Positions 1 through 64,000 are shown, counted from the stretch's first letter. The stretch is 64,000 nucleotides of DNA from Azolla caroliniana (GCA_043228905.1 JBHGNT010000021.1:2604001-2668000), one strand, 5' to 3'. Made by a program: numbers and translations. Notes: a model not told the origin generated them from the letters alone.

Positions 1-55
1 TTTACCTACTACGGGTACTACTGATAACAATATCACAGCTTCACAAGAGCATCAG

Positions 56-3000
56 ATGAATTCACATTCAGTTACATCTTCGGCCGTCACCTGGCCATTA
101 CAAGATCGGAGGTTTGAGAAAGACCCCCCTGAAATGGAAATGGTTTCACACTCAGCCGCCACTCTATCTCACCAAATATGGAAGAATTTCTCCCGAGATT
201 TAATTGCTGGTGGCTTAATGGGTGGCGTTGCCCATACAATCGTTGCTCCAATAGAGAGAACCAAATTGCTCCTACAGACACAGGATAGCAATATTGCCAT
301 CATGGGTGGCCACCATAAGCGATACAGTGGAATGCTAGATTGTATTGTCAGAGTTACAAGAGAAGAAGGGTTTTCCTCCCTCTGGAGAGGTAATGGTAGT
401 AGTGTCTTGCGATATTACCCGTCACTTGCCCTCAACTTCTCTTGCAAGGTAAACAAATTCTTTTTTTATTTCCCATTGCATACGAGCACTACACATTAAT
501 TAAAGTCTGCATGATTAGGATTTGCATTCATGTTTTTTTAATTTTGAATTGTGTTTTCTTATTTTGTTTTCCATACTTTGTTATGAGTGGTAGGGAGAAC
601 TACATTATTCGGAACTCTAGCCATCTACATGCATGAATCATTTAACATGTTAATTGAGGCTGGATAACGATTCCAAAAGTCCCATAGGTTTAAACATACC
701 CACAGAATCTAGATACTAACCTTTGCTTGCCCTGAACTTCCCTTGGATGGTGGATTTCGTAACTTGTTTGCTTGTTGGTTTTTACATCCTTCATATGAGT
801 AGTAGAGATAATGACAGTATTTGGGATTCTATCCTTCTACCCGTTTCAATTATTCAATCATGTTTATTAGGTTGAAATAATGCATTCCCATTACCTAAGT
901 TCCATTGATTCAAACATAGCCATAGATACTATCTATGCTGTCATCTTTAAAAAAAGAAGAAGAAGGTCAGTTTTCATTGACTTTGAATATTGTTTTCTTA
1001 TATTTTTGTGTTGTTAATGAGAATATGCGTAATTACAATCTGCATCATCAGAGACTCTACCTTTTCACATGATTTAATTAATTAATGATGTTCATTACAT
1101 TGAAAAAGAGAGTGCAACTCTAAGATAAAACATCATTTTAGTAACAAAATCTTGCCTCACTAAACAACATATGCTAATATGTTAATGCTTGATAGTTTAT
1201 ACTTAGCTATATCTAACAAAAAATCGTTAATGTTTTTGATCATATGAATATATATTTATTTATCAAGACATTGTGGTATGAAAGTAGACATATTAGTAGA
1301 ATTTCTAGCCATCTTTCTGTTTTACTTAATTAATCATGATTAAAAATGAGGCTAAAAGAGGGCAATAGTATGTTCCATTGATTCAAACTAATTGGGGCAG
1401 ATACTCGTGTTTTATTATGGTTTATTATTTGAGTCTTAGCTTTGGGCTACAGACTGGGGGGGGGGATAATTTCTTATTGTTATCCTCTGCTGTCAAGATC
1501 TAAAGATGTTCTCGTATGTTTCATAATACTTTGTACATATGCATGTTTTGTGTGAGTGTGTGAGACCACAAAACATACGTGGCACAGTGCTAATAAGTTA
1601 AGGTCTGTGGACCCAAGAAAATGTCATAAAAAAATGACAATCCTCCCATTCATGTGTAAGAGCACAATGTGACCAATACCTACTATATATGTATATAAAT
1701 CCTGCCTCTGTATTTAGTGGCCAAATATGTGTGTTTTTCTCGCATCTTCAATCTATGAACATGCATACTTTTTTCTTGAAACACAACATAGATATTCATA
1801 TTATTTCTCTTTTGAATTAAACTACAAGAATATGCTACAACCTCATGGCATATTAGGCTCTTATTTATAACTAGAAATCTTTGTAGACATTATAAAAAAT
1901 TTTCAAACTATTTGTAATGAACTCGGATATCACTAAATTTTTTACAGACAATGCGGGAATAGTGCCATCTAATCCAATTTGCCATTTGGGCATTTTAGAT
2001 GGGTCAGTCTTCATTGTTTTCTTAGTCAGGAAATTGTGATTTGGTACTGTGGTTCTTTGCTTAGTGTGCGTACATTGCCTTTGTAATAACCTTTATTTGC
2101 TTGCATATTTTCGATTTCCAGGGTATTCTTTACTCTTTTCTTGGGATGGGTTTAATTTTCCTCTTCTCTTGCTAGTTGGCTACTTCATTACCATCGAAAT
2201 TTCCTCTTATATCTTGAGCAGTGATGGAAATGGTAACCATTGGTTCTTTTATGAGCATAATGTACCCATTTTTTGTTACTCATGGGATACATAATAATAC
2301 ATACATGCCTTAATGTTTAGGCTGTGTGTCACCAATTTCTTTCACCTTAGTTTTTGGTTTAGGATCTGTGTAACATTGTGTCTTTTGACTTTGTGAACCA
2401 AATCATGAGTTTTATGACGAATTCAGTATTGTTTCACCTTGCAATGTGTTGTATCTGGATGTCTACAAATCACTATTACAACAACTTCCCATTTGCAATA
2501 ACTTCTCACTTGATTTGATGATGCAATTTAACATTGTTTGACTCCACAGTATTGTATCTGGATGTGTCCAGAAGGCTTAAATTAAAATTGGCTCTACATC
2601 CGCGACAATAGCCTTTTGTGCATTACTAGTTTAGCCAATCAGGGTGAGGTCCGAAATCATCAAGTTCAGCTCATTGAGAAACATGAAAATTTCTGATTTT
2701 CTCTGATTTGTGTTTCATTATTGTACACATTGTATTAAGAGTTTTTAGAGAGTCTGAGAATCAGAAAGTGAAGAACAAGTGAATATTTCTTGATACAACT
2801 TGGTTTGGTGGCCTTGTTTTGCATTTGTGCTTTGATCTAAAAAGTATATTTTCGTTTCATTCAGTTTGTAATATTTGTGTATGCACATATATACTTATAT
2901 ACATACATACAGATATTGTTTCTCCTTTTCTTTTTTGTGAATTTGCAATCATCAAGGTCATTATCAATCATAAAGGTGATAATGATCTTGCACTTGCTGA

Positions 3001-3828
3001 ATTGAAAACTCCTAAGGGTTTCAGTGAACTTGAATAATATTTTGCCTGTTCTAACCAGAAAGATATAACCAATGAATAAGACACCTTCCGTTTGGAGATT
3101 GTGCAGGAAATGCATATGCATATAAATTCACTTAAATAACCCATAATTTTATGGACATGCCATTTTAATGCCATTTTAACACATCTATTTCACAGGATTT
3201 GTACAGGACGATACTTACTTCGGGTCAGAAAAATGATGACATTATCAAATCAGCACAAAACAATTTCCTAGCCGGAGCATTAGCCGGATGTACAGCACTA
3301 GTGGTGGTATATCCATTAGATATAGCTCACACACGGATTGCAGCCGACATGGGTAGAGCCGAATCACGGCAATTCAAAGGATTACTCCATTTTATCAAGA
3401 CTATTCATAGCAAAGATGGTATCCGAGGCCTGTATAGAGGTTTACCAGCTTCTATCCATGGTATGATAGTGCATCGAGGAATATACTTTGGTGGCTTTGA
3501 TACTGCAAAAGAAGTGATGGCAAAAGATTCTATGGAGATTCCCTTTTGGAAGCGATGGTTGGCTGCCCAAATTGTCACAACTTCGGCTGGCTTGGTTTCA
3601 TACCCGCTCGATACTGTCCGGAGGCGAATGATGATGCAAGCAGGTTTGGAGCAACGACTTTATACTAATACATGGGATTGTTGGAGAAAACTATACCATA
3701 GAGAAGGTGTCCGTTCTTTCTATGGTGGCGCAGTTTCTAATATGTTTCGAGGAACTGGTGCTGCGTTGATCTTAGTTCTTTATGATGAGCTTAAACACTT
3801 CTTGGGGTGGACACTTCCAAGTTTATAG
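56..3828 (+). CDS. PM-ANT1: ADP/ATP carrier, PM-ANT1 (At5g56450)-like mitochondrial-carrier-family protein; exons 56-448 and 3196-3828
   Basis: Exon 1 ends ...LNFSCK|gt (449). Exon 2 starts after cag (3195) with DLYRTIL, in frame. It has three carrier repeats (PIERTK, PLDIAH, PLDTVR) and the AAC signature RRRMMM. Motifs LWRGNGSSVLRYYPS and GLPASIHG match the plant PM-ANT type from memory. Confidence 0.92.
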
Positions 3829-5459
3829 AATGGAAGGGAGTCTTGATATTGTGGTAATACTACTAAATTGTAGAACATAATTTAGTTCCCCCCCTGTTGG
3901 CCTTTGTTAAAGCATAAGAGATTTATGCTTCTACAGATATCACCATGCTGCTATCGGTGTTCTAAAAACCAAGTTTTATGATTCAGTTAAATTTGTACCA
4001 TTGTTGACTTCATGAGGATGTTGTTTGTTCTTCATGAATGTGGTGTATAAATTATTCAGCCTTTGAACGCTTACATCTCATTTGATGTCTTAGCTTGTTC
4101 TCAAAGAGGAGGTCCTTTGAAAAGTCCTTTGAGGCTTGCATCCACATATACATGAACAAAATCTCTATATAAAAATGATTGAGTTTCGAGTTCATAATAT
4201 TGAATTGTCGATATAAAAACTAACATTAAAGAATTGATGGATGCATGGACTACAATAGAGATTGTTGCGATAGATTGCTAATAATAGAATCAGTATTTCA
4301 ATACATTTTATTCACTTCAACATGGCTTGATGCCTATTCCTTAGAATAAGTGCCACGATTTTTAGACTAGGTTGTCCTTACATTGGTACATCAAAATCAA
4401 ACTTTACATTTCCCCATTACCTCATGCTAATTGAGGTGTTCTCACTTCTTATGGAAGCAACATTGGAAAATATAAAACACCACAATGTGAGTTAACTTAC
4501 TTAGGCTTAGTTCACAATTATATATTATGTGAGATGGGCATTCATTGGGGGCATAGATGAAGACTCCTCAATTGTACATGTTTTTCTTTGACCAAGTTCA
4601 CTAGTTTGAGTATCATACTCTATTACAATGCACCACATTTGGATCATGTTGGAGTTTGCTTTCTCCACATTTGCTATCTTGACCTATACTTGGACATAAT
4701 TCTTTCTCAGTCACATTGTGCACTCTTTATTTTGGCAAGGTAATATTTTGCCAAAACATAACCCTTAGGGAATTACTCTTAATAAACATGGGAAAGTTTT
4801 GATATCACCCTTAATGAATGGGATATTATTATTTTTGCAGATTATATATTGCCAAAAAATAAGCCTTATGTTCATTGTTAACATGAATAGGCAATGAATG
4901 TTTATATTTATTAATGATAATTAGGGCAAAGGTCTAAAATTCCCTAGAGTTTGTTTTTCATAAATTTCTCAGTGCCCTTCGATCATATCATCTCAAGCAA
5001 TTCTATGGCCAATCATCTGTGTTTTCGTTGAAACTTGAGATAGCAACATAATTGGGGGGTTTGAGACAAGGGCATCGCGAGAAATAACAGAAATTTAGGG
5101 GAGGGCATCGGGGGAAAATAATAGGAAGTTGCTTCCGAGAAACTCAACAAAGAGAAGAACGCCAACAGTGACGAGGACAGGACGTCGGAGATCCCACAGA
5201 TTTTCGTTTCTCTCCACGTTCGCCGAACTTCCAAACTCGTAAGCCTTCTCCTTCTCCTCTCCAAGTATTTTGATCTGTAATCAGTCTTATTTCTGATTAG
5301 AAATCCAAGTTATGGCTTCTGTTTTCGACTCTTGGATTGTGGATAGATCAGCAGATAGATCCAACAACGAGGTTTTAGATCAACCTCTTGTCTCTAAGTA
5401 AGAGAAAGGTTGATTCTGTGTGATTACGAATAGTTTATAATTTGAATAGTATGTGCTTA

Positions 5460-6480
5460 AAATGGTAAAATTTGAGTACTCGTGTGGTTTTCAACAACGA
5501 AGAAAATCAGCTGGAAATGGAGCAAAATAAGCAGTTCGATCGGAAGATTAGGTTGAAATATTTGCGTAATATGTGATTGTGCAATTTTAAAGTTGATACA
5601 TGGAGATAAAACAGAAAACTAGACAAGAAAATCGCGAGTTTTGGGCAATAATCATTGTTTTGAGTGCATGAAATTGTGCAAATTGGATATCACGGATGAA
5701 AATCAGCTGGAAATGGAGCAAACTAAGCCAATGTATCATAAGATTTAGGTAATAATCTTACAGGAAGTTGAGTAATCTGTGACTGTGCATGGTAACTTGA
5801 TAGCAAGAAGAGAAAAGCAGATGGAATTAGAGCAAACCAAGCAGCTATATCATAAATTTTAACCAAAAATTTTGATTTTTGAGTAAAAGAATTGAGAAAT
5901 CAGTTACACATGGTGAATTTGAACCTAGAAATAAAAAACAGCTGGAAATGTAGTAAAATAAGCAGGTAGATCATAACTTTTAAGTTGAATCTTACAAGAA
6001 GCTGAGTAAGCTGTGATTGCACTTGGTCACTTTGATAGCAAGAAGGCAAAAACAGATGGAATTGGAGCAAATGAAGCAGCTACATCATGAGGTTAGCGTA
6101 GAGTCTTAATTTTTGATTAAAAAATGTTGAAACATCAAGTTCACACACATGATAAAATGTGAAACCAAAAAGGCAAAAACAGCTAAACATGAAGTATACT
6201 GAGCAGCTCTATCACATGCTCTAGGTTATAATCTTGGTTCCGGATACAAAACGTTGAAAACGTCCTTGCTTACCACATGATAGCTTTCACAGCAAGGAGG
6301 TAAATCAGCTGAAAATGGAGCAAAACTAAGCTAGGTCAGCAAGTTTTTTGGTTAAAGTCTTGTTTTTTGAGTACGAGTAGTTCAAATAATCTTGTGGTTA
6401 TAGATTGTAAAATTGATAACTAGAAGGGAACATATATAGCTAGGTCAGCAAGATCTTTGGTTGAAGTCTTGATTCCATGT
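5460..6480. repeat. Degenerate tandem repeat, unit about 115-125 bp
   Basis: Core aaaa(t/a)cagctggaaatggagcaaa..aagcag recurs at about 5503, 5699, 5814, 5934, 6048, 6175 and 6302. Confidence 0.75.
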
Positions 6481-6534
6481 AGAAAACAGAGAGTACTGTG
6501 TAATGAGTGTCGTCAATGGAGAGGGTGATTGAAT

Positions 6535-9500
6535 TGTTGGGAATAAAGGGCCATCGTGCCTTTTATTAGTGCACGGGTGTGAACACCCTCGTAGCACATT
6601 TTGACTTGTATATACATATATATCTAAACCCCCCCAAAAAGTGGTACACTCTTTGTACCCAAGACAACATGCATCTCTCTCTCTCTCTCCCTTTGTCTCT
6701 CACTCAGACTCTCTCTCTCTCTCTCTCTGGTTGACCTAAAACCCTAATCCTCGTGCTGCCCTTCAAATTGGTATAAGAGCGAAGCAGGTTAGAGCAGGTC
6801 ACGTTTTTTTTTACCCCATAGAGCAAGTTGTTCTTTTTGTAGAGCAGGTCACGTTTTTTTTGCAGAGCAAGTCTTTTTTTCTGCAGAGCACGTCACTTTT
6901 TGACTGTGTACAGTACAAACATCTTGTAGGCTTTGATAGTGTGGATCAAATATTTTTTTCGCCCGTGGATGTTGTACACAACATGTACAACAGATATTGC
7001 CTCTAAAAATTTATCTGCAGATATGAAATTTTATGTTTTTTTTCTAGTATGGCTATATATCTTTGGTTGGTACTTGTTTGTACCTTAGTTCACTTGTGTG
7101 AGAGTCTAGGCTTGGTTTTTTTTTTGGCTTAAGTTTTAGTCCTCCTTTTGGGCTAAAAATCATGATTGGTAGCAGTGACGATAGCCATCTTATGCACATC
7201 AAGAAGCTTGAGGGTGCACATAATTTTGCGATGTGGAAAAAGCAATGCTATAACATCCTGCTGCAGAAGAAGCATGCAAAGCCTATTAAAGTCAAAGGGG
7301 TAAAGCCTACAAATATAGACCAAGATGATTGGCTAGAGTTGAACGAGCTTGCACGCTCGACTATTGAGTTGTCAATTTTTGATGCCTTGCTATTTAATAT
7401 TGAAGGTTTGGACACTGCATATTCTATATCGACTAGACTAGAGGAACTGTATACCCAGAAGACGACAACAAACAAAGTTTATTGGCTTAATAAACTTATG
7501 GACTTGCGCACGAAAGAGGGCACACTCATCTCAACTCACCTGAGTGAGTTCAATTCTATTTTCAGCCACCTGGTTGCCTTGAAATTCATCATTGATTATG
7601 AGTTTAAGGCCACGTTTTTACTTTACACCTTGCCAAAATGTTGGGATACTTTCAGGACTGCTATGAGCAATTCAAATGCGATGCTTCTCTATGCCGATGT
7701 AGGGAGTTCTCTACTCACGGAAGAGATGAGTCGGCAGAACAATGCATCCAATAAGTCCTCTAGTGTGTTGCATACTAGGGGTAGGTCACAATAGAGAGGC
7801 AAATTTGATAGTTATGGCCGCAATAAATCACGTGGTTAAGATGTAGAATGCCATCACTGTGGCCAAAAGGGTCACTTTAAACGTGATTGTTTCAAATGGA
7901 AATGATGTACTCTTTGTCTCTTCATGCCATAGAGAACATGCTTTACTTGCAGATACGGATGGTGACATGCACACTTGGATACTCGATTCCGGTGCTTCCT
8001 TTCACGTCACCCCTCATCGTGAGTGTTTTTTAGATTACACAGGGGGTCGACATGGTGTTGTCCATCTTGAGGACAACTATGCATGTGAAATTGCAGGTAT
8101 TGGCACTATGCAATTACAGTTTCAGCATGGTTCTGCTTTCACACTTCAGCATGTACGGCATGTACCTCAGCTCAAGAAGAGCTTGATTAGCACAGGACAG
8201 CTAGATGATGATGGATTTCACACCACCTTTGGTGATGGGAAATGGAAGTTTTGTAAGGGATCTAGAGTTATTGCCAAGGGTAGTAAAAGTGATACTTTGT
8301 ATCCTCTCCATGTATCTAGTGTGAGTGACCATGTTGTTGCCGTAACCGAGCAGCCAAGTGTTTCTTTGTGGCATGGCCGGTTGGGACACATGAGTGAAAC
8401 TGGTATGAAAGAACTTTCTCGTTTGGATTACTTGCCTTGTCTTCGTGTGCTGATTTTGAGCATCATTATCATTGTATTTATGGTAAACATGTATAAACAT
8501 CTCATAAAAAGTCTCTTTCACTGAAATCTTCCCCGCTTGAGTTAGTACATTCAGATGTATGTTAGATGCTAGGGCTATCATTAGGGGGAAAGAAATACTT
8601 AGTCACTTTTGTCGATGATGCTACACGGAAGGTATGGGTTTACCCTATTCGTAGCAAGGATGAAGTGCTTGACAAGTTTCAAACATTATTGGTATTAGTT
8701 GAGAATCAAATTGATAAGACATTTAAGTGTCTTCGCTCTGACAATGGTGGGGAATATGTGTCCAAGGCTTTTCAAGCATTTTGTGACAGCAAAGGGATAA
8801 AGATGGAACTCACTGCCTCTTATAATCCACCCCAAAATGGAGTTGCAGAGCGTAGGAATCAGACTATTCAAGATAGGGTCCGTACTATGCTGTCTCATGC
8901 TGCGTTACCCCATGGTTTTTGGGCAGAGGCTGTTATGACAGCTGTTCACCTGATTAATCGGTCACCTAACAGGTGTTTGGGAGGGGGAATACCCCAAGAA
9001 GCGTGGTCGGGCAAGCCACCTTCATATGCTCACTTGAGAGTGTTTGGCTGTGAGGCTTTTGTGCACATTCGTAAAGAAGAACGCAACAAACTTGAGCCAA
9101 AGTCCCGCAAATGTATTTTCCTAGGATACGGTGACGAGGGTGAAATGGGCTATAGATTGTGGGATCCCGAGAAAAGAAAAATAGTATGCAGCAATGATAT
9201 TATCTTCCGGGAAAATCGTATACATAAACAACCCGAAATGTCTGAGGAAGTACGTAGGGTTGTATTCCGAGAAGAAATACCTTTTAGACAGGAAAATGTG
9301 CCCACTGTACAGCAGCAAACACCTGCTGTAAACTTACCTGCAACTGCAGAAAATGAGGTTGGAAATGATCAGCCAGCCTTTGCCAATAATGATGAGCCAC
9401 CAAATGTGCAGGAACGGCTAGAACAGCAAGCTGTTAATGCTGATTTGCAGGCTGAAATGCCTGAACAGCAAGATGAAAATGATGATTTGTAGGCTCAACA

Positions 9501-10730
9501 GCTACCAAACAATGAGCATTGGGTTAGGAGATCGTCTAGAGTTAGTAGACAGGATGACAGATTTGTTCCTGATGCAAACAGTGTGGCTGATTATGTCATG
9601 GTGACTGATTGTGGTGAACCTTCTTGCTTCAAGGAAGCAATGGACAGACAGGACAATAAGAAATGGTATAAAGCCATGTTGTCAGAAATGGAATCTCTTG
9701 AGAAAAATGACACTTGGGATTTGGTGCAGTTGCCTAAAGGGCAGAAAACACTTCCATGCAAATGGGTTTATAAAATCAAGGTCATTTCTGATTCCTCGCC
9801 AAAGTACAAAGCACGATTGGTTGCAAAAGGATACAAGCAGGAATATGGGGTTGATTTTGATGAGATCTTCTTGCCTGTAGTCAAGATGACTACATTAAGA
9901 ACCATTTTGGGCTTAGTCGCAGCTGAAGATATGGAGCTCATACTGATGGATGTGAAGACCGCCTTTTTACATGGTGATCTGCATGAAGACATATATATGC
10001 AGCAGCCTGAAGGTTTTGTGGCTAAAGGCAAAGAGAAGATGGTTTGTAAGCTCAGAAGGAGTTTGTATGGGTTGAAACAAGCACCAAGAGAATGGTATCA
10101 TAAATTTGATACATTTATGCAGTCTCAAGGTTTTCGTAGAAGTCAAGTGGACCACTGCTTGTACATCAAGAAGGCAGGAGATGGCAGCCTTATTAGCTTG
10201 GTGTTGTATGTTGATGATATGTTGATTGCTGGCAAGGATATTCATGCCTTGGATTCATTGAAGCAAAGCCTTCATGGCAGCTTTGATATGAAGGATCTTG
10301 GTGATGCAAATCACATCCTTGGCATGCGAATAGTTCGAAACCGGTCGAAAGGGATACTCTTTCTATCTCAGCAGGAGTATATCTCTAAGGTTTTGCAGCG
10401 TTTCAATATGGAGGGGGGGAAAACAATTGGGGTTCCATTGCCTCCAAATTTGAAACTCAGTGCAGAAGACAACCCTACATATGATCATGATAAGGCTGAA
10501 ATGGCTAAGGTTCCATATGCTTCAGCCGTTGGCAGTTTGATATATGCGATGGTTGCTACATGCCCTGATATTGCTTTTGCAGTGGGAGTGGTTAGTAGGT
10601 ACATGGAAAATCCTGGAAAAAAGCATTGGGAAGTGGTGAAAGGTATTATGCGATACCTGAAAGGCACAAAGGACTTGTGCATTTGCTTTGGAAAGCAAAA
10701 GGCATCTGTCGTTGGTTTTACGGATGCGGT
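6535..10730 (+). mobile_element. Ty1/copia LTR retrotransposon (Tnt1/Tork-like), 3'-truncated and degenerate
   Basis: Probable 5' LTR ~6535-6765 (TG...CA, start uncertain) and Met-type PBS tggtataagagc at 6769. Gag 7162-7794, zinc knuckle CHHCGQKGHFKRDC ~7850-7890, protease WILDSGASFH, pre-integrase LWHGRLGHMS, integrase 8566-9492, RT with YVDDML 9583-10752. Homology stops at GFTDA, the start of RNase H. No 3' LTR. Several stops and frameshifts. Confidence 0.93.
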
Positions 10731-10849
10731 TTGCTTAGGAGCTCTGTTGTAATCATGCTTTGGCACTGGTAAAAAAAATATAATCTCTTTCTTTTCCATT
10801 GTCTCTCTGTGTTTGTGATTCATTTGTACATTGCCTATATTTCACAAAA

Positions 10850-11250
10850 TAGTTAGCATGTGCATGGTAAATTTGATAGCAAGAAGAAAAACGTAGATGT
10901 GAGTGTCTAGATCTGAGATTCAGGCTAAACTCTTGGTTTTCAGTTAAAGAAGTTTGAGTGATCATGTGCTATCTGTGGTAAATTTCATAAGATGGAAAAT
11001 CATTTGCGACTTTATAGGTTAACATCTTTGTTCTGAGAAGAAAAAGTTGAGTAATCATATTTTCCGGAGAAGGAAAATCATCTACAAATGGAGAAAACTA
11101 AGCAGGTTGATCACAAATTTAGGTTACAAATATTTTTTCTGGGTACAAAGGAATTGAGTACTTGTGTAATTAACATGGTAAATCTTGATAGCAAGAAAAA
11201 ATGTCTGATGAAAATAGAGCAAAACTAAGTTGGTCTAACTAGAAGATCTT
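10850..11250. repeat. Continuation of the ~120-bp degenerate tandem repeat beyond the copia fragment
   Basis: The same motifs (catggtaaatttgatagcaagaa; aaatggagaaaactaagcagg; aaaatagagcaaaactaag) recur at about 10862, 11075 and 11175-11230. Confidence 0.65.
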
Positions 11251-11551
11251 TTGCATGCTCCTAATGTATTATGTGTCTTGTAGAAAGAGACATCACCTGA
11301 TTAGCAAAGATTTTATCGTCAAATATATCTATTGGAACAAGCTGAGTTTTCATGGGATATATATCTGTATCAAAATGGACACATTTTCTTATCAAGTCCC
11401 GTTTTTGCAGATATGGCACATGCTTAGACATGTTTTTTATATTTAAATGCGATAACTGAAGGATCTTGAGCTATCAAGCAGAAACGGATATTATCAGAAG
11501 AATTGACCACAATATTCGACACTTTATGAGAGATTTTGTCAATAGGATACC

Positions 11552-14500
11552 ATGATCTCTCAGTTCTATGTTCTCTCACTTCGAGGGGACAATATCATCT
11601 TTAGAGACTGTAAGCTGGCAAAAATATATATTCATTTTTTTGAGTTTTATCTGAACTTTTTCTAGTTCTTTTAACAATGTATTTACTGTACTGTAGATCA
11701 TGCGGATGTCCCTAAAAGCAGTGCAGAAGTATTCTTTCGCAATGTGAAGTTTTGGAAAGGAGAAGAAGGAGAGGAGGCACCGCCTATATTTGTGAGTTTT
11801 TGGTAGCTCCACTTAAGAATGATTCTTGAAATACGCCATTCTGATAATTTAGCGTAGTTCCGCTTAAGAATTATCCCTGAATTTCTCAATTGTGATTAAA
11901 CTAGAACCAAGAGACGTTTTCTGTATGTGAAAATGGAGTTTGACATGCATTTGGTAAATTGCTTGATTATGATACATTTATCGTCGCATTGTTGAGCTTT
12001 GTTGGCACTCACTTGCTGCAAATCCCCAAGCCTCTAATTTTCTTGCTACAATGCCACAAACTTGGTTGCAAGGCTCTCTTGCTCGGATAGAACACATATG
12101 TATTCCTGAAAAGGGGAAAGGAAATTTTGGTTCAAACTGTCAAGGATCAGAACCAAAAACAATACCAAATCTGGAAAGGAAAGTAAGAAAAGGAAGTGTT
12201 ATTATAAATAAGAACAAGAAGTGCAAGGCTACAGCGAATCAACAGGAAGGTTTTGACAATATTGAGATTTTCCATAAGAGGATCCCTGTATGCAGCCGTC
12301 TAGCTATTATGCAGTCTTATCACTTGGCTATTGTGCATGCTCACCACTTGTGTATTGTGCATGCTTGTCACTGGTGGTCATGTATAGTTAGAAGCCACTG
12401 GCGATAATGCACAACGAATCTGCCAGCTAGAAGCAATCTTTGTGACAACAAGCTTTGGTAGTACAACGTTCTCCCAAGGAACCAAATATCAGTTTCCTAA
12501 GGAAGTTCAATAGTAGGTACTCTCAATTCTGGGAATTGCTAAACCATATGCTTTTGGTGATTCAGATGCATCACACCGATATATTTTAACAAAAGTGATA
12601 TTCTCTGTAAGACGAGAAAACATTGTAAAATGTAACCTCCTGTTTGGTTTTATAGGTCATTTTGGCCTCTTAAAAGACATTAATGTAGCTTTCTTCTTTT
12701 TAACATTGGTGTGATGAATCTTCCTGTCCATGAGCAAATAGAACGGAGATAGGCAGATATGCATGGCAGAATGGATTTTTCAGTTGTGCCCTGAGGGCTG
12801 GAATTGGAAAAGCAATATGTTCTTTGTAGAATAAGAGGGAGATATCACTACCACTATGTAAGGTAATGAAAAATGAAGATCGATGGTGATTGACACTATT
12901 CTTGCAGGACTCAAAAGATGAAAGGACAACAATACAGCCACAACAAAGATCTGACACGACTTTCTTTAGCTGTATCACTCCTTCTCATGGTACAAGTTAA
13001 TCAAGGGCTACACAAGTGGGACCTCAACCAAAACACTCGAAAGGGGTTACAACAATAGATCGGGCAATATTTAGACCATGACAATTTGAACTATCGTTCC
13101 ATTGCCTTCGCCACCGACAAATGAGGACATTACATCCTGGCACCAATGGTGGTTCCCTTGCGTTCGACATCTGTCTATCTTGGAGTGGGCCATGTTGGAG
13201 ATATTTCGAAAGCAGAATTTTCAGACTATCTAAGTTCAGAATTTTCAGACTTAGATACTAGATTCTTTAGTACCCTATATATAGTTATATTTATTTTGAT
13301 TTGCTCTTAAAGATTAAACAACATTTTATGATATATCTTGTTGGGCTTAGAGTTTATTTATTTGTAAGTTCAAACTCTGTGTTACTGTCAAATTAGTGTT
13401 CTCATTTCATATCCATTTACTTGATTGTGCAGGTTTATTTTTCTTCTTAAAATTTGGGGTTGAATTCCATTACTATACATTATATTTTTTTGTCACTCCT
13501 GAAGTGGTTGTGGTTCTAACATTGCATTTATTAATGTTTTTGGGGTTTTGTGAGCAATCCTTCTCGTACATGTTGGATAATGTTTCTATATCTTATTTGC
13601 TGCTGCAGAATGTGGATGGAGTGAACTATTTTCATGTGAAGGTTGCAGGGTTGCTATTTGTGGCAACATCGAGGGTCAATGTGTCACCTTCTCTTATACT
13701 GGAGTTATTGCAGCGCATTGTCCGTGTAGCCAAAGACTATCTAGGTGTCCTCAATGAAGAATCGTTGCGGAAAAATTTTGTGCTAGTTTATGAACTGCTT
13801 GATGAAATGATAGTGAGTATTTCCTTTAGTGTGCTAGTGCTCTATTGTTTGAATTTTATTTGGGTTGCCACATATTAACTTTGCGTTTTCAACTGTGAAG
13901 GATTTTGGGTACCCACAGACAACATCGACAGAGGTTTTGAAGTCATACATATTCAACGAACCGATTGCCCTTGATGTCGCACGGATTCCAAATCTTGGTG
14001 CTGCGTCCATGTTTATGGTGATACTTCTTATATGTGAATGTTCTTTTTATTACATGTTTTTGAAAGAATTTTAGTTGCCTCTTATTCTACAGATTTCACT
14101 CCTCTTGGTTGTACCTTTTGTGCTTGACAAGCTAGTCCATGGATTAGCTGTACTGACTGATCTATTTTTTAGGTACTTATGTAAATTTATGTGATGTATA
14201 TATCACCCCTTCCCCTATCCAGATTCTAGAAAATGAAATGTCCTTGGTGTAATGGCACTGACATATTTCAATGGATGGATGAACATTTGTAACTTGCTTC
14301 TCCATAGTGCCTATTTGCTAAATATGGACACTGAAATTTCTGAAGACGAGCAGTTTTGAAAAAGAAAAATCATCTTAGTTAGCAGAAATTTTGTTTTGAA
14401 ATGCTCATATTTTGCTCATTACAAGGTTTTACTTCAATACCACAGGAATTTAGTCTCTTTTAAATTAAAGTATAAAATTAGAATATCCCATATTCTTCCT

Positions 14501-17500
14501 CTTATTAATACTTACCTTCCTCATAGCAAGGTTCAAAGCGGATGCCTGGAACTGCTGTCACGAAGTCAGTGGTGGCTAATGAAGCTGGTGGCAAAAAACG
14601 AGAAGAAATCTTTGTGGATATTATTGAAAAAATAAGTGTGACATTCAGTTCCAGTGTATGTCCTTTACCTCAAATCCCATTTCCTATAATTAAGTTGGAA
14701 GGATGCATTTTCTGCACCGTGGAGATGAGGATACTATTAATCAAATAGATTGTGTGTCGATGTTTAGCTTGTGGAAATGAAATCCCAATGTTAACCAATG
14801 TTGATTATTTCTCAGGGATACATATTAACATCAGAGATTGATGGAACCATTCAAATGAAGAGCTACTTAACTGGAAATCCAGAGATAAGGCTAGCATTGA
14901 ATGAGGATCTTAGCATCGGCAGTGGTGGTGGTTCTGGTCATGGTAAATTTTTACATCTAATGATAAAGTTCTCTTTTTGCCACGTGTCACATGATTGACC
15001 TTTCACTGGCATTAACAAAATTTCAGGTTGTAGTCATGCAGTACTTTTGGAACTAATTCCAATACATTTTGCATGTCACTCTATAGGCACAATGCATGGC
15101 AATTGAAGACCACAATTTCTATCAATCCCCTTGCTTATCTCGTTTCACATCCTTTACTACTCATGACACCTGTTATCAACAAAGGTTCAGGTTGTTGTTA
15201 TGGGGTGATTTTGGAACTATTCCCAATGAAGTTCTGCATATCACTCTATAGGCAAAAGGCATGGCAATTCAACACAAAATTTTTGTTAACTCCTCCAGGC
15301 CCATATCTTGTTTCACATTTTGCATAACGCATCACATGTACATAATGTGTATGCTTAAGTATAAGGGTATGTATGCTTGCAAATAAATACGTGTTGTGAA
15401 TGTATTTGAATATGTGCATATTGTGTCATTCATCCACTGTATACATGAAAACACTTTCATTGACATTGTTCTTGTTTGTATCAACTTTGAACATTTGGAA
15501 ACCTAGTCTAGCTTAATAGTTTTGGAAATTATGTCAAACATCTAGTGGAAACAATGAAGAAGATTTGAACTTAAGCTGATGGTAGCATTTCATTCCCATC
15601 ATTGTTTCCAGCTATGAGACCCTTATAGAGCAGAATGTGTTTGTGTAGGACATATCAAGGTCGATGCACACTAAATGCATTTTGCCTAAATCCTGTTCTA
15701 TACCCAGGTTTGTGATTGTCTTTAGGCCTCTTCCTCTTAGCCTCCTCCAACGCACTTTTATCCTCAATGTTCCCTCCGGACATTTTCAAGGCATGTGGAT
15801 AAAAACGTTTTATTACAGTTGTCCTCATGTCTCCTGTAAGTGTTAATTTTGTCCTTTTATGAATTTTTGATAAATATTTTATTACTTGCTCCTCCATGAC
15901 CCTTGACATTGAACCAGAAGACATTGTATGGCCAATGGTCCTTAGACCAGAGGAGTTAGGGATGACGGATCCCAATATCAATGCTTTTGGTCAGGTTGAA
16001 ATTGAGTTCTTATACGTGAAGGTGCATGCTTTCAATTGTAAAGGTGTTCTTATAACGTCACTTTAGGCTCATAAAGCCATTTATAAGCTATAAATGAGCT
16101 GATAAATGCTTACGTAGTACTGTGAATGGGTCACACACAGTTGCTACGGTTGCTGCATTCAACTTGAGATGGTTCATCCATGTTCAGAGCTTACTGTTTT
16201 TCTTCAGTACGATGACTAACGGGCTTAACCATGTGGCTTGTTTAACTGGGGAGATTAATCCTATGCAGAGATATTGATCAAGTTCTTCAGCCTCATCCTC
16301 TTGGGGGATGGGTAGGGTGTTCTTTTTTGAATATTTCTGTTGTTGTAGAGGTCTGATATATTGCATAGTCACCCTCCTAATAACAGAATAAACTTGGACA
16401 TTCATCTAAATATTTGTCCACCTTGTCATTCTCCAAGCTATCAAGTATGAACGCCTTCTCCATGGGTATGGTGTTCTTTTTTGAATATTTCTGTTGTTGT
16501 AGAGGTCTGATATATTGCATAGCCACCCTCCTAATAACAGAATAAACTTTGGACATTCATCTAAATATTTGTCCACCTTGTCATCCAAGCTATCAAGTAT
16601 GAACGCCTTCTCCATGGGTATGGTGTTCTTTTTTGAATATTTCTGTTGTTGTAGAAGTCTGATATATTGCATAGTCACCCTCCTAATAACAGAATAAACT
16701 TTGGACATTCATCTAAATATTTGCCACCTTGTCATTCTCCAAGCTATCAAGTATGAACGCCTTCTCCATAAAATGGGGTGGTGGCTGGACACCTCACTGC
16801 TTTCCCAATCATGAAATCTGACTCTTTTGTTCAATCTATGAGGATTTTGATAACATTCTGCTGCTAGTTATGTTTATCTTTGCCGTTTTTAACCATTGCT
16901 TGCCTAGCAACATGGGATATGCATCCTCTCTTGCTAACTCAGTTCTTCTAATGGTGAAATTTTGAACAGGTATCCTCCTTTATTTCTATGAGGTTTAGTG
17001 TGAGCTTCTTGTGATAATTCGCATGGAGGTGTGGGCATCTATTCTGGATGTGATCCTCCTTCTGGAAGTTGTAACAAATTATTGGCCTTCCCCTGAAAAC
17101 CTTGGTTGAATCGCCCTCTGCCACCTTGGTAACCGCTTCCATGGCCTCTTCCACTGGGATCAGGTTCCATTCTATTTACCTGGGCATGTGGCATTTTGTA
17201 TCCATAGGTTTGCTCTTTTATGATGCTACATCTGCAAAATTGAGCACCATTGTTTATTCAGTGCTCAATTTATTGCAGAAATGCCCGACATTGAAATATT
17301 TAATGCACAGTATGTGAACGTCCACCTTGACTGGATATGCTGCTGCAGATGGGTTCAGTTGAAGCTTGCATCGTGAACATAATCCTTGTCTTTGCAAGTA
17401 TCTAAGTATCTTCTGCCATTTCATGAGCTTCTCACAGGATGGATTCATAGAGAGACTGAGGTACATAACTGTCTACATGCCCAGTAATGGTCGCAAAGAA

Positions 17501-20500
17501 AATAACCAACTCATTGTTTCCTCCCACCATTTAGACATTGAAGCAGGACGAGCATTATGCATACCTGTGTTTCCCAACTTACAAGTACATCAGAGAGAAA
17601 CATGCCACTGTCTTGGTAGATATCACCACCATTTCATAGATAATGAAGAAGTCTAACCCATGGCTCTTTAGCCAAAGCTTGCTTGAACTTATATCAGTAT
17701 CAGTCCGTATATTACCACATGAGATGTAGTGACAATACGACACTACTTATCCCACACATATTAGTTATGCCATTCATGTTTGTAAGTCCATCTCAAGAAT
17801 CATTACCAATTGTAAAGCCACCTCATGCATTAAGATCATTATCAGGCATCTTTAGGAAATCTAAAGCTTTTGTTTATTTTTTGATATGGATAACATGAAT
17901 TACCCCATATTTGTAATGATAATTTTTCTCATAAGTCGAAAATATTTGAAGTAAGAGTCTAGTACATACCGAGGTTACCCTCATCAGCTTTGAGGGAAAC
18001 CTCGGAGACTGCCAGCTGTTATTCAGCTGAAATGTCATTGTGAATGTTTCATTCCCACCATCCAATGTGTGCTTAAACTGGATGCTCAGATGTTCAAAGT
18101 TTGGTTTGTGGGTTTCGGACACTTAAACTATCCTGGAAGTTTTGTGGCTAATTAAGAGCCATTCTCTGAAGTCTGAATGTTATGCAAGAGAGATGAAAGT
18201 GATCTGTCTTGCTGGAAAACTTCTTATAATCAATTTGATCATTTCAGTGGGTGAGTTTATTGTGGATGTTTCATGACATGCTTATTATATATCAAGTAAA
18301 CTCTTTCCATAATTCTATTTAATTCTTATTTCTATACAATTCTCCCATAATCCTCGCTAGCTGAAGCTCATTAATACATTTTGATCAAGGAAATATCCTG
18401 CATTAATATCTGTTGTAAATATGAACAATACCTTGAGTCACTCATAAGGCTTTGTATACAACATTGTTCTAAGATATTCTTATGATAATCTCATACCGTC
18501 AATTATTGTCTGACTATGAATGATGCAATGCCTTGTAATTTTTGCTGGACTTACTGATTGAGTCGAAGAACTCTGATAGTTGTACATCTGAAGATAGGAA
18601 CGTCCTTTGTGTATTTTGATTTGGTACTGACTATTTTGCCAGTGTGTGTGGAAAACGGATGGTTGAAATTAAAATTTTCAATTAAGTTCCATTCAATTGT
18701 TCCTGTATGTTTTAGTCATGGGGAACATCTGAACATGAAGATATGCTGATAGGGAACATTTGTTACATGTCTGTAACTTTTTATTATTCAGAATGAGTAT
18801 TGTTGCAGTATTTTTAACTGTGTTTATTATGATATATTTCAGAGTATAGTGGGTCTGGAGGAATGAACATGGTTATGTTGGATGACTGTAATTTTCATGA
18901 ATCGGTGCGCTTGGATGATTTTGATTTAGAGAGGACTCTCACACTTGTAAGATCTATTAAGATGTCTGTGATTTACTGTAATCATAATAAGTTCTATAGG
19001 TTCACACATTTTCATTTTGTAGGCTCCTATCCCTAAATGTTTCTTGAAGAAGTGCCTTAATTTCTCATAACAGGTTCCTCCTGATGGTGAATTTTCTGTC
19101 ATGAACTACAGAATGACACGAGAGTTTAAAGTTCCTTTCAAGGTGTATCCAGTGATCGAAGAGGCTGGTCCTTTCAAGGTATCAGATATGTCATCTTTAA
19201 TTTTTCTTCATTTGCCAAGTTCTTTGGCTATATGATATAGAATATGCACTGGAACTGATTTTCACAAAACTCAGGCAGAGTTGGTGTTGAAAGTACGAGC
19301 TGAGTTTGCCAATACCATAACAGCTAACTCGGTTGTTCTTAAAGTTCCATTGCCAAAATCAACCACGCGGTAATTTACATCGTACATATAACCATGATAT
19401 AGTAATGCATACCAATATTGTTGAACTTCAAGATGTACATTAGTATCTAAGGAAAAACTGATTTGTTTAGTGACTATGCACATAGAATTTTAATGAATAG
19501 ATGTTGATACTTGCATTGTATGGAAGAGTCAACAAAATGATAAGGGGACGTTTTCTTTTGATGATTCTCTATCCTGTAAATATTCATTTACCTCTAGGAT
19601 TTCATCTATACTTTAGTATGATTTAGGTTCAATTTTATGCTGGTTGTCATTCTGTGTGCATGTTTGACTATTGCATCAATGCAGGGTAAGTTTTGAAACA
19701 GAGTTGGGAGCTACAGGCCAATCAACTGACTTCAAGGAGAGTAATAAAATGGTGGAATGGGGATTGCGGAAGGTATAATTCATTTTTCTGAGCAATAAAC
19801 ATTTGAAATTAAGATTGTGAATTTTGGCACTATGCCAGGATTTTGAAAATACCCTATTTTGTAATCTATGTTTAATTAAGACTATGAGATTTTAATATTA
19901 TATTATGCAGATTGTCGGTGGTACAGAGCACATACTGCGGGTAAAACTTACACAGTCGCAAGAGAGAAATGGTAGATCTGTAAAACTCCTTTCTATAAGA
20001 ATATTTTAATAGAAGAACATTGCTGTTTACAGTTTTCTGTTATTTTATTACAGTGAACATAAAAAAGGAGACAGGTCCAGTGAGTATGAACTTTACTATT
20101 CCACTGCTCAATGTTTCACGGTTACAGGTAATTAATGGGTCAATGTCTTGTTTTCCTTTTGTGATAGGTAGGTAATACATGGGGACTATCCTGTTTTAGT
20201 TTTAGGTTGGTGCTTGTGTGTCTGATTTAGTTTTGGTTTTTAAAACATCGATCTTTTCAGTAATGATTTTATTATGACTGGGATGAATGTCTTGCAAGTG
20301 TAAGTTAAATCGTTGTCTATATATTGTGAATCTTATGGTATTATAAAAGTATATTGCAAGAAGCTATTTTTGTGTTGTTCTATATAAAGCTAGAATGTGT
20401 AGAAGTATGTAAAGATATATATGAGAGGAAATCAATGGACGATGTTGTTAATGTCTTTTCTATGTTAACAACACCCACACCCACATATACTAGCGAACTG

Positions 20501-20619
20501 AAATCTCTGTATGTGTACAGGTACGATATCTTCAGATTGTCAAGAAATTGAAGGCATACAACCCTTACCGTTGGGTTCGCTATGTCACTCATGCAAATTC
20601 TTATGTCATTAGAATTTGA
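11552..20619 (+). CDS. AP4M: AP-4 complex subunit mu; exons 11552-11609, 11697-11791, 13609-13812, 13901-14017, 14527-14655, 14816-14942, 18843-18946, 19074-19178, 19275-19369, 19685-19773, 19911-19971, 20054-20127, 20521-20619
   Basis: Hand-spliced translation: MISQFYVLSLRGDNIIFRDY...FFRNVKFWK...NVDGVNYFHVKVAGL...[27 protein letters not shown]...EEIFVDIIE...DDCNFHESV...VPPDGEF...PYRWVRYVTHANSYVIRI*. All introns are GT-AG and phase-consistent. Confidence 0.93.
12630..13000. repeat. Dispersed repeat remnants (probably retroposon-derived) in AP4M intron 2
   Basis: 12630-12700 is the reverse complement of segments at ~41395-41465 and ~43000-43075 (ttttaagaggccaaaatg..ctata). 12700-12980 resembles 42050-42370 in opposite orientation (NSVNHHRSSFFITLHSG vs [18 protein letters not shown]). 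Confidence 0.55.
15014..15325. repeat. Diverged tandem duplication, ~165 bp x2, intronic
   Basis: ttcaggttgt...ttttggaacta..ccaat...tcactctataggca...gcatggcaatt occurs at about 15020 and 15185. Confidence 0.6.
15650..17660 (-). mobile_element. Degraded Ty3/gypsy fragment (gag to start of RT) in AP4M intron 6
   Basis: Minus-strand peptides ICYNFQKEDHIQNRCP (decayed zinc knuckle) and GLISPVKQATWLSPLVIVLKKNSKL (gypsy RT N-terminal motif), with many stops. Confidence 0.65.
16316..16769. repeat. Near-identical tandem triplication, ~153 bp x3
   Basis: Unit ggtgttcttttttgaatatttctgttgttgtaga...gaacgccttctccat starts at about 16316, 16470 and 16622. Confidence 0.9.
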
Positions 20620-21325
20620 GACTTGCAAGCAGTGCCATATTCTATGGTAGAATAAGATTAGAAACCTTCCTTTCATGAGTTTTGAAATGAACTGTACTCT
20701 TAGTCAGATAAGGCCATGGCATGAAGCTAGGAATAATGTTATTTTCTCTTTTCTAATTGTTTGGATACCTAGAAATGCAATCAAAGTTTATAAAGAATAA
20801 TGCAACGATTAACCTTATCATTTGCAATATACAATGTACATGCGGATCCATGTGCAATATGCTAGTATACAGTAAAATAGTCTACAGTGATTGTTGGTAT
20901 GATTCCCATTGAAAAAGAACAGTCTTATAGAACATTAAGAACAGGAAAGTACAATCAATTGGAAGTCTCATCATTATGAAACGCTTTGTTGGTCTCTTGT
21001 TCCTTGCTTCCCTAGCATGATTTGTGATAGCAACACATTTAAACAAAAATAGAACAGAAAAGAGTTCTATAATTAATTGAGGAGCACTATAATGGTCTCA
21101 TGGAATATGTAACTATTTTGGTGGTGTTTTGTTTCATGGAATAGATAACTGCTTTGGTCACAGAGTTATTAATGAGCACTATAATTTTCTCATGCAATAG
21201 ATAACTGAAATACTAAATCAACGTTGGAGAACTGTAGTTTTTGCAATTTGATTTCTTGAGCCATCTTGAATGTAAGATCATAGGCCAAAGGTTCATTGGC
21301 TTGTTATCGTCATTGGATTTATGTT

Positions 21326-22100
21326 AACACCATTGATATTATCTATGTTGAGAAGGTAGTACCACTAATTATAGTTGAGGTTATTGATCACAATACTTGG
21401 AAGCATCCTTAACATCAGTATACATGATTGTGCACCTACTATTTTACTATTTCAGGTGTGTGGCTTTAATATGTAGGTAGACTAGTCTAATATGAATTGA
21501 ACTAATGATGAGCAATATAATAAGACTACATCGGGCACGCTTGAATTAAGGACATGAGACAAACGTAAAATCCATTGGTGTCCAATATCGTTGAATATTA
21601 TTGAATATTATGATACATTATATTTTGGTTGTTCAAAAATGGTGAACTTACCCTCACCAATAGTGCCTTATCTATGTTGAGAAGGTTACCACTAATTATA
21701 GTTGAGGTTATTATTTAACACCATTGATATTATCTATGTTGGGAAGGTAATACCACTAATTATAATTGAGGTTATATTTCACAATACTTTTGAAGTCCCT
21801 TAACATTGGTAGACATGATTATGCCAATACTATTTTATGATTTCATATATGTAGTTTAATATGTAGGTAGACTAATCTATTATGAATTGAACTAATGATG
21901 AGCAAGCAATATAATAATAGTTTAAAGGAAAAGAATGGATCAAGGGTGCTTAACTACATCGGCCACCCTTGAGTTAAGGACATGAGATAAATGTAAAATC
22001 CATCAATGTCTAATACCATTGGATATTACTTGACATTATATCATGATAGTTGAATAATGAATCCGAAGAAGAGAACTTTGCATCACCAATAGAGCCTTAA
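21326..22100. repeat. Tandem duplicated repeat (~390 bp x2 plus a partial copy), with an inverted homologue at ~31770-31935
   Basis: aacaccattgatattatctatgttg.gaaggta..accactaattata.ttgaggtta at 21326 and 21718 (partial at 21670). taaggacatgaga.aaa.gtaaaatccat at 21548 and 21975. Its reverse complement atttgtctcatgtccttc...ttaagcaccctt lies at 31881-31922. Confidence 0.75.
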
Positions 22101-23258
22101 TAGTGTCTCAATATGTTGTAATGAGTAGGACAATTGGTCTTTTTACATAGCCTAACACTTAAGGCTCCTAGACAATAATGTGTTCCCTCATGTCATACGT
22201 CTTTATGGCTTTGTACCAAATCTTAGTATAATTATTTTCCCATATATGCTACTTTTAAAGCATTAAAATTAATTTTTGAATTGGTCCTAAAAGTTATGGG
22301 TATAGCATAATCGAACTTCAAGGAAATTCATTTATATCTATGTTTAAATATGTGATGGACAACATACATGCTTCCTCATATTAGCGATTTGCGATTGGGA
22401 GATGTAGAAGCATACTTACCTCCAAAGTGAAACCTTTTCATGCAATGTCTGACTCTTGATGTCCAAGTCTCAAGAATTTGACTAATCAACATTGCAAATG
22501 AGAATGCACATTGTGACTGCGAGAAAGAAAGAGGTTACCACAATTTCACCGAGTGCTTTTGGGTGTCCTTGGTGCACATTAGACATGGCAAGCAATGATC
22601 CCCATGACCTAATGATGGTATGGCCCATATTCCTTGAATTTGAGCATTCACAATCTTTGTTGTCCCATGTTCTTTTCCGGGCTTTATTATGACTCCTCAT
22701 TTGATTGTTAATGGAGTAGTGAGGCCTACGAAAGATGCCATTGTGTGTGGATGTTGTGTCATTGCTTGTGCTAAAATAAGGGTTGAATCCTTATGCATTT
22801 GAAGCTAAAGCATGATTTGGCTAAAGTACCATGGCTAGAACTTCTCCATCATTTGTCAATTGGTGGTGAAATTCACATAGAAGGTGTGTACTTCTCTTTT
22901 TATGTGCTTCTAAGTTCCTGTACATAAAATGTTCCTTGTTCTTGATTCTCCTTCACATAATTTGAAAAAATCTTTTAGTTGTAGGTATGGGTTTGCACAT
23001 ACTTCTTCCATCTCTAACTAATGGGAATACCATTATCGTTCTCAAAGTTAAGTTCTTGCCATTTCCTTGGATTTTTTGAATTCCTTCAAAGCAAATCTTT
23101 GTAGTGGTATGGTTTAGATCTAGTTGATGAGCTCCACTATCTAAATTAAGGCTTTTGCCATTGTGGAGGTGACAACGAATTCAACTTAGATGATCTTTTC
23201 TAGGATGGAGGCTTTCCTATGTATCATCTATGACAATATCCTGATTAGTGGATGTCCT

Positions 23259-23377
<119 letters not shown>

Positions 23378-25811
23378 AAAGGCTTAAGACTCATATGTCC
23401 ATGTTCTATTTACCAGGTGTCAAAGGGAAACACTTTTGTACTTTGGGTAGTGGCATTGTTCTTTTAGCATGGGTAGAGTTTCTTAGTCTCAATTGAGTTG
23501 ACCTTGGGTGGCTTGGGTCATATTGTGCTTGTCTATATGGCTTCCCGATACATATAGGACCTAGTGTAAATAGGTGGAAGGCCACGACTTACGTCTTTGT
23601 TGGGTTTATAATGGGCCCTTTTTGCCACAAAAGTCATCTAGGGTCTACACAAGATTCCAAAAACAACATTGTGTCATCAACATAAAGAGGAATGTGTTGA
23701 GTCTAATTCAAACCGAACCAAGTCTATATTGTTTGGGTGTAATTTCTTTGATCTCATAGGTCAGTTTGGGTTTTCAAGGATGTTAAAGAATCATATACTA
23801 ATATAAGGGCACGATTCTCACTAATGATCACACAACAAATCAATCTCCAAGAATGTAATAACTTGTTCATGATTGCTATGCCCTACAACATGTGAACTTA
23901 CCTCTATGTTGTGTTGATTAGCCAATATGAAGTGTGACGATCCTCATGGTAAAGAGTTGCACATGTAATCTTTATGATGGGATGCCCTTGTCACTCATCT
24001 CATCTTTCATATGGTAGGATGGTTTTCACAATGTGTACTCTCATTGCTCTCTTCTCTTGAGTCTTGTATTTAGTATATTCCATTCAGTAAGTATATTGAG
24101 ATTTGATACCAAGGGGATACCAAGTTCATAATTTAGTAAAACCTTGGTTTACCACGAAGGTACAACTGTAATAGATATATACTATATAGTATACATTGAA
24201 TTTGTTTCATAATGTGAGACATTCTTTGGCTCTAGTTCATTAGAACAATTAGTTGTCCAGGGCCTTGCGATGGGTTTTTGAAGATAATCTCAAGTTGTGA
24301 AAATTGCATGGTTTCCATTATCAAAGTGTTTGTGAATGCAAATTTGGAGGGCCATAGTAGGATCCCTATGTTCCCACTTATATAAAGATTGAAACAATTG
24401 AACTTCAACACTTACTCTACTTGGGGAAACAAAGACTAGGGACTTGAGCTTGCTATTGCCTGGGAGACATTGTCTTCAGTATCTCCAACACATTGCACAC
24501 ACATTGTCTGTTTGCACCCTATATAATAGAAATGTAATCATCCTCTTTAGCAAATCACCTAAGCTGTCTTCATCTACTCCTTGCTTGAGCTCTTCTCACC
24601 TTGTTATAATCATCTATAATGCCAATGCCAAGCTTAAGGTATTACTACTATACACTATAAATTTTTGACCTGTGATTGGTTGAGCTAACCCCAAATGCCC
24701 CATATAAATGTGAACCTTTATGTATTAGTATTGATGATAAAAACTAGCCACAAATTTTGTAAATGAGCTAAGTTAACCCTCTCTTATCAAATAGATATGT
24801 GAGCCTTACAATTATTTTAACACTAAGAATAAAATTAGCTAGTCATTGGTTTGAGCTAACCTTATTACTGGTGTACAACTGATAACAATTAGTTGAGCTA
24901 ACACCCCACCACCTCAACTGCACGTTCCACACGTCAGGGTGGTGTTAATAGAATGATTCAATCGATCAGAGAGTGTCATTTGGGGAGGGTACAAATCTTG
25001 CATTTCGCATGATTGGTAAGTGTTTTCATGTTTGTCCTAATCAAATTAAAATCATTAGGTGGATTTTTTTAAAAATTGTTCCCTTCTTCATCTTAACTTA
25101 AATCACCCAAAATGAGTAGCATTTTGATCAAAATCAAGTTCCTCCATTGTTTCATTTCATCTCAAGTCAAAGAACAAAATGCATTGTAAATGAATGAATC
25201 CTCACCAACTTCTTCAAGAACAACTCCCTTTTGATGTGGATATTTTGTGGGTGGTTTTGATCATCCATGCATGCACTCACATCATTATTGTTAAACAAAC
25301 CACCACCCCAATATTATTATAATAAGCATGTTGTCCTTATTTTTACCCCTTGTACTCTTCTTCTTCTTCTTATGGTGGCGACCCTCACTCAAATCATTAT
25401 CATGATGATGATTATTATTATTAGATGAAAATCATTCATATGTGAATACTTTACAAGCATTTACAAATCTAATAAAATTCTGTAGAATTCGACAAAGATT
25501 TTACTTGAAAATTTATTGTAGTTCATACAAATTGCTCTAATTATATAGTTGATCTACCTCACATTGCACTAATGATGATGATTGGCTACCATTGTAGAAT
25601 TGAATGGTTAGCCTAACTTCACAAAATTTAACAAAAACCCAATAAAAAAAGTGGAAGAAATCATGGAAATAAATGGAAATCCTGTCAAATTAAATGAAGG
25701 AGAAAATGTGGTTCTCTGGTTCATCTACTTTTCTTTCAAGTTCTATTATTATTATTGGAATTTAGTTCTCAACTAACTATGCTACCTTACAAGAAGAAGG
25801 AGAAAGAGAAT

Positions 25812-25889
25812 ACGTACATACATGCATACATACATACATTTACATACATACATACATACATACATTTACATACATACATACATACATAC

Positions 25890-25922
<33 letters not shown>

Positions 25923-25928
25923 CATACA

Positions 25929-25960
<32 letters not shown>

Positions 25961-26014
25961 CATACATACATATACATACATACATACATACATACATGTA
26001 CATACATGACATAC

Positions 26015-26053
<39 letters not shown>

Positions 26054-26093
26054 CATACATACATACATACATACATGTACATACATGACATAC

Positions 26094-26148
<55 letters not shown>

Positions 26149-26203
26149 CATACATACATACATACATACATGTACATACATTTACATACATACATACATA
26201 CAT
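25812..26203. repeat. (ACAT)n tetranucleotide array, ~390 bp
   Basis: Seen directly, with recurring variant units (cattta, catgta, catga). Confidence 0.97.
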
Positions 26204-26813
26204 TTGTGGAGTTGTAGGTTCTTGAATTCTCTTAAATAAATTTAAAAATTGAATGGGAGGAAAAAGAGAGATTTGATACTTCTGATTAACATGAGATTTT
26301 GGCTAGATAGGTGAAGGGTTAGGGATATATTATAACTTATATGTGTCTTCTTTCAATCTCTAAATGCAGGCAGACATATGATATTGATCTCTTCTGCCCT
26401 GCTTTTTTCTAATCAGTTAGGGTAACTGTATGTAGCAGGGAGGATTCCCCTTTCCATTCTCATCTCATCATCTGATTCACTCACAAAGACTCATTATAAC
26501 ACCTAAAGCTTGAGTTGATCAATTCTAATCTCCAACACTGATGATCGCAACCAATATGAGACCAAATGTAGCTGAGACTCCCGCTGATCAATCCGGTGAC
26601 ATAAAACTCGGCAGCTAAATTTAGTTAAAACAATAGACTGAATCACGAATGACTGGATTCAATGAAAACTTTAGAGAAAATCATGAGCTCTAACTGTCAC
26701 TTTAATCCCATCATTATTTCGTTCTTTTCTTCTTCTCCTTTCCCATTTCGCAGGAGTGTCTGTTGTGTGTGCAGAAATCGATCGATTAACTCAAATTGTT
26801 TTTGCATTTGCAG

Positions 26814-29800
26814 GGAATTGTGTCGCCACAGCAACAGGGCAGGTCGTTCCGTCGCCACGGTAAAGATTTATTAATTAATTAAGTCATGAGATTAGCAACT
26901 GATTATGCTAATGACATTCAATTGGGGGGTAGGTTTTTGCAAGGAGGGGGGAGATTAATGAGTTCGTTTAGTGAAGCAACGATATTAGTGGCTAATTACA
27001 TTTAATTAAGGGAATAAAGTGCACAATGGCCCAACAACTACAGTTACTAAAACTAATCACAAGCACTAATTAATTATGAGATGAAGGAGGAAATTAAGAC
27101 GTGTACTAGTAGTAGTAGTAGCTTGTGAATTATCTTGTTTAACTTTGGATTAAGACTCGAGATTAGCAACTAATCACATATACGGCGATAACACCTTACG
27201 ACTCGAGATTAGCAACTAATCACATATACGGCGATAACACCTTACGGCATGATATATTGAGACCCATGATAACTCATTAGGAGCCAATGGTAGAGACAAA
27301 AGGGAATGTTCGCACAAAGGAAGTAGGGACACGCCGATTGAAGTTCCCCTAGCTATGCCTATGTCAAGTTGTACGCGCACTTTGTACATGCCTATTGATC
27401 TATGTCCTTTGTGGCATTGTAAATGTGGGCCTCTGAATTAACACTCCACGTCGATAAAATTCTATGCTTTAATTGCTAGCTACAATGCGAGATTAGCAAC
27501 TAATCACATTGATTCCACTAGGTCCACAACTAATCAAAGGCCTTCAGTGAAGACGAAAGGAATGCTATACAAGATTGTTGTTTGGAAGAGGGAAGGTCTA
27601 GCGACAAGTCTAGTGGAGTTCTCCTTAGGCCTACCGTATGTGTGCACACTTTCCAATTGCCTATTGTGGGTTCTCTACGGCATGCCTTTCAATATCAAAC
27701 CCCACACTTCTCTCATCCTCATGGTCAACTTCTTCGGCCTCGTGCTAGAGTTTGTCTACATCGTCGTCTTCCTCACTTGCGCTTCCAAGCATATGAAGGT
27801 AATTCGTGCTGTATAGAATGTGTTGTTTGTTGCTCACCTAGTGATTTTCGATATTGGTTTTAGCTTGAGTTCATGTCAACTTCATAATCTTCAACATTTA
27901 CATTGTTACCAATAATTAGAGGCTAAGTTACCCCTTCGTTTTGGCAATGCACAACTAATTGTTGTATATTGTGACCAACCATATTCAATAATAGTTTTGT
28001 ATCCATATTGATATCTATGATCACCATTAAACCCTTTGACTTCAATTTAACAAGGTTCTAATTACCTCTTAATCTTAGGATTACAAGATGGTTTAAGGTT
28101 CATAGGTTGGAAGAAATAAGTTACAGTTTGGGGTATATATTATCACTTGATTGCTTGTTATTTTTTAAAAGGGCAACTAATAATCATGCTTGATCAATTT
28201 TGTACCATTTGCAACATAGGGACAAGATCTTGTCATGGCTATGTACATGCGTAAATCCACAATGAATTAAAATATTCTTGTTTAAGGATTTGTGGTTTAT
28301 TCTTGATTCCCTTGACAATCTTCAAAACACAAGTAATTTACACAATGTATCTCAAACAGAGTGGCCTGGCCTATTTCAAGCCATTTTCTAGTTGGTTAAG
28401 GTCCCACCTAAGACATGTAAATTTAATACGTTTGCACAACCCTATGCATGAGATCATTTCTAGCTTAATGAAGACCACAATGCATAAACTATCTAACAAC
28501 TTTCATGTTCCACAGACATTGTCTTTTTAGCAAGGTTTATCATTTTAGAGATGAATTCATCCTAAGTCGTAAGATTAAGCAACATTATTGATTACCTCTC
28601 CAACTTACTAATAAAAAAGGGTCCATGGATTATTTTTTATTGTGACTACTTCTTACGATTACTCCATGAGAGTTCAAGGTTTATCATTGATCCTCTCACT
28701 CAATATTGATTGATGGTCTCTTCCTTAAGACTATATGGTTGATTCTCTATCTCTCAATATTAGCTTGAATATGGGTTATTAATATCGAGTTAGCATTGTA
28801 GGTTAGCCTCCCAAAGCACTTGAGTGAGGGCAAATATTGTATTAGTGAGACCCCATAGATTAAATTTCTTGCCACCCCTTTCCCACACCAAGATGCCATC
28901 AAATGCTCTAACCATTGCTTCAACATCCATCGTGACAAACCATCTTTGAATGTTTGAGCTTTGGCTTATCCGTTTGCATAGTCCAGTCAACATTATAGTC
29001 TTCTACCCAAGAAGGTAACCACTTCATCAATCTATTCAACTAATGATCTAGGGGTGACATAAGTTACACTGTTGTCTCTAATGAAGAGGCATCTATAGCT
29101 TGTTCCTACTACTTTTAAGAATCAAGATTGTAGTCTTTAACATTGAGCAGTAATCAAGAGATCAAATAAGTCAATAGGTTGTCCAAATGCCACATAATTA
29201 TCAATGTTGCTAAACCATATATTTGGTGTGAAGTTGAAAGTTTTATATATGCTTGCCCAAAGTTTTTATAGTGTAGAAAGAGGGATGGAATTCAACCCTT
29301 GGAGTTTCACATGATTTTAAAAGCATGATTTCACATGTAATGTTGTTGATCATTTGAGAGCGCAGATACAAATGATGAAGTGGATTCTAGCCGTGGTGTT
29401 GGCATATTCCCTAGTGATTCTCGTTGTCTTGTTGGGCCTCCAATATACACTCACAATGCGTCAACTAGTTGTTGGGTCAATGTTTGTCCTCTTTGCAATT
29501 GCCATGTATGCTTTCCCCCTCTCTATCATGGTAACATCTCATTCTCACCCACATATCTCCATCTAAATATTATTTTCAAGTGAAGTAATCCATATATTAG
29601 TCAGTGTATTTGACTTTTAGAACTTGCACTCAATGCTCAAATCATAAGATTCTAGGAATGGAGCATCAAGTTTATTGCCTTGTCAAAGTTAATTGGCATT
29701 TTTGCATGGGTACTCATACAACAAATATTCATTGTCCCCAAAATATAAATGTTCGCTGATTTTGATAGGGAATAGTGATAAGGAGGGGAAATGTGGAATA

Positions 29801-30831
29801 TATGCCATTATTACTCTCGATTTTCAATTTTCTCAATGTTGCGGCATGGTCATGCTATTCCATTGTCACCAGGGATATTTACGTGGCGGTAAGGCATTAT
29901 CTACTACCTAGAATGATAAGATACCAATGAATATCATTTGTCAAACAATAATCAATTAAAATTTGTGAACTACGTGTGTCTTGCATTGATCTATTGTTGT
30001 AGATAACTTTGGTAATGAATTCTGTGTTTGTTGAGTATTCTTGTTATTATACATATAATTACACATGACATACCACTATATCCATATTGATTCTTAGAAT
30101 ATCGTATTATGAATATTTGCTCATTCACTAGTGACAAAAACTCTTTATGCTTAATAACTCGTATGCCATGTATGAAAGATTCTCACATTCATCTAGCTTA
30201 TGTACATTCACCTAGAGTCAAATTCAATACTTAATAGTACGCTCTTTAGTGTATCCACATGAAATTGAATTTATCTCCTTTATTATTCATGTTTCCTTGC
30301 CTATGGGAAAATAGCATTGTACATAGATATTGAAGATATGTACTTCGCTATAATTTACTCTTGAAAACTAAAGGGATTATGAAGAACAATAAATCTGCCT
30401 AAGCTATCTTTCTTGTAAACCTAAGAAGAGCATTAGTTGAATCAACAAGTTTCAATAAACTAGGTGAAGTCACTTGTCATGATGTCATCAATGCGCAAAA
30501 AGTAGAGTGCACTAATATTAGTGTTGTACTACATCATAAATTTTGAATGGGATTGACAATGATCATGAACTATCTGAAAATGCAGATACCCAATGGGTTG
30601 GGATGCTTATCAGGGATAGCACAACTAGGCTTATACATGGTGTACAAAAGGGATATGCCCAATATCAATCATGAGCAGAAAACTACCAATCATCAACAAC
30701 AATTGGTGATGCCAATATGGAATATCCATGCCTCAAAAACATCTCTTGCACCCCACACACACCTAGGTCAAATGAACATTCCTCCCATTAACAACAAGAA
30801 TTGCAACCACACTATCCACAACAATGTTTGA
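26814..30831 (+). CDS. SWEET: SWEET/MtN3 sugar transporter with divergent N-terminus; exons ~26814-26859(?), 27522-27798, 29366-29530, 29769-29888, 30586-30831; first exon not identified
   Basis: Motifs EFSLGLPYVCTLSNCLLWVLYGMP, VNFFGLVLEFVYIVVFL, MYAFPLSIM|GIVIRRGNVEYMPLLLS, FLNVAAWSCYSIVTRDIYVA|IPNGLGCLSGIAQLGLY. Intron positions match the conserved SWEET layout, including the 120-bp penultimate exon. The putative short exon reads GNCVATATGQVVPSP (acceptor ag at 26812-26813, donor gtaaag at ~26870; true end ~26869 minus the offset is uncertain). It may be a pseudogene. Confidence 0.8.
27155..27247. repeat. Perfect ~45-bp tandem duplication
   Basis: gactcgagattagcaactaatcacatatacggcgataacaccttac occurs twice. 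Confidence 0.9.
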
Positions 30832-31440
30832 GCCATGACGATGACCTTTTTGGAATTTTGTTTTCTTTAGGTCAAAGGGGCCATTGTAATGTTTGTAATT
30901 TCCAAACAACTTCAAGAGGTTTATGAATCATCTCTTTCTCCATATAATAGATTTTACTTTTGACTAATCCATTTATTAGAACACGAAAATTAACGGGAAA
31001 TTAACATATTTGAGTTTGAATTAGAATTAATGTCATGAATGCAACTTATTATTGTGGGCTTATTTAGTTTAAAACTCAAGGTTTATCAACCCATCAACAA
31101 ACCTAGGTCAAATTATGATTAGAATACTATAGATATTCGTAGGAAGATTCTCAAAATATCAAATCTTCATAAGGATGGAATTGACTTGGTGAGCAAAACA
31201 TTGGTGTGATGATATAAACTGTTCGATGGGCTGAGATCCCTCAAGGTGGGTGCCGATCACAGGGCTTTACATGAAGGCATGCTCATACATGCTGAAATCA
31301 TGTCTTACACAAGATGGGTTGGGGAAGGATAGTCACTTCCTTTCCATCTATTTTGCATTTTGTAGCTGATATGCTTTTTAAAACTAATGGAAGGATATGT
31401 TTTCTGGAAAAAAAAAACATTGGTGTGACGAATGCATGCT

Positions 31441-31758
31441 CACCATTTCTATAGTTAATTTTAATGGGTCATGGCCCATGGGTAATGATATTTAGGAAAT
31501 TGGTTATCCTAAGAACTAGAACTTGCGACATGTGGGAACACATAGTGATATGGGTTGTTGAGCTATATAAAGGGGACCAACTACCCCCTTCGTTAGGAGA
31601 TCTTAAGACACTATCGAGACTCTATTGGTGAGGCTAAGCTCTCAAATCTCTACGTGTTCCCATATGTCATAGGTTCATATGGGTTTGTCATAGTTCTTAG
31701 GATAACTAGTTTCTTGACTATCCTACCCTTGGCCCATTAAAATTTAGCTTAGAATTGG
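31441..31758. mobile_element. MITE-like foldback element with ~105-bp imperfect terminal inverted repeats
   Basis: Left arm aattttaatggg...gaaattggttatcctaagaacta...gacatgtgggaacacatag. Right arm ctacgtgttcccatatgtc...tagttcttaggataactagtttc...cccattaaaatt. No ORF, and no TSD resolved. Confidence 0.7.
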
Positions 31759-31985
31759 TCCATAAGGTTATACCTATAACAATTGATGGGGCTAATTGGA
31801 TCTATTTGGATTTGTTATTCAACTATTGAGGTATAACATAAGGTAATATTTAGTTCTATTGGACATCATTGGTATTTCATATTTGTCTCATGTCCTTCGC
31901 CCAAAGGTGGTTAAGCACCCTTAATTCTTCATTGTTCTCCTTAATCTCTTTTTCTTTTTCTCAACAAGTTCTTACAAGCTGTTAA

Positions 31986-34900
31986 TTGGCGTCATGGGAG
32001 AGATTATGTTTCATGTTGAGGATACAATATGCTTGGCACCTCCCTTCATTTCATAGACTTAGTGACTCATTACAGTATTCTAGATCAGATAGGCATCAAT
32101 TAGGGGTTAATCTACCTCGGCTAGATAGGATATATGTAGATGATTATTTTAGTGATATTGGAGGAGAAGTTGGGATTATTGGGGGTTCTCTATTTTCTGA
32201 CCATGCTCCGATGCTTTAGAAGTTGGTTAGGATTTAAAAAAATAGGTTTTCTACTAAAATTCCTATATCCTTCTTTTCGAATGATATTTTTAGAAGTCTA
32301 GTGTTGGGTATATGGAATTATGAGATGGGGGCTCAACTATCTAAAGTTGCTAAGGTGCAAAAGGCTTTGTATTTAATTGCCGAATTTTTTAAGGATAAAG
32401 TGTTGTTGCAATTACAAGAGGCCAAACAAAAGATGTTAGCTTCTAGGAGGACGATTGTTGCTCTTCAAAAACTTCAGGAGAAGAACCCACGGGCTTTGTG
32501 GGTTGGAGCTAAATTGCATCGAACACGTACTGAGATGCAACAAATTGAGGATGTTATAGCTCAACACAAATTTTGTGCATCCTCGACGAAATGGTCTCAT
32601 CTTGCAAATAAGGTTAATGCTGAGTTTTTTTGTGTAAATAAAATTGGCCGTACTAAGAATGTAATGAGGCAATTAGAGAGGGAGGATGCATCATTAACAT
32701 CGGATGATGTTGAAATGAGGAGAATTGCCTCGGACTTTTATAAATCCTTGATAACCTAGCAATCATTTACGCATGAGCAATTGGCCTTAAGATCTACATT
32801 ATGGTGTGTTATGAAGAAAAAAGATAATGTTTCTATGGCTAATAAATTAATAAAACCTTTTAATGTTCATGAGGTGTATGCTGCAATTACGGCCTTAGGT
32901 AAGAATGTATGTCCTGGCATCGATGGTTTTCCTCCTGAATTTTTTCTTTGCTATTGGGATCACATTGAATCAGTGTAACAGAAGCGTTACAATAGGTTTT
33001 TACTTTGGGTGATATGCCTTATCAATGGACTGCATGGTTAATTTTTTTGATTCCTAAATTGGAGGGGGTGGTAGTTGACATTAAGAAGTGGCGGCCGATA
33101 ACTATTCTAAATACTATCTACAAGATCTATGCTTTAAACGTCCTTGCTTTATGTATGCAACCTTTATTAAATGATATTATTCATAAATCGCAAACGGGTT
33201 TTATGCAAGAGCATTCTATTTTTTATAATATTTTCATGTTCTGGGAGCTTACAACTTTGGCAAAAGAGAAGGATGTTGACCTAGTGGTGTGATTGTTGGA
33301 CTTTGAAAAGGCATACAATAGAGTTGATTGGTCTTTCCTCGCGGAAGTTATGTTACAACTAGGATTTCCAATGGCTTGGGTAGTTGCAGTAAGAGCTTTG
33401 TATAATAATGCGTCTAGTTCCGTATATGTGGCGGGAGAAGTTGATGCTCCCTTCTCTATTTCAAGGTCGGTTAAGCAAGGATGCCCATTGGCCCCTTTCC
33501 TATACTTATTAATAGTTGAGGCTTTTTATGTGTATTTTAATAATCATGCCTTAAGGATTAAAGGGTTGCAATGGGGAGTCGATAATAAGCAAGTGCTTGA
33601 CAATGAATTTGCTGATGATATAACTTTATATGTGGATGGGGAGGAAAATAATTTGCGTAATGTTCAATGTGTGGTGCAAGAATTTTGTGAGCTATTAGGT
33701 GTTATTATAAATTGGAATAAATCCATTGGAATACGAATGAAGAATAATAGAGTTTCACATTGGTTGCCCCATCCAGATTTTCAATGGCCTCAACATGGGA
33801 TGTCAATACGATATCTTGGTTGTCAAATTGGCGTTGATATTACTCATGATCAACTTATTGCCCCTTTGTTGATGTCATTGAAGAGGAAATTGTTGTTTTG
33901 GTTTTCAAGACATCTATCATTGGCTGGAAGAATTGTAATTGTTAATCAAGTGTTTCTATCTTCGATGTGGTATATCCTCTCATCTTGGTCGTTTTCAATA
34001 TCTGTTCTCTCTCAGATACAAAGGCTTGTCCGCAATTTCTTATGGGGTGCATCTGATGCAAATACAAGATCTAAAGTTGCGTGGAAGGTAATAATATCTC
34101 CTCCTCATGAGGGAGGATTAGGGTTGATAGACCCAATGTTTCAATGTAGAGCATTACTTGGGAAATTTGTTGTGAGAAGTATGTTGCTAGGGAATGAGCC
34201 ATGGAAATTGTTACTTCATGAATGTATGAAGGAATTGGTTCCATGTAGAGGTGGACATCGGAAGCGAAATGTGAGGTGGTGGTTTGTGCACAAGGATATG
34301 CCTTTGACTTCTATTTTTACTTCAGATAAATATTTTAACTATTTGTTAAGATCTTGGAAATGTTTGTTGCCTAATCTTGTGCATAAACATCCTATATGGG
34401 AGGACGAGTGGAAATGGCAACCAATTTGTTGGAACCCCTTGATTAAGGATGATTATGGTAATATGTTAGGAAGAAGGACAAGATTAAATTGGGCAACGGT
34501 TGATGAGACATTTGCGGCTAATGTTGGTACTTGGTTAAACTTTAATCAATCCTCTAGGGATGTAAGGAACAAATTTTCAAATCAATACGAGGTGGTACTT
34601 TAATGTTCCAAGAGATAAGTTATGCTTGTAATAGGATTTTGCCCTCTTCTTTTAATTCAAACCATGTATGGTACATGGCATTCTCTTCTTTTAATGTCTT
34701 GATTGGAGTAAGAGCTTATACATCTAATGAATCCTTCGTAGCATATATAATAGTTTCGGAGGGAAAATTGCAATGGGTCTCTACGGAGGATGACCTTCTC
34801 AAATTAATGGAGTGGAAACCTATTAGTGTGGTTGCAAAAACAGGGAAGGTATGTATTATTGATCCCCATCCTGAAAAAGTAAACCCTTTCTGGAAATGGT

Positions 34901-35709
34901 TAAATAATAGTATTGGCATTTTGGAAATGGTTGTGGGCTCTACGAATTCCTCACAAAATCATTACATTTAGATGGTTGTGTGTCCACTATGCACTTCCAG
35001 TCTTGGAATGGATGCATAGGGAAGGGGGAACCAAAACTTGCTCTTTTTGTGGGCTTCACTTGGAATCAATGCAACATGCCTTATGGAACTGTATTGTTGC
35101 ATGTTCTGTTTGGAAACATATGTTGTGTCTCATTGATGTTGCATATAGACCTAATGTGATTTCATGGGGAAATGTCTTTTGGATGGACGTAAATGTGGAT
35201 AAACATAATTATGAAAGGGAAAAGATATCGTTTACCCTTCAAACTAGGGGAAGGCAAGTTAAGGACATACCATACTCAAGCCCAAATCGGTTGAATGTGG
35301 ATGCCACAGTATGGGCTACAATATCGTCGGTGGTTCTATGGAATATTTGGATAGGTTGATGCCAAAATGTGTTTCAGCAAATAAAGCAAAATCTTGTTCA
35401 TTGTGTGAAGGAAATTTGGTTGATGCTTATCTCAATTCTAAAAGGTCAATATGACTCCTTCACGGGTAATGAAGATATGATTTTTCTGAAACAACAATCC
35501 TTTAAAGGCAAATGGAAGGATTTGTTAGTTTTTGTGGAGAGAAATGACAAAATGGAAGGGCAATATGTACCCCCTGCGATGGTTGTTCCCTCCATAGGTG
35601 GAGGTTGGTTTCAATTAGGACATAATGGGGGATATCTTACCCGCCATTAAATTATATCATTATAGGCATGTATTTGCTTATTGCATTGGTAATGGAAACT
35701 ATGGTGTAG

Positions 35710-35710
<1 letters not shown>
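31986..35710 (+). mobile_element. L1-type LINE ORF2, 5'-truncated pseudogene
   Basis: Endonuclease C-terminal motifs RLDRIYV and SDHAP. RT motifs PGIDGFPPEF, WRPITILNTIYKI, LDFEKAYNRVDW, VKQGCPLAP, FADD and RYLG. Also KVAW...GGLG and a zf-RVT (CSFCGLHLESMQHALWNC). Multiple stops and frameshifts. Confidence 0.92.

Positions 35711-35772
<62 letters not shown>
35711..35772. repeat. (TA)n microsatellite at the LINE 3' end
   Basis: Seen directly. Confidence 0.95.
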
Positions 35773-35775
<3 letters not shown>

Positions 35776-35999
35776 AAGACAACATTTAAATTTTAGACTT
35801 CTAGCATGTTGTCATTTCATTCTCAACGTCTCTATTGGCCTTTCTTTAAATATAGTAGACTTCATTGCATCATTTGAACTATGCGAACTACACCATATCC
35901 CTTTGGGATATTATTGTGTCAATTGTTTATTCGCATATTCTTTGTGGCCATTGCTCCAAAATTTGTGGCGAGGAAAAGATTTCTTATTTGACAACACAT

Positions 36000-37690
36000 G
36001 GTTGATAATTGTGGTGCACAACTAGCAATGTTTATCATAGCTTGAAGGTGTCACTTACATGGCACATTACTCGATGTTAAGATGTTGTCAGACGTTAGAC
36101 ATAAGCTGAGATTATCATATTTTATTTAGCATAAAAGTGTTTATTTTATAAGAAATAGTGGATGAATAGCCTTTGGGCTATTATATCACAACTTTGGGCA
36201 TCATTAATTGAATAAAGTTGTGCCCTCAATGTTCCCCAATTGCACCATCCCGCATTGATGCAAATGTGAGCTAATTTATATGGAGGCAACAATTCATATG
36301 ACAAAATGATGGGATCTAGCGTTTACGCATCAAGGGAATTATTTGATGCACTAGTATAATGTGTGAAACATGTGCCACTACGTATCTCCCCCAAGTATGG
36401 ATACAATCCCCCTCTAGATTAAACCAAAATTGCGAGTAGGGTGCAACCCCAAGATCCCATGGTTGGCATGGAAAACAAATTCCATAACTCTTCTCATATT
36501 CCAAAGTATTTCTTATTTATTACACTCCATTCAAAACCTAATATGAAACTTTTGAATCTTGTTTATATGGTTCTAAAGTTATTGCAACCATCAAATTTGA
36601 CATCGAGAATGAATTCAATAGCCCTTTCCATGCCCAAAATCGCAATGGGGAGTGATATGGTTGCAAGAAATAGGTGCACAAATGACATTTTTATCTTGAT
36701 TTCTTCTTTTGTCATATGCAAACACTCTTGGATATTTTTAAGAACTTTGCAAGTGAACTTAGAAATGTTAGAACCTTATATTTCAACCCCCATAAAGAAG
36801 CACCAAGTGTCACTCCAGTGTCAAAGAGGCTTTTCATAATGAGAATGCAACATTTGATTTTTCCTCTATTGTATCTGATCTCAAAACTCATAGTAAGATA
36901 TATTTCCCCCTTCTAAGCAACAAATAGCACATTCAACTCCTTTATGTTTGTAGGGAACCACATGCCAATTTATTCAAAGGTTTATTTTTTCTTTTTTTTC
37001 CAAAATGAAGCTACTTTCCCATTAGTTAGTTAGGATTATTACAAAGAGACTGTACAAGGAGGCTTAAACATAGATCGGGGAATCTCCCTCCGATCAAGTT
37101 CAAGAATTTGAGACTAGTTACATCGCCTTTCGGACTAACTACTTAGTATAAGTACCTACAGCTAAAACAATGCCTTGCAGTGATGGCTAGTACGAGACAA
37201 CTCTTGGGGTTGACAACAAAGGGAGGGTGGTAAGTGAGCCGGAAACAGCTTGCGTGGGGGCTGGTAGTTCCACCTCGGGCCACTTCCTCTTGTGTCACCA
37301 TAGGCGTGTTCCGCCATTTCTGTCAAAAGCGCAAACGGGTAGTACCCACGTCAAAGGAATGGCTGCAAACCTTGTCCAATTGCCCTCATAGGCAGCTAAT
37401 AAACGCAAACCATATGTCCATGATCACTTCCTCTGAGGGCTGTACCAGATCCTGGAAGACCTTTAGGCAACGTGCTTTCCATACATACCATAGGGTGAAG
37501 CTTGCGATCAACATCCAAATGTCCAGGAATCTAGGGGATGCAAACTACAAGCCTCTCTCAAATCGAATCTTGGCGATTTTTCCTCTCATGCATATGTAGC
37601 ACCAACTATTCACATTGAAGGCGTCCGTCCACCTATCAACAGAGTGATCAAGCCATGCCGCAACACTCCATTCGAAGGTTTCTTTTGTTT
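36000..37690 (-). mobile_element. Highly degraded LINE remnants
   Basis: Minus-strand traces resembling L1 RT motifs (YLG near 36390; an SIRQ-type segment near 36690). Weak and judged by eye. Confidence 0.35.
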
Positions 37691-38113
37691 TAAGTGGCTA
37701 TATTTTATGCATAATGCATGGGTTTATCCTTACATTAGTCCATCACAAACATAGCCAATGTGACTTACTATGCATGCCATAATTTTTCATGAAGACACTT
37801 GTATGCTTTTTGCTAGAAAATTTTCTCGGATAGTATTTCTTCATTTGCTATAAAGTATTTGCTAAATAAAAGCATAACTTTGTACATAATCATCTCATTT
37901 GTAAAATTTTATAACTAATGGAAGGAGTTTTTTTTTGGAAAAATAAAAAAAAATAAAAGCACAACATCACTTACACTGAAAAAAGCATGGTAATTGCATT
38001 TCCAACGATAACATTGTTGATGCCTCTTGATATTCACAAAGTCATCAACCAATTGGTCTTGATTATTCATCTATGGAAAAACCAAAGGGAGAGTTGGACT
38101 TGGACACACACGA

Positions 38114-38370
38114 CAAACATCTCAAACATTCTTGTAGATGCACGAAAACAAGCAGCACATGTGTAGATATAGTCATGCGAATATGTAGGTATTCTCAAAT
38201 GTTTTGAGGCCTTCCATATGTGTCTCCAGAGATAATGATCTACTACAAGCATATCGAACATTCTTGTCGATGCAAGAAAACAAGCAGCACATGTGTAGCG
38301 ATTCACTCGGATATGTCGATATTCTCAAATGGTTCGAGGCCTTTCAGATGTGTCTCCAGAGATAATGATC
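38114..38370. repeat. Tandem duplication, ~131 bp x2, upstream of MPC1
   Basis: aacattcttgt.gatgca.gaaaacaagcagcacatgtgtag...tattctcaaatg.tt.gaggcctt.ca.atgtgtctccagagataatgatc occurs twice. Confidence 0.85.
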
Positions 38371-38756
38371 TTCCGGGTCGTGTCTGGCGGAGATTAGAGA
38401 AAGAGCTGTGGTAGTTGAGCCTTGAAGCCAAGACCATTGGTTTAGTACTCTAATAACTTAAGATTAGCAAGGTAAAGGTTTATACAAAAAATGAGAAGAA
38501 AGAGAGAGAGAGAAAGAGAGGATGGGGGGGGGGGGCAGATTTGTAATTTCTAGAGAAATAGGAGGCCACAATTGTAAAGGCAGAAAAGTGCTCAATTTCA
38601 TTAACAGAAAAAAGAAGAAGAAGAGAAGGAAGACGACAGGCAGGAGCTTTCTTCCTTCTTCTTCCTCCTCCTTTCGATCTACCTTTCTTTCTTTCTTCCT
38701 TTCTGATTCATTCATTCGCTCGCTCTCTCGTTCAGTTTCTGTTTCTGAAGCTCGCC

Positions 38757-41700
38757 ATGGCAGCTTGGAAGGCCTTCCTGAACAGCCCTGTTGGACCCAA
38801 AACAACACATTTCTGGGGACCCGTAGCTAACTGGGGATTCGTGGCCGCGGTAAGAAGCTCCTCTTTCTGAATTTTTTTCTTTCTTTATTCTCTTTTTCTT
38901 TTTCTGTAAGTCTCTCTCTCTCTCTCTCTCTGATCTGTTGCATTGTTTTCTCAAATCTGTCTGCATAGATACATTCCTTTAGAACGTTTGCCAATTTTCG
39001 CTCAAATCTGTACCCGTAGGTAATTATTGGGTATATATAATCCTCTATCAAATATCATATTCAGTTTTTTCTGATTAGGTTCTTCATAAGTTGCTCCTTT
39101 CTTGGATCCACATTTTAGCCTTTTTTTGTTATCTTGAAGATTTTCTCGGATACGTAAATGGATGAGTTGAAACGGTTGTGCTCGTTGATCCTTAGGATCT
39201 GAAACTGTCCATCTATTGGATCTTTTGTTGACATTCAAGCATCAAAATTGCGCTTTTATTGGTGGTGTTGAGATTCAAGTATCTAACACTGTCATTCCAT
39301 TGAATATGTTGAGATCGAAGGATCTAAAGTGTATTTTCATTGGCTCTGTGTAAGAGTGCAAAGCTCATCACTTGGCCAAACGGGTTGCATCATATTGGGA
39401 AGTCACATCCTGTATTTTCTATACAAGATTTTTTCTCGTCAATATCCTGGAATGATTGCTTCATGCAACGAAGGTCCATCACATATAATATTCAGGGATT
39501 ATGTAATCTTTCAGAGGAAAATTGATCGTCAAGATTGTCAGAATGGCCACAGTCAAGGCCACTCAAGGTATATGATTCATAGTCACATATGTTACTCTAT
39601 CACTAGTTAATAAATAGTAGATTGTCCTATATGGTTGTGCATTGGCTGGCATACAGGGAGATTAGCTATAGACCTCTCTTAGTTGCAGTTTTATTATATA
39701 ATTGGGAACTTCCAAGTTTCCCTACGTATTTTCCATACAGATTCTCCACTTAAATTCTGTGCTTGTGGTAAAATTCTCCAAGCAATCCCCGTTTTTTAAG
39801 GGAGAATGCTATGAAATGAGACATTAACGTCTTGAGACAGTTGTTAGAACTGCCACAATGTGCCGCAATGTCCGTTGTAGAGATTGATTATGATGTTTAG
39901 GTGCATTTGAGGTGAGGTTTTAGGAGACCAGTGAACACGAGGGCGGGCAACGCCTAAGTTCAAAAAGTAGTAGACCGTGGACAAGTAGTGATGATTTACC
40001 ATGGATGATGATGTTATCTTATCATTTTCAAGAAGCTAATAACATGGCATATGATCTATGGGGTCGGTAGATGTGTTACAAGAGTCTCCCCTATCAAGGT
40101 TGCCAACTTTTTCAAGAGTATGCTTCTATTCAAACAAGGATCAAGTATGAATGCCTAGAAGGTGGGGATTGTGTTTATCAAAGAATTTCATCATTCCAAT
40201 ATGCATCATTTGGAGATCTATGTTTGCAAATTTATGTTTATAACTATATATAGTATAGGTTATTTCAATATTTTTTCGTTTTTTTGTTGGAACTAGTTTG
40301 CTTGATTTAAGGAAAGTAATTTCATTGCCATGCAAGCTTCATTGAGTCAATTCATATTCTTTCTTTTACATTATAGTCTATGGTAATGGCCATCTTCATC
40401 TTTGTGTCGTCCTTCATCTTCTTCAGTGTTTTCTTGGTAGATTCTTTTTTTTAGTACGTGCAAAATCAAATGCTAAATTGCGTTCTGGATTTATTGCAAA
40501 TAATTTGAATGCTATTCTCATCTAGTAACTGTAGACACTAATAACCATATGTGAATTTGTTTTTTTTATGGCTATGTCGAATTGTTTCCATGAATATAAG
40601 CTTTAATAGCTTAGATTATTTGAATTCATGCTTGAGGATGAATTCATAATTTGTATGGTAGTTGGATAACCATATTCAACCCAGAGATACTCTTTTGAGC
40701 TTGGCAGGTGATCTGTCCAGTTAGCATTGGGTTCCAATGTGTGGAGATGTGTACAAATTATTGCCTCGTAAACTAACTGTAGGTTAGGCACATAGTTCCC
40801 ACTATTTCAGAATGGAGAAATGAAAACAGTGAAGATACCAAACCCCACAAATGAACTGACTTGTAAACAGTCTAAATTCAATTCACACAAGTGAGTACCA
40901 TATGTAAATCTACAAGTCAAAATATAATGAGATTATACAACAAAAGTATAGGTTGCAAGTTGATTTGTTTTTTGTTAAGTTTAATTGTCAATTTACATTA
41001 GTTAATAGCATGTATAAATTTACAAACTAAAGTAGAATGAGGCGGCTATACAACAGAAGTATAGGTTGCAAGATCTACAAACCAAGATTTAAGATGGAAA
41101 TAAGGAGAGATGAGATCGTGGACAGCAAATGTGCCGGAGAGAGTGTAAGATGCAGAGAGTGAGAATCAGTGATAGGGTGCCTGTCCAAATGGCTGTGGTC
41201 TATGTGCATGAAATATTGCATAAAATATGACTTGTAGGTAGAGGAGTGATGGAGCTACAGGAGTTCATGATGATTCTTTGTTGATGAGATGTTGTGGTTG
41301 TATTGTTGACCTTCACTTCATGGTATGTCTCTTACGTTCAAGTAGAAATGGTCCCAAGCACTGGTCAAATGTGCATATGGCAAATTCATTAATAAGAAAG
41401 GAATATATGTTAATGACTTTTAAGAGGCCAAAATGGTCTATAAGACTGAATGAGAAATTACATCTTAAATTGTTGAATCATTGTTGAGAACATGAAAGAG
41501 AGATGATGATGGGGGCGTGGTTAGATCCAAAACACTAAGGGAGTGGGCTGCCGTGTGAGGAGAGAGAAAGTAGAGGAAACGGTGGAGAAAATGGAGAGGA
41601 AACCATAGCTGCAAAAGTCCCTCTCTCATTATGAGAGGTTTGGGACCAATACTTATTGATAAGTAACTTTTAGGTCATTCAGGCATGTTCACACATGGCC

Positions 41701-44700
41701 AATGACCAAAAGGTATAAAGATAATGTAAATTCCTATAACCCCCCAATTGGGGCCAAAAATATAGTAAATACGTGTCTAGAAAGCTCTCGAAGGGAGCTT
41801 TCACATGGAAGGGTCAAAAATATACAAAAAGGAGAGGCCTTGGTGCCTTTATCCCCAACACAACAAGCCAAAATAAATATAACTGAATATAGGGAACAAA
41901 GAATCTAGTTATTTAGGTAAGCAAGATAGACTGAAAATCCTGCCTTCGAAAAATCTCCAACATGGGCCCTTCGGGATGGAGAGAGATCTCTGAAGTGAGG
42001 GAAGCACATTCAGTGTTGGGTGATAATTACCTTTATTTGTCAATCTCAAGGATGACAGGGTCATTGCAGGACACACTGCATTATGGTTTGTGGATGAGTT
42101 CCTGTGATTATAGTGTTGTCCTTCATTTGCGTTGAGTTCTAGCAATAATGGTGTCAAGCACCATTGTTCTTCATATTCCATTACCTTGCACAGTGGGGCA
42201 AACCATTGTTTGAAGGGGCAATGCCATTTCCCTTTTATTTCAGTAAACAACTCAATGGTAGAGATATTTGTCTTCCAATTCCACCATCAAGGGTAGAACT
42301 GGCTGATCCCCTCTCTTGTGGATTTGCATACGTATCTGCCTATCAATTTTTAACTGATGTGAAGAGGTCTTGAGCTTCCCTGTCATACTATAGACCACAT
42401 GGGTTAGATGTGTATGAATATAAGATGGCCTAATAATAATCCATCCCATGATGTATGTAAATAGAGTGCCTTATAGTGGGCCATCTTCCTACTGAGAGCT
42501 GTTTTGGAACTATCCATGTTCCATTATCCAATTTAATGATATCAGAATGTATCACTCTATTCTTTTCCACTCTAGTCTTGTTCAATGAGGACAATCCAAG
42601 CTATATTGGTAAATTGGGGTAGTGTGTGTACACTTGAGCCCCACAATTGGAACTATGTTTGCATTTCAGCATACCATCAACAATTATGTCCATGTTCAAC
42701 AAGCTGTTTGATGAGATAAGTGCCAGTCTTGAGTACCTTTGGTGATGGAGCTCCCAAATCCGTTGGATACCAGTCACTGATTAGAATAATGCCTTGGTTG
42801 ATATGGGGGCTGCTCTGAGCTCCCCTTGGATTATATCATGGTGCACTGGTTCTTTGCTTCTTATCACGGGCGCAATTATTGAGAATAAAAATCTCTCCAA
42901 ATCTGTCCAGTTATGTGCCCTATGCAGGCATGGTCCCCAATTTTTTCCTCCATAGAGAAGAGTTGAGAAATGAGTCTTGAGCAATAAGGAGGGAGGTAGA
43001 AAGAAAGAAAACTGTATTAACGTCTTTTAAGAGGCCAAAATGGCCTATAAGACCAAACAAGAGATTACATCTTAAGTGTTGTCTCATCTTTGCGAACAAC
43101 AAATCAAAATAAAATAAGTATGACTAAGAGAAAAGAAAAGCGAAACAACATTAATAAACAATAGAATACATTTTTGGATTACAAGAAATGAACACATCTG
43201 TTTTCTCTTTTCTATATGGTAATAGGAGAGTAACTTGGAAGAACTGTTTAGGGTTTAGTTGCTGAAATAGCGCAAAATGATCTCTATGTTTCTAGATAAC
43301 AGATGATTATATCATCTTCTATTAATTTCCGAAATACAGAAAGGGCATCAGTCTTTGTGTTCAAAAGGTTATTAACTTCCTTATTGAGAACAATTTAGTT
43401 TCTTGGATGCAAAATTAAGTCTTAGTGAGTCTAAAATCTTATGGAGGTCTTGCTTCTAAAATATTTCTGCAGTTGTGAAATTGTAGTTGAATTTATGATT
43501 CCATCTGTGTTTGTCACACTCTGGAAGTTCCATAGGTGTATTTCTAAATGAGCAAGTGATATGGCTACCCAGAAATCTCCTGTAACTAGCAAAATGTTTT
43601 GCTTAGGACCGTTTCTAGAATATTAAATGGTGGTTATTTTGTTAGTCTATTAAATGGATAGTTTACCTTGTAATTTTCCAATAACAATGTTCATAATTTA
43701 CATTCAAACGTAAAAAATTTAAAATTATTAGCTAGTAAATCCTCCAAATTGTGCTATGTTGCTGTCTTGTTTCTATCTTTCTATATTTCAGTAAAATCTG
43801 AAAGAATGTAATATGTAAGAACAATACATTATTTTTCTATTCCATTAGTCAAAGACAGTGATTGTATGATGCATTGTAATTCATGTTTTCATATAATCCA
43901 ATTTCAATGGTTTTGTACAGTTTGTATCTCTATGTGGCTCTCCACACTAATCACCACCTTTTCTTTAAGGTTTACCTTATCTAGTTAATGTTTATATATG
44001 ATGAACAGGGTTTGGTGGATACACAACGTCCACCAGAAGTCATATCTGGCAACATGACATCAGGTATTGTTTCCTGCCATAGTTATTCTGTTTATTAGTA
44101 CTACACAGTCTATTGTTTTGAGAAGACTAGTTTGAAAAGCTATATTTGAGGATCATGTGTTTTATTTATTTATGAAGACATGCATACGATGCTTATCTCT
44201 CTTGGCTACATTTATATGAAGACATAAATATGATGCTTATCTCTCTTGGCTACATTTATAGATGACTACTGATTCCTAAATCTCTCTTATGGAGTTTTCT
44301 CAGTGTTGTTTCATACTATTTTGCAATGTGTTGTGAAGACATATCAAATGTGCTCGATATTCCTAGGATTATGAAAACGTTAGGGTTTATATGCCAAATA
44401 ATTTGTCATTTATTCCTGCACGGGATTCAATGACAAAGATCACATCACTTGCTAAAAGAAGAATGTGGACTGGTATACCTCATATGTCAATTCCCTAGCT
44501 GCCTACAAGTGTGATGTAGCTCCGTGTGTATGTACCATCTGAAGAAAGTAGGGGAGAGTGGGCATCCTTGCTTCACATGGATGCTACTTGTGGGGACATC
44601 TGATAGCCCACTGGACTCCTAACTCATCCCATTACTTCCTCATATAGTGCATATGTCAAATAGATAATGTCAAAGGGGATTTTGAGTGCATGGAATCCTT

Positions 44701-45805
44701 GTCAGAAATGTTCCTTTGGTAAAATATCAAAGGCCTTGCAGAAATCTACAGAGCATCCATACAATTGTGATCTATGTTCCGTTGCTTGGTCCACCAAACA
44801 ATGTAATGTAAGGATGTGGTCAGTGGTAGAGCAAGCTCTCCTAACTTGCACTTGGCCTAGGGTTCGTATCTTGTCAATCTCAGTGAAGTTTTGAGCTCGA
44901 TTTCAAACCCCTCTTAAAGTTTAATGAATGCATGGCCAATCATAACCGCTGGAGGCTCCATAGTTTGAGGGGTCCCCTGACTTATGGAGAGGTCCTCCAC
45001 CATGCCCTATTGAAGATGTGTGCGAGGATAGGGGCAATTTTGCTCACTACATATAGGTGTTCACCTTCTAGTCCTGTGTGGTTAGATGATTGTCTATGTT
45101 GAAGGCGCTGAGTGGTCTTCTCAACCTTGTATGAGGTGAAGAAGGTGGAGGTAGTAGGGTGAGACTCTGATGGTTGTGGTCTGGGTTATTGGTGAGGGAT
45201 ATGACACAAGTTTTATGCATAAGAATGCCATAGTTGTGGATCCTCAATTGAAGTTGGGGCTGAGGTTCTGTGATACGTTACAATGTGTCACACATAGCAT
45301 AATGTTCTCAATATGCTGCAAAATAACATGTAATTGATTGCCAACTTTTGTAAACAAGAAGCACTTTTGCAACTAATGTGATGTTTGGTATATATATATA
45401 TATAGCCAACTAACCACTGTTTTTTGTATGCAGCAATGTGTGTCTACTCTGCTCTCTTTATGAGGTTTGCATGGATGGTGCAGCCACGCAACTATCTGCT
45501 GCTTACTTGCCATGCAGCTAATGAGAGTGTGCAGTTGTATCAATTATCTCGATGGGCTACCGCCAATGGGTAAAAACATTGTTTAATTGTATAGGGCCAT
45601 AATGATAACAATTATCGTAGCCCAACGTTTTCAAAATTAACAGAATTTGTACCCTCTCAATTGTAGGGGCTATTTTGGTATTTTCTTCCATTGGTTCTAT
45701 AATTTTAAGTGGCTTTCTTTAATTATGTTCTCCTGTTTGTTTTCGAGTGCCAGATATCTTGGGGATAGGAAGCCCTCAGAAGATACATCACCGACATCAA
45801 GTTAG
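38757..45805 (+). CDS. MPC1: Mitochondrial pyruvate carrier 1; exons 38757-38849, 44009-44063, 45434-45569, 45754-45805
   Basis: Spliced translation [31 protein letters not shown]|[18 protein letters not shown]|[46 protein letters not shown]|[20 protein letters not shown] introns with consistent phases. The ORF track misses it. Confidence 0.95.
44168..44260. repeat. ~49-bp tandem duplication in an MPC1 intron
   Basis: tatgaagacat..ata.gatgcttatctctcttggctacatttata occurs twice. Confidence 0.8.
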
Positions 45806-48800
45806 GAAAGGTTAATCAGATTTTTTTTTTTCCAATTGTTATTGATGGAGGGATGCAAGCTCTGTCTCTCTCTATCTCTCTCTCCCTCCCTCTCTCTCAT
45901 CTTTGTAGAGACTAGGGTAATCTCATGACATCATAATTTTACAGTGCGACATAGTTGTATTATGTCTCTTTATTATAAATGCTCATGTAACTGGAGTATG
46001 AATGTGTGCGAATGAAGTGATAATGGCAAATCAATAATGATATTGTTGAAAATCTCGATTACTAGGCTATTTTAAACAATTTGATTATTCCCACAAGCTT
46101 ATTCCAACTGGATAGTTGCTATTTATTTAATTATGGCACTGATACCCATGGATTTACTAAAAGATGTCCATGTGTTGAAGGCTTTAGTATGCTGGAGTTA
46201 AAATTCACATCATGGAGGACCCCACAGTATCTAATGTTCCTTTAACGATGTGATACCTCACTCTGGGTAAGCATTTGACCCTTCCACCTCTCACAAGGAC
46301 CACTGAATGTTCCTGCAAATTATGGCCAATACCTGGTATGACCAATATCTTTTACAAATCATATTTGGTTCATTTCAGATTCTGTACAGTAGATCTTAAA
46401 CAAATGTAAATGCTAATGGAAATTCTAACCATCAGAAAATAAATGAGCATTCTTTTTTTGTGCAATTAGATCAAGCATAACATAGAATAGTCATGAAAAT
46501 GACATTAATTCTCCAATTTATTGCTTCTGTAAAAGCAATATCTGGGCATTGTGGAGAGCAAGAGGGAGAGAACTGGCCGTTATTTGAATTTGGAGTTTCT
46601 CCAGATGGTAGTATACTAGTAGGTGAAGATACACATAAATTTGTGTGGGAATTTATCAGTGATTACTATTTGCGAGGAACAAAGATGTCAATTTCTGGTT
46701 CAATTGTAAAGAAGTTAAATTTATATTGATCATGGTGGCATAGTAATGCATGCTTATGTATTTACAGACAGTGTTGGTAGGTTCTAGAGATGGGTAATGT
46801 TTGTTGTGGGCTATAAGCAGTTATTCATATTTCTTGCATTCGTTTATCTTCCACTATCAAAGGTTTGAAAGTAATCTAACTTTGCCAAGTTAATGCACTA
46901 GGGATGGATTCATCTCTGGTCTGGGGTAGCCACAACTATTTAAATCTGCTCCTTACACCCCCCTTCACTTGAGGACACTGCTTGTTCTGCATCTTTATAG
47001 TCAATTGCAGAAGGATAATGAGATCAAGGTTTGATGCAACTTGCATCCGTAATCTATGGGATGTAGTGCAATATGTTTTTGGGATGGCAATGAATGTGTA
47101 TTAGTCTTTAAAACTTTAATGTTTGTTCCTTAACCTCTACATCCCATGTGAATAACAATGTGAAGCATTGCCTCTTGCAAACATCACCATGAATCAACAT
47201 TTGCAAATAGCTAGAGGGATAATCCCGCAGAGAAAAAATTGCAATTGGCATTTAGTATCGACCATAGTTACACTTGATTGATTTCAGTTATTGATTAAAA
47301 ATGCAAACTCCTTTTTCCATAGTTTAAAGCAGTTTGCAAACTCATTTCTCGAAGAAGTTAACAAGATGGTATCTTTTTTCTTTAACCATGATTGCATGAT
47401 GCATTGGGTCACATGTATTTAATTGCTTCATAGTAGTGAACCAATTTTCGACAAAAACTTGTGGCTACTATGAATTTCTCATAGGTGGGGTTATAACTAT
47501 ATCCTTCATGTGTGTTTACCCTTTGAGCTTGAAGATTACCCTTTGAGTGTGTTTTGGATGACTATTTCCATACTCTTTGACACCAATTGATTACTTAACT
47601 TTGTGTTCTTTTATTACTTAAGGAGGTAAATGCGAATTTCTCTATATGTCTTTCCTCATTTTTGTTGTTACATTGCAGAAAAAATAGACATTTTTTAATT
47701 GTTGGTCATCCTCTCATCATCTTGGTTGTTTTTGTTGGCACTTCCCTCGAATGTCCTTAGTATCTATAGGCAATGTTATTAGGTAAGTACTTTCTTGAAC
47801 AAGCCAAAACATTGGTGCAACACACCTCTTCATTACGATTCCAAATTGTGATTATCTAATTTATGCTTATTGTTATCACTAGCTAATCACATGAATCTTG
47901 AGAGAATTTTCTACCTTTTCCATTGATTAACATGGAATAATCATTAAGGGTGTGAAGCTTGTCTACATTGTGTTTTGAGAGAGAGAAGCTTGGTTTAGTT
48001 AGTGTGCACTAGTGTGAACATGGTCATCAAGGCTAAACAAACCAAGATTTCATATGCCTATGGATATGGTTATACTCGATGATAAAAGGGCAATACACAA
48101 CACAAGGAATGAACAACATGCATGTATATGATTTCGTCCTTTGTTCATCAAAATAATATTCAGGCTTTGAGTGTCAATGAGAAGCAATGGGTTTAATTCA
48201 TGAGATACATGGTGAGCAGGTCAATGGCATGTTGCAAGGGAAAAGTTCAGTTTAGAACTCTCTTTTTATCATAAGTACCTTACCCTACTAGTAAGTTGTT
48301 ACACTACAAGCAATATGTCTTGGGTTTGAAACCCATTTATCTCACCTCTCTATTACATAGAACTTCATACATGTCTCTTTTAATTCCCTAGATGGCATTA
48401 TGGAATGTAGGGGTTGAACCCATGACCACCCCCCCGTCTCCATTTGGCAACCTTACCAATTGAGTTACATCCATCTGGGTTTACACTTTGCACATCAAAC
48501 TACATTTGATGCACGTAGCTACGAAACCATATTCTTCATTGATTGAAGAAACCACACACATCTATGCATGTTGGAGCCATTCCGTTGTCTCCCATCCAAA
48601 CAATTACTTCCATACGAGATAGCTGACAACCACTATGACGTGAGATAGGGCGTTGGAGCTCAAGCTCTGCCTTTGATCACATATGACTATGCTTTCCACA
48701 CATCTACGAACAAACACCAATCCTCACACAAATTTCTCTCATGTTCCCACAAAGGTATTTACGTGAACAATGTGATATCTTCAGTCTCATGGGTTATAAT

Positions 48801-48929
48801 TTATGATTTCCAAAGACGAGAATAAAATGTGAGTGTGTGTGTGTGTGTGTGTGTGCTTTCTTACTCTTATGGTATTATTATGTACATATATGTAGGGACT
48901 TGTGTGAACACACCCTTAAGAAACGTGAG

Positions 48930-48975
48930 AGGGGCCCAAATACTAGGGTTTCCTTGGAAGCAAAATAGGGTTTAT
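48930..48975 (+). promoter_or_regulatory. Site II-like (GGGCCCA) element plus two telo-boxes (TAGGGTTT) upstream of UTP18
   Basis: ggggcccaaa at 48931; tagggttt at ~48944 and ~48966. This pairing is typical of plant ribosome-biogenesis promoters. Confidence 0.6.
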
Positions 48976-49043
48976 TCCTTCCTACTACAGAGACTTAAGA
49001 AGTTCTTCTCTCCTCCTCCTCCTCCTCCTCCTCTTCTACTGTC

Positions 49044-50711
49044 ATGGAATCTCTGCCTCTGGTGCCCACCAACAAGCACAGGAAAAGGAAGAAGAACAGG
49101 CATGACGACTATGACGACGACGACGAAGAAGAAGAAGAAGAAGGAGAAGAAGTTCAAATAAACTCTAAGAATCGCCTCAAAGAAGCTGAGGAAGCTTCTC
49201 TACTGGAAAGCGTTCTGTTTGGTAAGCTTCGAGATCCTTCTTCGCTTGAGTTTGGCTATGAGTTTGCAGACGAAAACGAAGCTTTAGCGGGATTTCACAA
49301 GAAAGAAAAGGAGCTGGATGGCGATGATCTAGGAGAGATATTAGAAGGAGAGACAAAGTCTGTAAGAACAAGGAAACCTGTTTGGGATGATGAAGAAGAG
49401 AATGAGACTAGGGTTAATATTTCAAATGTGAATAGGTTAAGGAAGTTGTTGAAGGTTGGAGAAGATGGAACAGTGTCAGGTAAAGAGTATGTGGCCAGAC
49501 TTAGAGATTTTCATGGAAAGCTTAATACAGGAAATGAATGGGCTAAGCTTCCTTTTGAGAAAGCAAAGAACAAGAATTTACGGAAATGTTTAGAACTTGA
49601 TGAGAGCGAGAACGAATATGATTATAATAGTGATGGTGATAATTTTATTGATGCCAATGGTTACGTTGATAATGATGATGAACAAATATCCCACATTTTG
49701 AAGAGTACTAAAGAACTGGTGGTGAAAAACAAATCTAGATTGCCATCTGGTATCATTGGCATATCGAAAATGAGAGATGCTAATGCCGAAGAGCCTTCAA
49801 ATGGTGTAATTCAATCGGTTCAATTCCATAGAAATGCTCAAATTTTACTGTCGGCTGGATTTGATAAGAGAATAAGGTTGTTCCAAATTGATGGAAAAAG
49901 AAATCCTAAAATCCAAAGCATTTTTCTCGATAATTTTCCAATCCAAAAGGCATCGTTTGTTCCTGATGGCTCTAAGGTCATTGCCAGTGGAAGAAGAAAA
50001 TTTTATTATATGTATGATATGAATGGGGGCGCGATAGAGAAAATGGAGCCTCTCTTTGGTCGTGAAGAAAAAAGCTTAGAAAGCTTTGAAGTCTCTTCAG
50101 ATTCGAAAACTATTGCTTTTTTGGGTAATGATGGATATATCCTTTTAGCGTCATTAAAAAGCAAACAATTGATTGGAACAATGAAAATGAATGGATCAGT
50201 GAGGGCAATATCATTTACTCGAGGTGGTAAAGAATTGCTGAGTTTCGGTGGAGATGGAGAGGTATACCAGTGGGACATTGGTACAAGAAAGTGCATTTAT
50301 AAAGGTAGAGATGATGGTTGTATAAAAGGAACCACTCTAGCTTCATCGTCCGATAGTAATCTCTTTGCAACAGGATCAAACAGTGGTGTGGTTAATCTCT
50401 ACGACCATGGAAAGTTTGTTAATGGAGATATCAAACCTATTAAGTCTTTTATGAATCTTGTGACTACAATTGATACATTGAAGTTCAATCCTGATGCTCA
50501 AATTCTAGCTATGACATCAAAGATGAAGCAAGGTGGTCTCAAGTTAGTTCATTTACCATCTTACACCGTTTTCTCAAATTGGCCCACAATGAGGACACCT
50601 TTGCATTTTGTTCATTCATTGGATTTCAGCCCTGGTGGAGGTTATTTGGCTGTGGGTAATGCTGCGGGAAAGGTGCTTTTGTTTAGGTTACAACACTATG
50701 AAAGGGCTTGA
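49044..50711 (+). CDS. UTP18: U3 snoRNA-associated protein 18 (WD40 repeat), single exon, 555 aa
   Basis: LESVLFG, KPVWDDEEE, RLRKL, DANAEEPS, SVQFHRNAQ, LFQIDGKRNPKIQS, LKLVHLPSYTVFSNWP and DFSPGGGYLAVGNAAGKVLLFRLQHY are UTP18 hallmarks. Confidence 0.95.
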   Translation: MESLPLVPTNKHRKRKKNRHDDYDDDDEEEEEEGEEVQINSKNRLKEAEEASLLESVLFGKLRDPSSLEFGYEFADENEALAGFHKKEKELDGDDLGEILEGETKSVRTRKPVWDDEEENETRVNISNVNRLRKLLKVGEDGTVSGKEYVARLRDFHGKLNTGNEWAKLPFEKAKNKNLRKCLELDESENEYDYNSDGDNFIDANGYVDNDDEQISHILKSTKELVVKNKSRLPSGIIGISKMRDANAEEPSNGVIQSVQFHRNAQILLSAGFDKRIRLFQIDGKRNPKIQSIFLDNFPIQKASFVPDGSKVIASGRRKFYYMYDMNGGAIEKMEPLFGREEKSLESFEVSSDSKTIAFLGNDGYILLASLKSKQLIGTMKMNGSVRAISFTRGGKELLSFGGDGEVYQWDIGTRKCIYKGRDDGCIKGTTLASSSDSNLFATGSNSGVVNLYDHGKFVNGDIKPIKSFMNLVTTIDTLKFNPDAQILAMTSKMKQGGLKLVHLPSYTVFSNWPTMRTPLHFVHSLDFSPGGGYLAVGNAAGKVLLFRLQHYERA

Positions 50712-51810
50712 AATGAAATTGTCTCAATTGTGAAAGGTTTTATAGTTTGGATGAATCACTATGAAGATGGTTATCACTTACAATGAATGTTCTATGAGAA
50801 AGATGTCCTTACATGAAATTCTTCCTTTGTGCTTCCATCTCCGGAGTCCTTTTTTGATGTTTTTACACTTTTCTATGTGATAGTGGGAGGACATAAAAAA
50901 CATTGAATAGTTAATATTGTACTAAAAGAAAAACCCTAAATATTTAAAATACTGAGACAATGAAATAGAGAGCATTAACAGCAAAAGATGATGGAAGCAT
51001 TTATCTTAATAATATTAAAAAATTAACTACACACTTCAAACTGTAGACTAACATTGAGGCTTTAATACTGTGATGCAATATACATGGGATTCCCATTTTA
51101 GTGCTCAATAGGAAATTAGAAGAGTGAACTAGATGACTTAATACTGTGATCTTCAAGTACATGTTATCCAGTGGAACATGCAGGAAAACAAATTACAAGT
51201 CTACATGATAATCTTCTTTGTGCATGGATAAGGTAGGTATTTGTTTGAATGAATGATATCAGTAAAATTGATTTGATTCATTTTGCAACGTTATATATCT
51301 TAATGTGATATATCTTGACCATGTCTATATATAAAAAATGTGGGGAGTTTAATTGGTAACATTTTCAATCTTTAAGCAGGAATTGGTTAATTGGCATGGA
51401 TATTTGAATTTAGGTAGTTTCTCATTGTACTTTAATATATAATGTCTTGAGAACGTTTAGTTTTTGAAATGGGTAAATAACATGGACAATTATGATTGTT
51501 CACTAATGGTTGAATTCAATTGGGAGAACCAAACAACATGATACACGTCACTCTAAACAAAATATTATTAATAACTATTATACGAACACAAGAATGAGGA
51601 TGGTAATGGTGACAATCATGATTGTGATAATGACCAAAATTAAGATGATGATGATTCTAATTATTTAATGTCATACAACTAATTAGCATAAGAATGACGT
51701 CCTAATGATGATGAAGATGTTAATTTAACATGTGGATTTGAGATTATGGATTTCAAACTATCAAGACATGCACATGTACATGTGAGATGTCAAATAAATA
51801 CATTGTCCAA

Positions 51811-52260
51811 TCATTGGTAATATGATGGAATGTATAGTTCGGCAAGCTCATAAATGCAATGATGGTCGACTAAGGGAAGTGGTGAAGTGTCGAGCATCCA
51901 AAGGAGATGTTCAAACAAGACAACCTCACAACCAAGCAATGGTCCAAGACTTTGGTCCACACCTAGAAATCTAGACCTTTCCAATAATGCCTTGAACAAA
52001 GGGTGGTGTAAGTGTAGCCCTTTGATGATGAAGCGTCTCTTGGACTCACCAATGTACACTGCCTCAAAGCCATCTGGTGGAAACCGCATTGCCATAACAT
52101 CAATATTATTGTTGTCGATATCAATTGTAGTTGTATTGGGAATCATCATCTTATGGCCTTTTGGAGCACTCCTAATAAACTTTTGTGCATTACTCTCTTG
52201 GATTGATGTGCACACCCTCATGCATACTAGTTGTTGCCATTTCTTTGTGATACCTTTCAT
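51811..52260 (-). CDS. SAUR: SAUR (small auxin-up RNA) family protein, intronless, 149 aa
   Basis: PDGFEAVYIGESKRRFII...LHHPLFKALLERS...GCEVVLFEHLLWML. The last motif marks the SAUR76-78-like clade. Confidence 0.88.
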   Translation of the reverse strand: MKGITKKWQQLVCMRVCTSIQESNAQKFIRSAPKGHKMMIPNTTTIDIDNNNIDVMAMRFPPDGFEAVYIGESKRRFIIKGLHLHHPLFKALLERSRFLGVDQSLGPLLGCEVVLFEHLLWMLDTSPLPLVDHHCIYELAELYIPSYYQ

Positions 52261-52289
52261 GTTCTAGCACTGATTGATAAATAGAGGCA

Positions 52290-52290
<1 letters not shown>

Positions 52291-52321
<31 letters not shown>
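52291..52321. repeat. (CT)n/(GA)n microsatellite in the SAUR leader
   Basis: Seen directly. Confidence 0.9.
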
Positions 52322-52323
<2 letters not shown>

Positions 52324-52825
52324 TGCTAAAAGCACACAATTATATTCATTGTATGTAAAATCCACAATTACAACACTTCTTAGACTCTTCTACCTACCTA
52401 TATTATGTAGGGAGAGGGACGCCCATTAATGCCATTAGAGAACCAGAATATGCATTTGAGGAAATGATCCCCACAAGCTCTAACATCCATAAATTTTACA
52501 TAAGAATACATTTTCAACTTCTTCATATAGGCTTTCACCCCATGTTTACTATCAAACATCAAAGCATTACGCATATTCCAATTGTGTTGTATTCCCTAAT
52601 AACGTAAAAATTGGAACAATATCTTCATCTCATCAATTTGAACAATTTTGAACATACGAAGAAAAAACCCATTGTTGAGGTCTCAAATAACAGCGAGTTA
52701 AAACTTGCCAAACCTCTGATAAATGCTTCCAAATGGTACATACTATAGGACATTTAATGACCATATGTGTATTGTCAAATAGAATGGTGCAAAAGAAACA
52801 AGCGTCTGACCCTAGTCCTCGTCTC

Positions 52826-52843
52826 TGTCTCTGTCTCTGTCTC
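52826..52843. promoter_or_regulatory. Three tandem TGTCTC auxin-response elements upstream of SAUR
   Basis: tgtctc tgtctc tgtctc, about 570 bp upstream of the SAUR ATG. Function is inferred. Confidence 0.45.
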
Positions 52844-52963
52844 TCTCTTCCATTTGCATATCATCACGCACACACATACCCATAAATTTACACACATTTT
52901 AAAGAATACAAACATTTTAACCTAAATTTGTCATTCCTATTAGATGTTAACTCTTCGGGCCGG

Positions 52964-53608
52964 TGTCGAGGTATTCCTCGCCGATGCGTGGAATGAGGCG
53001 GGGCCTCGGGGGTCTTGTACCGAAGAGCAAGAGACAAAGGAGAAGTGAAGAGACCCACTACATGCGAGCGTAGATTCACAGGGACACGGCCCTTCGACAC
53101 AAAGACGCGAGTGGGACGCCGACGCAGAGAGACACGAATGTAGGTATCTATATATTAACAAAGACAAACAACAAGAAGCACGAAGTCGGTTACAACCGAA
53201 CAGGCCGGCGAACAGATGCCGATGCCTGTTCGTAAACGCTCAGAAAGAAAGGAGTAGGTTGGAGGTGCTGCCGGAAGCACCCGGGCATTCCTCAGAGCAG
53301 CGCGAGCCTCCTGAAAACCTGCACAGAAAGAAGCTACGGAGTTTGGAAGAGAGAGGAGCCTTCGACCAACAACCCGACAACACTTCGTCCTCTCTATCCG
53401 CGATCCCCTTCCTCTTCCCCGTCTCCCTCCTTTTATAGGCAAGAAAGGAGCCGTTTCCCATTAACTTCCTACCTACCGAATCTACCTACCTAGGATCTTC
53501 TATGTACCTAATTCTCTCTTATGTACAACATAAGACGTACGTGCATGAAGAGCCGGTTCTTACGCTCCGGTGCACCGATTCCGCTTGTGGACGGTTTTCT
53601 TCACGACA
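52964..53608 (-). repeat. 3' LTR of the gypsy element
   Basis: Direct repeat of 59343-59983. Minus-strand TATAAAA at ~53431-53437. Confidence 0.95.
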
Positions 53609-53681
53609 TCCGCCCCCACCTAACCGCGCATCCACCGGCATGCGCCAAATTGAGTTGGGACGGAGAAAACCGGTCCAGCCT

Positions 53682-56600
53682 TCATTCCCCGCCCGTCGGT
53701 TCTTCCTCGGTTTCGGATCGTTCGTCGTCGCGGTCCAGGTTAACCGGATCCGGCTCGTCGTCGTGACGCTTCTTGAACGCTTTGATCCGTTTCCCAGCTA
53801 CCAGTATCGCCATTCTCGTGCCGTCGAGTTCCGCTAGATGGTACATCCCATTGTCGTTGGCGCTTTGTACCACGTAAGGCCCAAACCCCTTCTTGCGAAC
53901 TTCTGTGTCGCTCGGTGCTGGTTGTCGAGGCTGCTGTCGTAGACTAGCACCTAGTCGCCTTCCTCGATCTTCTTCGGTCGGAGCCGGTGCGTCCGGTCGA
54001 ACCGGGCTTTGTTCCTCGTCCTTGCCACCCGAAGCTTTCCCGCAGCCTGCTCCACGTCCTCCGGTCTTCGCTCGAGCTGTCGTATACGCGCCGCCAACAG
54101 TTCCTCCCGGCTCATCTCGTCTCTCCAGTCCACGGTTGCCCATGAGGAGATCGTACGTTCCATCGGCATGATCGGCTTCTGCCCAAACATGAGCTCTGCC
54201 AGCATGAATCCGGTTACCGAACTGTGCGTAGTTCGGTCAGCCCACAACGCGTAAGGCAACAGCCGCGGCCAGTTCCCGACTTGACCTTCGCATGCCCGAA
54301 CTAACGCCTTGACGATCGGTCCGTGTCCGCGCTCCACCTTTCCATTCGCCTCCGGATTGTACGCAGTGGTAAGCGAGAGCTTGACTCCTAGCCGGTCGAA
54401 CAGCTCCTCGGCCTCTTCGGCGTCCAACTCCCCGCGATCAGCCACGATCTTCCCGACGCACCCGTACCGGCATATCATGTCCTCGATCAGGAACCGACAT
54501 ACGGCCGCGGTCGTTTTGTTCTGAAGGGCTCGGCCTTCTACCTGGTTCGTCAGATCTTCCCGAGTCAGGACCAGATATCGCATCTGTCCTACTCCCATCG
54601 GCATCGTCACCAGGTCTACCATCCATTTGAAGTGGATGGTCGGAGGGTACGTAGGGTGAAGCTCGTCCCGATGTCGGACTACGGAGTGCATCTGACAGCT
54701 CTCGCAAGTCGTCACGAACCGATGCACGTCCCGGTACAGTCCCGGCCACCAGTACTTCCCCTTTATCTTCTCGAACGTGGCCCACGTTCCACAGTGTCCA
54801 GCCCAAGGGCTGTCGTGGTAGGCCGTCAGCAGCTCCTCCTGTTCTTCCTTCATCGCCACCACCCGGAGCGGGACGCCGTTCCTCTTCTTCGGGTGCTTCC
54901 ATAAGTATCCGTCCTGGAGAAAGAATCGGTAAGCTTTCTTCCGGATCCGGTTGGCCTCGTCCTTCGTCCATGACGCATCCGACGTCATTGTCCTAAAAAA
55001 TCCACCGATCTGGAGCCACTCGCCATCGTACCTGCTCTCGTCGAAGTCGTTAAGTGCCGGAGTGCTCGTCCCATTGGTCGTTACATACGCCGCCTCGAAG
55101 AAGTCCACGCCGACTTCTTCGTCCTCCGAAACCATGCCGCCCTCGTCATCAAACCTCGCCCTCGAAAGCATGTCGGCCATGGCGTTGTCTTTTCCGGAAA
55201 TGTGCCGTATTTCCGAGTCCCGGGACTTGATGTACGCTATCCACCGGAGCATCGCCAGGTCCGGTGTCGCGCATTCGGAAACCATGCCGAGAATCGGCAG
55301 GCAATCCGTCTCAATAACCATTTCTGTCCCGATCAGGTAGTCTTTGTCGGCCTTTACTGCCGAAACGATACCCCAGAGTTCGCGTTTAACCTAGGCGTAC
55401 CCTCGCTGTCGCTCACTGAGGACCTTCGCGCCGAATCGGATCGGGAACTGAATGCCGTCCTCGTCTTCTTGGTTGACGACCCATCCGATCCCGGACGGAC
55501 TCGTATCCACCGTTATGTATACCTGGGTACCCTTCTCGTAGACAGCCTTCCGGAGCGCCGGTGCTACCGCAAGAGCTTCCTTCAGCTTCCGGACCAACTC
55601 CGTGTGCTCGTCTCGCCACTCGAATTTTCGCCCCTTCTTCAGCAACCCGTATAGCGGCTCCGCAACGTGTGCGTAATGCGGAATCCATATGTGGTAGAAT
55701 GCGCATGCCCCCAGGAACCTCCGAACTTCCGTAACCGAGCTACAGTCGGTCTTCATTGCGGAGATGGCTTCTACCTTTGCCGGAGACGGCTTCCGGCCAT
55801 ATGGCCCACATAGGTGTCCGACCACCAGGATTTCTAATTGCCCGAAGGCCGATTTCTCCCCGGAGAAGGTGAGCCTCGCATCCTCTAGCCTTTGTAGCAC
55901 CTTCTCGCAGTCGTCGATGTGTGTTGCCACGAATCGCCGGCATCCGTCCGGCCCGAGTGTCGCGTCCTTCTCTTCCACCGGGCACCCCTTGATCGGGATG
56001 TCGTCTAGAAATGGCATGGTGATGTCCGGGATGCAATCCCTCAGTACCTTGTTCATTGCATTCACCATGTGGGCCACCGAGTTGGTCCCTCCTTGTGGCA
56101 GGGTACACATTCGCACTAGGCCGAGGGGAGTTCGCATCGTCGTAATGTCTCTGCTCTCCACGGCTAGCTGGAACTGGTCGTACCCCGAGTACAGATCACC
56201 GACCGAGTAAATCGACCTTCCGGCGAAGGCCTCCGCGAACTCGTCAATGGTCGGTCCGATTCCTGCGTTCCGAATGGTCACTCTGTTGACCGGCTGCAGG
56301 TCTTGAATGAAGCGCAATGTTCCGTTTTTCTTTGGTACGGTAAACCATCGGTTCGAGTATGGGGCACTCGACGGTTCGAGAATGCCCATATCGACTTTTT
56401 GGCTCAATAGCTCCATCAACTTCGGGATGTGAGCTCTCGGTACTGGAATCGGCTTGAGATTCCACGACACATGCGGTACTGTGAATATCACCATCGGCTC
56501 CACGATTGTCGGTTCTACGCACCCGATCTCTTCCGGTGAGAATGCGAAGGCTTTCCCGTGCCTTCCGAGCATTCTCCGAAACTGGTCTTCCTCCGCCGGC

Positions 56601-57183
56601 AGTAAGAACCCGCCCCCACCGATTTTGAGCTCCCGGAGCGTCCTGTCGGTGAAGGTGTGTCCTATGCAGACCAAATCTCGTAAGCTGGGGTCCGATGCAA
56701 CCTCTCTGATTCGGGACTCGCTGCTCTTCGGTAAGGGTGCCGCGACTGGCCTTACCTTCCGGTCCACAGTCTTGTACTTCGTGCTAACTCGAGCCGTCCG
56801 ATCCGACCGGAGCGCCTGACTGAAGTTCGCGATGACTTCGTACATCTCTTCGGAACATACCGGTATCGTCCGGTCTTCGTTAAGGTCTTCTCCGGCTACC
56901 TTCCTTAGCATCCCCAAGGTGTCGTCGAAGGAGACCGCCTCCACGGCTCCGCTGATTTCCTCGTCCGTGCCGAGAACTCCGCACGCTCGAAGTCGTACTT
57001 CCGCCCTTGCCTTTTCTCGGCCAACGATGCCGACTATCATACACCCTCTGTTGTTGGAGAAGCAAAAATTTCCACCTACCGTACAAGGTTTCTTCGGTTT
57101 CGTTTCTATCGTACAGCTGTGGGGTCTTTCCCGAGTGTCCGGACTGTCTCTGCCCCACGCCTTGGCAGCCCTCTCTAAAAATC
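53682..57183 (-). pseudogene. Gypsy pol: RT, RNase H, integrase (in-frame stops at 55391 and 53951, late frameshift)
   Basis: RT DLYSGYDQ, LPQGGTNS, FLDD. RNase H ITVDTS and IETDC. Integrase zinc site (H..H..C..C: YHDSPWAGH..CESC) and core VDLV, ADRGE, NGKVER, followed by a GPY motif. Confidence 0.9.
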
Positions 57184-59299
57184 CTCCCGGTTCTCGCCAC
57201 CGAGGGATTCGCGGTTTCGCTCGTGGTTCGGTCGCACCGTCAGAAATTGGACCGAATGGCGCCCGTCCTGGCTTTTGACCCTCGCGTAGGCCGAACCGTT
57301 GTCTAGCACCTTGGTCTCCATCCGTGCCGCCGTGATGTACGGTTCCCCTAATATGACCGGGTGCGAGGACGTCTCCTGTACGAAGAAGTGCTGGTCAATC
57401 TCGACGTCGCCGATCTTGACTCGCACGTTTGGGCAGGCTCCGTGCAGTTCCTCGGTGGCGCGCGTCGCCGCCCGTATCTTCCACCCGTGCTTGGTGTTGA
57501 TCGGCCACTTTCCCTTCTTATAGAAGTCCATGGACATCAGGTTTATTTCCGAACCGTGGTCCACCAGTGCCACCACCGGTTCCTGAACATCTCCGATCTT
57601 TACCGGGGTCTTCGTGGTCGCTCGGGCCTAGTGTGGCCTCGAATAGTGGCTCGCCGCCCACTCATCTTCCAGCGCCAAGTCGTCGATGTGCGTCGTCCGC
57701 ACCTCCACCGGTCTTTTCGGTTCCGTCTCCGTCGACAGCCTCTTCCGCTTCACCAAGTCCACAATGGAGTCGTGGAACTCCTTCTTAGCGATCCCTAGCA
57801 CCTCCCGTAATGACAGCTCCACTTTGCTGTCGAGGATCCGTTCCTCTAGGACCTTTCGTAGGTCCGTGGTCCTTTCTATTTCCGTCCCCAATCGGTATCC
57901 GCCCTTCCTGGGGTTATCTTGCGCGCTGGACCCACCGGCTTCGTTCCGTCGTTGCCCGAATCGGGTCTCGTATCGTTGTGAGGGCCCGGCCGCTCCAGCT
58001 TTCCCCACTCGTTTGTCCTCTACCAGAGCCTCGTAGTTCCTGCAAGCGGCTTCTACGAAGCCCGTCTTCTCCTCGACCAGGTCGCTCCACCCGGTTACTT
58101 CCCGGACCCGTCTCTCAGCGCGGTCTGCTTCATCTTTCCTCAGCCGTGCGCCGGCGAGGCCTTCCAGCATTGCTGATCAGAATCCGTCTTTGCTCTCCTT
58201 TCGGGCCTCGCTACCCCCCCCGAATACCGGCCGACGCCGAGTAGTGGATGGCCTCCACGTGTCAGGCCGCTGCCTCTTCCATCAGTCTCTTCATACCTCC
58301 TCGTCCGTCGTTTCGGTTTAGGGCCCTTCTGCTATCGCCGGCGTGCACCCGGCCTTCCCACAGGTACACCACTCGGTTCCTCAACGCCTCTGCGAAATTG
58401 CCGCAGTCCTTCCGAATGTGGCCGACCTCGTCGCACCACATGCACCTGTTCCCTGCTGCCGGCCGCTGGTCACGAGCCGGTTCGCCGCCTTCCCTTCGAG
58501 TCTGGGCGATCTGGAGATCCTTTATCGCCCGCGTCAACTCCTCCAGCGCTGCTCCTCCGGACGAGCCATTGACCATGCCGGTCGAAGCCGAACCGGTTTC
58601 GAGCCACTCCCGGGTCTCTTCCCTTCGCCCTTGCGGTGCCGGTTCAAGCCTCCTTGCTGTGACAGAGCCCGCACCAGCCGCCCCGTTGTCAGCCCATTCT
58701 CGCCGTTTGTCGAAACGGCCACAGACTCTCTTAACCGCAGCCCAGTCGGTCGTCAGCCCGTCTTCGGTTTCCAGCAAGGAGCCGACTTGATCCCGGTCCC
58801 GCTCGTCCACCGACTTGACGAACAGTAGGACCCGGCTCGTATCTAGAACGGTTCGGTCAAGCGCCGAAAGTCGCGCAAAGCGTTCTTCAAACTCCTGGAG
58901 GAGTGTCGACGCGTTTCTTCCCTTGCCGGGGGACTCCACCCATTCCATGAAGTCTCGTTTCGAAAGCCGGAGCGCATCGTCCAACCCGTATTTTTCTAGG
59001 AGTCGGCCTTCGAACTCCTCCCAGGTACGGCTCTCCGCCCGTACCTCGAGCACCTCCGCATGGATGCTCGGCATCGCCACTCGAGGGAACCCGGCGAGAC
59101 GCCTCTCTTCCGAAATGTCCTGCATCAGCATTTCTGCCCCGTAGGACGCCAAATACTTCGTGGCATCCTTTCCGCTGAACCGGCCGATCGTACCGACGAC
59201 CACCTCAATGGCTCTGTCGAGGGCGCCGGTGCCCTCGCGTGCGCTCAATATCCGATCCACGGCCGAAGCCATGGCCTCCGCAAGATCCGACCCCTTCAT
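57175..59299 (-). pseudogene. Gypsy gag-protease ORF (stops at 58262, ~58176 and 57628; 1-nt indel in a G-run at ~58215)
   Basis: Gag with zinc knuckle CMWCDEVGHIRKDC; aspartic protease ALVDHGSEIN...VILGEPY; ends ...REDF*. Confidence 0.85.
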
Positions 59300-59321
59300 C
59301 TTTTGCTCTTCTGCCGCCTCC

Positions 59322-59339
59322 TTCACGTCGGGTTCACCA
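59322..59339 (-). other. Primer-binding site complementary to the 3' end of tRNA-Trp
   Basis: Plus strand TTCACGTCGGGTTCACCA matches the recalled 3' 18 nt of plant cytosolic tRNA-Trp(CCA), including CCA. It lies 3 nt from the 5' LTR. Confidence 0.85.
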
Positions 59340-59342
59340 AGA

Positions 59343-59983
59343 TGTCAAGGTATTCATCGCGGATGCGTGGAATGAGGCAGGGCGTCGGGGGTCTGTATCG
59401 AAGAGCAAGAGACAAAGGAGAAGTGAAGAGACCCACTACGTGCGAGCGTAGATTCACAGGGACACGGCCCTTCGACACAAAGACACGAGTGGGACGCCGA
59501 CGCAGAGAGACACGAATGTAGGTATCTATATATTAACAAAGACAAACAAGAAGCACGAAGTCGGTTACAACCGAACAGGCCGGCGAACAGATGCCGATGC
59601 CTGTTCGTAAACGCTCAGAAAGAAAGGAGTAGGTTGGAGGTGCTGCCGGAAGCACCCGGGCATTCCTCAGAGCAGCGCGAGCCTCCTGAAAACCTGCACA
59701 GAAAGAAGCTACGGAGTTTGGAAGAGAGAGGAGCCTTCGGCCGACAACCCGACAGCACTTCGTCCTCTCTATCCACGATCCCCTTCCTCTTCCCCGTCTC
59801 CCTCCTTTTATAGGCAAGAAAGGAGCCGTTTCCCATTAACTTCCTACCTACCGAATCTACCTACCTAGGATCTTCTATGTACCTAATTCTCTCTTATGTA
59901 CAACATAAGACGTACGTGCATGAAGAGCCGGTTCTTACGCTCCGGTGCACCGATTCCGCTTGTGGACGGTTTTCTTCACGACA
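59343..59983 (-). repeat. 5' LTR of the gypsy element
   Basis: Direct repeat of 52964-53608, adjacent to the PBS. Confidence 0.95.
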
Positions 59984-61284
59984 CCGGACAATGGCCTAAC
60001 ACAGGGTGTCTACGGGAGACACTTCACCAAAGGGTGTTACGGCAACCGGATTAGACTTCAACGCTTAATCCGACTTAATTAAGTTACTTATTAGGATCGT
60101 CTTTCATAACACACGCGTAAGATATAACAATTAAGACAGAACGACAATTAACACAGAGAGATAATAACGCTTAAGCTTTCATTAATTAACCGCTGACTAT
60201 TACATTGTATCCGGGCCTTTAAATAGGTTTCCGGTCTGTATTACAAAACGGTGCCATCCGCACCTGTTCGGGATCAGTCCGGATCCGGAATGGCATACCG
60301 TTTCCGGTCCGTCCGTTCACACTCATAGCTTAATTACAACCACATTCCTACTACTTAATTAACTCTCCGTTTCCCACTCTGGACTCCTTTGTCGGCCGGT
60401 AACATTAGACTTTCAAACATAAAACCAAGGACAATTATTATACTTACCATTTTTGTTATTATAGAATGCTTGAATAAGTTAATATTAAAATTGTACCTTT
60501 AGATCAAGATTAGTAGAGGCATAGAGAGATAACCTTCCTCCTTGGAATAAATATTGTTGATAATGAAAGTAAAAACTTAGCCGAAAACATTTAATAAAAA
60601 CTCTAGATATAGTTTTTTTGAGAATGTTGCTAGATAATTAACAAAATCTTAGTGAAAAAGAAAGTAACCAATTTATCTAAAAATATAGCCTGAAAATATA
60701 TACTAGAAAGTATAGTAGAGAGCGGCTTTAGTTGGCTTCTATGAGAAAACCCAGTCCACAAAAACATACGTGGGTGTGGGTGTGTGCAACATCATGTAGG
60801 TCCTTTATCCACCTCTATTTTTGACACCTTGATAGATTTGCCAATACCTATCTATTAGTTATAGCACAATGTCTCATTTGAATATACACACTTTATCTCA
60901 CATCGTATTGAGGTGTACCCTCATGAGGCTATACCTATAGTTTTAGATCTTCCTACATGACCAATGACATGTACATGTGAGGGTCACACTACAGATATAT
61001 GTACAAAATTTAAGAGTCCCCTTTATTGGCACGTAATACATGGGTTCCATAATCCAACAATTTTTTGTATGACCATGTCGATTTATTTTATATTTATTAG
61101 ATTCCTCGCCAACACATATATGTAAGATAAAATGTCAGGTCATTTTTATTGTTTGTATTATTGTTGTACCTTAATGGTCATCCATTTCAAATATTAGCCT
61201 ATGTACTAACGTTCAAAGTTGCATTACTTTATTAGATGCCACTCTCTGGTCATACCCACAAGCCTGTGTGTGTGTGTTGGAGGG

Positions 61285-61360
61285 GGGGGAGGTCAAATAT
61301 GACCTATGAGACCAAAAATATAACATTTCACATGATACATGTGAAAGTGAGTAGCAACTC

Positions 61361-61400
<40 letters not shown>

Positions 61401-63780
61401 ATGAGACAATTCTCTTTACTGGAGCAAGTGGAAATTCTTTCCCCGATGGAGTGTTCGTCTTGCTTGTTGGCAATTCAACATGTTCCACTACCCATGTAAT
61501 TACTGGGTGACCATACTCTATTGTGACACCTAATGCAAGTAATGTTTTTCACACACATTTATTAATATAATTGTGTGTTTTCACCAGAATGAGAGAGAGA
61601 GAGATTCTATTATTGTATTCGGGAGGTCAAGTATGACTTATGAGACCAAAAATATTACATTTCACGTAATACATGTAAAAGTGAGTTGTGAATCTCGATG
61701 TTCAAGAACTTTACCAATGATTGTTGCAATCGAGAGTGCACATTATGGTCGTGAGAGAAATTCATGCAAGGATTAAGCTTGGTCGAAGATATGTAGAAAG
61801 CTTTTCTATATCATACGCACACAACATATAACCTTGTCATAGATTCTGGAAAATGTTTTTAGACACTTTCAAACTCTTTCCAAGTACATTTCGAGATGCT
61901 ACCACCCCATACTTCCACCTCATAGGGAAGCTCTATCTCTAAATGGTTGAAAAAGTATTTCTTGAGGACCCAACACTTAATATCTCCATGGTTGCATGTG
62001 TTCTCAAATGCATAATATGCTCTTTTTCTCGACTCTTAGCGATGTGTAACACATTCATTCCATCTATGATTTGATGGAACTTCAAGGCCAATATATTTGA
62101 AGCTTTCCACATATTGAAAAGATAGATAAATAGATTTTATTGCTATCTTCGGAGGTAAAATATGACCTATTAGACCAAAAATATTACATTCACGTGATAC
62201 ATGTGAAAGTGAGTAGTGACTCTCGATGTTCAAGAACTTACCGATAAATGTTACAATTGAGAGTGCACCTTGTGGTTGTGAGAGAAATTTGTGCAAGGAT
62301 TGAGCTTGGTCGAAGATGTGTAGAAAGATCGAATATGATCAAAGTTTGAGCATTATATCAAAGTGTGATACTTTGGCTCTCAAACTTGTTTATGGCTAAG
62401 TGTGCATAGTCGACCACTCTCATCACTTGTGCCCCCAACCGCCTCACATCGCAATGCATGTAAGCTAAGTCGCATGGAAGCATTGGTACGAATGGAAGAC
62501 AACGAGATGGGCTCTAACATGGATCAATGTGTATGGTTTCCCCATTCTACGAGGAATATGGTTTTGTAGTTGGGTGCAACATGTGTAGTATCATGTGTAA
62601 AGTGTGAGCGTCCACATTTTTCTTATGTCATGATACATTGGCATTGCAAAAGGCCTCATTTATAGAGGAATCTAGTGATGCATCATGAAGCAAGTGTGTT
62701 ACATCTTATCCACCAAACCATTTTTCTATATCTTGTATCCAACCGGAACACGAATTTTGCTTTTATGTGCCTTTTGGATCTTTTTGCTTGCTTCCCATGA
62801 GATTCTAGGAAGTTGATGTGAGGAACTTTTTTGAACCTTAAGCATGTATTCAATAACCCTTTGCATGGCCATGATCTTGATGGGAAGTGATCCTGTCTCA
62901 AGGAGGAGGATGGTGTATGGCGTTTGTGAGAAAATGTTTTTGAACATTTTCAAACTCTTTCCAAATAGATTTAGGGATGCTACCACCCCATACTTCCACC
63001 CTATAGAGAAGCATTGAGGTCACCAAAGTGTTGAAATGGTACTTGAGGACCCAACACTTAATATCTTCATGATTGCATGTGTCCTCAAATGCATAATATA
63101 CTCTCTTTCTTGCCTCTAAATGGCGTGTAGCACATTCATTCCATCTCTTATTTGAAGGAACTTCAAGGCCAAAATATTTGAAGCTTTCCATGCATTCAAG
63201 TGGCTCATTATTGTACATAATGCATGGCTTATGGTTTTTTTTTGCTCTTCACAAGCATAATCTTTGTTTTAGAGCTATTGACACTTAATTTAGTATGCAT
63301 GCAAAATTTTCCGATGTCGTCATAAGCTTTTGTGCATCTCCTAAAGTATTTGTAAAAAGCACTACATCATCTACATATAGCAAAAGCATAATGACAACAT
63401 TCCCAATGGCAACTTTTTCAACACCATCCTTTACAAATTTGGCAACCATTTCTTCCAAATCATTAATGCATAGACCAAGTACAGTTTGTGAGAGTGGCCA
63501 TCCTTACTTAACACCAATAGTGCTATTGAAAAAATCTAAAAGTCTATCACTCATACGCACACAACATATAACCTTGTCATAGATTCTGGAAATCACAACT
63601 CAAGTTCTTCCATTCGCCTCCAAAGATGCTCATGAGGTACCATATCAAAAGCTTTCTTAAAGTCTATGAAGAAGCAATATAAACCTCTAAGGCGACTTTC
63701 CTCCATTAATACTCTAAGGGTGACATGGTGATCAATGGTGTTATGGTGTTTCGAAAGCCAACTTGTCCATAACCTCCCTT
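61285..63780 (-). mobile_element. Cluster of rearranged RTE/CR1-like LINE fragments
   Basis: Minus-strand RT C-terminal peptides ESFKYIGLEVPSNHRW and ESFKYFGLEVPSNKRW, plus GVK*GWPLS and YVDDV traces. The segment atatgacctatgagaccaaaaatat.acatt.cac.tgatacatgtgaaagtgagt recurs at ~61297, 61632 and 62160. Confidence 0.7.
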
Positions 63781-64000
63781 ACCCTGTCCCCCGAGGCTAA
63801 CCGTGTCTTAGCGGAAGAAATCGAACGCCTACGACATACCTCCTTCGTATGTAGGTTTCTGGCAGGTAGACCAAGTCGGGGCATGTTTCAGGTGGCTGTG
63901 TTGGAGAACATGCCGGTAATCAAGAGTGTCAGGGGTTTAGGGAAAAACTTCTTCCACATTGAATTAGGTAATGACTCGCTGGCGCAACCATTGGTCGAGC
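63781..64000 (+). mobile_element. Probable L1 LINE ORF1 (DUF4283-like) fragment running off the window
   Basis: Open frame TLSPEANRVLAEEIERLRHTSFVCRFLAGRPSRG...VRGLGKNFFHIEL resembles plant L1 ORF1. GC rises abruptly at ~63780. Confidence 0.5.

What the first reader, a model, noticed from the sequence alone, without database searches (positions are those of the whole stretch)
57110..57200. Candidate -1 programmed ribosomal frameshift after the protease in a plant gypsy element, with a dianthovirus-style G_GAU_UUU_UAG signal
Seen: on the minus strand the gag-PR frame ends GAG GAU UUU UAG (heptamer GGAUUUU at 57184-57178, stop 57177-57175). The -1 frame reads GGA UUU UUA GAG AGG and stays open straight into the RT ORF (ATG 57040). 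About 7 nt downstream a bulged hairpin can be drawn: GGCU/AGCU, bulge GCCAAGGC, GUGGGG/CCCCAC (57170-57115). An alternative is CUGCC/GGCAG with loop GUGG pairing to CCAC as a pseudoknot. Known: GGAUUUU plus a bulged stem-loop is the -1 signal of red clover necrotic mosaic virus and umbraviruses, and retroelement recoding usually lies between gag and protease. Inference: this family makes abundant Gag-PR and scarce Gag-PR-RT-RH-IN. The element's other lesions look like random decay (C>T stops, a G-run indel), whereas this break has all the parts of a recoding site.
Basis: partly seen in the sequence, partly recalled or inferred. Interest (0 to 1): 0.8.

Follow-up and report, generated by a model that had tools for sequence, protein, structure and literature searches.

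The report
Conserved ribosome-slip signal in plant retrotransposons
A family of jumping genes from mosses, ferns and liverworts keeps its protease and reverse transcriptase in different reading frames, separated by a conserved slippery sequence and a predicted RNA knot that likely makes some ribosomes slip back one base (and, in one branch, likely two) to make the enzyme.

Summary
The frame break is real and family-wide, not decay. Gag-PR ends G_GAU_UUU_UAG (57184-57175, minus strand) and RT lies in the -1 frame. Of 82 related loci, 76 carry an in-frame slip heptamer (67 GGATTTT). Of 64 that reach RT, 59 have it in -1 and none has PR and RT in one open frame. The element has the Phygy-type 4-bp NCGN target duplication; the Phygy reading-frame layout is listed as 'not determined' in print. 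New here: a two-locus clade (L046, L049) has AG_GUU_UUU, a spacer 1 nt shorter and RT open only in the -2 (=+1) frame, with dN/dS 0.09. This looks like a natural switch to pseudoknot-driven -2 slipping. No frameshifting was measured. Ten literature searches found no description.

The parts
57178..57184 (-). Slippery heptamer G_GAU_UUU (0-frame Asp-Phe)
   Evidence: Sequence; exact in 67 of 76 loci with a site; columns 14-20 invariant or nearly so in alignment A2
57175..57177 (-). Gag-PR stop codon UAG directly after the heptamer; first half of the 6-nt spacer (57177-57172)
   Evidence: A stop follows in 69 of 76 loci and all three stops are used: TAA 29, TAG 28, TGA 12
57164..57171 (-). Stem 1, 5' strand
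   Evidence: RNAalifold consensus pairs, 6 of 8 with double changes; 0 of 500 shuffles reach the covariation score. This copy has one mismatch (57165 with 57147) at a pair closed in 28 of 30 lineages
57153..57158 (-). Loop G-run, predicted stem 2, 5' strand (GUGGGG)
   Evidence: Own-versus-cross duplex test, 0 of 10,000 permutations
57141..57148 (-). Stem 1, 3' strand
57119..57124 (-). Predicted stem 2, 3' strand (CCCCAC), closing an H-type pseudoknot
   Evidence: matched variants such as GAGGGU/ACCCUC (L046), GCGAGA/UCUCGC (L074), CAAGG/CCUUG (L057)
57178..59299 (-). gag-protease coding region (DUF4100, aspartyl protease); broken in this copy by three stops and one frame switch
   Evidence: one 700-900 aa ORF in relatives such as P0003, 717 aa
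56783..57178 (-). Conserved ~130-aa segment at the start of the -1 (pol) frame, between slip site and RT; no named family
   Evidence: Aligned over 26 loci; dN/dS 0.18-0.52 in 6 of 7 pairs, one saturated; no consistent Pfam or PDB hit
53954..56782 (-). RT, RNase H and integrase in the -1 frame; one stop at 55393
   Evidence: Pfam RVT_1, RT_RNaseH_2, Integrase_H2C2, rve
59343..59983 (-). 5' LTR (TG...CA)
   Evidence: LTR pair: 632 matches, 12 substitutions; ends read
52964..53608 (-). 3' LTR, preceded by a purine-rich tract (53625-53609)
59323..59339 (-). Primer-binding site starting TGG, 3 nt after the 5' LTR; match to plant tRNA-Trp is recalled, not tested
   Evidence: Sequence
59984..59987 (.). 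Target-site duplication CCGG, left copy
52960..52963 (.). Target-site duplication CCGG, right copy

Best explanation
This is a conserved frame break between protease and reverse transcriptase in a Phygy-like gypsy family, likely bridged by programmed -1 ribosomal frameshifting on G_GAU_UUU that a predicted H-type pseudoknot 6 nt downstream would stimulate. Shown: gag and PR share one frame that stops right after the heptamer; RT-RH-IN lie in -1; heptamer, stop, spacer and stem 1 are conserved with compensatory changes. Inferred: most ribosomes stop and release Gag-PR; a minority pause at the pseudoknot with tRNA-Asp and tRNA-Phe on GAU UUU, slip to GGA UUU and read on (Asp-Phe-Leu-Glu-Arg...) through a ~130-aa segment into RT, so protease is made at Gag level and RT/integrase are scarce. 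In the L046/L049 clade the same fold sits one base closer to a G_GUU_UUU site and RT is in the -2 frame, so the slip there is inferred to be two bases.
For: Of 120 listed protein relatives, 56 end in [DN]F*, 32 in [DG]F plus 3-6 residues (the pattern also caught P0002 and P0025) and 2 in VFx*; the 22 that run on are all Physcomitrium or Riccia gene models. DNA: 76 of 82 loci have an in-frame slip site; 59 of 64 with RT have it in -1, and 58 of those 59 are open from the site to RT. Stop-to-RT distances of the -1 loci run from 341 to 452 nt and differ only by multiples of three. Stop identity varies while a stop is kept. Stem 1: 87.7% of cells paired, 35 double changes, 0 of 500 shuffles, slid controls 24-43%. 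Stem 2: own loop/own downstream duplex -11.6 against -9.7 (cross) and -7.6 (shuffled) kcal/mol; 0 of 10,000 permutations, also in a 20-lineage subset. dS over the 22 signal codons is 0.03-0.50 against 0.32-1.8 in RT, a nucleotide-level constraint. 3,351-4,678 contigs laid per run from four DNA runs list no indel at the junction. Spacers of 5-9 nt and G_GA shift sites are in print (PMC5009743, PMC7618472 passages).
Against: No translation was measured. The window copy's fold is not unusually stable (z = -0.57), and RNAfold cannot score pseudoknots. Stem 2 needs per-sequence register; 7 of 30 sequences pair no better with their own downstream strand than with others'. 77 of the 80 metagenome loci carry one block of accession numbers, so hosts are not independent, and the covariation controls do not remove relatedness. 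I chose the 30 aligned rows as non-redundant, intact loci. One raw ORF (P0151, 57% RT-core identity, 1 member) keeps 'DF' and reads on in frame into RT, so a more distant lineage, or one mutated copy, lacks the break. Three Riccia gene models join PR to RT at the same point, which could be real splicing. G_GAU re-pairs imperfectly in the P site.
Confidence: 0.87

Rival explanations
1. An Ogre-like intron between Gag-PR and RT is spliced out of some transcripts to join the frames.
For: Ogre elements do this (PMC6317226 passage). Riccia and Physcomitrium gene models bridge the junction; three Riccia models (P0359, P0361, P0362) do so at the same point.
Against: The segment is coding in -1: no stop in 120 codons in 28 of 28 chosen -1 rows against 4-15 in frame 0, dN/dS 0.18-0.52. 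No splice donor is shared by more than 10 of 30 rows. 791 RNA reads from three runs show no joint (depth near the junction only about 7-18). The 29 Riccia models with PR and RT give junctions of 44-160 aa.
Confidence: 0.05
2. RT-RH-IN is made on its own, from an internal AUG or a shorter transcript, and the hairpin serves packaging or initiation.
For: Gene callers give separate 1,050-1,230 aa pol proteins; the window has an AUG at 57040.
Against: The first Met in the pol frame lies anywhere from codon 1 to 109 over 30 rows. The frame is open back to the heptamer, and heptamer, stop and 6-nt spacer are conserved. No cluster of RNA ends was listed (low depth).
Confidence: 0.03
3. RNA polymerase or reverse transcriptase slips on the T run and adds a base, so the mRNA rather than the ribosome changes frame.
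For: The common form has five T in a row; the -2 clade has five or six.
Against: G_GAU_UUC (4 loci, three T) and G_GGU_UUU (1 locus) keep the X_XXY_YYZ pattern but not the run. No insertion is listed in RNA reads or contigs. A fixed spacer to a downstream RNA fold fits ribosome geometry.
Confidence: 0.03
4. For the L046/L049 clade only: the shift is +1 (tRNA-Phe skipping one base) and not -2.
For: +1 and -2 reach the same frame. Most known access to the +1 frame is by +1 shifts (PMC5009743 passage). Measured to the outermost possible pair, 13 of 28 -1 rows also have a 5-nt spacer.
Against: The clade gained GAU>GUU, which gives tRNA-Phe a U5 run to re-pair two bases back and is of no use for +1. 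In L049 a +1 slip would put tRNA-Phe on UUG. The site equals PRRSV AG_GUU_UUU. The conserved stem core is 1 nt closer, the direction reported to favour -2 (PMC3458567 abstract). This is one evolutionary event, so the co-occurrence is n = 1.
Confidence: 0.3
5. The break is a private indel of a dead copy.
For: This copy has five other stops and a frame switch.
Against: 0 of 64 related loci have PR and RT in one open frame; no junction indel among thousands of contigs.
Confidence: 0.01

Closest known systems
Phygy lineage of non-chromovirus Ty3/gypsy elements (Neumann et al. 2019, PMC6317226; passages and supplementary file 3 read)
   Same: 4-bp NCGN target duplication, compact internal region, no extra ORF; Physcomitrium patens proteins are 63-70% identical in PR and several end KDFGEVPL*.
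   Different: Phygy was described as specific to P. patens, 7.7-10.0 kb, with polyprotein organisation 'ND'; this element is 7.0 kb, and named relatives include Adiantum and Riccia. No recoding signal was described.
Retand (GAG-PROT:stop:RT-RH-INT) and Ogre (GAG-PROT:intron:RT-RH-INT) plant gypsy lineages (PMC6317226)
   Same: Break placed after the protease, so the same product logic.
   Different: They use a single in-frame stop or a spliced spacer. The table lists no lineage with GAG-PROT overlapping RT in another frame; the overlapping-frame lineages Tcn1 and Selgy break between GAG and PROT.
Retroviral -1 frameshifts at pro-pol (MMTV, HTLV; PMC12789967 and PMC5009743 passages) and Rous sarcoma virus gag-pol
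   Same: Heptamer, 5-8 nt spacer and pseudoknot ahead of RT. That alpharetroviral protease is part of Gag, with a stop right after A_AAU_UUA, is recalled and comes from no call; the PMC5009743 passage places RSV protease in pol.
   Different: MMTV and HTLV need two shifts; here there is one, in a plant retrotransposon, on a G_GA-type heptamer.
Dianthovirus/umbravirus G_GAU_UUU -1 sites (RCNMV, PEMV RNA2; PMC5009743 passages)
   Same: Same heptamer; a nearby stop whose identity is free (reported for PEMV, and all three stops occur here).
   Different: Those use a bulged stem-loop with a long-range partner; here the conserved fold is local. A long-range partner was not looked for.
Arterivirus nsp2TF -2/-1 site AG_GUU_UUU (PRRSV; PMC7618472 passage) and engineered -2 shifting at shortened spacers (PMC3458567 abstract)
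   Same: L046 and L049 have the same AG_GUU_UUU, a -1 frame that closes at once (0 and 5 codons) and a long -2 frame (817 and 819 codons).
   Different: PRRSV has no RNA structure there and needs a protein stimulator 10 nt downstream; here a conserved stem starts 5 nt downstream.

Membership tests
Structure-stimulated -1 programmed frameshift site | X_XXY_YYZ-type heptamer in the 0 frame at the ORF overlap | tested here: met
   G_GAU_UUU, the G_GA exception class; 76 of 82 loci have a site
Structure-stimulated -1 programmed frameshift site | Downstream ORF in -1, open from the heptamer | tested here: met
   58 of 64 loci that reach RT; 2 more are open in -2
Structure-stimulated -1 programmed frameshift site | Conserved RNA structure 5-9 nt downstream | tested here: met
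   Stem 1 core at 6 nt with covariation
Structure-stimulated -1 programmed frameshift site | Second stem forming an H-type pseudoknot | tested here: met
   By complementarity only: permutation 0 of 10,000, 23 of 30 rows better than cross; not probed
Structure-stimulated -1 programmed frameshift site | Measured trans-frame product that depends on heptamer and structure | not testable with these tools
   Needs a reporter or proteomics
   Lower stem 54% paired
Dianthovirus/umbravirus-type signal | Long-range pairing with a distant loop | not tested
   No search made
Phygy lineage | 4-bp target duplication NCGN | tested here: met
   CCGG on both sides; criterion
Phygy lineage | Primer-binding site for tRNA-Trp | tested here: inconclusive
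   TGG-starting site present; its match to tRNA-Trp is recalled, no tRNA was available
Phygy lineage | RT/RH/INT clade with REXdb Phygy references | not testable with these tools
   Reference FASTA too large to read; indirect: P. patens proteins among the nearest named hits
Phygy lineage | Length 7.7-10.0 kb | tested here: not met
   7,020 bp (52964-59983), slightly under the P. patens range; hence 'Phygy-like'
Ogre-type spliced PR/RT spacer | Non-coding intron between PR and RT | tested here: not met
   Segment is open and under purifying selection in the pol frame; no joints
-2 programmed frameshift (L046/L049 clade) | RG_GUU_UUU site with downstream ORF in -2 and -1 closed | tested here: met
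   Stops in 120 codons, frames 0/-1/-2: 19/10/0 and 22/10/0
-2 programmed frameshift (L046/L049 clade) | Direction -2 rather than +1 | not testable with these tools
   Needs peptide sequencing

The most novel reading that the evidence does not exclude
A seed-free-plant gypsy lineage expresses all of its RT and integrase through a pseudoknot-stimulated frameshift placed after the protease, and one sub-clade has re-tuned that signal in nature from -1 to -2 by two small changes (GAU>GUU and a spacer one base shorter) while staying active: a natural, protein-independent, RNA-structure-driven -2 frameshift and an evolutionary test of the mRNA-tension model.
Probability: 0.55. Interest if true: 0.88.

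Novelty: new variant of a known kind. Interest (0 to 1): 0.78.

Why it matters
Heptamer-plus-pseudoknot -1 frameshifting is well known, but the 2016 review passage (PMC5009743) records only +1-frame gag/pol layouts for plant LTR elements as of the 2003 survey, and the plant-wide survey left Phygy's layout undetermined. This gives a plant retrotransposon lineage a specific, testable expression rule, explains why its gene models carry inconsistent introns, and supplies dozens of natural pseudoknot variants for work on plant ribosomes. The -2 clade matters more: spacer-dependent choice of -1 or -2 has been shown with engineered spacers (PMC3458567), and here both versions appear to exist in nature on one homologous fold, so swapping one base and one spacer position tests the model directly.

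Tried and rejected
No host genome is held, so genomic copies were judged from sequencing-run contigs and metagenome loci. Viral contigs gave no relative; the one match to the -2 motif there (L083) is unrelated to PR or RT. The 2 loci in bacterial genome records (L081, L082) are taken as plant contamination (inference); L081 was kept in the alignment. Rfam has no match at E up to 1. Single-sequence folding does not single out the site. L032, L041 and L079 have RT in other frames because of indels 80 nt or more downstream of the site and were counted as decayed copies. L014, L026, L050 and L073 lack an in-frame site; L058 and L082 end before the junction. Four loci (L060, L063, L066, L071) were left out because the script had picked the wrong site. 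The ~130-aa segment gave a poor model (pTM 0.39), so no fold search was run; PDB and Pfam gave nothing consistent. Cluster look-ups could not be made, so the hosts of the distant representatives and of P0151 are unknown. Gao et al. 2003 is not held; I rely on the summary in PMC5009743. Novelty searches: (looked up the spacer paper); 'frameshift' occurs 0 times in PMC7466625 and PMC6911290 and once, unrelated, in PMC11963269 and the Chlamydomonas v6 preprint. Of the 18 papers that name Phygy I read passages of three. Subscription journals, Repbase and GyDB entries, and two unread supplements of PMC6317226 could hold a prior mention. Earlier scan findings: none. The host species was not determined.

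Full report
The element. The finding lies in a 7,020-bp LTR retrotransposon on the minus strand (52964-59983). Its LTRs align with 632 matches and 12 substitutions, begin TG and end CA, and are flanked by CCGG on both sides. Pfam gives DUF4100, a weak aspartyl protease, RT, RNase H and integrase in gypsy order. This copy is decayed: stops at 58264, 58179, 57630, 55393 and 53953 and a frame switch between 58284 and 58213.

The observation. GGATTTT is at 57184-57178 and TAG at 57177-57175 in the protease frame; the -1 frame is open from 57394 to 55394 and contains RT. On its own this proves little: the heptamer occurs 16 times in the window and the downstream fold has z = -0.57.

Is the break conserved? 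A protein search with the protease listed 120 of 263 relatives. Their ends: 56 stop at [DN]F, 32 at [DG]F plus 3-6 residues, 2 at VFx, 22 run on (all Physcomitrium or Riccia gene models), 5 lack the anchor motif, 3 other. The Asp-Phe is kept while its distance from the protease core varies. A second search added 108 proteins: 36 [DN]F*, 17 [DG]F+1-6, 1 VFx*, 20 other, 34 without the anchor. For DNA, the best 80 of 179 metagenome relatives and 2 loci from genome records were fetched. Of these 82, 76 have an in-frame slip site (GGATTTT 67, GGATTTC 4, AGATTTT 2, GGTTTTT 2, GGGTTTT 1), 4 have none and 2 end too early; a stop follows at once in 69 of 76, with TAA, TAG and TGA all used. Of 64 loci that reach RT, 59 have it in -1 (58 open from the site), 4 in +1/-2 and 1 in frame 0; none is one open frame. 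L032, L041 and L079 owe their frames to downstream indels. Gag and protease share a frame: 31 of 43 loci with 2 kb upstream are open for 1.9 kb or more. Four DNA runs of three coded organisms, 3,351-4,678 contigs each, list no indel at the junction. Caveat: 77 of the 80 metagenome contigs come from one block of accession numbers.

The RNA structure. I aligned 30 non-redundant, intact rows of the 83 available. RNAalifold finds one 8-bp stem (window 57171-57164 with 57148-57141), 6 of 8 pairs with double changes. With one flanking pair on each side, 87.7% of cells pair, against 78.4% in shuffles (0 of 500) and 24-43% when slid. The 15-nt loop holds a G-rich run complementary to a stretch 15-25 nt beyond the stem: mean duplex energy -11.6 kcal/mol with the own partner, -9.7 with other rows' and -7.6 with shuffled partners; 23 of 30 rows prefer their own; 0 of 10,000 permutations reach the total, also in a subset of 20 lineages. 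Divergent rows change both strands together (GAGGGU/ACCCUC, GCGAGA/UCUCGC, CAAGG/CCUUG). This is the layout of an H-type pseudoknot 6 nt after the heptamer. These controls do not remove relatedness, and the fold is not probed. Synonymous change over the signal is low (dS 0.03-0.50 against 0.32-1.8 in RT; seven pairs, two saturated in RT).

Rivals. The stretch between site and RT is coding in the pol frame: no stops in 120 codons in all 30 chosen rows, 4-22 in frame 0, in-frame gaps only, dN/dS 0.18-0.52. That argues against an Ogre-like intron. 791 RNA reads from three poly(A) runs show no joint and no junction indel, but depth is low, both strands are read and only about 12% of each run was laid, so this is weak. 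The first Met wanders from codon 1 to 109, against internal initiation. G_GAU_UUC variants argue against polymerase slippage. Against my reading: P0151, one raw ORF at 57% RT-core identity, runs from protease through DF into RT, as do four still more distant proteins (P0442-P0444, P0454), so the break is a property of this clade and not of all relatives; and three of 29 Riccia models share a join point.

The -2 clade. L046 and L049 come from different assemblies, are 82% identical, and form a 100/100 clade among -1 rows (its exact place is an open fork). Both read AG_GUU_UUU, one codon, stop. Stops in 120 codons for frames 0/-1/-2 are 19/10/0 and 22/10/0; the -2 frame is open for 819 and 817 codons. 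Between them RT has dS 1.16 and dN/dS 0.09, so RT stayed under selection after the layout arose. The pol frame keeps its register to the pseudoknot; the slip site has moved one base closer and gained a U. Proteins P0025, P0026, P0234 and P0063 end in VFx*; for the last two the codons were not seen. L049's own gag frame is broken 852 nt upstream, though its cluster protein P0025 (35 members) is 724 aa. PRRSV uses AG_GUU_UUU for -2/-1 shifting without an RNA structure (PMC7618472 passage), and -2 shifting is optimal at spacers 1-2 nt shorter than -1 (PMC3458567 abstract). A +1 shift reaches the same frame and is not excluded; measured to the outermost possible pair, 13 of 28 -1 rows also have 5-nt spacers. 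I put -2 at about 0.7 within that clade.

What is known. Neumann et al. (PMC6317226; passages and supplementary file 3) define Phygy by clade, with NCGN duplications, mostly tRNA-Trp priming and polyprotein layout 'ND'; Retand and Ogre break after the protease by a stop or an intron; no lineage is listed with GAG-PROT overlapping RT. The element is Phygy-like; clade membership could not be tested because the reference file is unreadable here. Atkins et al. (PMC5009743; passages of the first 300,000 characters) give G_GA sites for dianthoviruses and umbraviruses and report only +1-frame layouts for plant elements in the 2003 survey. Retroviral pro-pol shifts are known (PMC12789967 passages). 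Nine searches aimed at prior description showed no paper on this signal; most hits were seen only as listings.

Verdict. The frame break and the signal's anatomy are shown; -1 frameshifting is the likely mechanism (0.87); the pseudoknot is predicted; a natural switch to -2 in one clade is the boldest reading (0.55 overall). New variant of a known kind; interest 0.78.

Noticed in passing
L046:2497-2560 and L049:2835-2900: Sub-clade with AG_GUU_UUU, 5-nt spacer, closed -1 frame and RT in the -2/+1 frame; outside the window but part of the same family.
   Followed up: yes
window 56783-57178 (-): A conserved ~130-aa segment at the start of the pol frame with no Pfam or PDB match; predicted mixed alpha/beta core at low confidence.
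   Followed up: partly
window 52964-59983 (-): LTRs differ by under 2% while the coding region carries five stops and a frame switch and is about 10% from its nearest relative in the pol protein; the copy may have been moved in trans or mutated fast after insertion.
   Followed up: no
P0151: A distant raw ORF keeps the Asp-Phe at the junction but reads straight on into RT: a possible lineage without the frameshift.
   Followed up: partly
L081, L082: Plant-type gypsy sequence inside records titled as a cyanobacterial and a Streptomyces genome; likely contamination.
   Followed up: no
window 49041-50711 (+) and 51811-52263 (-): An intronless WD40 gene (resembles Utp18 by recall) and a short ORF resembling a SAUR auxin-response gene (recall) lie within 700-2,300 bp of the element's 3' LTR.
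   Followed up: no
window 25774-26250: Long TACA-type microsatellite with an internal duplication.
   Followed up: no
Riccia sorocarpa and Physcomitrium patens gene models: Annotation pipelines bridge this junction with inconsistent predicted introns, giving junctions of 44-160 aa.
   Followed up: partly
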